NCBI GenBank assembly: GCA_023920165.1
Contig: CP089278.1
Span: 1,426,001-1,490,000 of the forward strand
Origin: Curvularia clavata
Taxonomy: Eukaryota
DNA length: 64,000 nucleotides
Direction of reading: 5' to 3'
The notes beneath the pieces were generated by a model. It was not told where the DNA came from, searched no databases, and saw only the letters and a list, made by a program, of their open reading frames with translations. Both the position numbers and the translations under genes were made by a program. Positions 1-64,000 of this stretch are shown piece after piece; positions within the stretch are counted from its first letter, which is position 1, and each line of letters begins with the position of its first letter.

Positions 1-2958
1 GCTTGAAGAGTCCTTTCGTTTAGGCTCCAAAATGAGAAAAGCATGGCGGTACTGGTTGTCTTCGGAGTCATCCTTTCGCTGCGGGGATTGTGTTGACTGC
101 TGCTGTGACTGCTTTCCAATCTGTGCGTTCTGCAACTTGATGGTGCCAAGATGCGCGCCACCTTCGCTCTCATAGTATCGGAACTCGGGCCCATCCAAGA
201 CGAAGAAACGTGCCTTCCAGCCTCCAAAGTTCTTACCGCGCTTGGTAAGATAACCTTCCTTGCGTTGGGACTTGGCAGCAGATACAGTGGGTCCTGAAGT
301 AGACTCTGGGGCTAACCTATCGCCAGCTTGCGCGCCAATCACATCAGCTGACAGATATTCACAAACCACGCGCGCTGTCCTTTCGTCTGTGGGGGCTTCC
401 AAGACATTGTCAAAGTACTGATTCAGGGCAACCCTTCGAGCATCAATCTTGGCAGGAGCATGGCCTCCGAACAGGGCACGGTCTGGAAGCTTTCCTTGAA
501 AGTCACACAGCGATCTCAGTTGGGCGTCCAGGGCCGGCAGTGTCGCAATCGTCTTTTCTACGCGCCACAGCTGCCTGTTGTCAGACCGAGCGTAGACTGC
601 AAGAATAAAGACTGGATCCTCCTCCTGGGGCTTTGGGGCAAGAAAACTCAGACGTGATGGCCGGAGTCGAGATGAGAATACCTTGACCTGGATAGAAGGG
701 AGCGCGTTAGGGGGAAGCAAAAGGCCTGGGTATTGATCCGAAACAAGGCCACGGTAGACATGCTCTGCGTCGGGTACATCGTTCAAAGTGGGACTGCTTG
801 ATGCAGAATCTGGACTGGCTTGTGCACCTGGCACTGCCAAAAGGCCTGCGGAAGATTCTTTACCGGGTTGCGCATTCCTTTGGTTCTGGTTCGCTGGTGG
901 TGATTGGTAGGATTGAGGCGTGTTTGGTGGAAATGGGACTTGGTGCTGTCCGGGCCGTGTTGCTGACATGTTCATGATACTCGGCGACATGGGTGGTGAT
1001 GCTAGTGCCGACTTTGGATTTCTGGGCAATGGTGACCCGAGAGGTCTGTCGGTGGGACGTGGGCTGGATGGAAGGCCAGGGCTGAGGAGGGGCGAGGCAA
1101 CGCTTCGGTTGGCTACCATGGAACTATCAGAGTTGGTCGGGCTGAGCAGAGCATTCAGCGAGTTCGCAGGTGGGTGTCGGGGAGAAAGAGGAAGGCCGGA
1201 TTGAAGAGCACTAATCTGACGCGGTGAGAGAGGTACAGGGACTGGTTGGGGCTCCTCGTTGTCGGTTGTTTCAGCTGGTGCCGCCTGCTTGCTGCTGCTT
1301 TCACTACTTTTCTTTTTTGACTTGCTCCGAGCTTCCTCGTCTTTCATGTACATGGCCTCGCGTACCCTGTCATCCTCCTCGCGAGTCTTTCTCCTTCCTC
1401 GCTCGATAATGGGTATTTCATCAACTTCCAAGGTATCATCATAGTCAGAATCGACATCGTCACCATGTACTGCCTGGTGGAGGTGCGCACTGGTTGTTGC
1501 AGGTTTAGAGAGATTGAGAGGAGCTGGGGGAGCCTTGCGCAAGGGTTGAGCGGGCTTCCGGGGAGACGACTCAAACCCGTCGCCACCAATGACAGGGGTG
1601 GCTTGAATGAGAGATATCTCGGGAGGTTGGAGGCCGGAGTTAGATGGGGCCAAAGTTGCATCCGAGGTGTTTTGCGGTGGTGTTGTTGGGTCCGGAGCCT
1701 GTACTGATGGGGGTTGGGGGGCATTGTGGGGTTGGAGAACAGTACTATCAAGACCAAGACCTCTGCTACCAAGGCTTAGGGGTTGCACAGCGTAGTCTGT
1801 GGGCGATTGCATAGCTGACGTCGGATTCGAAGCGGTAGAATGGGAAGGCGATGTCGCTAGTTGTGAGTCTGGTATGATGTGTGGCGGTGCCGGGTGCTCT
1901 TGTGCCAAAGGCGAGGACCTGTGTTCGGCTGGTCTGGCATCGGCGGGCTTCGCAGACTCGTCGGGTCGCTCACTGGTGACGGGCGACTGGCTCGGGTCGT
2001 GGTCCATGACGGAATTGAAAGTGTCGGACTTTTGTAGGTGGCCAGGGCCTGGCGGCATCTGCTCGACGCATTCCTTGAACTTGCGACGGTAGCGATCCTT
2101 GTCCTTCAATGCGCGCTCCAAATCTTTCTGTAGGCCAATTATCATGGCTCGTTGCTTCTCGACCAAGCGCCAGAGCTGTGCATTGTGGCTGGATGTGTTT
2201 TGCTTGTCCTTCCACAAAGCCATCATGGCGGCCTCGGGTGAGCCTGCACTGGATATGAGAGCAGCCATGTCTGGTGGGTTGGCGGTACTTGTGTCTTGGG
2301 AAGGTCGGGGAGCATGGTTTGCAGCGAGGCGATTGTGGGACGCACTGGACGAGAGAGAAGAGGTGGCCGAGTCTATGGAGGGGTTCCGGACGGGGGCGGT
2401 TGGTGTTGCCGTCTCTGTGCGATTGGGGCGCGAGGAGGGAGACATGATGAGGGGCGACGCTGGCGGGGAAATGCCGGTCGATGACAGCGTGGGAGACGAG
2501 ACCTGGCGTAGCTTTGCATACGCAGAGGGCCTCGCAGGCTGGGTGGTGAAGGTGGTGGTGGTGGTGGGGACGTTGGGTGGTGTGGGCGGCGGATGCGCTG
2601 GCTGGCTTGGGCGAATGGGCGAAAAGCGCTGGTCCTCCTCGGCCAGCAAAGCGTCGAGCTTCTCGCGGGGGCTGCGCGGCTCGTCGAGGCGTGGGCTTTG
2701 TTGATAGGGCGAGTGGTGGTAAGCAGCAGCTCTGGACGTGGCCGAGGGCGACAGCGGACTTGGGACTGGCTTGCGACGGCGGGTTTGGGCGAGGTCAGCG
2801 GCGGGGGGCACAGCGAGAGGGGTGGTCGAGTCGTCGCGAAGAGAGCGGATGCTGTCTGCGAGCGACGGCAGGGACGCAGAGTGGTGGATTGAGGGATGTT
2901 GCTGGGGGAGGTGATGGGCCATGGAGGCGTGCTGAAGCATGTCTGCATTGGACCTCAT
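1..2958 (-). CDS. bem3: Bem3-like Rho GTPase-activating protein (PX + PH domains; C-terminal RhoGAP part lies beyond the left edge), partial
   Basis: Minus-strand frame read by hand at both ends. It starts at ATG 2958 (MRSNADMLQHASMAHHL..., with an in-frame TAA just upstream) and runs off position 1, which would explain its absence from the ORF track. The middle was not translated codon by codon. Contains YPGLLLPPNALPSIQVKVFSSRLRPSR, a PX-like LFGGHAPAKIDARRVALNQYF, and a PH domain KEGYLTKRGKNFGGWKARFFVL...YRHAFLILEPK. Confidence 0.85.
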   Translation of the reverse strand, partial: MRSNADMLQHASMAHHLPQQHPSIHHSASLPSLADSIRSLRDDSTTPLAVPPAADLAQTRRRKPVPSPLSPSATSRAAAYHHSPYQQSPRLDEPRSPREKLDALLAEEDQRFSPIRPSQPAHPPPTPPNVPTTTTTFTTQPARPSAYAKLRQVSSPTLSSTGISPPASPLIMSPSSRPNRTETATPTAPVRNPSIDSATSSLSSSASHNRLAANHAPRPSQDTSTANPPDMAALISSAGSPEAAMMALWKDKQNTSSHNAQLWRLVEKQRAMIIGLQKDLERALKDKDRYRRKFKECVEQMPPGPGHLQKSDTFNSVMDHDPSQSPVTSERPDESAKPADARPAEHRSSPLAQEHPAPPHIIPDSQLATSPSHSTASNPTSAMQSPTDYAVQPLSLGSRGLGLDSTVLQPHNAPQPPSVQAPDPTTPPQNTSDATLAPSNSGLQPPEISLIQATPVIGGDGFESSPRKPAQPLRKAPPAPLNLSKPATTSAHLHQAVHGDDVDSDYDDTLEVDEIPIIERGRRKTREEDDRVREAMYMKDEEARSKSKKKSSESSSKQAAPAETTDNEEPQPVPVPLSPRQISALQSGLPLSPRHPPANSLNALLSPTNSDSSMVANRSVASPLLSPGLPSSPRPTDRPLGSPLPRNPKSALASPPMSPSIMNMSATRPGQHQVPFPPNTPQSYQSPPANQNQRNAQPGKESSAGLLAVPGAQASPDSASSSPTLNDVPDAEHVYRGLVSDQYPGLLLPPNALPSIQVKVFSSRLRPSRLSFLAPKPQEEDPVFILAVYARSDNRQLWRVEKTIATLPALDAQLRSLCDFQGKLPDRALFGGHAPAKIDARRVALNQYFDNVLEAPTDERTARVVCEYLSADVIGAQAGDRLAPESTSGPTVSAAKSQRKEGYLTKRGKNFGGWKARFFVLDGPEFRYYESEGGAHLGTIKLQNAQIGKQSQQQSTQSPQRKDDSEDNQYRHAFLILEPKRKDSSS

Positions 2959-3577
2959 ACTTCTCAAACCAGCTTAGCCGGGCGACCAGGATGGCGGACG
3001 GTATTACAGCCTGTTAGTGGGGATTAGGGCGTGTTTCGGGGGGGCCGTTGGGTGTCGGGGGTGCGAGGGCGAGGGCGAGGGCGAGGCAGTGTCGTCAGCA
3101 CCGAAGCGTCCAGCGCAGCATGAGACGCGACGAGTCTCTGTCAGAAGGAAGGGCTACAAGCAAGGAGAGAGGGTTGGACTCAGCAGGAAAGCAACCAGGC
3201 CAGGCCGAGTCGTCGACGGCGCCAGAGAATAGGCGCCTTGGGGCCAGGTCGACGCCTCGTCGTCGAGGGCTACTAGCACGGTTCCTGCAGAAGCGAGCCA
3301 TGATCGCCTTGCCAGTGCCTCCGCTCAGGTTTTGGAATCTGCCCACCGCTCTAGCCATCCCGGTCGCCCTGGTGGGACATGCAGCGCCTGTAGGTCGAAT
3401 GCGCCCAGGTGATTGGGCCTGCGCCCGGAGTCTTCCTGGCCGTTATCACCAACGCCATCCACCACTGAGCACGAGTGAGCGCGTGGTCGTCTGCAGGCGG
3501 GTCGGATTGGCCACATCCGTCGTCTTGATGACGGCCGTGGGAGAGCATGTGGGTGTGCTGAGAAAAATTGCCCACAC

Positions 3578-3634
<57 letters not shown>
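3578..3634. repeat. (CAT)19 trinucleotide microsatellite
   Basis: 57 nt of perfect CAT repeats followed by CACCAT. It explains the poly-I/M/D/S spurious ORFs. Confidence 0.97.
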
Positions 3635-3636
<2 letters not shown>

Positions 3637-5207
3637 CCATTACCGCGACATGCCACCCCCCCGGCCGACACTGCACTCACAAAGACAGCCAGCCAAATTG
3701 CATCGCGCGCACGGATTGAGTTCGACGGCAGCAAAGAAGCTTTTGGTATGCCGAAATGAGATTGCACCCCCCGCATGCACGTCGATCAGTCGTATCTCGT
3801 CTTGGTGTGGCGTCTGTCTGTAATGGCCCTGGCTGCCTCCCTGACTCTATCTAGCAAACACTAGCCGTCCGCATGCGCTGCCCCTCGACGGCGGCGACGA
3901 CGACGACGACATGACAGGCAGCCGTGCATGCAGTCAGCCCGCTTACCCACCCGTGACTGCTGGAACACATGTTGCCTGGAAGCAAAAGCAATCGTACGAC
4001 TTTTGCCAGCTGCCATGCGTCTGAAACCCCGCCGCGCTCAAGCGAAGCACGCTGCAGGGAGCCGCCCATGGCTCCTCCGCTATTCCGCTCCCATGGCCTC
4101 CGCCCTATCCCACGTCTGCTTGTTCGCCGCCTGCTATATCAGGGGTACCTGCAACCAGAAACCCACCATGGATGGACCTGCCTGGGCAATGTGTCCCCAT
4201 GGTACGTACCAGCGTCTTTCTTTTCTTCTTTCTCTTTTGCTGAGCCTGCACCGCCTAGGGATCCACGCCCACCATGCCAAAGACAAAGTGCGACAGGAAA
4301 CAACAAACACCCGTCCATACTCTAGTACCTGGTTTGGTGGCATCTTCCGTCTGATGGCCTTCCCGCCCAACACGACAAACTCTGGCGGCATTTGTCTACA
4401 TACGCCGACATATGCAGTCTCAACCTGAGGCACCATACCACCTCAGCGGCACCTATCTGTAATCCCCCCCGTCTAATAATATCCCGTGTGCCAAATTTAC
4501 CCACATACGAGGCCACATCACCGTGATTTTACTTGCACACGGGTCGGGACATTGCATTCCCACAGACAACTGCTTTGCACACATGTGGGCTTGCTGTCAC
4601 AGTTTTGGAATGGTTCAAAACCTACTCCAAATCTCTGGCCCATTGCAGTTTCGCATTCACAAGCGGCCAAGAACCCCGGTTCCGTCTCGGCATATACCGA
4701 CGGTATACCTCTTTGCAAACAAGATCGTGATGCTCTCTTTGCTCGTACTCAACTTTCGGTGCCAAGCAGCACATCAATAACGCCCTTGTCGGAGCTGTGA
4801 GATTAAGTGCGCCACACGTGCTGCCTCAACACGACTGCAAATTGCTTTGTCGACCCAAGAAATCGTACCCCTACTTCTACCCGCATCCTTTGTTGCTTTC
4901 GTGCATATCAAATTCCACGTTCAAATAATCTACCATGATCCTGGTATCCAGGAATGGGACCAATACCCGCACGGCGAGGCGCGATAGCTGAATAGATTAA
5001 TCCCCAGTTTTTGCAAAAAAGCAAAATGAACCCAAAATTCGTCGCCGAGGTCGGATGGCACAAGAGTTTCAGGCCTGGGTGTTTGCCAATGGCATCCGAG
5101 AGGGTCTGGTCGTAGACTGGTCATGATATTCCTTCTATGGGGATTGCAGACGCCGCTCTGTGCTGCCAGACTGTACAATATAATACACGTATAACTTTGC
5201 TCCCACC

Positions 5208-5706
5208 TCACATGGACACTCGTCCAGTACCACCACGTTCGATCTTGTTCAGTCGTCGTGCAGTCGCAATCTGTCGCCATTAGCAGGTTCCTCCACCACC
5301 CATGCTCCTCCTCTGGTAAACGCGGGACCACACGTACCTGTGTCCTTGTCCTTTGTCCGCGTGCTGGCAGACCCATTGCGTGTCTCCTTCCCCGATATGT
5401 GCCCATGTCTCGTAATCTCCGTATGTCGTCCTGAACTTGCCGCCGCAAGTCGTTCTCAATCTTCATGTTGGCCAATTCCGCCGTGAGATCCATGACGGTG
5501 GCATTCTTCAGACTGCCGACTTTGGCCCAAGGGTGGATGTGGAATTTTGCCATGATGCGCTGCGACACCGATGGGCCGATGCCGAAGAAAGATTCGAGAG
5601 ACCGCTTTACGAGCGTGGCTTCCGTGAAGCTGAAGCCATTGATGAACACCTGGTATAGATCAGCATTTGCAAACAGTCGCATTGAACAGAATCAAGCACC
5701 CACCAT
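5208..5706 (-). CDS. SWS2: Mitochondrial small-subunit ribosomal protein uS13m (3 exons: 5706-5704, 5649-5338, 5270-5208)
   Basis: S13 motifs FFGIG...IENDLRRQVQDDIRRLRDMGTYRGRRHAMGLPARGQRTRTQ. GT-AG introns restore M-VFING and RTRTQ-IATARRLN, ending at TGA. Confidence 0.92.
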
Positions 5707-5962
5707 GGTGTCGCACCCTCCGACAACTAATTCGTGTGGTGAAGTGGTTCGCAACACGCCCGCATCCGACTCGAACTTCCACAGTCCACTAGTCCCACTT
5801 AGGCAGTCGCGGAGCTTGGCACTCTCAAGGTGCGACATTGCGGGCAGTACTAAAACACCACGTTTCAACACAGCCTCCACCTGTAGCTCTGGCAGGGGGA
5901 TTCCTAAACTATATAACCGCTCTCAATTCCTTCCATTGCCTACGAGTCCTTCATCAGGCACC

Positions 5963-6799
5963 ATGGCTTCTTTCCAGAGGGCCGTCATCTCGCTCTTGTT
6001 GATCCTCTCCATCACCTTCGTCTTCTTCGCCCAGACTTCTGAGGCTGCCAAGGGCCCCAAGGTCACCAGCAAGGTGTGTAATTCGAGCAAGAGCTGGTGA
6101 GCATGGCCCTGACAGATTGAACAGGTCTTCTTCGACATTGAACACGGCGATGAGAAGCTAGGTCGCATTGTCATCGGCCTGTACGGCAAGACCGTCCCCA
6201 AGACTGCTGAGAACTTCCGGTACGACATAAGACGAATAGTTTGCAACTCGGTATACTAAGGCAGGCGGCAGTGCTTTGGCTACTGGCGAAAAGGGCTTCG
6301 GTTATGAGGGCTCTACCTTCCACCGAGTTATCAAGGACTTTATGATCCAGGGTGGTAAGTGGACATTATACGCTCTCAAGTGTCTTCTGCATACTAACAG
6401 CAACATAGGCGACTTCACCAGGGGCGATGGCAAGTCTTTTTGGGGGCAAGAAATACACGTCAGGTATACTAACATACTCTAGGCACTGGTGGCAAGTCTA
6501 TCTACGGCGAAAAGTTCCCCGATGAGAACTTCAAGCTCAAGCACAGCCGCAAGGGTCTCCTCAGCATGGCCAACTCGGGCAAGGACACCAACGGAAGCCA
6601 GTTCTTCATCACCACCGTCGTCACCAGCTGGCTCGATGGCCGCCACGTCGTCTTCGGAGAGGTCCTTGAGGGCTACGATGTTGTCGAGAAGATCGAGAGT
6701 GTCCCCAAGAGCCCCGGAGACAAGCCAACCAAGACTGTCAAGATTGCCAAGAGCGGCGAGCTCGAGGTACCAGCGGAAGGTATTCACGCGGAACTCTAG
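5963..6799 (+). CDS. cypB: ER cyclophilin B (peptidyl-prolyl cis-trans isomerase), 208 aa; exons 5963-6073, 6125-6219, 6272-6354, 6409-6429, 6483-6799
   Basis: Signal peptide, [65 protein letters not shown] and a C-terminal HAEL (HDEL-like). The exons sum to 627 nt. Confidence 0.95.
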
Positions 6800-6876
6800 A
6801 CACCAGTATGCACGTCTTGCTATTGTGTCAATCCCCTTAGGTTGGAGAGCTGCTGATAGTGTGTTCGTTTTTCAAG

Positions 6877-7151
6877 ATTTATATGGCGCTGCTGAGCCCG
6901 CCATCGCCGGTGACAACCTCGATGTCACACCATCAAAACTCAGTGATGATGTTGCAAGCATCGCGATGCCTTCCAAGGCTTCTGGCGCCAACGCTAAGAT
7001 TGAGGGGCTGGCCTCTTCTGTTTCTGCTACGGGCTCCGCAGATGGCTTGTCCCTGGGCCAGAAGTTCTTCTTCATTGTCGTCATCGTCGCCGTTTGCGCA
7101 CTTTTCCTCAACTCCAGAAAGGGTGGGCTCAAGGAGAAAAGCATGGCTTAG
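6877..7151 (+). CDS. Putative alternative terminal exon of cypB encoding a Ser/Ala-rich stalk, a transmembrane helix and a short basic tail
   Basis: In frame with cypB if donor G|GTATTC (6780) joins acceptor TTCAAG| (6876); branch-like GCTGAT at 6852. Encodes ...QKFFFIVVIVAVCALFLNSRKGGLKEKSMA*. Confidence 0.65.
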
Positions 7152-8031
7152 GCTACCCCACAATATGCGAAACTTTGTTGTCTGGTTAGTTTGGTTGTGC
7201 TTGTATTGAGTGGTGCTTGCTATGCTACAAGATGGTTCCTGGCGTGTGAGTGACATTTGGTGGCAGGATCTCGCGTGCTGCTACATGAATGTGTCAAGTG
7301 TTTTTGATTGATTCCAGTTATATTCAAACTACTCGGGTTTCATGTGCAGAGGACGCGCTTGTTATGCACAGATACGCCCCTTGGCCGTCTGGCCAAACAG
7401 TGAATCTTGACTTTTGCGTACACATGTAGATTGAGTAAGCAAGGCAATACTGATAAGACTTTGCATATGGTTGTGAAGCAAATTCAACATGTGGCGAATA
7501 CTGCAGCGGGTGGCAAAAGCAAATAGGCGTGCATGCTGAAGCAGGCGGCCTCAATCACAACTCCAGCCGTCTAGTGTCAAGCCCAGAGCAAAGCACAATT
7601 GCTCGGGCAAGTCTTCCGCCATCTCTGTTGCCAGTAGTACGTATGCGCATGTCACTGTACGTCTGTGCATCGAAAAACAAGCATCCTGCATCGTAGGACA
7701 GCAGCTGTGACGTTCACCGCTCCGCACTCGCCACAGTGCTGAGAGGCTCTTGGGACGCTTGCGCACTAATCCCATCTCGGTCTAGCTGGAAAGGGTTCTC
7801 TCTGACGCTTTTTTAACTTAGCTGCCGCCTCCCTCCTCCCTCACCACCCACTCTCAAAACCTCCTGTGTGTATTACACAACCTCACCATCACATTTCCGT
7901 GTGAAGTCCTTTCCTTTGGCCTTCACGCTCATTTACTTGTCGTTTTTTTCTCAGGACAGAGGCGTTCCCTTCTTTCCTGACAGAACGAGGATCAGGCACC
8001 CGCCTGCGAGTTATCAGTTTCGTCACTTTGA

Positions 8032-10236
<2,205 letters not shown>

Positions 10237-12674
10237 ATCCGCATACCACCGCTTCACGATGTAGCCAGTCCAGGACACGGTTCTTCTCCACCGAACCCTG
10301 GGCCTTCGTGTGGCTTTTTCTATCGGCTTCCTTTCATTTCCTTTAGTTCTGGTTTTATTTCTGCACCTCTTTTCCGGTTATCACGGATTGAAGCGGAAAT
10401 CTGGAATCTTATACCCCAATCAGCATATAGACAGCGACTGTTTTTCTGCGGCTCTGCCTATTTTCGAGCTCTTCTCGCATACGATACCCTTCGACGCATA
10501 TCCGTCGAGCTCGAAGCATAGACGGCAGGACTCTGGCCTTTCTTGAAAAGGCATGCATCACGAACATTTCACGCCCTCGCTCTTTCTGCAAGCATGCTGC
10601 TTGGGGAGCTATAGATTCTCGCTTTTCCGAGTCATCCACACGCGGATGGCCATAGTCAGCATTTCCTTTTTTATTTTATTTTACGACAAAAGCGATTCCT
10701 TTTTCCCGGTCATATCCCTCGGCGACAACGTCTTTCTCGTCGTCCTTGTGTCTCTCGAACCTCTCCACATGCGGAGAGCTAGCAGCATTGGCTGGTCGGG
10801 ACGACGAAAAAGTTTGCTGCATTGATGGCGTTTCATGAAGGTTTAGCCACGACCCCCAAACACCTTTCTTAATGAAGGAATATACCCCCGGTGCTTTGTG
10901 GTAACCGTCATGGTAGGCTGTCTTTTTTTCCAAAGCCAATGTTCGACGGTGGGATTTCGAACGTACAAAAAATGGGTAGTTTTGGTTTGCACCTACCCCC
11001 CCGGTTCTTCGCGTTACTGAACATGCGAACCTGAACCTCCCCAGTGTGACCTTGGGTCGAAGGAATCTCACAAAAGCAACAGTCTCGAGCCAGATGATTA
11101 GTTAGATAGACTAGCATAACCTGCCGACATGCGCAGTCTGTACAATGCATGCGTTATGACACTTGCAAATTATCTGTTGAGTTCGTGGTGATGGTTACGT
11201 GATGTGTGAATTGCTGCTGTCATATATTGTGAGGAATGAAACGACAAACAAGGCTTGACGGAAGAAGAAAGACGACATTAATATCTCCTTTCGAGGGCTT
11301 TGTCTGTGGTTATCGTTTGAAGTGAATTCCATCTTTACGTCTTGCTCAATCATGGATTGAGAGGGGCTTGCCATGTATCTTCTCTGCCTCTCTTCCTCTT
11401 TCTGTCACTCACTTTCCATCCATCCATCCATCTATCTATCTATCGTTATACAGAGCACAAGATATGTGTAGATAACAACTCGACTGCTCCAACTCCTTTG
11501 GCCCCCTTTTTCTCCTCTTTTCTTCCTGTATCACTTGTGAAGAAGGCACAGTGAGATGTATGAGAGTCTTGTCAGATGAGATGTGGTGTATTTCTACAGG
11601 TATCGTTGAGAAAAGTATTTAGAGGTCAAATGTACGCGAAAGCGAGAGGAGAGGAATGGAGAGAGGCGGGATGCCTTGTAGGAGACTTGGACTTGACATT
11701 TTGCTGCTAGTCATGTGCAGTAGGAGTAGGGCAGGTGCGTGATCGAGAGGCATATATGACATTATTTGGCTTTGTCACTAGCCTGAAGGATATTTCGCTG
11801 GTATGAAGTTGTCAAAGATGTCTTTTGATGTGCTTGGATTCAATTGCTTCCTCTTTTTGTAGTAGGATGTACAGGCGTACAATGGGTGTACATTACCTAC
11901 ACGGTAAGAGCTTCGAGGTAGGTGGTATAGGAGAATGTTGCGCCTCACGTGATCGCAGGATTGACATGCTTTACGGGTTGTGCCAATAACAAGGCTGCCG
12001 AGGTGGCGCGCGGATGCCTACATGCGTATTGCAGGGAACCAGGGTTCTCGTTGGTCCCACAGGGCGTAAAGAGATGGTGCGAGTAAGATACATAGGAGAA
12101 GCAAGTAAGGGAGGTGGTGTGGAGAAAAAGCACATATCTGCATGTGAGGCTCTTTTTCTTCTTTATTCTTTTCGCTGCAGCGTTGAATGTCACGTCTTAT
12201 CTGTTGCTTCAGATTTGATTTATTGTTTGTTTTGAGAACGTTACTTTTTTGTCGGCATCTTTTACCGTGACGAACGTAGATATGTTGATCAGGTTGACGG
12301 GAAAATGCATCAGCTGATGTATTCACGGCTGATTGACCACTTCGGATGCAGGATTTACTTTCTCATGTGTTGTTATCATGGTAAAAATGGTCTCGGGTCA
12401 AAACTCGACGTAGATTTTTATTTTTCTAGAAAAAGTTGTGATTGGTATCAAGAAAAACAAAATGACCTCATAGCCTTCACCTGATCTGCCTCATTATGGT
12501 GAGCATGTGTCTCCTTCCTTCCTTCCTTCTTCCTTCTCTGCAAGCGAATACGTGCTGCTCATTGCTGTCCAATTCTGCTGCATACATAAAAAAGCATTCC
12601 ATGTCTCTTGGATAAACCCGAACGGTCCGTCAAGGCGACTCGACGAAGACATGCACTATAACATCTGACTCGAA

Positions 12675-15600
12675 TTATGGTGCAATCCTGTAGGCATTCC
12701 CACCTGCATTGGCATGGCCATTGCTAAGATGCCCATTGACGCCGTTCACGGCGGCATCCGGACTGTCATAGTGAAGGCGCAAGGATGTCGGGATAGGGCT
12801 CTCCTTGCTCGTTCCATCGAGATAGTGGCGCATAGTGATACCCGCGAGCTGATGCTCCGTTGTGATAAAATGGCCTTGCCTACCAGGTGCTCGACGCACA
12901 TTAGGAAGCTTGAAGACTTCGCGTAATGTGGCTGCGAGAGAGGGGCCGACGAGGCGGGCTCCAAAGCAAAAGTGAAGGCCATGACCAAGCAGAGTGTATT
13001 CTTTGAATGGGCGGTGAGGATTGAGGATTTCTGGGTCGGGGAAGGCCACAGGGTCCATTGCAGCTTTGGATGTAGCGATGAGCACTGTGTGGCCCTTCTT
13101 GACTGTTACAGGGCCACGGACGCCATCTTCGACCGTCACATCGCGTGTTGCGACACGAGGGAGACCGGGTACGACGCCAACATGGCGCATACCTTCGTAG
13201 ACGAAACCCTGAAGTTCGCGATCAGAATCTTTGGGGTCCATGTGGGACAACTCCACAATCCTCTTCTTGTACTGCTCGTATTCGGGCTTCAAGTATAAGT
13301 CGATGAGCAGGGAAGCTTGCTGTGTCAGATTTCCAGCGACAGGAGCACCCATACCGATACAGTCACCGACAAGATCGCCAATAGGGAGCTTGGTATCAGC
13401 TAACGCGTGGTATATGCGGTCAGCATGTGGGCCTACTTCGAAGGCGGAGCCCTTGGCCATCCAGTCAACAACACCTTCGAGACGTCCACTTTGCGTTTTG
13501 AGGTGCGTCTCAAAGATCTTGCGAAGGGGCGCTGCAGCTTTCATGGCGCCTTCGCGAAGCTTCCACTCGTTCGCAGGCATGATATTGAAGGATTGGTACA
13601 TGACTGTACAGCTGTTAGTTGACTGATACGATGTTTGTCAAGAACATTAACTCACAAAGCACAAGGTAGGCTAGGAAAGCCTCGTGGATGGACAGCAAAC
13701 CTCGAGGCTGCTTCTCTGTCTTGAGTGGTAGTGCAAAGCGTTCTGCGAGCCACAGGATAGGTGTAATGTTGGTCACGTCGCGTACGATGTCGATGCTCAT
13801 CCTACCCTTTGCGCCCTTGAGCGAGTTTTTCTTGATGAGGTCTCGAACGTTGGTAGTGAAGAACTCATTGATGTTCTTCTCAAACCCATCCTCGAAGAAA
13901 ACCCGGTGCAGGATTTCCGATCGCTGGTCGTGCTTCTTTTGCTCATCCCATCCGATCATAAAATCGTGTCCATCAGTACAGTTGCGGATGGCGGCTTGGT
14001 ACATGACAACAAAGGCGTCGCGGTCCTCAAAGACCTTCTTGCAGCCTTCTTGAGTTTGAACACTGACGATGTCGTAGCCGTTAGGAGGACGAGTGGTGTC
14101 ATACTTGTTGATGACTCCATTACCCTTGAGGATACCTTGAGCAGCCTTGGGCGTGTAGAACGGCAGAAGAGCATAACTCGATGTACCCTTGAAATCGCCG
14201 GGAAGGCCCTGGAAAATGAGTTTAGGAAGAACGCCGCCGTAAGCACCAGGCGTGGGCTCGGAAAGAAGAGCAGCACCCCAGTTTGTCAGTGTGTTGCTGT
14301 TGAAGTCGTAGCTCAGGAAACGGTCTCCGCGAACCAAAGCCACAGCATCGTCCAGGATGCCTCTACCAGTGGTCTGACCGGGGCAAACACCACTTCCTGG
14401 CATAGCTGGCTTTGTGCATTCGGCCATCAAACCAGGGTAGAGCTCCATGTTCTCCATGTGGCCGTACAACAGCTCAGCAGCACGTGCAGTTTCCTTGTCA
14501 GAGCACCAGTCCTCAAACGTTTCGTACGGCTTCAGGTTGAGATAGCGACGGAACTCGTTGAGCGTGCAAACATTGAATATCTCGCGCGCTTGCAACTGAC
14601 CCATCAGATCAACAACTTTGAGACTGGCGGGTGTGCCGTGCGCACCAAATGCATGGGCAGGCTCCTCAATACAGTCCTTGATCAGTGTGGCTAGGTCAGA
14701 GTTCTTGAATCTGCCATCAGGGCCTCGCTCGAGTCCGCCGAAAGTCCATTCGCTGGGTTTCTTCTTCATAAGATCATGGCCATAGACCTTCATGACCTGG
14801 TGGAACATCTCAACAGTGACATCATCAATGTGACGAAGATCAGGAATAACAGATCTGATGATGTCCTCCATCCACTTGTCGTCTGCTGCGCTAAGAGCTG
14901 CGTGCCAGTGGTACAAGACGGCGAATTCGACTGAGACGTGACTGCCGGTTCCGCGCTCCAGGCGGCCGGAGCCATGCTTGATCTCCTTGCCGAGGTCGAG
15001 TGACCACTCAGAATTGGCTCTTGGAGTGTTGAGAATGGCAGCAACATAGTCCTTGAGTACTACTGATGCGAAGAAGCCAACATTGATGTTGCGTGTGATT
15101 TGGAAGATGTCTTCGTCTTGCCTGGACGATGGGATTAGAAATAATACACAACTGGGTACCACTGAATGACTTACCATTTCTTGCCTTCCTCATCCAGGCT
15201 ATCCCATGGTTTATACTTGCCATCTTCATTTACGGCCAAAAGTGATTCTGCGACGTGGTTGTGGTTTCTTGAGAACAGCAAGAGAACCGCAACAACACCG
15301 GGAGGCATCATCATAATGCGCTCTGAAGCGATGGAGTCTGGGTAAATCAATCCGTTCTTGTATGTTCTTACGCGCTTCTGTTCCTTTTCTGTGTTTCCAT
15401 AGAGGGTGCTAAGATCAACATAACTAGAAGTTTCGTTGATCCAAGGGTTTGCCCTCGATGTTTGGAAACACTCATGGATGACAATGGTTGCAAAAGAGAA
15501 AAACAGGCGATTGAGACCAGATGGGTGTTCGCGGAAAGGACCATTACGCTTCAGAAGCGCCTCATACACATCCTCGACATCAGGAAGGTTGGGTCCTAGA

Positions 15601-16108
15601 ATTTATTGTCAGTCGCAAGTGGCTATTATTCTCTGCTTGGTCGCAACATACCCTTGGTCTTCATGGGTGGCACGTTGCGCGCATAGGGCGACCCTGCCTT
15701 TCCAAAATCTGGCATGTGGGGGTTGTTTCCTGAGCCATCATGCTGCCGGTACCGCGCTGACGGTCCGGCATGTGTGGGAGTTGGATGTGGCAAGTCGTTC
15801 CAAAGCATGCTAATGAAGCCATCCGAAACTTTTGCACTCAGACCGCTGTCGACGGGCAAGCCCTGGAGCATCTCAACGCCGTGCTCGAGGAGGAGGTCTT
15901 TGTCATCCAAAGGCTCGCCCGAAGCCAGAGTGGTGATGGCTTCTAGAGCAAATTTGGCGTTCTTAACACCAAGGCCTCTGATGTCGCTCATGACGCTCGT
16001 CCTGTTATTGGGCTGGCCACCGCTGGCAGCCTCTGCAGACCTGCCATCGCTGGCGCGCGTAGGCTTTTTTCTGATCTTCTCGATCAACGTCGACAATTGG
16101 CTTGGCAT
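12675..16108 (-). CDS. ppo: Fatty-acid dioxygenase-cytochrome P450 fusion (Ppo / linoleate diol synthase family); exons 16108-15652, 15595-15175, 15121-13656, 13603-12675
   Basis: Heme-peroxidase-type DOX domain with WNDLPHP, IVIHECFQT (distal His), NETSSYVDLSTLYG and LYHWH (catalytic Tyr / proximal His). The P450 domain has NLTQ (NxxQ), EGMR (ExxR) and GHGLHFCFG (heme Cys). Confidence 0.93.
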
Positions 16109-17894
16109 TATGAATAGTGAATAATATGAGCACGTAGACAAGAGAGGAGAAGGAAGAGGGAGATGTTTATCAGGCGGGGGACATGTCGAGGTATGTACCA
16201 AGCAGCTTGCAGAAAGAGCAATTAGCACTGGCATGTGTCGTGGTCTCGGCACAGGCGCCAAATCTGGCGACGATCGCTTGTAGGCATGATGCGGTGATCA
16301 GCATGTACATGGTAGGTTCGGTGAGTAGTTTCCAGACACGTTGGGTGGGCGTTTCGGAGCGATGCGTGAATGGGTAGTGTACGGAATGATTTTTGGACCC
16401 CTCGCCTCGTCGGCGTTCAGATGAATACTAGGGCTGCAGGTCTGATTGGCAAAGAGGATCCGTGTGAATGGTGGTGCGCAACCGATGGCATAGCACGGCC
16501 GCTAATCCACGACGGAAGAAAGCTGAGGACTGCACCTGGAGCTTTGATGGCATGCATAAGCAGCGGCGATCAGACCCGAGCATGGCCTGTTCTGTGCGCT
16601 CGAGGCAACACGAGCGTGGTTGGGAGAGGAGGTTACACTACCCGCTGCTTTATGCCTTAGGGAACGGTGAGATGCGGAAGAAAAGAAATATGCGGGTCAT
16701 GGACGGGTAGACGTCGCTTTGTGCAGGTGCACAGTGTTGGAATCATGTGCGTTCGGGTGGGCGAGTACGTGGGTAGTCCAGAGTAGCGGGTCGTGGTAGT
16801 GCTGATCTGAGAGGCAATGGGATGGAGGCTGGAATCGGTGACGAGGTTGGTGGGAAGCACGTGAAGACGACCAGGCCAGGATGCTGTCGAGGGCGTCCCG
16901 AGTGGCTGCGAGCCGTGGGCTGCGGCCTGTCCCGGAGATGCAAAAGTCTATTGACCGGAAGTGTAAGCGGTGCGTGGTATGCACTAAAAGACAAACTAAC
17001 CAGGGCCCAGGAAGAAAAGACGATCGATTGACGAGCTGGTTCGACAGGGGACCATGTGGGGAAGCAGCAAAGACGGGCCGTAGAAGATCGTCCCCAGGAA
17101 GACGCCTCTAACCCGATTGGGACGGCTTGGCGATTATGCTTTTCCCCTCTCAGCTTCGCCGACCGCCTTCACCCATCACGGATCGACACGAAGCACCGCT
17201 CCATGACTCTCCGCAGACCATTTGTAGCCGCCTTCACACACCATCTGTTCGCACTCTTCACATGTCGACATCATCACCAGCTTCTTGTTCGCCAAAACGT
17301 CGCGGCCGGGACATGGACCGGCTCATCTGTACGGCAGCCACATGTCCTCGCGTCGCTTTTTCTTCCCCCGTGTGTCCCACAGGACCAGGGCGGTCTGTCT
17401 CGTATCTCCACCGTGCATGCTGCTGATTGTCCCACTCACAGCTTCACAGCTCGAGCGATTTGCGCCACCCATCTACCTATGCGGCAGGTGGAGACTCGAC
17501 AAAACCAGCCTGCCCCATTGCACTGCATATCAATCAAATGCATGTGACGAACACGACTAGACCAAAACTCATCATTGATCGCTTACTGGCTCGGAGACGG
17601 CTCAATCTCAGCAGTGGCCACCCCCCATCAAACCAGAGGCGTACGCAATACCATGCACGCTGCACTAGCTGCCATGATCTACATCTCTACATTCCTGGAA
17701 CCTATGCGCTAGCCAATCCGTAAAAGATGACATTCGCACATGTCTGTTATGCACCTTGTCTTCAAGCTGTCCTGTGTCGCTAGATATTTCCCTGCACATC
17801 TTGTGCATTGTAATACCCACTTTCCAAGACCTGGCTGATTCCTCCTCTCTAACTACGACTTCTTCTCATTTGCGTTTTTTTTGAATTGGCCAAC

Positions 17895-20110
17895 ATGGCT
17901 CCCAAGGATACCCAGCACCCGCATGCACAAAACGAAAACCCCATGGACTATGGGGCGACGCCGCATCGCCACGGCCATGTGACCAAGAAGTTTGTCTTGT
18001 GCTTCGATGGCACAGGCAACAAGTTCTCCGGCACGGATTCTGACAGCAATATTCTCAAGATCTACCGCATGCTTGATCGCAATGGCGATGACCAGTTCCA
18101 CTACTATCAGCCTGGTATTGGAACGTACATCACCAAGGCGAACGGCTCCATGACCCGAACAGGCCGGTGGGAAAGATTCCAATCATGGTATGCCAAAGCA
18201 AAAGATAGTGCTGTCGGTATGTTTGACCGTTGTCGCTGGGTTGCACAACTAACGCCACTAGGAACATCCTTTGATATGCACGTCATGGCAGGATACAAAG
18301 TATGTTGGCAAGATCCTTTGAAGCAAAAGTCCACAGAGTCCTCCAAACTCAAGTCTTTGTATCGGCACAAGTTTTCTAACTAACAACCCTGTAGTTCTTG
18401 ATGAGATACTACAGCCCTGGTGACGACATCTACTTCTTTGGTTTCTCGCGAGGCGCCTACACAGCTCGCTTTCTCGCTGAAATGCTGGATCATGTTGGCC
18501 TTCTCTCAGTAAGTACCTGGTCACTAAGGGCTAGCATGGGTTAATCTAACCTTTCATAGGCAGGTAACGAGGAAATGTGCCAGTTTGCGTGGAAGTAAGT
18601 CGTGTCCAGTGATATGTCCATACCTCGTTAACGAACCTCTCCAGAACGTTTCAGAAATGGCAATGCCGAGTTCCGGAAGAAAAGAAAAACAGAAAGCCTG
18701 GAGAAAAGTCAGAAAGGCACAAACTCCTCGAGTTCATGTGCGCATTCAGAGAAACCTTCAGTCGTCCTGTCAAGCCAATCCGCTTCCTTGGTCTTTTCGA
18801 CACTGTTAACAGTGTGCCGGCCTTTGAGAATGCATGGATGCAGCGCAACAAGTTTCCATACACTGCCCGAAGTAGCGCACGCGTCATCCGACATGCAGTG
18901 TCAATAGACGAGCGCCGCGCAAAATTTCGACAAGACCTAATCTCTCAGAAAAAGCCAGACACCTCTATGTTCTACAAACACAGCCATAAACACATGGACC
19001 AAAAGCAAGGCAAAGCTCACAATCATGCTGGAAAAGGACGTTCCGATGAGAAATATGACCATGATGAGGAGGAAAGAGGTCGCAGCAATACCCTACTTCC
19101 TCCCGAGCGATTCACAAACCCCCATGACACCTCGGGTGTGCGTAGTTCAAGCCGAGGATATGGCCACCTAAATGGGGATTGCAACTCAGGTGCTCCCTCT
19201 ATACGATCCTTTGAGGCTCAAGGAACCTTCAATTCAGGAGAAGAAGAGAGTGAACAAGACATTCTCGAAGTCTGGTTCCCAGGCTGTCATGCTGTAAATA
19301 TGTCCCTGTTCAAACTGCATGTTCATAGATACTAACCTAAAGTTGGACATTGGTGGTGGTTGGCCTATTGAGGACGGCGATGCGGCGCTTTCACACGTAC
19401 CGCTGGTTTGGATGGTGCGTGAAGCTCAAAAGGCTGGGCTCGAGTTCGATGAGCGCAAGCTTGAAGCCCTGAGTTGTTGCCACGAAGACGCCATGCCCAA
19501 CGCCATTCAAACTCATGAACAAGTGCCAACCATCGCAATCGACCCTGCCTCGCCACTACCCATTGACGAGGAATCAAACAAATCAAGTGGCATCACGACA
19601 TACACTGATCACGCAAATATTCTCCCACACCACCAAGATTACCCAGATACGCCTTTCCATAGACATCTCCACTGTGCCGCGACTCAAGGCAGCATCCACG
19701 ATGTGCTGCAGTTCAATAACGGTGCAAATGCCGTTGGCGTAGTATCGTGGAACATCATGGAGTACTTGCCCTTCCGGCGCATGGATTTGCAAGAGGATGG
19801 CACCTGGAAAGCTATCCGATGGCCTTTACCCAAGGGTGAGACGCGCGACATGCCCGCCAACGCAATCATCCACAGCAGTGTCATCAAGCGTATGATTGCG
19901 GATCCCACCTATCGTCCTGGCAATCTGATTGTGGGTGGTGGAGGCAGGGGTGTCAGACGCGCACCAGAAAACTATGGCATAGGTAAGTGGATAGTAGTAT
20001 GCGAGGAGGGGCATCCTGTGGGCGAGTGCTTCGTTAGGCGACACCCACCTGAGCGAACAAAGACGGATGAGAGTGAGCACTTGGCTAGTATCAAGATCAT
20101 GCAGCCGTAG
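17895..20110 (+). CDS. DUF2235 alpha/beta-hydrolase (T6SS Tle1 phospholipase-like catalytic domain), 6 exons including two <40-nt exons
   Basis: [30 protein letters not shown] (GxSxG), [33 protein letters not shown]...DIGGG. Exons about 17895-18217, 18262-18299, 18395-18508, 18560-18594, 18645-19293, 19343-20110. Confidence 0.9.
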
Positions 20111-20506
20111 ATGTGAGATTGCTAGATTTTTGTTTGTGAGCTATGGTATGGGAGCGATGGAATACCTGTGACTTTTTTTTGTTTTGGTCTGGAAATTATG
20201 GCATTAAATTGGGATCTTAATATGGAGTTACATCGATCAATCGAGGGGTTTGATTTTCCGAGGTTCCCGAGAAGCCATGTGCGTCGAGCATGCTTATGAG
20301 AGGAATTCATGCATAGTTCACATTCAGTTCCTTCTGACAATTGTTTTCAAGAACCCCCCAACTGATACACATTTTGCAAAAATGGAAATGAATTTATTAA
20401 TGAAATCTAGACATGTATCCTAACCCACAAACCTGTACATTACCCGAAAACGAAAGTAAATTTCCACCTTTTTCGCCAATTTAGTTATCCCAGCATTTCC
20501 TTTCGC

Positions 20507-20846
20507 CTACTGCATCGAAAAGTACGCCGCCCTCGCCGCAGCCCTAATCGCCTTCTCCTCCGCCATCTTCTGCCTCTCCTTTGCCATTCCAGAAACCTCA
20601 GAAGCTATTCACTTCCCATTAGCTACTCTCTACTACCCCTCGAGGTTACAAAGAGGTTTCTGACTTACTTTTCTTGTTGTGTATTCTGGCTAGCAGACTC
20701 TTTGACGTGGAGGACTTGGAAGTTGTGGATTGCGCGTACGAAGAAGGGGGAGTTGCCACGTATGGTGGAGGCGAGAAGGTAGTGTAGCTGGGTGGTTGTA
20801 CCTCTGCTGAAGATGGGGAGGTGGTGGTGTTTGAGGCGGAAGACAT
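20507..20846 (-). CDS. Small 91-aa hypothetical protein with PPxY motifs (exons 20846-20669, 20604-20507)
   Basis: ATG in ACAATG context. A consensus intron GTAAGT...GCTAAT...TAG joins in frame to TSEVSGMAKERQKMAEEKAIRAAARAAYFSMQ*; 276 nt total. Confidence 0.7.
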
Positions 20847-21760
20847 TGTGGTGAGTCTGCGTAGTGGAAGAGTTGAAGATTTCTTTTCAATAAGGAGTGT
20901 TTTGTAAAGTTTGGATGTAAGCTTTGCTTTGAATGCTGATGCTGATGCCGATGCTTGTGTCTGCTTGAAATGCTTCTTTCACACTGATGACCATCATTAT
21001 ATATCTTCTTCTCCTTCATATTTACCACCCGTGCTGACCCCATCCATCCATCCTTCGGAATTCCCACCCCTCTCTACACCATCATCACCATCCTCACACA
21101 TCCGGCCAGCCCGACGAATCACACCCCGCAACGCATAAGGCCTTCTTGTTTCCCTCTCCTTCGGAATAAGCTCCAGCCCTGTGACTCAGGTAAACCATGC
21201 ATCCAGCGTCCATCGTCGTTGGTGCATCACAGTGTAGATCAGGCAGCAGGCCCTGTCACATGTCTAAGGCATCCAACGCCGACAGCACACTTGCGAGTAG
21301 AGCATTGCGCGGACGTTGGAGTAAGCAGATGACGAAATAGACGTGTGATTAAGCATGTATTCCGAAAGCTTGGTCGGGTTAAGGGATTTGGGGGAGAATT
21401 CGGAGTTCGAGTGGAGGGACAGGGGTTGGGATGCAGGATTCGGAGTCGGAATGGAAATATGGTGGCGGACACCTTGATGTGTGGGCGCTGCAGACTTACG
21501 ATGCAGGGCTGGTTTGATGCGCAGAGTGCAGGAGTATAGATTCACGTGTTAAATGGAGAATGCGATAGGTCTGGGAGCGACGTTACTATGTGCGCGTGGC
21601 ATTGCATCAGCATCATGTTAGTTACAGGATAAGTGGGACAGTGGACAAGGGTGGTTTTGTAACTATCCCGAAATGCGAAAACGAATGGCTGTGTGGATAA
21701 AGACACGAGGTACACAAGTATTTACACGAAAGCCACAAAGAGGGCGTCTAGATCCTATTC

Positions 21761-22898
21761 CTATACGCACTGCGAGTAAAAGTCGTTGGTTGCCTGGCAG
21801 GTTGACCCCGACGCACCTGTATATAGTCAGTACAGCACTCCCTGCAACACGCATTGAATCTAACTTACAAGTCGTGCATCCAGTCCATCCCTTTCCACCA
21901 CACTGCCCATACTTGGCGATGGAGCAGCCACCAGGGCTACCTCCGTTCGACGGCGCCGGTGCCGCAGTCGTAACCACTGAAGTCTTCATTGTAGTCCCTG
22001 GAGTCGGAGTAACCACTGGTCCTCCCGTTGCAGTAACGACTGATCCAGCTTGACCAGCAATGGCTTCCGTACCGCCAGCGATGACTGCTGGGCCAGGCGC
22101 AACATACGAGTTGAGCTTCTGGTAGATGTTGATTTCGATACCGGGATCGGTGGCTTTGTATGCACCCGGGAACAGCACTCCTGATGGAACTACGGATCCG
22201 CCTCCAGTCACAGTGAGCTGGTAGCACGTCATGTACAATTGTGCGCCGCCTAGGGAACCCGCAGCGTGTAAGGCAATGGCTTCGGCCCTCAGGAGGTAGT
22301 CTCCTGCTGCGAGGTTCGAAGGGATCTTGACATCCATCTTGCCACAGTTCTTGTTCAGGTCCTTTGTACCCCTGGAAGATGGTCAGTCAAGTGAGCATAA
22401 TTTTTTAGTACTGATACCTACCAGTAGTCATCCGAGCCACTGCTGCCAGAAGGATTTCTCGCCCACGTATCCTCGAAGATCTTGAAAAAGGGGTCTGAAC
22501 CATCGGCGGTGGAGGAGTCCGATACCTTGGACATGTACACAAGGACAGGACCGTAGTGGGCGCCACCTATGGCTTCATTGGCGCAAGATCGGTCGCCGTT
22601 CTGCTGGTGCATTTCTATAGTCACAGTACCACCGGCTGGGACGCTGCACTTGGAGGCTGCGGGTCCGTGGTTCGCATTGCAGCGGACATCGTTGCTTGTT
22701 ACAGAAGTAACGGGGCTGTTACTGTTTGGCAGCCTGGCGCAGGTAGACTGGTAAAGTGGTGTTAGTGTTGGATAAGATACGCTTTCAGAGGCTACGTATC
22801 TTGTCCACTCCGTTAACCCAGAGATCTTGGAAAGTTGCGTGAGCAGCAACTTGCGTCGCAAAGGCAGATGCGCCAGCTAGGATGAACGCGTTCTTCAT
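21761..22898 (-). CDS. AA9 lytic polysaccharide monooxygenase with Thr/Pro-rich linker and C-terminal CBM1
   Basis: Signal peptide followed by His1 (HATFQDLW), EMHQQ, GGAHYGP, YLLRAEAIALH and GAQLYMTC. CBM1 is YGQCGGKGWTGCTTC...NDFYSQCV*. Three introns. Confidence 0.95.
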
Positions 22899-24780
22899 AA
22901 TGATGTTATGATGGTACTTGACTGGCTCAGTGAGAAGCTGCAACGAGTGTTGTGGCCGGCTCTGTGAAGCATGGTACACGAAGTACAGTGACGTCTTTAT
23001 ACTCAGGCCGGACGCTCAAGGAGATATGCAGCATGCTCGCTTGCGCGTCTTCGCCAGTGCATTGTTCGGGCTGCAGTAGCAGCTGCTGCTGCCACCACGT
23101 CCTAGGCGGTATACTAGGTCGGATGACTTGGATGTATATTAACAGAAAGCTTGTCGTCATCGGATTCCAGGTCCAGTTGCCCACAAGTGGTGCAACAGCG
23201 GTGGTGGAAATTAATCGACCTGCAGGAGCTCGTCTGTAACGCGTAGTCTGCCCAATCCTCGCCTCAGAAGTCACCCAAAGGCCTCATTTTCGCAGTGGGT
23301 CACCTGTATATAATGCACTTGACATATAGGACCATCGGATAATAGTTCCGTCTGCCGAAGATCCTTGCAGCCTAGGAAAACAACTATGGCTGTCGATGTC
23401 TGGAATGGTTTCAGTCAAAATTTGTGCTTTTCTCAAGTTCATATAGCTGTTGGATCAAGACTGGTACAGATGCTCAATTCGCGATACTCGATCTGTTGCA
23501 GCGCAAAAGTACATTGTGTGAAGGACCACACGTCCTTATCGCGGCAACCAGAACTTGAGACCACTGAGCTAGGCGTTCATATATTACGTGAAGGAGCTAT
23601 TGAAAGCAATTTGTTTATATGAAGTGGAGACGCCCACGTGCCGAAATGTCAAATCCCCCAGATCCGAAGCTTGGCAACGAAGCTTGTTTCTTTTCTTGTT
23701 TATAGAGTTTGGGTTTAGCCCTGGTTCCCTTCTTTGCCAAGTGCTGAGTTGTTGTCACTGTGCGGGTGGTCCGCGGAGGTACGTTGCATAGAGATGCCGC
23801 AGGCTTGGGTCCCAACGTCAGCAAGGCTGTCTCATCGCAACTAATTCAGTTAGTCCTCAGGAAGGCTGCTGTCGCCATGCGCCAGGGTAGCGAATGTATG
23901 AGTGGCGACTTGTTTGTGTCCAGTAAATCAATGTTCCGTGCTAATTTCAAAAAGGAGAGTTCACTGCCTACTGGGGTTACAGAACCCTAGTTACTCCACG
24001 GACGCTCACGTGATGCGTCCTCTCGCCTAGTCGGACACAATGAACCGCGGAATAAAAGGTACTTTGCGACGGTATTAGCTTACTAACCACCGGCATTGTT
24101 TGAGTGCTCGAGCAGCAACTACACATAAGACTAGTTAACAAGACTGTACGTAGACGTCCCTCTCTAGTGAATCTTTTGTAGGCAACTTGAATATTAGGCC
24201 CAGTTTGCTTAGCAGCAGATGGCACACTCCGGACTTGGAGTTGTCTGCAGTACCATTGTACTTGGCAAGTATCAACAGAAGACGGGTGAGCTGATAGGCC
24301 CTACAAGAGGCTTGTACTGACAATTCATACATCATCCTGTCACTAATGTTAGCCTCAATTCATACAAGTGTAGACAAAGCCAACAAGAGAGCTTTGCTGT
24401 GTACAACAAGCCAAGGAGTACAAAGACAATTCGCCTTTGCACAACCCATCAAGTAACTTTCAGCCATACCCTAACTCGCATCCTACTTGAGGCCCCACTT
24501 CGCTACGCTCTACGGCCCGTTCTCCTTTAAGCACCGGTAACACACCAGTACCATGAATGGAGGGGAACGCAGGAGGGCGGGAAGAAAGTGGGGTTCGACA
24601 TGCGGTCCAGCGCCGACATTCCGTGAGCTGTTCGTTGCATGACGTTTGAGCTGTGCAGCTACCCCGTACCACATCGTCAACAAAACTCTCGGCCTGCCAG
24701 TACCGTCTCTTTCCTCTCAAACTGCATCTACCTTCAATTGCTCGGAAAGAAGAGATAAAACAACTCAGAAAAAACTCACA

Positions 24781-26061
24781 ATGTCGTCACCAAAGACCGT
24801 CCGTTGGGGCATCCTGGCTACAGGAGGCATCGCCATCACCTTGTAAGTGGCAGCTTCTACCCCGCCATCGCACTACACCTACCCCACCAGGGCTCTACAA
24901 ACTCACAAGAAGGATAACAGTGCCAAAGACCTTCTATGCGATCCCACGACGCGCGGGGTAAAGCATCTCAAGCATACTGTTGTGGCCGCCGCGTCGTCGA
25001 CATCGGAATCGCGCGCAAAGGACTTCCTGAAGGAGGTGGGCGCGCCGTCGGATGCAAAGGCATATGGCTCATATGAGGAGTTTGTCAAGAACCCAGACAT
25101 TGACATTGTGTACGTTGCAACACCGCACTCACACCATTACCAAAATGCTATGCTTTGCTTGGAGGCGGGCAAGAACGTGCTGTGCGAGAAGGCGTTTACC
25201 GTCAATGCCGCTCAGGCGCGCAAGCTGGCTGAGGTTGCGAGATCGAAGAACCTGTTCCTGATGGAGGCTGTGTGGACTCGGTACTTCCCTCTGTCTATCT
25301 ATGTGCGTGAGCAAATCACGGCTGGACGCATTGGACCTGTCACACGTGTCATTTCAGACAACAGCATGGCGCTCGACCCCGAGAACAACTTCAAAGATGG
25401 CAAGAACCGCATGGTAAACCCGGACCTAGCTGGTGGTGCCCTACTCGATCTCGGCATTTATGCCCTGACCTGGGTATTCCAGACCATGTACCACACCCAG
25501 CCGGAGAAGACGCGCCAGGCACCCCAGCTGCTAGCCTTTGTCAAGAACTACGAACCGACGGGCAAGGCAGATGAGCACAGCACCATGATCCTGCGGTTCC
25601 CACGCTCAAAAGAGGAAGGTGGTGAGGCCCATGCTGTCGCTACGACCTCCCTTCGCGTGGCCACCTCGCCCGGAGGAAACATGGACGCACCTTTTGTCCG
25701 TATCCAAGGACCCAAGGGCGAGATTCAAGTGTTTGGGCACTCATTCCGCCCTCTCTCCACCAAGATCATAGGCTCCGACGGCAAGGTCGAGACCAAGGAA
25801 TTCCCCATTCCAGGCCCAGGTAAGGGAAGTGGCTGGTACAACGGTTTCGGCGGCTCACTGCAATCAGAAGGAGAGGGTCAAGGTATGTTCTGGGAAGCAG
25901 ACGAGGCCGCGGACGCCATTATCAATGGCAGAAAGGAGGGCAGGTTCCTCGGTCTGGATGAGAGTGTGTTGATTATGGAGGTCATGGACGAAGTAAGAAA
26001 GCAGGGGGGCTTGGTATACCCGGAGAAGATTGAGACGCTAGACTACCCTACACAGCTGTAG
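24781..26061 (+). CDS. Gfo/Idh/MocA oxidoreductase (dimeric dihydrodiol dehydrogenase / NADP+ D-xylose 1-dehydrogenase-like)
   Basis: VRWGILATGGIA, IVYVATPHSHH, VLCEKAFT, FLMEAVWTRYFP and GGALLDLGIY; intron 24843-24920. Confidence 0.9.
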
Positions 26062-28061
26062 GCGTGATCGGCTAGGTGTACGGACGGAGGATATGACTTC
26101 ATAGCAAGATACGGCATACCCCTGCATGTCGGGTAATGGGTCTAGGATATTGCGATCATCCTAGTACATATCTCTTCACATGGAAGAAGTTGTCCGTTAG
26201 CAAGTTCAAGGTCCCCCGGGTATTGTTCGGCTGTTGGTCTTGATGTTCACATGTTTTTCTCATGAGTGGCATTGACCGCTACCGTGACTGGTATCGCCTA
26301 GCTCTGTGTCATAGGTCTGTATTTCTTCTCAGTATTCTGGTGATTAATCAACCATGTCGTCTCGCGATTGACCTGTTCAACGACGTGCTTTATCCAAAGT
26401 GCACAGAGAGAGATTGAGGGGAGATCATCCGAAAAGCACTGGATAAGCCGTGACGCAGAGTCGAGGCCTAGTAATGATGTCGCACTGGGTCAGCCAGAGC
26501 CAAATCTAGAGTATACAGAGATAGCAACTATGGCGCAATATCCCACTGCCACGCGCAGCAGAGACGCGCTCACTTGGTGGCAATGGTGCTGGAGAGCAGG
26601 GGCGCCTGGTAGGTAAATGTGTCGCCCGTTGCATATCCTTGCCGTGCGTATAGAATATACGGGAATGTGTGTGGGCGAGCCACGCTTGTCACATCTGCGC
26701 GGCAGTCGGAAGCAGTACCGGGACACGGCGAGAATTAATGTGGATCGTTTTCGGGCCTATGTCGTCTGAACATGGTCCAGACTCGAGACGAAGCGACGAT
26801 CTGTGTGATTGATAGGCCCCCAGTGTATACAATGACCTCTGCCATTCGTACCCTTTCAGGCCAGCCCACCGAGTCGAGAGAAGATTCGAAACCGGCGTTG
26901 GCTAGTGCCTGTCCACGGGTCTTGGCAGCCCTACTGTTTGAAACTTGTTGGCAGCTGCCTGAGCATCACGAGTGGCAATACATGTGCAGGATGTAGATAT
27001 GGTGCGTATCTTTGTGGTATGAGACGAACTGATGGGGCAGAATAGCCCTGACTCTGCGGCCCGAAAGGCGTTTGTCACGGACGCGGCCTGGCTGGGGTGG
27101 TGAGTAGGAGTGGGAGTAGGCAGTTTTGCTGCGAGCAGTAGCCAGCAGTGTAGACAGAGTTGGGTAACGTGCAAGCAGGGCAGGAACCAAAGTTGGCTAG
27201 GGCGAAATGTGGTATTGCCGATAAAGGGAAGAATAGCGATGGTGAGGAGAAGGTGCGGAAGATACCGGGAAGCTAGCACTAGTGGGGACGGGTGGGACTG
27301 GCAACGTGTTAGCAGGCAGCGGGAAGGAGATGCTCAGATAAGTCGAGTCATCCCCTGTGCAATCGATCGTGCAGGATTCCGTGGGCGAGTCATGGCTAGA
27401 GCAGCACGAAAGCGAGAGGCATGGGCGCCGTTTGTGGTAAGGCGGGCAGGTGAGGAGGATACGGCACTCAGTCGGTTGGCATCCGCGTTCCCCGCATCAA
27501 ACGGTGGCGCAACAAGGGATCCAGTGTTGCAGCACATGCCCCGAGCCGCATTGGTAGGGCAAAATGCTGTGTGGGTGGTTGTTGGCTTGACAGAAGAGAC
27601 GGAGGTCGAGGAGCTGTGGAAACGCTCAGCTGGTTTGTCGCGCAAACGGGCGCGGAGGGCGAGACGGCGAGACGACGCAGGCAACACGATTAATACGGAC
27701 AAAGAACGGTGCACGAGACGAGACGAGACGCGCGAGACGAGGCGAGGCGAGGCGAGAGGGTCGGTGGTGGTGGACGGGGCTGGGCTGGCGCCGCTGGCTG
27801 CGCTCAGGCCCACCTGCGAGGAGACGATGGTGGTTCAATTACCGACGGACCGGGCAGCAGCAGCACCATGGCATGCCATGCCATGGCATGGGCGGGCTGG
27901 ACGTGATAGAGTCCCTGCACTACCATTGAAAAGTTCGGCGCATTCGCATCTCGCACTGGCAGCGGCACTTTTTCGATGACTTCGCAGCGTCGTCGAGACA
28001 TGCACACCATGCTTCTTCTCCCTGCGTCGTGAATCTCGCCCGCACCCACCCGCCCACGCCC

Positions 28062-30347
28062 ATGTCCACCTCGACGTCGACACCCGCGCCGACCATCAAC
28101 TCGCGCCGTGTACCCCTCGACAAACGCAAGCGCACCGAGACGAGCTGCGACAAGTGCAAGTCGCGCAAGCAGAAATGCCGCAAAGAGCCGGGCCAGGATG
28201 CCTGTCGTTACTGCATGGTGCACAACATCGAGTGCCTGACGACGCAGCCACGCAAGAAGCGCCTCTACGGGAGCGTCGAAGGCCTGGGGACTCGTCTGGC
28301 GCTGCTCGAGGCCCTTGTCAAGGGACTGCTTCCAGAGGCTGACGTCTCGAGCACCGAATCGCTGCGCCAGCTCGCCACGTCGCATGGCATTCCGCTGCCC
28401 GACTCGGCCGTGATAGATGGCAGTGGTGAGCACGATGATGGCGGCGAGAGTGAAGGCGACGACACCGTGTCTCTGCTGCCGGACCAGCAGGGCCAGGTGC
28501 AGTACATCGGCCCGGGCAGCTCCTTCTCCTTCCATCTCAAGCTGCGCACTCTGGTCGGAAGGGGCCCTCTACGCGAGTTTGTTTTGTTTGGCAAGAACGC
28601 TGCTGGCTCCGCGTCGCCAGACGGAAGTGACCACCACCGCTCCTTCCCTCCCAACCCGCCCGGCCCTGGCGACACCGACCCCCACCACCACCACCACCAT
28701 CTCCATCATGGCTCCGCCTCTGCTTCCACCATGGTCGTGGCCGCCCCGGCCCCAAACCAACGCCCTACCCTCGAACTCCTCATCCGCACCTTCTTCGACC
28801 GCATCCACCCAGACATGCCCATTCTGCATGAACCTTCTTTCCGCGAGGCCTACGAGGCCTGGCTGGCTGATCCCCGCAACGCCGACCCTGCCTGGCTATG
28901 CTGTTTTACCTGCATGTTGCTGCTCGCTCGCCGCCCTGCCAGCGTCACCTTTCCCGAAGACCAGGAGCGCCTATGGTGGCAGCGCGTCCAAAAGCTGCTC
29001 CCGGGCGTCATCTTCACCTCGAGCATCACAGCCGTCCAGGCCCTGATGCTTGCTGCCATGCATCTTCACAACACCAACCACCGCGACGCCTGCTGGAATC
29101 TGACCGGCGCCGCTGTCCGCATAGCCCACGCCATTGGCCTGCATCAAGAAAATGTAAGCACACGAGGCACACCCCTCGCCAAAGAGCTGCGTAGAGTCAT
29201 CTGGTCTACCCTGTACGCGTTTGAAATCATGCAAGTGTCGTCCTATGACCGCCCAAGCGCAATCGAAACCTCGGCCGCCAAGCTTCGCTGTCCTAACGAA
29301 AAAATAATGGGCACCCCTCCGGGCTTCATGGCCTGCTCCATACGCCTATGGACCCTGCTAGGAGCCACATGTCGCGCTCCCAGGTGGCTCAAATCCAATG
29401 CTAGCGACGAGTCCTACGTTGGCCCCTTATCTCCTGCCTCTTCCGTACTGCGTGATATGGTTCGCTGGAAGGAGACGCTTCCCCAACATTTGCACCTAGA
29501 TGCCATCGATGCCATTCCACAAGTCTTCCACCGCAGTCTCCTGATGATGCACGGTCTCTATCACTACACCATCATCGTCTTATGTCGCTCAGCATTACTC
29601 GCTCGCGCTTCGACGCTAAGCAAAACCAACCAAGACTCTGCTAACGCAGCTCTTGTAGCAATGGCCGATGCCTGCTCTGAATCTGGTCGTGATTTGGCAA
29701 AGATACTGCTCAAGCTTGATAGCATCGGAAGGTTTGATGCAGTTGTTTTGTATGATGTCTGGTACATGCTCGCTTCAAGCTCAGTACTAGTCCTTGATCT
29801 TGTTTGTCTGAACAAACTAGAAGGTACAGACATGTCTGAATCCCGCATCCTACTATCCCAACTTGCCGATCTTGCCCAAAGACACCGCCGAAACCCATTT
29901 ATGCCTGGCACATTGGAAAAATTCGCCTCTCTCGTTCCCGAACTTCACTCCATGGCCGATTCGCTGGCTTCACCTGTCCGAATCGCCGAGCCAAAAGTAG
30001 AGACGCACGACCACCCACAGCACCCCACAATCTCAACTCAGCAGCTCTCACAACCCGACGCTGTGCCGCACATGTACCATCAATCTCCACCACCCGGAGC
30101 AGGCGCCTACATGTTTGCAGAAGACATGCAAAACCGCGTCTATCCCGAACAAACCTACATTGGCCCCGCCATGCATCCCAGCGGCCGCTTTGACCGCAAC
30201 ACCCAAATGCACTTTATGGACTTTACCATCAACAACATGAACGACTGGGGTTGGAACGATATGAGCAGTTTAATCGGCCCAGAGGGCGTCCCCAATATGC
30301 CCGGAGATCCCCACATGCATGGACCGCAGTCTACAGGGCCAAATTAA
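28062..30347 (+). CDS. Zn(II)2Cys6 transcription factor with fungal-specific middle homology domain
   Basis: SCDKCKSRKQKC-x7-CRYC-x6-C cluster; AVRIAHAIGLH and RRVIWSTLY...SYDRPS motifs; intronless ORF. Confidence 0.93.
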   Translation: MSTSTSTPAPTINSRRVPLDKRKRTETSCDKCKSRKQKCRKEPGQDACRYCMVHNIECLTTQPRKKRLYGSVEGLGTRLALLEALVKGLLPEADVSSTESLRQLATSHGIPLPDSAVIDGSGEHDDGGESEGDDTVSLLPDQQGQVQYIGPGSSFSFHLKLRTLVGRGPLREFVLFGKNAAGSASPDGSDHHRSFPPNPPGPGDTDPHHHHHHLHHGSASASTMVVAAPAPNQRPTLELLIRTFFDRIHPDMPILHEPSFREAYEAWLADPRNADPAWLCCFTCMLLLARRPASVTFPEDQERLWWQRVQKLLPGVIFTSSITAVQALMLAAMHLHNTNHRDACWNLTGAAVRIAHAIGLHQENVSTRGTPLAKELRRVIWSTLYAFEIMQVSSYDRPSAIETSAAKLRCPNEKIMGTPPGFMACSIRLWTLLGATCRAPRWLKSNASDESYVGPLSPASSVLRDMVRWKETLPQHLHLDAIDAIPQVFHRSLLMMHGLYHYTIIVLCRSALLARASTLSKTNQDSANAALVAMADACSESGRDLAKILLKLDSIGRFDAVVLYDVWYMLASSSVLVLDLVCLNKLEGTDMSESRILLSQLADLAQRHRRNPFMPGTLEKFASLVPELHSMADSLASPVRIAEPKVETHDHPQHPTISTQQLSQPDAVPHMYHQSPPPGAGAYMFAEDMQNRVYPEQTYIGPAMHPSGRFDRNTQMHFMDFTINNMNDWGWNDMSSLIGPEGVPNMPGDPHMHGPQSTGPN

Positions 30348-30823
30348 AAAGCATGGCTGGTTTGTAGGTCGGTTCTATGAAAAAGAGAGCACTTGTATAG
30401 CACATAAAAGATACCCCCTCCCCCTTTGGAATTGTGCTCCACACAAATACACATTTTTTTGAGTAGTTAAAATGGAAATATAATTGCAAGTTGCCAGACT
30501 TGCTTTTTGAAATTACTCTTGGTTTCTGGTTTTGCGAGTGAATACATGTACAGGTGACATGGCGCATCTTTTTTTTTCCAGGCGTTGGGGAGAGTATATT
30601 CTGATGAAAGTGAAACTCATAACTATAAATGATGAATAGGCTTACAGAATAAATGTGAAAATCTCGAGAACAAAAGCAGCTGCGTTATCAAAAAGATGTG
30701 TTTCCACAGGCAAGTGTAAGTACAAGACTACTGAATAGTCAGGCTGATTGAAATGTCGAGTGTGATAATGATAAGTTTTCGATAAATAATTTGTTTCAAA
30801 TTTATGTCATTCATCTATGCATA

Positions 30824-32678
30824 ACGTGTTCCACGGGCGAGCGCCGCACACGGGCGAGCGCCGCACCCCACCAACTTCATCTACCTCTATAAGCGTGTAG
30901 CTCCACCACATCTTAATATTTTTAATATATATCAAAAATACATATTAATTATTATCTAGAGTATCTTTCTTACATGTACGTGAATTGTGGCCAGTCTCTC
31001 TACACCTACTGCAGCGCGCAAGAGCCTGGCGGCTGACACCTGATCGCTCTCCTCCCTGACGCTCTTCATAAGCAATCTGCTCATCAGCCTCGCGTTGAGC
31101 AATTATATCCTCCCCAGCTCCTTTTGTAAGCACTCCTCGCTTCTGTATCCGCTTCTTTCTACGCTGTCTACGCTTTGTGGCTGCCTCATTAGTCTTTTCA
31201 AGGCTGGCGATTCGATCGCGCATTAGCTCAGCTGAGAGCATCATTATCTCTGCCCCCTTCTTAAGCTGGCTAATTGCTGCAATAATTGACGCTGGTGATG
31301 AGCTTTTATGCCGTCGAACGCGATCACTTATTAGCGTTGATTGAGCTTCAAGCTCGCGTAGATTGCCTAGCGTACAGGCCTGCCAGAGAGCTTCTGTAAG
31401 AGCAGCTGGAGGAGTAGGCGTACGTAGCTGTACATCAAGCTTTGATAGAACAGCTTCTGGCTGGAGAGGAACAAGGCCTGCGCCTCGAAAAGCTGAGCAG
31501 ATATTGGCTGATACGAATAATTGATCAAAGGCTGCCTTAAACGCTGGTAGAAACTCGAGCTTGGTGATATGGTTGATGTGGTTGCGTATCAGACTCTCCA
31601 CCTCACGACTATACGCGCGCTTTAATGGCGAGAAGCAGCCAACGTCAAGAGGCTGGAGTAAGTGAGACGAGTGAGGCGGCATACAGAGAGTGTAGATATT
31701 GTTCTCCTTGCAGAGCTCTTAGAACTCAAGTGACTGGTGGCTCTCATGGCCGTCAAGAATAAGCAGCCGGCGTGCCCCAACAACCTTGCCATCTGTATGC
31801 TTAATGAAGTGCTTTAGCCACTCAACTCCTAGCTCATTAGTCGTCCAGCCGTTATCGCTAACTGCGATCGCCCAGTCGCGTAGGATTTCTGCCTCCTCAT
31901 ACCAGGCAGATAGATGATATTTGCCAGTAAAGATTAGAAACGGTGGGATAGACCAGCCAGCTGCGTTGACCGCAGCGATAAACGTCACCCACTCGCGACC
32001 ACCTGGCTGGATAGCCTTTGGCCGGCTTCTTCTCTCTAACGCTGTAATAACAAGCTGAGTAGTAATCTTGCCCATCATAAAGCCAGCTTCATCAAAGTTG
32101 TAGACGTCCTCATCACAGATACTGTACTTGGCCTTCGTCTGCTCCACAAGCTCAAACCAGCTCTTGATTAAGACTGGATCTTCACATAGAGCTCTCTGCC
32201 TATCGTACGCTCGATTGAAACGCGTCGTAAGACTGTCTGTACGTTTGACAAAAGTAGACGGCCAGTTAACTCCAACGCGCCCTCCACTACGCGTAGCTAA
32301 TAGCTTATCAGCCATATCGCGCACGGCTGCGTATGTGGGCGCGAATCCACGCTGATCTAGATCAAGTATATGGCTAACAATCACCTCCTCTTCTAGCTGG
32401 GTCAGCTTTTTTGAGTTGGGTTGGCAATCGCGTCGTGCAGGGATACTAGCGCGTCGGCGGTGGATTGTTCGTTCAGACACGCTATAGATAGCAGCAGCTT
32501 GACGATTACTTAGGATTTGGTTGGAACTAATTGAAGAAATAGCAAGCTGAATATCTGATTCATTTGAAACTAAAATAGCAGCGCTACGTTGAGCCATTGT
32601 TCGTTGAGATAGAAGAGGTGTGTAAGTTTGGTGGGGTGCGGCGCTCGCCCGTGTGCGGCGCTCGCCCGTGGAACACGT
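30824..32678 (-). mobile_element. Fot1/Pot2-type (pogo, Tc1-mariner superfamily) DNA transposon, 1855 bp, 51-bp TIRs, TA target-site duplication
   Basis: Perfect inverted repeats ACGTGTTC(CACGGGCGAGCGCCGCA)x2CCCCACCAA at 30824-30874 and 32628-32678, flanked by TA at 30822-23 and 32679-80. Encloses a DDE-1 transposase. Confidence 0.97.
30945..32597 (-). pseudogene. DDE-1 transposase (HTH-psq, CENP-B HTH, DDE, C-terminal CCHC knuckle) interrupted by one in-frame TAA at 31719-31721
   Basis: The two ORFs are in the same frame (SLEF*ELCKENNIYTLCMPPHSSHLLQPLDVG). Motifs YNFDEAGF, LLILDGHESH, QPLDVG and CSRCRETGHNSRTC. Confidence 0.92.
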
Positions 32679-33304
32679 TAGATAACTAATTCTTTTTGTC
32701 AAGTTTTCTGTGGTGGATGGATTTGTCAATCCCGGCTGCCTCCACGCGACTAAATGTAGCACTGATAAAAACGACTTCATCAACATCTATCATTGTAGAC
32801 ACAGGAGAAGCGGACGGGGTCTCAAAGTTCTGCTAGCCTGCTGAAGATTCGTAATGCGATGATTCCGTCATGCTTTGAGAAGTCCACGCGTACCTCGACC
32901 AACAGAAACGACTGACTCGTTTCCCGAATTTTTAGTGTACAATCGCTTGTGCTTTCGCAACAGGACTACGTAAACCGCTCTCCTCCCCTGTTCCGAAAAG
33001 AAAAAAAGCTAGACCCTATTCTTTGTCTGCCCCATCAACCAAATGGCAAACACGTGCGTGTCCCTCTTCCTCGGCACACCTAATTCCCTGCATCCAGGCA
33101 CTCGGAATACCGTCATAGTGCGTACCTGTACGTACGCAACGGAGCTAAGATGCTCCGTCGAGTACAATTAGCCGCGCTTTGCGATAAGCGAGGAAATTTC
33201 AGGTTTGTCCGCTTATTAGTCAGGAACTTGTAAAACGGTGTCCCCGGGAATCAAGGACCACTTTGCGGACCTTGTTCTTTAAAGAGAGAGTGGAGACCGG
33301 CACT

Positions 33305-34110
33305 TCAGTCCTGCCGCAAATCGTCCAAACTGGGCTTTAGCTTCAGGGACCACTTCTTTGCAAGTGTGTCGCGGAAGGCGAGCTTAGCTTTGGTCACCCT
33401 TGTCTTTGTTTTGTCCTTGGCCTTGTCTTTGTCATTGCTTTCTAAGCACATGTTTTGCCTCTCAAGTGCGTGGAGCAAGTCCATACCCCTGCTTTCTAGA
33501 GCTTCGATACGCTCCATGGCTACTTTCAACGCGTTTTGAAGACCGGGTATCGTCTTGGTGGTTGTGCGGAGATGTCGTTGCAGGGTGACTTTCAACCGAA
33601 CATTGTGCGCACGTACTTGCTCTCGTGCCCGGTTGTCTTTTTTTAGTAAGGCATTCCTTCTTTTGACTTCGCTTAAGTCTTGTACCGCCTTCTTGTGCTC
33701 GATCGTGAGGGCTTCGAGCTGAGCCGAGAGCTGCGCTTGGGTTGATATGGCCTCTTCGTACTGTGCTCTAAACTCGGCGTTACCCTCCTCGATCTTTGAG
33801 ACAAGACGTAGCTGGCCTTCGGGGGCTTGATGAATATCATCGAGCTCCTGCTTTTGCTCTAGAATGTGTTAACGCTAGTTGTCTCGGTCTCGGCGCAGAC
33901 GGCTTGCCAGTGAATGTATCGAAGACAACTCTCTCAGAAGGCTTTGCTTTGGTCTGGGCAAAACTGGTGTGGTTTGGGGGCTAGCAAGGGGTGTATATTA
34001 CCTGATAGAGGGTTTCCCTCGTTCCTTGTATACACTTCAGTAAATATGTCGGATGAGGGGACATGGTCCTTCACCGAGGGTAGGTACGTTTTTGCTGTAG
34101 TCAGCGACAT
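33305..34110 (-). CDS. Hypothetical coiled-coil protein (2 exons, intron about 34001-33859)
   Basis: MSLTTAKTYLP...NPLS joins via GTAATA...GTTAAC...TAG to EQKQELDDIHQ...AQLEALTIEHKKAVQDL, continuing in frame into ORF 33305-33595. Heptad-like composition. Confidence 0.55.
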
Positions 34111-34517
34111 GGTCTCAGTGAGAGCAATAAGGGTGGTTTTTGGCGCTGGTGCTGGGCATACAGTCAAACCGACTTATCGTTTTTAAGTTGAGGATACGCA
34201 ACGACGCTATGGTAAGAGGAGCATGAAAGTGAGAGGTGAGTGTGAATGATGAGTCATCGCGAATCTAGTTCAGAATGATCCGGGAATGTTGATGAAGGTA
34301 AATGTGAAAGTGAAAGTGTTGTCATGTCTCATGTGCTGTAAAGCACAGGACGCAAACTCAATTCATGTAAGTAAACATAGCTCGACCAAGACCTAAAAAA
34401 GACACGCTGAGCCAAAAATCTGATATTGACTATGAGAAAGAGCAAGGAAGAATTACGATTTATCTGGGTATACAAGATTGGTAGCCAACATATGTTTCGT
34501 CAAAAAGCACGATTCGC

Positions 34518-35301
34518 TTATAGTGCCATTGCGACTGCCAGGGCACCAACAGCGCCGCCAACAACCTTCATGGCACCTGTGGGAAGAGACCCAGCAGGCG
34601 CAAGGCCTTTGCTTGCCGTGGTAGCGACCTCAGATCCAGACTTGGATGGCGCATTCGCGGCACTTCCTGTCGGGGTAGCAGTGGGTTTTGCTGAAGCTGA
34701 AGCAGGCGAAGACGCGCCGGATGCGGTTACCAGAGCTACAACCTGGAAGAGTTGCATATCCTGAATCTCACTTTGAGAAAGAACGCTTGTTGTTGCAGTC
34801 CGCACACTTTGGTCAGGGACGTAGCCGCTTTGAGTAACGTCACAGGTCATGTCGGCCTTTGTCATTTCACCCTTCCAACTGCACTTCATGTCGACGGTCC
34901 AGGCGCCAGGAACCGGGTCGGTGAGGTGGAACTCGTACGTCTCTGAACCTTGGGTAATCATGTAAGGCTCGCAAAAGCTGTAATCCTCGCCGTCGTCGAT
35001 TTGACGGCGCATACGAGGCTTGGGAGTGGGCGCTGGTGAAGCCGACGCATCGTCTGGGGTTGGGCCTAGTAGGCTTAGAAAAGTCACAATCATCGGAACT
35101 GAGATGCTACCTACGTAAGTTAGATGGTACTGCAGAGATACCAGCTGAGTTTGATGGACAAGCGTTCTGAAATGTGGTCGCTTTTGCGTCTGAGCCCACT
35201 ACAGTAAGAGTGCTGTCAAATTGGAAGAAATTAATGACTGTTGCAGACTCTTGCGCGAGAACAGCACCTGCAAACAAAGTAACGTAGTTGTAGAAACGCA
35301 T
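34518..35301 (-). CDS. Secreted, probably GPI-anchored Ser/Thr/Ala-rich cell-wall protein (one intron about 35115-35067)
   Basis: Signal peptide MRFYNYVTLFAGAVLAQ, a Cys-containing domain, an S/T/A linker and a hydrophobic C-terminus KVVGGAVGALAVAMAL. Confidence 0.82.
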
Positions 35302-36357
35302 GGTGATGAGCAAGCTAATGCGACGAGATAGTAGAGGAGGAATGTGAGTCTGGGGAGCGTGGGGATGGAAATATATACATGTCTAACGCCTGATTCATAG
35401 TTATAAAAAGAAGATTGTACTACCCCAAGAGCCACATCCTTTCCGATCTACGCCGAGTCACGATGTTGTTGTACCTTGCATTGGTGATGATGCATCAGCA
35501 AATAGAGTGGTTACATGTCACGCTAGCCATATGTGGTGCTTAATAATTCCAGGGGGTGGCGTGTCGCTTAGCAATGGCTGGCAAATCATGAGCAAGATGT
35601 TACAGGGATATCTGGTGAATTGCAGATTGGAAACAGTAGACCGTTCAATTTGTTATGCGAGAAGGTTGAGAATAGTGTACTTGGTTCATATGTACGGGCA
35701 TGGCTGGATTACCAATGGATCTATCCTCTAACTGCATCTCTGCAAAGTTGCTACAGAATCACTACCCGGAAATTGTTTTATTCAATACTTTGGTCAATCA
35801 GAAAAGACAAATAGTCACGAAACAGCAGTCTAGTTATACCCCCGACAACTTGTAGTTTCATTCCGATGATCGGGCCACGTCTCCGTGGCTTGCCGTAAAA
35901 AGGCTCTGCTAATTCTAAAAATACTTTGAGAATTTCTCTATGTTGCGAGTCCCAGAATCTATGCATACCGAACGTTCATGGTATAACAGTGCTAAATCTC
36001 TGTATTCAGCAGGTCATGCGATATTTCAGTTGCCGTTTCTGCTGTTGAAATGCTCAACACAGGCCATGCCGTCGTGCTGATTCACTGACTGCAATATATA
36101 AGGCTTTAGGCTACCCAGGCTCTTTTAGATTGCGCTGAGGTGTCCATCTTGCTGCAGACATGTCCTAAAAGAAACCTGCAAGACTGAGACCTCTTCCAGG
36201 CCAATAATAATCTCCGATAAGTTCAATGGCGAGATACGCCCAGCCGCTAGCCATGATCGTCCGCCCACAGTCTGTTCCCCCCGCCCCCACCAACAAAAAA
36301 ATACAAAAGAAAATTTTGGCTGTGACACAAGACATGAACCACCGCAAAAATGATGCT

Positions 36358-36452
36358 TTCCGACACCGGGAATCGAACCCGGGCCTTGCCGGCGCTGTAG
36401 CGAACTGACTCTCGATGAGAGCGGCAAATCCTAGCCACTAGACCATATCGGA
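36358..36452 (-). tRNA. tRNA-Glu(CTC) with 23-nt intron
   Basis: Acceptor stem TCCGATA...TGTCGGA-A, A box TGGTCTAGTGG, anticodon stem TGCCG/CGGCA with CT-CTC-A, B box GGTTCGATTCC. A T5 run lies a few nt downstream. Confidence 0.96.
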
Positions 36453-37347
36453 TGTTGTTGTTTGATGTAAAATCAGACGAAAAGTAGATTGATATCCTAG
36501 ATGCAAACCGACTTTGAAAACGGCATCAAGGATCCTCACTAACGAATCTCTGTTCAAACAAACGGGGCTAGAAGTGACTACGGCATATATCGCCTCGCTG
36601 CGAAAAGTCTGCCAGGTCCAAAGCAATCAATATCCGCTACTTGCATGAAACGTGAAAACCATATGTCAACACGAAAAATAATCTCCCAAACCCTTCCAAA
36701 AAGTTGCAAGGATAACTTCTGGAGGCGAATAAAGACTGAGATAGTTCTACGTCACGTTCGATTGGCCACACAAGAGAATGGGTCTCCCAGAAGTACTAAG
36801 TTTGTATGCAATCTCGTGTATTTGTCCTCTGGCACTGCTGAAGCAGCTATCAGAAGCAGGAAGCTGCAGCTTCAGATTATTTTGGCATAATAACGGCAGT
36901 CTCCTACACTGCCACAAGCCCTGAATTGGTATCTGCGTCGTCTTGTGGTCGCTTTAATTGGTATCGTTCTCAGTAAAAACACTGAGCAAACTACTCAGTC
37001 AAGCTGTTAAGACAATTGAATACGTGTTTAGAAGAAAGTGCATTTGCTGTTTTCTGTCAATTCTTAGTTAGATGTATATTTCCAAAATATAGAAGTTATG
37101 GTGGCGATCTAGATGCAATTACTATACAAGTATAGAGAAGTAAAGTACAGCGGCTTTTTCAGTTAAAATTACATTTTCCAGGAAGCGTTTAAATGCAGGA
37201 AAGAGAGGTATTATGCAATAGTATTATACATTGTAGTGCCAGATGACCAGGGGTCCCTAATCAAATTGGAATCGAACGTTCTGTATTTCCTCTAGCTCGA
37301 TAGCATCGCTCCGGTCCTTATTCGACGGCCGAGATGTATTTCTCTGA

Positions 37348-39398
37348 TCAATGAGCTTGCAGAAAATTGACCGTAGTAAAGTGCCGACATGTGGAATCAC
37401 TAGAATCAATACCCGGTGTAGCAGCATCAAAATAAGGCTTCACCCGCGCACTGCGATTGGTCTTCATTTCTTCTGCTTGATTGGCACATGCGGCTTCGGT
37501 ATTTTCCTCGTTTAGTCTACGCATCTCTTTAGTGAGTACGACGTTTTGCTCATTAAGCTCGTTGAGGCGCTCGTGCAATCGGTTACTAGCCGCTTGGTGC
37601 GTATTTCTCTCTTGACTCAAGCGGTGACTTTCTACAATTAGGTGGTGGTTTTCAAGATGAACCATGTGGTCCAACTATTTTTATGATTAGTATAGTTGTC
37701 ACTTGTTGTCCAGTTTATACGTACATGTGTTGCGAAGCGCTCACAAGAATAACCGAGTGAGCTAAGTTTCAATGGAAGATTTGCAAGCTTCTCGGATGAC
37801 TCGAAAAATTTGTTCAACATAGAAGAACAATCGGTGATGTCCGAGAAATAGCACTTGTCTCCGTCTAATTTAGCGAAGCGTTTGTATGCTCGGAGAGTAA
37901 TGGAGAGTACGTCACGCAGCTGTTGCAGAAGCTCCCTTGCTTGTATAGTCTTATCCAAAGATATCTTGATATCTTCGACAAGCATTCCACTTTTTGTGGT
38001 AGTGTTGCTACAAATGTTCCGTGATTTCTGCAATATGTTAGCTATACCCGAACCAATATACGAATGCAGAACATACCCATGCTTCTATGCCCTCTTCAAT
38101 TGTTTGTACAAGGTACTGCCATTATCGGAGCACATACTGACTACGATGTGCTACTAAATGCAGCCAGTACCTTCTTGCATCCCAGGGTTGGACAGACTGT
38201 GCGGATGTAGCAAAGTCGAAGCCATACTCAGATTCTAGATAATCTCTCACCTTATCGATCTCTTCAATGTCCAGGCCGCCGTTGTTTTCTCGGTTGAAAG
38301 TGTAGCCTGTCCATTGCAGGTCATTCCAGCCACAGATCAATAGGCTCATGTGCCTTCGATAGATTGAGTGCGGAACAACTGCACCAGTGGCGTTATCCAA
38401 GTTGAGAAATGAAAGGTCTGCCATTGAGCCTTCGTTTGTCGAGTCCGAAGCCTGAAATGATGGTCTCAAAAGTAGATGTGGCATATGAAACTCAAGTTGA
38501 TATGTGTTGAAGCCATTCATCTGAGGTTACGTTAGTCAAAAGGAGCGCAGTTTGTATCCTCGAAGTAAAGTCACCGGTATATGTACACGCAATGAAGTTT
38601 CTGAAGCGATGTGCTTCCAGATTGCATCGCGCAAGGCCTGCATTTGGTGATATCGACCTGTTTTCGCCAGAGTGGAGACGAAACCGGGAGTCAGTTTCGA
38701 AACGTAGTTATATAAATGTCAGCACGCACAAAACCTACGTTTTAGTAGGAGCGGCATAGTGGAACATACATCATACGCTGGTCGGCATTTGGAAGTGTCG
38801 GATGCCTGCAGCACATATTCAGTTAGATATGCCATAAAGAATGAGGAAAACACGAATCGTACTCCCTAGTATCTCTTGTAGGTCATATGCATCGAAAATA
38901 CGTGAATATTGTCGACTGCATCCACCGGATATTTCCCGGTCATCTACCCATACCCATCCGTGGTCATCTTCGGCTGTTGGCTCTTCGTTGCCCTGCCGCA
39001 GTAGAAATTCCATAAGAACTTTGGTTTCCCATGACGCATTGGATAATTCTAAACTCCCGAGGAGCATGGTCACTAGCTCTCGTTCGTTTGGACGATCCTC
39101 TTCTGAGTTCTTCCTCAATTTAGACTAGTCCTCGTAAACGGTTCGGTCACTCAACCCTCGTGTTATAGAGAAAACTGGGTCCCAGTTTTTCCCACTTCGA
39201 GAATTTGGTACTGTCCCTTGAGATTTCTTTCTAACAGTACGGAACCTGATCTAGGGTTGCATTGTCTTGGGAGCGAACGATGTCATATTTCTTGAACGAG
39301 AAGATGAAAATAGTTTTTGAGGCAGTTTTGAAGGTGCAGATATATGCTACAGCAGTCATTATATGGGTCGAACTGGATTGTGGTGTGGATTGGGTCAT
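37348..39398 (-). pseudogene. Decayed multi-exon gene of an uncharacterised Pezizomycotina family (members often carry a CorA-like C-terminus)
   Basis: Collinear fragments WVWVDDR, YQLEFHMPHLLLR, SLLICGWNDLQWTGY, WDARRYWL and RFAKLDGDKCYFSD separated by intron-like signals. In-frame TAA at 38122-38124 (VLR*WQYLVQ), further stops near 39125-39230, no C-terminal TM helices. The family assignment is from memory. Confidence 0.6.
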
Positions 39399-40224
39399 AA
39401 TCCAGCTGCTAGGCAAACCGGTAGAAGATGGCGCAAGAGGTGAAGAAATTGTTGGAAAATATAGGCAACTACACTGTTTTTCAGAGGAGGAATACTCTTG
39501 TACCTTTAAGGAAGATTATAATCTATAACAATCTTGGTTTCAAACCATCAGGCTGGGAACTCAGCTGCGCGGCTACTGGATCTTAACGCAGCATTTAGGA
39601 CCTGACTCCACACTATGGCCTGACCGCAGACATTCTAGTTCAGACTTGGACACCAGATCCATTGTGTGACACAGCTTGAGGATAATTTTCATACTGCAGT
39701 ATTCTGTGCGAATCGCCGGTGAGATATCTCAGCGAGCTACGTTGTGGACTTAGCGCTGCAGCCATGCTGTTGGTAGCCTTTCCGGGCCGGACATGATTCT
39801 TTCACCGCAGATGACAGTCTCACCCCCTCCTATATCTCTGGTCGCACATCATGAGGTGATCAAAAGTTAGCTGAACGATGGAAAGACAGGAATGGAATAC
39901 ATCCAAGTTGCGCCAGCGCATAGGTATGTTTTCCGTTTAGTGGGAATGCGTGGTAATGTAGACAATCCGCGTGGCTCCAATCCAGCCAAATAATGTACCT
40001 TCATGAAGTCTTCGATCTCATATACCCTGATCGATCAATATCTCAGAAGCAAGATAGGCTTCAAATGTTGGCGCTAACGTACTTATTGGTGCAAAGCGGA
40101 AAGCCGATATGCGGGAGGGTGGTTTAGCCCGATGACGATCGTCGTAGCCGGATAAGCTCACCTCAAGCTATCCAAGCTCTCAACTTTCCACACCACCACT
40201 CAATTGAGGCAACGCAACTCCAAA

Positions 40225-41433
40225 ATGATACTCCGAGCTCTCCCTCTCCTCGTCACGGCGCTCAGCGCACTCGCCGCAACCCCACCTCAAGCCGAACCCA
40301 CCACTCTCTCCACATCCGACTCCCAAGCCCTGCTCGACCTCCACCGGTTCCTCGTAGAAACCGAATCTATAACCGGCAATGAGAAGGCCGTCGGCGAATG
40401 GCTCACCACCTACCTGCAGTCTCACAACTGGACGGTAGAGCGCCAGGAGGTATCTCCAAACCGATACAACCTCCTCGCATACGGCCACAAGCGCGAAACC
40501 ACCATTCTCTTAACCTCGCACATTGACGTTGTGCCGCCCTACTGGCCGTACTACTACAACGCAACGAGCGGCGAAATCGGCGGGCGCGGTAGTGTCGATG
40601 CAAAGGGTAGCGTTGCACCTATAATTATAGCCGCGGAAGGAATAAGAGAGCATCTACAAGACGACATCTCGCTGCTTTTCGTGGTAGGAGAGGAAACGGG
40701 TGGTGATGGCATGCGCGCGTTCAGCGACTGGTCCAAACGACCTTCGTCACACGAAATCATCATATTTGGAGAGCCTACAGAGGGAAAGTTAGTCTGCGGG
40801 CACAAGGGCATGCTAGGCTTTGAGGTCAAGGCAACGGGCAAGGCGGCGCATTCAGGTTACCCGTGGTTGGGCGTCAGCGCAAACGACATCATGGTTGAAG
40901 CGCTGGGTGAATTGCTTAAGCTACGACAGCATCTTCCCTGGAGTGACAAGTATGGTAACACAACTATGAACTTTGGTCGGGTTCAAGGCGGAGTCGCAGC
41001 AAACGTTGTTGCAGAAACGGCGACGGCGAATATCGCTACGCGCCTTGCGGCTGGGACTCCTAAGCTCGTTCGCGAACTCATTATGAACACGCTCAAGGGC
41101 GTCAAGGCGGCTGCGCAAAAGGAAGGCGGTGATTTGGAAGTTACGTGGGGCAGCGAAGGCTACGGCGTCGTAGACATTGATTGCGACATCGAAGGCTTCG
41201 ATACAATGACTGTAAATTACGGTACTGACGTGCCGAATCTCTCGGGAGACCACAAGAGATACTTGTACGGCCCTGGTTCCATCTTCGTCGCGCATTCCGC
41301 TCACGAAGCCCTCAAGCGCAAGGAGCTTGAGCAAGCCGTTCTTGACTACCGTCGCCTTGTCCTCAAGGCCACCGAAGTACGCGAAAAGCAGCTGCGCGGT
41401 GATGTTGGCCATGAGGACCAGATTGAATTATAG
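40225..41433 (+). CDS. M20 family metallopeptidase (ArgE/DapE-like) with signal peptide
   Basis: LLTSHIDVVPP, GRGSVDAKGS, VVGEETGGDG, IFGEPT, GKAAHSGYP and GPGSIFVAHSAHE. Confidence 0.92.
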   Translation: MILRALPLLVTALSALAATPPQAEPTTLSTSDSQALLDLHRFLVETESITGNEKAVGEWLTTYLQSHNWTVERQEVSPNRYNLLAYGHKRETTILLTSHIDVVPPYWPYYYNATSGEIGGRGSVDAKGSVAPIIIAAEGIREHLQDDISLLFVVGEETGGDGMRAFSDWSKRPSSHEIIIFGEPTEGKLVCGHKGMLGFEVKATGKAAHSGYPWLGVSANDIMVEALGELLKLRQHLPWSDKYGNTTMNFGRVQGGVAANVVAETATANIATRLAAGTPKLVRELIMNTLKGVKAAAQKEGGDLEVTWGSEGYGVVDIDCDIEGFDTMTVNYGTDVPNLSGDHKRYLYGPGSIFVAHSAHEALKRKELEQAVLDYRRLVLKATEVREKQLRGDVGHEDQIEL

Positions 41434-41482
41434 ATTACATACGTATATAAAACACATCAATCACAACGACACTCTTAAACAA

Positions 41483-41840
41483 AAATGTACTCCCACATTT
41501 AGTCTACCAGGAGAAGGGTCTCACTCATCAGGCAGGTCTGAAAGCAGGTGCTCCACGCCTTCTCTTTCTCCCCCAATCCTTCTCTTCCCGAGTCGACTCC
41601 CTCGCTCCTTCATCCAAAAGATACCGGGCACGAGGTCAGCGTCGAAGGAGGCAGGGCAAGAAGAGGACTGGATAGATCAGGATGAGGGAAAGAAACGAAA
41701 GCAGCAGATTGTTCTTGCGCATTTTGGGGACTCTCTTGTGTGGCAAGAAACCGAAAGAGAGACAACAGAGCCGGCCAGCCATGGAGGTGGAAATGCAATG
41801 GCCGTCTGCGTCGAGATCTGTTCGTTGCGCTCGGTGTGTG
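41483..41840 (-). ncRNA. Candidate structured ncRNA (box H/ACA snoRNA-like), about 360 nt
   Basis: TATA-like CATAAATAG (41878-41870) plus a CT block upstream, three foldable hairpin regions, an H-box-like AGAACA (41715-41710) and a terminal ACA-TTT. No family recognised. Confidence 0.4.
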
Positions 41841-42062
41841 GAAAGGAAGTGGGGAGAGAAAGACAAGAACTATTTATGTGTTTGATAGGGGCGCGCTCGG
41901 ACCCCGTGAGGTGATATGTGAAAACAAGAGTGAGAGGAATGGAGGAAAAGAAGAACGGCGCTATGCATTTTAACTTACCCAAATGCCAACGCCAGTAATG
42001 CTAGCCTCTCGCATATCGTACATCTAGTATTACATGGTCATAAAAACGTAAATGTGACTGCC

Positions 42063-45000
42063 TTAGCTGGCAACAGCTGGAACATCGTCTTCCTTCTGCG
42101 GAACACCTTCTGCCTCCTGCGCTGCTTTCGCCGCCTCCGACATGCCCATATCCCTAAATCGCCAACCCTCGTTCTCCTTGGCCCACTCTTTCTTCTCACC
42201 GAGGATAGCGATGCTGCTTTCTTGGGCACGCTGCACAAGGAATTCGTCGGCTACGGCTTGCACCTGCTCGGCTGTCACATCGAGAAGGCGCTCACGCCGA
42301 GTTTGCAGCATGTCGTCCGTGACACCAGAAAGGAACTCTCGCATGCCCTCACGGCTGACGCTCTGTGGGGCGTCTTGGCCCTGGAATACACTCAACTTGG
42401 CTTCCTCAAGATCTTGAGCAGTCCATGCGCGGTCGCGTGCCCATTGACCAGCCTCAGCCATGATCTTCATGCTGTTCTGGGGGTTGGGATCACGGTATGA
42501 GTACATGCCGAAAACACCGCCGAGACCACGAGCGTAGGCACCACCTCCATAGGCACCGCCTTTCTCCCGGATCTCAGGGTGCAGTTGCTTGAAGGTAAGG
42601 AGTTTAGAGAGAATCTCGAGGGGAGCGCTAGAAGCGTGGGTGTAGGGCACTGTGGGAACAGCACGAGCGGAGTAGTAGACCTGATACGGAAGAGGAAAGA
42701 ACGACTTTGCGTTACGGGGGTACTGCTTCTGCTGTGATGTCTTTGGAACGGAAACGCTCCTTGGTAGGTTGTCTAGGAACCGCCTGAGCGCTTCCTGATT
42801 GGGTGTTGAACTCTCGCTCCCGCAGTTGAGTGCAATGCGGAGTTGATTGCTGTTTGCGATGGTAAAAGACTGGATGGCCTTGAGCTTTTGAATGACATCA
42901 CTGAGAGACTCTTGAGATGCCAGGGCCGTCATGAGCTTGATCTGAGTGAGACCCCCAGTTTCCTCTGCTAGACGCCCCACAGGAGTTACACCAGCCTCAG
43001 CAAACCGCATAGCGTAGGAATGGCCGGACTCTGCAATCGAGTTGACGGCGCCACTTGCGGCACTCTGCAACAGCTCCCGAATCTTCTTCTCCGCTTCAGG
43101 CCCATCGAAGTCTGTTTCTTGAATGATTGTTCGAAGAAGCTCATACATGTCGGGGATGTTGCGATCGAATGCGTAGCCAGAGAAAGCCATGCCTTCTTCG
43201 TATGCATCGAGCGACAACGGTGATTGCGACGAGTGGTAACCGACTGTAATGCCGCCCGTCTTGAGTTTGATCTGCTCCTCCAGCTGCTCCATCGTCTTGT
43301 CCTTGGTGCCAAGACGCATAATGGCGCTTGTAAAGAGCGGGATCATTTCTCGCAACTCGTCTGGGAGGTCTTGCAGCTTATGCACAGCACGGAAGTATGT
43401 CAGGCCATTGGTTGGAGCCTCACGCCATTGCACTTTCACGCCATCGACATCGGTATGGCGTAGTGGTTTCCTCTCCTTCTCCCGTGGGATGTCCTTGACG
43501 TGAACGGTAGGCAAGCAGCTCAGATCTTCGTTTCTGGCCTTCTCTTGGACCTCTAGCAACTGGAGCTCTCGGTCCTCCAGATATTTTTGCGCTTCCTCGG
43601 CGCTTGAAAATTGCTTCGTAGTCTCTGCAATTTTTGTTGCTAGTCGTTCCTTTTCCTCATCTACAAGCTCTTGAGTGAATGTCTCGGAAGGCTGCATGGT
43701 GAAGGTCAGGGTCTTGTCTGTGAGCAGGTACTTTTCAATCAAACTTTCCAAATAGTCACCCTCAGCGTACTTCTCCTGGAAAGCATTGATAGTGTCTTGC
43801 CAGGCAAGAGCCTTGAGCGGGTCGATGCCGTTGAACCAGCCTGGCTTTAGCCGCTGGAGGATGCCCATGCCGAAGTTTGCTGTCTTATGCTTCAATGAGA
43901 GCTCCAGTTGGTGCAGGATGCCGTCAACCTTGATCTTGTCGAAGCCATTTTTCCGGGCGTCAAGTAGGGTGTCCGCAATGACTTGGCGAACCTTAGGTAC
44001 ATCCTCTGCCTTGACCGCATCCAACCCAATCGAGAAGACTCCTCGCCTTCCTGCGCTATCATAGCCAGTGTTCGCACTAAAGTCTGCTCCAAGCCCGGAC
44101 TCGACGAGGTTGCGGTACAATGGCGATCCATAACCGCTCATGAGTAGGCTACTCAGAACACCAAGAGCAAAGTTCTCGACAGCATCAGCAGTGTCGCCCA
44201 TGAGCCAAGTGACCGAAGTTTTGTATTGTCGGTCCTGAGGTACCAGCGGATCAAGGGGTCCGGTGACAGTGATGTCCTTGGGGCTGTCGAGGGTAATTGG
44301 CGCCTTCACTTCCTGGTCGACAGATATCTTGTCAAAGCTGCTCAAGCGACTATCCACCTCTTTCAAGTGCTCTTCCAACGGCATGTCGCCATAAGTGAGG
44401 ATCTTGGCGTTGCTCGGGTGATAGTGGTCTGCGTGGAACTTGCGCAATTGCTCCCAAGTAAGGTCGGTGATCTTCTGTGGGTCACCTCCGGAGTTGTTAA
44501 TGGCGGGATAGAGATGCTCCTGGAACCTGGTATAGAACAAGTAGCTTGCATCCGACATCTGACCCTTCATCTCATTGTACACGACGCCCTTGAACACTAT
44601 GCGCTTTGCGTCTGGGTCGTCGGTTTCTTTGGCCAGCGGGTTTTCAGGCCCCAGCCGCCACCCCTCCTGTGTGAAATCGTTCTCCTTCAATAGCGGGTGC
44701 AGGGTCGCATCGAGATAGACAGACATGAGGTTTTTGAAGTCTTGGGCGTTGGTCGTGGCGAATGGGTAGCCAGTGTGGTCGGCAAAAGTCCAGGCGTTCA
44801 TGAAGTTGGACAGCGAGCGGGGAAGCATCTTGAAGAAGGGATCGCGGATGGGGTACCTGAGCTGTTAGCATCCACGATTGAGGTATTCAAAAAAAGGCCT
44901 GCTCACCTTTCGCTGCCACACAGCGTGGTGTGCTCGAGGATGTGCGGCACACCGGTGGCGTCTGGCGGGTTGGTTTTGAAGCCAATTGAGAAGACATTGT

Positions 45001-45253
45001 TTGTGTCTTCGCGGGCAATATGCAGATACTCGGCGCCCGTCTTGTCGTGCTGGAGGTGAAGGGCCGTCAGCTCGAGCTCCGGCACCTGCTTGACGCGCTT
45101 GAGGGTGAAGCCATGGAGCTGCTCGCCGACGTGGGGAAAGTTGTCGACATGGGTGACGGCGGCGTAGCAGCGTCGTGGGACGGTCGACAGCCTGTGTGGA
45201 GCTACGGCGGCATTGCGGGAGGCGTGGAACTGCCGACCAGCAGAGCGCAGCAT
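42063..45253 (-). CDS. CYM1: Mitochondrial presequence protease (M16C pitrilysin family), intron about 44906-44857
   Basis: Arg-rich presequence, [15 protein letters not shown] (HxxEH), [42 protein letters not shown] and YSYRDP. Confidence 0.96.
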
Positions 45254-45910
45254 GTTCTCGTGTGGTTTGGCGGGGGAGCGGGATGAGAGGACGTCGCGAC
45301 AATGTCTCGCACAGGCGGGACCAGAAATGTGAGAGAGGATGCGATGACGCCTTTGGCGCCGCCGATTGGCCGAGCGTGGCTTGTGGCCCGAAGCGGGCTA
45401 GCCTGCAAAATCGACGAGGCGCGGGAGAGCGAGAGAGTGTGCCTGGATAGGCTGCGGATGCGTAAGAGAGCCGGCCGACATTATTGAAGCTCGTGGGCGT
45501 AGTGGAGACTGGCTAGAGCGTGTCCTGTGCCCTTCGCTCTGCTCTGCTCATCCACGACGACATCAACCGCCTGCTGCTCCCCTCACTCCCCTCCACCCTC
45601 CCCTTGGACACGCACCACAGCCCGCTGCCCGACTCCATTCTGACGCCAGCCCGCCAGCCTGCCTCGCACCCTGTGCACGCCGTTCCGAGACGTCGCCGGA
45701 AACACGGCCACCATCGCCCGGCGCGCATTCGCTCCCACAGTGCGTGCTGTTGCCGCTGCTGCATACCGGATGCGCAACTCGGCTGCATAAAATCACCGTT
45801 TCCAACAGCTGCTTGACTGGACTGGGGCGTGGTTGCAGAGGCGGACCATCTCTTAGAAGAGGCGGCACCACGACGACGCCAACGCTGCATTCACCTGGAG
45901 CCACGGCTTC

Positions 45911-47624
45911 ATGGCAACCGTTGCCCAACAGCGACAGCCAACATCTGCCCAGTCATCTCGATTACACCACGAAACAAGCCGCAGCAACACATCGGTCCCC
46001 TCGTCCGCCACCATGGCGCCCGCTCAGCACAACCCGGCGCCTGCGCCTGCGCCCGCGAAGAAGGCAAAGGGCAAGAAGACTGCAGACCCCTCGGAGCAGC
46101 AGAAACAGATCCAGGCCAAGATTGCCCAGCTCGAACTCGACCAGGCGGGAGATAAGGAGCAGGAACTTGAAATCGGTGCGTCAATGTCTTGCCATGCAGT
46201 GGTGGGGGCGGGGATGCTCTAGGTCGCGCACTTGATGTCTGCATCTGCATCGCCCGGAACCCGGACTTTATCTCGTGAATCTCTGGCTGACCATGGCATG
46301 GACAGAACGCGAAGTCAAGAAAGCAAACCGCGAACTCTCCTCGCTCCTTTCCAACATGGACGGCCCGCTGTCTCGCCTCGAGGTTGTGCAGAAGCGATAC
46401 ACGGAGCTGCTGTCCGACATGAAGCGCACAGAGCGCGAGCACCAAAAGGCAAAGAAGCGTGGCGATCAACTGCAAAAGGAAAAAGATGCGCAGAGATCCG
46501 AGTTGAACAAGGTCACCACCATGAAGGACAAGTTAGACAAGCTGTCGCGTGACTTTGCCAAGGAGAATAAGAAACTCAAGGACGAACTGCATAAACTCGA
46601 AACCAGCGAGTCGGCCGCCCGGCAGGAGCTACACGAGCGCCTCGAGCATCTTGTCAACGACGTGGACGACTGCATAGCCGCTGCGAACGGACCAGAACCA
46701 CAGAATCAGGCTGAGCAAGAATTGGACGAGCTGTGAGTCTATTCATTTCTGTTCGATTTCGTGCGGCATTAGCTAAAACAATTAGGTTCCGCCAAAAGTT
46801 CAAGTCATTCATTGACCAGTACGAGCTGCGTGAGTTGCAGTACCATTCTATGCTTCGGCTCAAGGAGCTCGAAATACAGTACCACGCTGCCCGCCTCGAA
46901 CAACAGCGCAAGCAACAAGAAGCCGAATCGTCCAAATCGCATCAATTGACCCGCCAGGTCTCGACTTTTTCGCAAACAGAAACCGAACTCCGCACCCAAC
47001 TCAACATTTACGTAGAAAAGTTTAAACAGGTACGTCTAGTCCTTCAACCCCTAGCTGGTCTGTATCATCATGGTTAATACTGACCAGATGCAGGTTGAGG
47101 AAACCCTCAACAATTCCAACGATCTCTTTCTCACCTTCCGCAAGGAGATGGAGGAGATGTCCAAGAAGACGAAGCGTCTCGAGAAGGAAAACCAGAATCT
47201 GCAGCGCCACAAAGACATCACCAATCGAAATATTGGCGAAATGGTAGAAGAGCGCCAGAAAATGCAAGAGGAGCTTGCCAAGAAGACGAGGGAGAATGAG
47301 GAGCAGCGCAAGAAGATTGCTCGATTAGAGACGCTATGCCGCGGAATGCAAGCACAAGGCCGTGGCCAAGTCCCGATGCACGAGCTGGAGCACGAGGCGC
47401 ATGATGAAGAGGATGAGGAGGTCACCGAGAGTGAGTACGAGTACGAGGACGAAGATAGCGCAGAGTACGATGACGATACAGAGGAAGATGGCGTTGAGCC
47501 TGCACCTGAACGTCGGCCCTTTGGTCCCGTACCGCCGCCACCACCCCAACCACAGCCGGTTACGCAGGGTAAAGTCAATGGGCACAAACAGGTCAATGGG
47601 CAAATGAATGGAGTCAAACGCTAA
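45911..47624 (+). CDS. Taxilin-family (myosin-like) coiled-coil protein, 4 exons
   Basis: FIDQYELRELQY, TETELRTQLNIYVEKFKQ|VEETLNNSNDLFLTFRKEMEEMSKKTKRLEKEN and LETLCRGMQ. The start could also be ATG 46013. Confidence 0.88.
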
Positions 47625-48302
47625 TAGCAATGTCAGTCGCTCATGTTTCGTCCTCTTCACAGTCTGCAAAGTTGCGTCGCAACCGTAGCCAAAGGTCGTA
47701 TCGATTGAGACATCTGAATCGTTTGAAGATGCGATGATACACATGTGTCGTTTAAGTGATGATCATTTGGAATGATGAAAAAATTGATTGCCGACGATAT
47801 TGACGAGTTCTGGGCGCAAGACCAGGAATACATCACGGCTCTGTATACGTTGTTCACACAATACTATTGATGAATCAAGGTGCAAGGTGGAAAGAGTATT
47901 CAGTCGCCAGCTGCGCTAGGTCATTGTTAAAGACGGTCACTCTGTAGATCGACGGGTCAAGAGGTGTATTAATTGCGTGCTATGGTTATACCTGTATTTT
48001 TGTGTATGACAGACGTTGACCGGACCAAAGCAAGGAGGTGGAGGACTTTGAAATGACGTACCGCGTCTAACCTTGTCAACCTTGACCGCTCGGACCCCCT
48101 GCTTGCGTCCTCTATTTATGACTAAAAGTGACGATTCTTGCTGCAGGATAACCCTTCCCGGTGAACCTAGACACAAAACGAACAAAAAAAGCCATGGCGA
48201 AATAATCAGGGTACACAAAGGACCCCCGTATAAATCTACCCGGCCCGAGCCAGGCATTGAAATTACGGGGGATTTGTGGTTTTGATCTTATTCTCGCCAA
48301 CC

Positions 48303-49764
48303 ATGTCCAACGAAACAGCCCCTCTACTCTCCTCCTATCACGACTCACAGCGCGAAAGAACACAGCAATTACTCGCAGCACAGCAAAATACTTCCAGTAC
48401 TCAGGACAACCACGAAAATGGGTACCCCGTCGACCATGGCCGCATAGCCTGGATGCAAGTCCTTGGCGGCTTCATTCTCTTTGCCAACAGCTGGTATATT
48501 CCTTTCTTTCCCATGTGTCCAACAAAACACGGGTTAACCACCAAGAAAGGGGCCTGCCCAACGCTTTCGGCGTGTTCCAAACTTACTATCTCGACACACT
48601 AATGCCAGGTCAAGATGCAGCGCAAATATCCTGGATCGGCTCCATTCAACTTTTCTTCACTACTATCGGTTGCCTCCCTTGCGGCGTACTGCTCGATAGA
48701 GGATATCTCAAAAGCATCATTCTAGCAGGTACCTTGTTAGAGCTGCTAGGTTTACTCCTGACCTCTTTTTTCCACGGCTACTGGCCTGTTTTCTTCGCGC
48801 AGGGTGTCTGCATGGGGATTGGTAGCGGACTGCTTGCCCTCGTGCCTGTGGCAGTCCTCGCCATGTTCTTTGAGCGCAGACGCATGCTAGCCACGGGACT
48901 GGCATCAACAGGCGCAAGTGTAGCTGGAATCGTGTATTCGCTCGCTATGCGCGTGCTGTTTACCAGTGTGGGGTTCGCATGGTCCATACGCATATTTGCG
49001 CTCGTTATTCTATGTACGAATACCGTGGCGTTTGCGGTTATGCGTTTGCAGCCACAAGGAGGAGAAAAGAAGAGTTCAGGATTTGGGTTGCATCATTTCA
49101 AGGATGCGCCGTATGCGGTGTTTGTGGGTGCTTTTGCGCTTTTCGTGGCATCGTCGTTTGTGCCGTTTTTCTTTGTGCAGGAGTATGCAATTAAATTGGG
49201 AGTGGAGAAGGAGATGGCGTTTAATCTGCTGAGTGTTATGAATGCGGCGAATATCTTTGGACGCTTTGTGCCAAACTTTGTGGCGGATAGGTATGCTGGG
49301 ATTCTTCTCTTCCGCCCCTTCTTCGTGAAATTCACGTCCAGTTGAACTGATAGTTGGCTAGATACGGAGGCGTCAACACACTCTTACCCCTTAGTATCGC
49401 CTGCATCATCACTCTGTGCATGCTCCCGCTCGCTCAAAACCTCAATGGCCTCATTGCTGTCAGCATCGTCTACGGATTCCTGTCTGGAGGGGTAATTATC
49501 ATTCCTGGACCCACCATTGCAGATCTTTCGCCCGCGAAATCAGAGATTGGCGTGAGACTGGGCCTGGCGTACCTCGTTGCTGCATTCGGTGGACTGCTTG
49601 GGAACCCGGCTGCGGGTGCCATCAAGGGACAAGGGAATGGGGCAGTGGAAAACTTCAGGGGTGTCTGGCTTTTTGCTGTGGGGGTTATGGGTGCGGGTAC
49701 AGTTGCTCTAGTAGTCACGAGATGGATCAAGTTGGGCAGTGTTTGGGCAGTTGGCAGAGTGTGA
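48303..49764 (+). CDS. MFS monocarboxylate-porter family transporter (Mch-like), 3 exons
   Basis: AWMQVLGGF...NSW|GLPNAFGVFQTYY, ISWIGSIQ, GVLLDRG, QGVCMGIGSG and GRFVPNFVADR|YG; multiple TM segments. Confidence 0.9.
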
Positions 49765-49858
49765 AGATGTGCCCAGTTCCAAAGCTGCGGTTCCCCTGGC
49801 TACTCCATGCCAGATAGAGAGGAAAGCCGACGAACAAAAGAGTTGATTGTGCAAGACT

Positions 49859-51517
49859 CTACCAGCCTGCACTTCCTCCATCTACCAACAGTGTATCTAC
49901 AACTTTTCCTCCTAGCAAGGCTTCTACTGTGAGCAAGCCAGTTGGTACAGCGTCTAGGACGACATTGCCACTACAGAGTGTATAACCATCCAAGCTCCCT
50001 GCCACGACGTTTACCACTACATCCTTCTTGCTAACCTTTGGTGCCAAAGTCAAGGACTGCGCAAAAGGAGCAGCAACAGTCACGGCCAGGTTCGTGCAAG
50101 AGGCAGATTCCGCCACAGCAACGGTAACATTGAAACCCTTGCCATGCAAAGCTGTCAAGCTCGGCACCACAAATGCTTGACTGCCAATAGCAAAATTCTG
50201 CTTAATACCTGCGCCACGTACGGAGAAGGAGCTTGCATTTTGGATCGAGGGTCCATATACGGAAAAGGGGAAATACGTCGTCACGCCGTATCCAGCAGCA
50301 CTGCGACCAAAAACAGACTGTCCCGTTTCTGATTCCGCAGTAAGACGAGTGGTGGTATCATGACTGCCCATGTGAAGCGTGAGTGAGCTTGGAGCTTTGG
50401 CACCAGCTACGGTCAGTACCCTGATCTTGCCGGAGAACACCAACTTGCCGTCCGTCTTGGAGTAATCATATGTCACATTAACGGGTTTCACAGGAATGGC
50501 CGTAATGACATCGCCAAGCTTTACGCCAGACGGTACGGTATCGATGGCACGGCGCATGAGCTCGACACAAGTGTCTAGGAACGCTGGTCCCTGGCCGAAC
50601 AGAGCTCGCATGGTAGCGTTGTTGTCGCTCTCGTAGAGCCGGAGGTCAGAGTTCATGGACTCGTTGAACGAGGTAACCAAGGGGCCACCCTTATTGCCAG
50701 TCCAGTGGACATATTCGCTCACGACAAGTGGATCAAAGACACCTCGCGTAGTATCAAAATTGCTGCCACCGTTGGTATTGTTGGGAGTGACGAACGATTC
50801 GTCTACGACGTCGGGGAAGCCGCCGTGATGCACAGAGCCCATGGTGTGGCCACATGCTGTGAGCCCAATAGCGTCTACTTTGTCGAAGCCCGCGCGCTCG
50901 AAAAAGACGAGTGTTTCCTCGAGGTTCGTCTCCGGTGCTGGCACGCCCGTAGTGACGCCCGCTGAGAGAGCGTCAACCCGCCCAGCGCGATAGGGCATGT
51001 TGTTTCCTCCACATAGGTTATTCGACATGACGGTTCCAACTGCAATGAGATCGGCCACTGAAAGAATATGGAGTCAGTAACCACAACGCCTAGATAGCCG
51101 AAAACCAGGGAAAATGGCAAACGTACTAGAAACAGCGCCATTGACAAAGGGTCTCCAAAAGGTAAAACTGTCATTGAAGGCACTCCCCTTGTTCTCTTCT
51201 CTAGCCGTCTCAAACCCTATGCTTGCATCTACACCGCCCGTACCTGCGCTCACATTCGCTGTGATAAAGTCATGGAACAGAACGCGCATCCATTGCGCTG
51301 CTGTGGTGCGACCGCTGGTCCGCGCTGCATCACCAGTCTGCGTTACATAGCGGTCACAGGGAGTGATTGCAGACGAGAAGTTTGATGCGTAGGCTCCCCA
51401 GTTGTCGACGAGGATGTGTTCCAGGAGGTGCGTTTGGGCGTTTGGGTAGTAAAGTGCTGCATCGGCCCTAGGCGCAAGTACTGCGGCTGCTGTCGCGAAT
51501 TTGAACAAGGTCAACAT
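49859..51517 (-). CDS. Secreted heme peroxidase of the peroxidase-catalase superfamily (hybrid-B / WSC-associated type), one intron
   Basis: Signal peptide, AAQWMRVLFHD (distal Arg/His), GGVDASIGFE..REENKG, MADLIA, YRAGRVDA, GLTACGHTMG (proximal His) and SDLRLY. Confidence 0.85.
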
Positions 51518-52339
51518 GATGACTCGGCGTGCTCTTCGCCCAACATGTCTGCGACATGATGATTTGATATATAACACAAGTGAAAATTTACTCCTAGTCG
51601 CCAACGTCTCTGAATTTGGCCAAAGATAACTTTAGTTTAGGCAACATTCCTATTTTGTAGATTGTGTGGCGAGCAGTATAGAGCCGCGGAGGCGGTGGAG
51701 CAGACATGGCCAGTAACTCTGCTCATTTTCAATAGTTGTATGGAGTACGCGATTGGTTCTCAAAGGTGCATGTCCCAATGAGGCAGCACCCCTAATGCTT
51801 AAGTAATCCAATAAGCTGGCATGCGTACGCCACCGTCCGGGCGATAGGCATACAGACCAGGTAGTGTGCCGCTGTCCAGGGTTGCGCGCAGCTTTGAGGT
51901 GTCTCAATAATGCCTTGTTGGTTTAAAGGGCCGTCCTGGTGAGAGGGGTGTGTTTATGCAGATCTTTCGTACTGTGCTCTTCGCTACCCCCTAGGAATTC
52001 CGAGTTCGTCCGTTACAGCTCACGTTGTGCAGTCACTCTATAGTCCGGGCGTGCGCCTGTGGCTTTTGTTGCTGGCAATTCGCTTCGTTTAATATGAATG
52101 ACCTGGGAAATGTCTTCCTCGACACGCTGTCTGGACGCGTTGTGCACTGGCCGGGTGATTGTCGGCAATGAGCGTTGGGGTTGGAGAGGAGAGATCAAAG
52201 ATGCCTCGGTTCACGGGCAGATGAGATTCCCCGCAAGGGACTTGTGCTTGACCACAGACAGCCAGGTACAGCCGCTATTTAGCATCCACTTCCCCAGACC
52301 CGCCATGGCGCCGCAAATAGCATCCTCGATTTCTTCAAT

Positions 52340-53392
52340 ATGGCACCACCGGTATTGCAAACGCCACTGTCGGAGCTGCTGGGCATCCAGTACCCAATCA
52401 TCCTAGCCGGCATGGCGCGAACGTCTGGCGGGCCTCTGGCAGCAGCCGTCTCCAATGCTGGCGGGCTGGGTGTGATTGGTGGCTTGGGCTACACTCCCGC
52501 GCAGCTCCAGTCCATCATCGACGACCTCAAGGCAAACCTCAACGACCAGAACCTTCCCTTCGGCGTCGACCTCGCCCTACCCCAAGTTGGTGGCAGCGCG
52601 CGCAAGACCAACCACGACTACACGCATGGTCACCTCGACGAACTAATCGAAGTCACAATCAAGAATGGAGCCAAGCTGTTCGTCAGCGCTGTCGGGGTAC
52701 CGCCAGCGCGCACCATCAAGAGGCTTCATGAAGCGGGTATCCTAATCATGAACATGGTTGGACACCCCAAGCATGCGAAAAAGGCGCTGGACGCTGGAGT
52801 GGACATTGTGTGCGCGCAGGGCGGAGAGGGCGGCGGCCACACAGGCGACATTGCGAACAGCATCCTGATCCCGGCTGTTGTGGATGTTGCGCGCAGGTAC
52901 AAGAGCCCGCTGACAGGCCAACCTGCCATGGTGGTGGCAGCGGGAGGCATTTACAACGGCCGCAGCCTGGCCAGCAGTTTAATGCAGGGCGCACAGGGCG
53001 TATGGGTCGGCACGCGCTTTGTGGCCTCGACTGAGGCCGGGTGCTCTCAGATGCATAAGGAGAACGTGGTCACGGCCGATTTCACAGACACAGGCCGCAC
53101 CCTGGTTGTCAGTGGTCGTCCCTTGCGGGTCAAGTTCAACGACTACATCAAGGAGTGGCACCAGCGGGAGGACGAGATCAAGAAGCTGACAGAGGCGGGC
53201 ATCGTGCCCATCTCCAAGGACATGGACGACGGCAAGGACGTGGACATTCCCTTCTTGATGGGCCAGGTTGCGGGTGTGATTGAGGATATCAAGCCTGCGA
53301 AGCAAATTGTCGACGAAATGGTGCAGGAGGCGGTTGATATGCTAAAGTTGGGCCAGACGTACATTGCCGGGCGAGGTAGTAGTAAGCTGTAG
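52340..53392 (+). CDS. Nitronate monooxygenase / 2-nitropropane dioxygenase family flavoprotein with PTS1 (SKL)
   Basis: PIILAGM, LAAAVSNAGGLGVIGG, AQGGEGGGHTG, VVAAGGI and GVWVGTRF; ends SSKL*. Confidence 0.93.
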   Translation: MAPPVLQTPLSELLGIQYPIILAGMARTSGGPLAAAVSNAGGLGVIGGLGYTPAQLQSIIDDLKANLNDQNLPFGVDLALPQVGGSARKTNHDYTHGHLDELIEVTIKNGAKLFVSAVGVPPARTIKRLHEAGILIMNMVGHPKHAKKALDAGVDIVCAQGGEGGGHTGDIANSILIPAVVDVARRYKSPLTGQPAMVVAAGGIYNGRSLASSLMQGAQGVWVGTRFVASTEAGCSQMHKENVVTADFTDTGRTLVVSGRPLRVKFNDYIKEWHQREDEIKKLTEAGIVPISKDMDDGKDVDIPFLMGQVAGVIEDIKPAKQIVDEMVQEAVDMLKLGQTYIAGRGSSKL

Positions 53393-54087
53393 AGGGCAGG
53401 GAGTGGAGGGTATCTTGTTTCAAAGTCGCTGAGCTTAACTCTGTTTGTACCATTTGTGTTTCGTAAGGCTGCATTGGCCCTTGAATTGCTTCTTAATGTT
53501 TCGGTTCGGTAGACGGACAGAATACAAGTTGTGCAACCGTCGCCTTCAGAAGCGAACCGGTCAGGCCTCACCTGCTCTGGGCCAGCAATTCTGAAACCCT
53601 ACAAACTCAAACCCGTTAGTTTTTGCTCCGCCAAAAAAAAGAGCAAAAAGCAACCACCGATGGGCCGGGAAACCGACCCGCGCCAACGCAATTCTCTGGG
53701 GGAGGAGGGGCGCTCTTGTGCAGGCGGACGGCATCTCGGAGATCTGCAACCAGGATCGCGCTCCCCGACCCATGGCAGCACCAGTCGTGACCAAGCTCAG
53801 GAGAGACGTGACGGCACTTGTCCAGTCCCCTCCGCAATATTCATTCACAACTTAATACCTCTCCCCAATTTCCCACCAGCCAGCACTAGCATCTTTATCG
53901 CCGCCCATCTCGAACGTACCAGGCCCCTGTCATCTTCCGTCCGTCTCCGCTCGCTACCAACGGCCTCTACCGCATCCACGTCTCATCCCTCCTCCCCATC
54001 CGCGGCGCGCGCTCGCCAGACCACACTTCTGGATATAGATGACGCTGGGGGCGCAATCCATCCCACGGAGCAGCGGCGCATTATTCC

Positions 54088-56865
54088 ATGCAGTCAAATC
54101 TCAGAGCCCAGGCTGAGATTCAGGCCCAGAGGAAGAAGGTAGGTAATCTATCCAATGCTCCGTTCGTTCCCGCGCTGGCCACACGCCTGTGCGCCGCAAC
54201 AAGCAAATCCCACAGGCGCAAATTTCAGAGGCAGGCACGCAGCGAGAAAGAGAGAAGGAGACGGTCACTGACAGTCAAATGTACAGCAGCTTGCAAACTC
54301 GTATAAGCAGCTCCTTGAGTAGGTTTCCACAGACATGATGCGCGCTCCTGGCGCGTTGGACTGGCACGCTGACTCTGACCCTCCCAACAGTGAATTCGCT
54401 GCAACCGATCTCAAGACTGTTGGGAACTATACCGTTGGTAAACTTATAGGAAAGGGCAGCTTCGGAAAGGTCTACTTGGCCTCGCATAAACTCAGTAATG
54501 GCTCCAAGGTGTGTCGTTGGAAAATCGCTGCATGCTGACGGCCAAATGCTGACCACTACCCAGGTCGTACTCAAGAGCGCGAGAAAAGATGACGCCAACC
54601 TCGCGCGCGAGATTCACCACCACCGCCAATTTATACACCCCCACATCGCTCGCTTATACGAAGTCATAGTCACCGAACAGCTGGTTTGGCTGGTACTCGA
54701 GTACTGCCCTGGCGATGAACTGTACAACTACCTCCTGGCCAAGGGCGCACTTGAGCCCGCCAAAGTCCAGCGTATCTTCACCCAGCTTGTCGGCGCCGTC
54801 ACCTATGTCCACAACAAGTCGTGCGTACACCGCGATCTCAAACTCGAGAACATTCTGTTGGACAAGCATGGCGATGTCAAGTTGTGCGACTTTGGCTTTA
54901 CCCGCGAGTACGAGGGCAAGTCCAACTATCTGCAGACATGGTGTGGGACAATATGCTACAGCGCTCCCGAAATGCTCAAGGGAGAAAAGTACGCTGGTGA
55001 AAAAGTAGACGTATGGAGTTTGGGTATCATTCTTTACGCCCTGTTGGTGGGCGAGCTACCCTTTGATGACGATGACGAGATGGTCACCAAAACGAAAATT
55101 CTAAAAGAGGAGCCCAATTATCCAGACAGTTTCCCAACACAGGCAAGGGAGCTGTGCCAGTCGTTACTCTCGAAACGGCCCATTTTGCGTCCGACACTGG
55201 CTGATATACTCCAAAATCCTTGGTTGTCAGAACATGCTCCTCGCCAGCAGGAGACGCTCAAGCTGCAACAGCCGCCTCCCTTTTCTACTGAGCTAGAGAA
55301 GGAGGTCCTACAGCGTATGCGCGCCGCTGGAGTCGATATTGATATGGTGATTGAGAATGTGTTGGCGCAACGATGCGACTCTTTGGCTGGTTGGTGGGCA
55401 CTGTTGCTCGAAAAGGAAGAACGGAAAGCCAGAAGGAGAGAGCGCAAACGAAAAGAAAGAGAGGCAGAGGCCAAAAGCCTCAGACGATTGAGCGCTGCGA
55501 GTAGCCGTCTTGACAAGCTTGCGCCCACCATTAGAGAGACGGACGAAGAAGGCTATCATCTGCCACAAACGCCAAAAAGTCGCGGCAGAACTGCGAATCG
55601 CAGCAGTTTACATGGTGAGTTTGAGTTATAAGCCTTTTTTTTGGGTATGTACGAAAGAGCATTGCTAACTTTGACAAGGTGCTCCAGAACTACCGCGTCT
55701 ACCAGAGTCGCTCACTTCTCCCAATCTCACTGTCGACGACAAACCTCTGCCGCCAATTGATCCTCCTCGCGGTCGCAAATCCCGCTCCGCGTCACGACCA
55801 CCGCTCCCTGCCAAAGACATAGATAGGCGGAGATCACGCAGTAGCATGCTGCACGTCGTTTCCACCAATCCTGACCTTCTTTCGCCCAATGGCTACATCC
55901 CAAAACCACGTCGCAAGCAGCCCATTATTGGACACCTCCTCTCCCTTCGAAATTGGATAAAAGAGACATCCAAACGAGCCCGGTCACCGAATTCTAAAGC
56001 TAGTAGCGTACAATCACCAAAGCTACCCGAAAACAGATCTCCAGACGGAAGGCGCAGGCAGAGCACAGCCAACAGGTCATCCGTATACACGAATCCAAAG
56101 TCTCCGCCAATGGCACCAGTGTCGACCCGGCCACGGACTTCGACACACGGCTCAGGTTCCGTGAGGCGACTATCAGCATCTCCCGCGCCACTGACACCAC
56201 GATCCTCATACCGCCGCTCCTCTGGTGGTCTCCGAGGCCGTAAATCCACATCGTCGTCTGTGTCGTCAATCCGGAGCATGCCACACCACCACCACTCGCA
56301 CAGCAAAGCTTCATCCACATCCTCGGCCTCACTTGCCTCCCCCGCCGTCTCGACATCTGGTCACTCGCACAAGCTATCCAAATCGCCACACAACAGCATC
56401 AAAGTCCTTCCTGCCACGCCCACATCATCATCTTTCCCCTCCAACATTCGGGTCGTCCGCTCGGGGTACCCCCCAGGCCTCAGCGAGTCGAGCGCCGCGT
56501 TTGGAAATGGAGGCAACATGCCACCCCACTCACCCGGTCTCATTTTTGCCAAACGCAAACGCAGCGTTTTCAAAGGACCCATGCTCAACGTCAATACAGC
56601 CGTTGGCGGTAATTCATCCGGTCATGGCGGATGGCGGAGTAGAAGCGGCGAAGGGGGCTCAGGTAGTCGAGGGACAAGCTCACAAGGCAGAAGGAGTGGT
56701 GAAATTTTGGGTATTACTGAGGAAGATGAAGAGGAGGAGGAGGAAATTGAGGAGGTAGAGACGTTTGGGGGGAGATTGGGCGAGGGAGAGTTTGTCGAGG
56801 AGGTCATGGGGCCTTTGACGCCGCCTATGAAAGATGGGAAGGAAGAGAAAGCTGGGGGTGCTTGA
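54088..56865 (+). CDS. CAMK-group Ser/Thr protein kinase (Ppk16-like), 5 exons
   Basis: GKGSFGKV, VVLK, HRDLKLEN, DFG, CGTICYSAPE and DVWSLG; long Ser/Arg-rich C-terminal tail. Confidence 0.93.
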
Positions 56866-59800
56866 AGAGGTAGTGGTGAACGAGGATCGGAGAAAAGATT
56901 TATTGGTATTTTCTTCTCCCACTCTTGGATTCAACTAGATGATGGTTGATTGGATTTCTCATCGGTTGTCGATAACTCCCGGATTTTCCTTTTTCTTTTT
57001 GGCTTGACTTGTTTCCTTATTTGTCACGGCATCAGATTTTCTTTCTCACTTATACCTTGATTCACTTCTCCCCGTACTCATGTATACATTCCCCTGCTTT
57101 GGAGATGTTTTATATGGTGTCATGTAGTTGAGCCATTTGTTTTCTTCTCTCATAACCATTACTACTATTACTATTGTCATTGGTTGTGTTTTTCTTCGAT
57201 ACCACGCCGTTCGCTCGTTTATTCAATTACTCGCTCGTTGCGCCACCAAGACTTGGTTCGGTAGCGTGTTTTTGTTTTTGTTTTTTGGCATCTTCAGGTA
57301 TTGTCGTTGGTGCCTTGACGTTTATATACGCAGACGAGTATTTCAACTTCAGCAGACCATTGTAACGTGATCCTCACCTTGGTTTTATGAGTGTAGTACG
57401 CGTCTTCCCTTTGTCTTTTCTCCGTTCTTATCCCACTTCTCTCTAGAAGTTAGCGTACGCCACCTCGAGCGAACTAACGTGCGTCTGATAGTATGGTCGG
57501 TGTAAGCCACCCCTAGCTATCTCGTACCCACACACACACACTGGGATCAAGCGAGAGGCGGTGTGAAGGCATTGACCCAGTCATACGACAGTCCATGTTA
57601 GAGAAGGTTTATCATGTACGGGGTAGTGCGACGAGGCGTATAACAGCGCCTGACGTTGGTCCTCAGAGAAGATAAGGAAACAAGATGGAAAAGGCGTAAA
57701 GAAGCGAGAATACCAACACGATATTGATTCATGCAAGACGGGAAGAACAGGTCATGGTTGTAGATACGGGAAAGTATGTTTGGCCATTCTTGATCTGTCA
57801 AAGCATGAGACGAGCGCTAATAACAGTGGCAGCAGTCAAACGCGTCTAGACCTCGTTCAACACACTGTGCAACGGAATGTCCTTCTGCCGACTTTGCAAG
57901 AGTATGTGACACAAAAACTATCATGTGATGGGTTCTGCTGGTAGCCACGCCGCGGTAACGTTCCTGTACATGTGTGGCACATGAAAGCGCGGCAAAATAG
58001 GGGACACGGAACTATAATTTTCCTGGAATTCGGAAGAAGTATTGTTCTGGGATGCGTATAGAACATGGTAGCACAGGGCAAATAAGATCGACATGCGACT
58101 CGGAGTCCGATCGAGTATTGAAGCTTAATTTTGTATACTGGTGTTGAAGGCAGTGTTGAATTCCCGTTGACAGATTTTCATTGCAGCAGTGTCGATGGGC
58201 ATCATGCGCAACAGACAAAACGTGGCGGTAGGCTGTACCACATGCGACGAATGAGGCGCTTCTTTGGTGATGATGCGAGACATGGGGAGGGCAGCGTCAT
58301 GTGCATCAGTGCATAAACTTGACGCCCGTGTTCGTCAAAGCACAGCGGGTTCAAAAAGCAAGTCTGGGTGGTGGGTTGTCGATCATTGTGAGAAGCTGCC
58401 GGTGAGGGGCAGCAGTGACATGCTTCTGAGGCATATTGCGGGTGCTCACACGAGCACGTCGGTGGTAAAGGCACGTAATGGGATTAGTTATCTGCAGGGC
58501 TGAGCGGAGACGTTGCGAGGGGAATGGAGGGAAGTCGGTAGTGGTGGCTTGTCTTATCAATATGGCGTGTCTTTAGCTTTGCCGGCAAGGGAAGGCCTGC
58601 CAAACCCGGTTGGCGCCTGATTCATGCAGCCTGCCGAGCAACGTTCCGCACCCGATAGCAAGACTTTCTCTCACTGACTAACTTCTGTAAGCGGCATGGG
58701 AGACGAGAAGGCATTGCGACGATTAGGCCCCCTTCGCAGATAGTGAGACACTGGATGCGCTGAATGGCCGGAGATGGGTGACTGAAGGAGGAAATGCTAC
58801 TCGGCTGCCAGGTGACACAGCTATGTACTACGGCTGCGAGATTTGTGTCTGTCTCTGTGCGAGGCTGCGCGGGGCTGACACGGAGGGTATGTGAAGGCTG
58901 CTGTTGTTCTATCCGGGCCGTCATCGGACGTACTGGAAGTAGGGCAAGAGAGGCAGATGGATTGTGGCACGACATTGGACAGAGGGGGCTTATTTCTAGA
59001 GCGGGAGAGAGCTTTGGGCCAGCTGCTGAGATATTGCGGACCGTACCTGCATGTGATGACGGCCGCAAGACGCAACCTGATTTAGCCGTCCCACCGAGGC
59101 GCGCCACAACGAAGCATCCCGGAGGCAGCTGGAGACGTGTTCTGGAGTCTGGAAAGATGGAATAGATGAATATGCGAGCAATGACTGGTGGCACGGTTGG
59201 GGAGGGTGGTCCCAGACGGCTATTGGGCGTGGAGGCGGGCAGTTGGGGGTCGAGTACGGATACCGAGGCGGTCGTGATAGCGCCGGTAGCCACGCGAGCG
59301 GTCGGCCTGGAGCAAATGGGCGAATACAGCTAGAGGGGCCGAGATTGGCTGTTTGGCGCTATCCGTTCGAACGGCTGGAGTGGAGTGGAGGCGAAGCAGC
59401 CAAGCGTCGCCTGCACGAGACGTTAGGCTGCGGGTGGCTAGGTGTCAGCAGCATGGCGGGCCTGGCAGGCTGGTGGTTGGTGCGTGGCAGGTTGGCAGGT
59501 TGGCGAATTGGCCGATGGTGAGGTTGTGTGGTGATGGGAAGACGTTGTGGCGGGCGAGCACAGTGGTTCCGTCCCGTCTTGCATCATGGAATTGGAATCA
59601 ATCCACATGGGACGCCAGGATAAGGACGAGACCAACCAGGCCAACCCCCACTACCTGGTCTGGTCTACCCACCTCTCCCGGCTGTCTGGGCCCGCCTCTT
59701 GCGCCCCTTGACCCTGTCCTGCACGCTTCTATCCATTTCTCTAGTCCGCGGTTGAGATTAGGCTCGTCCACCCCCAGTCGTCAGCGCCATTGCTCGCGCA

Positions 59801-59930
59801 GTCATAACCCGGCCCCTGCCCCTTCACCTGGGGAAAAAGCAATCCATCTAAACTCTAGCAGCGACACGGGGCAACGTGCAGAACTGCTCTGCGCTCGGCC
59901 TGCCTTTGTCTTGCTGCTGCCCTGCCTACC

Positions 59931-61771
59931 ATGGACGACGACATGTACGGAACCGAAAAGAGCTTTGGACGAGCGTCCCAGGGATCCGACTACTATGGCG
60001 AATCATCCCGCTACAACCAAGGACTGGGCCGCCGTGTCCTCGACAGCTTCAAGCGGGACCCCAACTTCGTCATGATGGCTATGACGCCAAAGGCAACCCG
60101 TGGGGCGGATAGCAACATGTTCGACCCAGAGGCTGCAGCGACAAACACTGCAAACTCGCCCCTCGCCAGGAGGCTCAAAGGGCGCCACTTGCAGATGATA
60201 GCAATTGGTGGTTCCATCGGTATGCGCACACGTTCAACCCCACTCAACAATGTCCCGGTCGCTAATCACCGTGCATGACAGGTACCGGTCTGTTCGTCGG
60301 CTCCGGACAGGCGCTAGCAAATGGCGGTCCAGCGTCGCTCGTCATCTGCTACTGTCTGGTCGGTGTCATGCTCTACACCACTGTCCATGCCCTGGGTGAG
60401 ATGGCCGTCCTTTTTCCCGTCGCTGGTTCCTTCTCCGCATACTCGACTCGCTTCCTCGACCCTGCGTGGGGCTTCGCCATGGGCTGGAACTACGCCATGC
60501 AATGGCTCGTCGTGCTACCTCTTGAGATTGTCGCTGCCACCTTCACGATTGAGTATTGGAACGGCGACAAGGTCAACAACAATGCCTGGGTCGCCGTCTT
60601 CTTGGTCTTGATTGTCGCCATCAACTTGTTTGGCATCAAGGGATACGGAGAGGCCGAGTTCATCTTTGCTATTGTTAAAATCACCGCTGTCATTGGCTTC
60701 ATCATTCTTGGAATCATCATCAATATTGGCGGTGGTCCAGATGGCGGCTACATTGGCGGCAAGTACTGGCGTGACCCGGGTCCCTTCAACAACGGCTTCA
60801 AGGGACTCTGCAGCGTCTTCGTCAACGCAGCCTTTGCTTTTTCAGGGACTGAGCTCGTTGGTCTTGCTGCTGCTGAGACTGCCAATCCGCGCAAGTCGCT
60901 TCCCACGGCCGTAAAGCAAGTCTTTTGGCGTATCTCGCTCTTCTACATTGTCTCCCTCACTGTGGTTGGCCTCCTGGTGCCCTACAATAACGAACGCCTT
61001 CTGCAGGACAAGAACAGCGTCGACGCTATAGCCTCCCCTTTTGTCATTGCTATCCAAAATGCCGGTATCGAGGTTCTACCGTCCGTCTTCAACGCCGTCA
61101 TCATGATTGCTGTACTTTCAGTCGGCAACTCGTCCATCTACGGTTCCTCGCGCACCCTCGCAGCACTGGCAGAGCAGAACCAAGCCCCTAGAATCTTTGC
61201 GTACATTGACCGCCAAGGGCGTCCTCTTGTCTCCATCGCCTTTGCCTCCTCGCTAGGCCTTCTTGCTTTTCTCGCCGGCGCAGACCGCCGCCTTCAAGAT
61301 GCCGCCTTCAACTGGCTGCTTGCCCTCTCCGCCCTCTCAGCTGTCTTCACATGGGCTTCCATCTGCCTCTCCCACATCCGCTTCCGCCAGGGCTGGAAAG
61401 TTCAAGGCCACAGCCTCAGCGAGCTTGCTTTCCGTTCACAGCCAGGCCTCATCGGTTCTTATGTTGGCTTTGGTCTGAACATGCTCGTCCTTGTCGCACA
61501 GTTCTACGTCTCAGTCGCTCCAATCGACATGGACACCTTGTCTACATCGCAGCGCTTGCAACGCTTTTTCAGCGTCTACCTGGCCTTACCTGTCATTCTG
61601 TGCTTTTACTTTCCCTACAAATTCTGGTTCCGCACCTCGGTCGTCCGATCCCACAACATGGATCTGGTCACGGGTATCCGAGAACTCAACATTCAGGCGC
61701 TGATTGAAGAAGAGCGCGAGGAGAAGAAAAAGTGGCCCAAGTGGAAAAAGGTCTATAAGTTCTTTTGCTAA
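59931..61771 (+). CDS. GAP1: General amino-acid permease (YAT/APC family, Gap1-like), intron 60220-60281
   Basis: [38 protein letters not shown] and SPFVIAI; C-terminal FFC (FWC-like). Exact orthology to GAP1 is not established. Confidence 0.88.
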
Positions 61772-62270
61772 TCCATGCACCTTTATTCTTTCTCATGATT
61801 GTTGTCATCATTCTTACCTTGCTCTGCTATGATCATTTCTTCTTTGTCTTGGGTTTCTTTAGCGATGGCGTCCGACAGTCGTCCCTTTAATCCTTCCATC
61901 CCTTTCTTGTGTTTTGCGGTGCTCCTATGTGGTACCAGGCGGCATGCTGCTTCCCCCTTCGGCATTTGCGCAGCCTTGCGAACCCCTTCTTAACCCATCT
62001 ACCTTCATGTATGTATACTTACAACAGAAGAAAGCCCTATAATAGTCTTAACTGTATTGCTATTGAGCCGCCAATCGACTCGGCCAAAGGGGGGAATTGA
62101 ATATATACATGTTCAATAAAAAAATTGAAAAAAGACTTGTTTGCCCCCGACTCTGAGAGTTTATCGTAACGTTGACCGAAGAAGGATGAGTAAAAAGAAC
62201 AGAAAGCGACGCACCCATGGGCCATTCTCCAAGGCACGTACAAGAAGTAGAAAAAAAAGGAAAGACTGTG

Positions 62271-62357
62271 AGGTCTTGCCCGGAATCGAACCGGGGTTGC
62301 CGGAAGACTCTGACGCAGTATCAGAATCCGGAGTGATAACCGCTACACTACAAAACC
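62271..62357 (-). tRNA. tRNA-Gln(CTG) with 15-nt intron
   Basis: Acceptor stem GGTTTTG...CAAGACC-T, anticodon stem CCGGA/TCCGG with TT-CTG-A, B box GGTTCGATTCC and a downstream T-run. Confidence 0.96.
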
Positions 62358-62966
62358 GATGGTGAGATGAAAATTTATAGATATCATATAGTACTTTCAA
62401 AATTCCCACCAAGCAGTTAGATCTAAGAAGGGCATTTTCCGCTTTCCAGTTGCGGTTGACTTACAGATACATTACTCTTGATCGTTTTCCGGCTTGAAGA
62501 TTTTTCCATGGTAGCGGGGTTGGTGGGGTTGAGATGAAAGTCTTGCTAGTGGGGCAATAACATCAGAAGAGCATTTGGCATGGTCGAGAACTTTGAGTAA
62601 TGTCAATGCGTCTATCACTCGCTCTGTGCATCTTGGGTCGTATTCAAAACCTGTACAATTTGTCCAAGACGTTCTCTGTTCGGTGTTGAAGCTTCCTCAA
62701 AAGAGCGGGGTAGCAACACGAGACACCGTCGGTATGTCCTAGCTGACCACGAATCAACCTCACCATTCCTGAATCCTCAATGTGATCGTCAGATTGCACA
62801 GTTCCATAGAAGGCGGCTCCAGAGTGGCATGCGAGCATATATTATGATCTCTCTCTAACATTGCGCGCATCGCCTTGATCTTAGCAACCGACGCGTTCGC
62901 GAAGTTTCTCGACCAGTTGTTGACCTACACCCATGTTAACGCTTTCGCACAGGATCGATTGTTAGC

Positions 62967-63876
62967 TTAAGCATTGCTGACGGCCTGCACAATAGCACCC
63001 TTTGCGCCTTGGTCCAGACCGTCAAGCTTCGCCATGTCGTCCTCGTCCAGCTCGAAACCGTACACATCGGCGTTGCTCACGATCCGAGAAGGTGTGTCGC
63101 TTTTGGGGAGCGGCACAAAGCCTTTTTGGAGACTCCATCGGATGAGGACCTGGTTAGGCTCCTTGTTGTGTTTATTGGCGATACTGGTGAGCGTCTCGTC
63201 ATTGGCCTTTTCGTTGCGTACAATGGGGCAGTATGCTTCGATTACAATGTTGCGTTGCTTGCAGTAGTCGACAATCTCGCGCTGCTGACACCATGGGTGG
63301 AGCTGGTAAAGAAAGTTAGCCTTCATGTCCAACCGGACAGCGAGTGGGACATGCCTCGATTTGGTTCACAGCAGGTAGAGCATCCTTGCTGTCAAAAGTA
63401 GCAATCTCATCGATGTGCTGAATACCATAGTTGCTCACGCCAATGTCTCGCACCTTTCCTTGCTCTTTTGCCTTTTTCAGTGCTAGCCACATTATCTTCC
63501 TGGCCTCTTTGCCTCCGTTTGGGCTGTGAATGAGAAAGAGATCTGCATAGCCGTCCTTTCCGGCAAGCTTCTCAACACTGTCGATGATCTTCTTGTACGT
63601 CGACTCGACATCTTCACCAGGACTCAGGATTTTGGACGTAATGTAAACGTCCTCGCGTGGAAGCCCACTTTCGGCCACTGCCTGCCCAACCTGTTCTTCA
63701 TTGGCGTAGTATTGCGCTGTGTCGATGTGCCGGTAGCCGGCCTCGAAAGCGTTTTTGCACGACTTAACACATACGTCCTTGGGCGATAGGTAGACACCAA
63801 ACCCAATCTTTGGAATCTTGTACTGGGAAGTCGGCAAGTCGAAAGTTGAATTAATACTGAGTGTGCTGGTGGACAT
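62967..63876 (-). CDS. Aldo-keto reductase (GC-AG intron 63354-63303)
   Basis: IPKIGFGVY, GYRHIDTAQYYANE, YITSK, DLFLIHSP, IGVSNY, NQIE|LHPW and VPLPKS. Confidence 0.93.
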
Positions 63877-64000
63877 GGTGAATAGCGGGGTAGCAACAGT
63901 GAAAGGCTGCTTTAACAATGCTGTCAACGACGGATGAGTGATGTGACGGATTGCAGTGCGGGAAGTGCAGGAAGCTCGAGGCCATATAAGCATGCCAGGT

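Follow-up and report, generated by a model that had tools for sequence, protein, structure and literature searches.

Cyclophilin B of Curvularia clavata: a probable three-way 3' end choice between a soluble and a membrane-anchored isoform

The stretch of Curvularia clavata DNA analysed here (the window: 64,000 nucleotides of contig CP089278.1, positions 1,426,001 to 1,490,000, forward strand) carries cypB, the cyclophilin B gene of a Pleosporales-type ascomycete, and the 3' end of this gene is likely to offer a three-way choice that gives a soluble or a membrane-anchored PPIase. The proposed choice would operate as follows, with two weak donors competing for one branch point and one acceptor. 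When the last intron is retained, or when the donor at 6806 (donor 2) is used, translation would stop after HAEL and yield a soluble, luminal PPIase of 208 aa, which its C-terminal motif suggests would be kept in the ER through H/KDEL-receptor retrieval. When the weaker donor at 6780 (donor 1) is joined to the acceptor at 6876, the retrieval tag and the stop codon would be removed and the frame would continue into an acidic/Ser-rich stalk of about 60 aa, one transmembrane (TM) helix and the short basic tail KEKSMA. The 293-aa product would be a type-I membrane protein with its catalytic domain still in the lumen (predicted topology). The preliminary description of this locus had proposed that one gene makes both a luminal and a type-I membrane PPIase: the conservation of the extension and of donor 1, together with a donor-1 junction in a relative (locus L022), speak for this proposal, and the matching junction 6779^6877 (the caret marks the splice joint) was absent from the RNA contigs of C. 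clavata runs X1, X2 and X3.

The cypB gene model was solved from the sequence and comprises five exons on the + strand (Table 1), the last of which runs from 6483 to 6799 in the short form. The short product of 208 aa has a hydrophobic N-terminus, in which 19-residue Kyte-Doolittle windows exceeded 1.6 at starts 1-11 (hydropathy only), and ends with HAEL. The last exon alone (P0002) matched the Pro_isomerase family of Pfam (PF00160; E 2.5e-29, 103 bits, cut-off 21.7), as did a full-length relative, P0003 (E 1.7e-50); cypB therefore has the cyclophilin domain of the ER cyclophilin B group. For intron 4, GC..AG were the only workable boundaries, and this intron was skipped in the RNA contigs of X1 and X2. 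Intron 4 is missing from six genomic relatives (L005, L015, L016, L019, L024, L029) and so looks lineage-specific. Two neighbouring ORFs were read from their translations: the upstream, divergent neighbour (4930-5691, - strand) contains a ribosomal protein S13-like stretch, and the downstream neighbour (8032-10236, + strand), a long ORF resembling Ded1/DDX3, has DEAD-box helicase motifs and ends rich in Gly and Arg.

Table 1. Features of the cypB locus, in window coordinates. X1, X2 and X3 are the three RNA runs described in the text.
Feature	Position	Strand	Evidence or remark
cypB exon 1	5963..6073	+	start codon; hydrophobic N-terminus, putative signal sequence; an X1 RNA contig has junction 6071/6123 (GT..AG)
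cypB exon 2	6125..6219	+	junction 6218/6271 in contigs of X1 and X2
cypB exon 3	6272..6354	+	junction 6353/6408 in contigs of X1 and X2
cypB exon 4, 21-nt micro-exon	6409..6429	+	sole exon combination restoring a 17-residue stretch of the protein
cypB intron 4, GC-AG, donor GCAAGT	6430..6482	+	joint 6428/6482 in X1 and X2, with 4 ambiguous letters, fits 6430-6482
Last cyclophilin exon, part common to both isoforms	6483..6779	+	PF00160 match; RNA contigs span 6482-6805
Donor 1, AAG^GTATTC, within the Gly-Ile codons of GIHAEL	6780..6785	+	use would yield the membrane isoform; homologous junction in L022
Short-isoform-specific end, (G)IHAEL and stop TAG (6797-6799)	6780..6799	+	C-terminus of ER-retrieval type
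Donor 2, CCA^GTATGC, in the short-form 3' UTR	6806..6811	+	junction 6805^6877 in X1, X2 and X3
Intron block GGAGAGCTGCTGATA with putative branch point GCTGAT (6852-6857, A at 6856)	6844..6858	+	nearly invariant in Pleosporales-type loci; branch use predicted
Acceptor AAG common to both donors	6874..6876	+	joined to donor 2 in three runs
Extension exon, predicted luminal stalk	6877..7064	+	open frame, median dN/dS 0.27
Predicted transmembrane helix FFFIVVIVAVCALFL	7065..7109	+	hydropathy maximum 2.46
Predicted cytosolic tail NSRKGGLKEKSMA and stop (7149-7151)	7110..7151	+	sequence; tail residues conserved
3' UTR up to RNA contig ends	7152..7353	+	ends at 7341 (X1), 7351 (X2) and 7353 (X3)

All the sequence features named in the preliminary description (donors at 6780 and 6806, GCTGAT at 6852, acceptor at 6876, 882 nt/293 aa) were recomputed and found in place. 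Joining 6779 to 6877 gives a CDS of 882 nt for 293 aa, ending with NSRKGGLKEKSMA. As had also been described, use of the donor at 6806 or the absence of splicing keeps the 208-aa protein: both frames end at HAEL, a C-terminal tetrapeptide of the H/KDEL retrieval type by its motif. The 5' splice consensus is GTRNGT. Donor 1 (GTATTC) is without the G at +5, yet has a good exon side (AAG^), and so fits a minor or regulated site. Donor 2 (GTATGC) begins at the seventh base past the stop TAG.

The in-frame extension (P0001) is 91 residues long and consists of a 60-aa stalk, the hydrophobic segment FFFIVVIVAVCALFL and the tail NSRKGGLKEKSMA, of which the last residues are KEKSMA. The stalk contains 12 Ala, 10 Ser and 6 Asp, and is laid out as a conserved N-terminal block (DLYGAAEPA..GDNLDVT), a variable Ser/Ala/Asp linker and a conserved DGLSLGQK. 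A scan of the long form with 19-residue Kyte-Doolittle windows exceeded 1.6 in two places only, the N-terminus (starts 1-11) and starts 257-269; the second, with the maximum of 2.46 at 262, covers FFFIVVIVAVCALFL. The extension gave no family match in Pfam. A dilysine COPI signal would place Lys at -3 and at -4 or -5, and the lysines of KEKSMA are at -4 and -6; the earlier statement that this tail falls outside the canonical KKxx/KxKxx signals was thus correct. Two other routes to the extension were considered. Stop-codon read-through and donor 2 were ruled out: after joining at 6805^6877 the ORF still stops at HAEL, and the extension lies in another frame. A separate small gene is unlikely, since relatives lack the Met found at residue 31 of P0001 (no conserved start) and both parts are fused in L022.

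RNA of C. clavata itself was available as assembled contigs of three public runs (X1, X2 and X3, from three studies), more than 99% identical to the window; a fourth run, X4, gave no contig. The upstream introns were removed in these contigs (all four in X1, three in X2), and the material of X1 and X2 is therefore RNA. One upstream contig was continuous from 6482 to 6805. At the 3' end exactly two forms were assembled per run, both of which encode the HAEL protein. The intron-retained form was represented by a 131-nt piece through 6776-6906 (depth 8.3, 9.9 and 10.7 in X1, X2 and X3, respectively), and the donor-2 form by a 60-nt piece joining 6805^6877, in which 71 nt with GT..AG boundaries were skipped (depth 6.4, 7 and 5.5, respectively). 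All these forms appear to end at the same place, near 7341-7353; in the X3 contig, adapter-like letters follow 7353.

The preliminary description had named the junctions 6779^6877 and 6805^6877 as the ones to compare in RNA. The second was present in all three runs; the first was not found in the RNA contigs of X1, X2 and X3, an assembled form of data from which rare variants are dropped. The RNA contigs of this one organism thus hold intron retention and 6805^6877 only. The absence of 6779^6877 bounds the use of donor 1 as low in these samples, in which the membrane isoform is at best minor, and is no proof of absence. Judging from the sequence features and their conservation, C. clavata probably makes the long mRNA, as a minor or condition-dependent form.

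Relatives were scanned in metagenome contigs, which gave 165 pattern matches, among them 33 loci that encode the extension. Upstream introns were missing from 14 of these 33 loci, which are cDNA-like; several of the 14 contigs are near-identical, and they represent fewer than 14 independent organisms. The terminal intron was retained in nine of them (L004, L008, L009, L011-L014, L027 and L031), four carried a junction of the donor-2 type (L001, L002, L010 and L018) and one, L022, carried the donor-1 junction. L022 is intron-free at every position, and its ...GCGGAAG is joined directly to ATAAATACGG at the homologous donor-1 site. It reads as a single ORF of 292 aa (P0219) with a putative signal sequence, cyclophilin domain, stalk, TM segment and the end ...GKSKSMA; the exact protein was absent from the protein collection searched. 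Because all introns are missing, L022 appears to be derived from RNA, and would place the alternative junction in the RNA of a relative. A DNA origin would make L022 a processed copy of a donor-1-spliced mRNA.

Public protein models contain both forms. When the longer proteins were searched with the extension, 8 of 458 candidates matched, all with PF00160 and with the extension in frame (259-301 aa). These were Pleosporales proteins annotated as PPIase B or hypothetical (Stemphylium, Bipolaris, Alternaria, Bimuria, Amniculicola, Periconia and Cucurbitaria), with the junction ...E^D(L/T)YG... in all 8; every one is an NCBI genome annotation, and the long models may be gene-finder choices made without RNA support. 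Forms of 208 aa with an HxEL end were numerous in the search with the last exon, both in named fungi of the same genera (Pyrenophora, Exserohilum, Bipolaris maydis, Alternaria incomplexa) and among many transcript-sized JGI and Logan contigs. In one 90% cluster, Alternaria alternata was annotated with 208 aa and with 298 aa in different assemblies.

Outside the Pleosporales, models of Podospora fimiseda (272 aa) and Cladorrhinum (280 aa) have a different stalk-TM-tail after ...PDEG, and a related Parathielavia model ends with EGIHVEL at 207 aa. A search with the Podospora extension matched only 2 proteins, so extensions of this type evolve too fast to be traced by protein search. A 236-aa model from the lichen fungus Pycnora matched the extension profile, which was built from nine extensions. 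The same profile recovered 87 clusters at 50% identity, nearly all of which were short stand-alone ORF calls. These clusters share GLSxxQK, a hydrophobic run of at least 12 residues is present in 75 of them, and the commonest last four residues were KSMA (33 clusters) and KSLA (13), followed by close variants. K86, K88, M90 and A91 of the extension were invariant in nine sequences. The consensus tail of the 87 clusters has K at -4, then S, M/L and A, and many relatives are without a basic residue at -6 (e.g. YEKSMA, GEKSLA). Among the same clusters (P0132-P0218), minority endings were RFPV/RFPA, and one sub-family has ...GRHGAY(E/Q)K... before the end. We know of no sorting motif of the K-S-(M/L)-A form. 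The localisation of either protein, a regulation of the choice and a sorting role for the K-S-(M/L)-A end are putative.

The nucleotide sequences of the extension were compared in 13 distinct sequences, the window included. No stops were found, all the indels were in frame, and conserved blocks alternated with a variable linker. Pairwise Nei-Gojobori dN/dS ranged from 0.12 to 0.62 with a median of 0.27 (51 unsaturated of 78 pairs); examples are 0.19 at dS 0.84 for the window and L001, and 0.16 at dS 0.60 for L003 and L005. The extension is thus under purifying selection, and because its frame is open and constrained in this way in relatives, it is more than a chance ORF. The frame, TM helix, tail and dN/dS below 1 that the preliminary description had singled out for checking were all conserved, and the stops or frameshifts in relatives that it had said would count against its reading were seen in none of the 13.

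Donor 1 was examined at the codon level in 17 distinct sequences and 56 codons, which are related and non-independent, with other columns of the same alignment as the control. The Glu codon before donor 1 was GAA in 17/17, compared with 12/64 for four other conserved Glu columns, and the donor-1 Gly codon was GGT in 16/16, compared with 2/85 for five other conserved Gly columns. At synonymous sites, donor 1 is therefore conserved beyond what the protein requires. In L019 the donor has moved one codon later (GTGAGC) with the phase unchanged. The Glu codon inside HAEL (6795 region) was GAA in 15 of 16 sequences, GAG being dominant elsewhere, and this bias hints at an extra RNA-level constraint just 3' of donor 1. 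Both donors had been put forward for a conservation check: donor 1 is conserved even synonymously, and donor 2 was found in the closest group only, to which the donor-2-like GTAYGC past the stop is confined. The more distant L016, L024, L026 and L029 have no donor-2-like site and retain donor 1, the branch block and the acceptor.

The terminal intron varies in sequence and length, except for the block GGAGAGCTGCTGATA and the acceptor, which is CAAG^AT in most relatives, TAAG^AT in L019 and GTAG^AA in L028 and L032. The block (15 nt, 6844-6858) is nearly invariant in L003-L031 and exceeds the needs of a branch-point consensus; a splicing factor might bind to it. A conserved RNA structure masking donor 1 was also considered and was dropped: the consensus fold of the donor-to-acceptor region of 11 sequences (-4.0 kcal/mol) had no convincing helix.

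Two loci of more distant relatives carry a divergent version of this arrangement. In L028 (547-1000) and L032 (2076-2520), the short form ends with GIRAEL, the first donor is G^GTATCA, a strong GTACGT donor lies 15 nt past the stop, the acceptor is TAG^AA and the extension ends with AGRHGAYQQGMA. Because L028 and L032 have their own donors, acceptor and extension, the three-way arrangement recurs with different sequences.

The short-form tags of the relatives were HAEL, HEEL, RAEL, HVEL or KDEL, and in the unspliced relatives the retained intron opened with xxEL-stop in every case. In L016 (1777-1842), the short form is longer and rebuilt, ending with the KDEL-type tag of ...GIQLENDKDEL, and donor 1 is unchanged (GAAGGTATTCA). 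This different, longer end argues that the tag of the short form is itself under selection.

Three other explanations of these observations were weighed. The region past the stop could be a mere 3' UTR with a UTR intron (6806-6876), the HAEL protein being the only product and the long protein a gene-finder artefact. The sole 3' end junction in the three RNA runs (6805^6877), the four relatives' contigs with a donor-2 type junction, the nine with a retained intron and the origin of all 8 long proteins in genome annotations agree with this explanation. We nevertheless consider it unlikely: a mere UTR would not account for a frame of 90 codons that stays open in 13 distinct sequences (in-frame indels only, dN/dS of about 0.27), for the preservation of a TM segment and of K-S-(M/L)-A endings in 87 clusters, for the fusion of both parts in one ORF in L022, or for relatives that retain the branch block, the acceptor and donor 1 in the absence of a donor-2-like site.

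The membrane-anchored protein could instead be the main product, and the HAEL form a by-product of the inefficient removal of a weak intron. The conservation of the extension and of donor 1 would fit, as would the organism of L022, for which the long form is the only one assembled, but unspliced and donor-2 mRNAs are the sole forms assembled in C. clavata and the majority in relatives. The constant xxEL-stop at the start of the retained intron and the rebuilt ...KDEL end of L016 point to selection on the short form. Moreover, Derkx and Madrid reportedly described A. niger CYPB in 2001 as an ER foldase with the retention signal HEEL. For these reasons this explanation appears quite improbable.

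It is very improbable that the three 3' end forms mainly tune mRNA stability or translation (through 3' UTR length, or an exon junction just past the stop) with the protein difference secondary: donor-2 splicing alters no codon and yet reaches a depth similar to that of retention in three runs, and it also occurs in several relatives, but donor 2 is not conserved beyond the closest group, the coding features of the extension are, and the selection on the extension would be left unexplained. A role in mRNA tuning could coexist with the proposed soluble/membrane switch.

Compared with known systems, the short form is like the ER-luminal cyclophilins (A. niger/A. nidulans CypB, S. cerevisiae Cpr5 and human PPIB) in its PF00160 domain, its xxEL tag and a putative signal sequence; unlike these, the cypB gene additionally has a conserved alternative C-terminus with a TM anchor. 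In immunoglobulin mu, a donor within the last soluble exon, upstream of the soluble tail and stop, is joined to the exon(s) for the TM segment and a short cytoplasmic tail. The likeness to cypB lies in the donor hidden before the soluble-specific tail and stop. The choice in mu competes with an upstream poly(A) site, whereas the cypB forms seem to share their 3' end and a second donor would compete for the same acceptor. Proteins with dilysine KKxx/KxKxx COPI signals share with the cypB long form a short cytosolic type-I tail with two lysines near the C-terminus, but in a different spacing.

In the part of the text of Pemberton (2006, PMC1618848) that was available, fungal cyclophilin B orthologues were grouped by ER targeting via an N-terminal signal peptide, and no mention of a TM-anchored alternative C-terminus of cyclophilin B was found. 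The same part of that text describes ScCpr4 as a secretory-pathway cyclophilin with a putative TM domain, and Cpr4/Cpr8 as separate genes restricted to Saccharomycotina. Yeast Cpr4 is like the cypB long form as a secretory-pathway cyclophilin with a putative TM segment, and Cpr4/Cpr8 are unlike cypB in being separate genes.

Closer in mechanism are the cases of fungal dual targeting (the cryptic PTS1 of glycolytic enzymes, Y. lipolytica MDH2, S. cerevisiae PTC7 and SKI7/HBS1), in which a targeting or anchoring element at the protein terminus is exchanged according to how an intron is used or whether it is retained, as proposed for cypB. According to the available parts of the respective papers, PTC7 gains a TM helix via intron retention (PMC7491326), and MDH2 and peroxisomal enzymes are dually targeted through alternative splicing (PMC3372373, PMC3798809). 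In contrast to these cases, cypB would swap an ER-retrieval tetrapeptide for a type-I anchor within the secretory pathway, and its TM form would arise by splicing, that of PTC7 by retention. No mention of cyclophilin, CPR or HDEL was found in the available parts of PMC7491326 or PMC3597508. A literature search returned no description of a soluble/membrane splice switch of cyclophilin B, an event that supplementary splicing catalogues (e.g. an Iso-Seq annotation) might list; two N. crassa papers give NCU01200 only as CypB/PPIase B. Both protein forms are already public as rival gene models, and what is new is their reading as two conserved isoforms of one gene, together with the conserved tail motif.

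A broader reading is possible, and we hold it tentatively, as doubtful. The switch may be an ancient, proteome-diversifying event common to at least Dothideomycetes, Sordariomycetes and Lecanoromycetes, by which one gene would supply a free luminal and a membrane-tethered foldase in a ratio set by two weak donors that compete for one acceptor. The (E)-K-S-(M/L)-A end would then be an undescribed cytosolic sorting signal, and budding yeasts may have replaced the switch by separate genes, Cpr5 versus Cpr4/Cpr8, as for SKI7/HBS1. If this reading is true, the switch would be among the few deeply conserved splicing events in fungi.

Conserved alternative splicing that alters the location of a protein is rare in fungi. 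In the cypB case, a single folding catalyst would exist as a free protein of the ER lumen and as a membrane-tethered one, the anchored form possibly acting beyond the ER because its retrieval tag is lost. The switch would account for the conflicting public annotations of one gene (208 aa versus about 295 aa), and the extension points to a conserved C-terminal motif without an assigned function. With two weak donors and one acceptor, cypB would be a simple system for splice-site competition in filamentous fungi.
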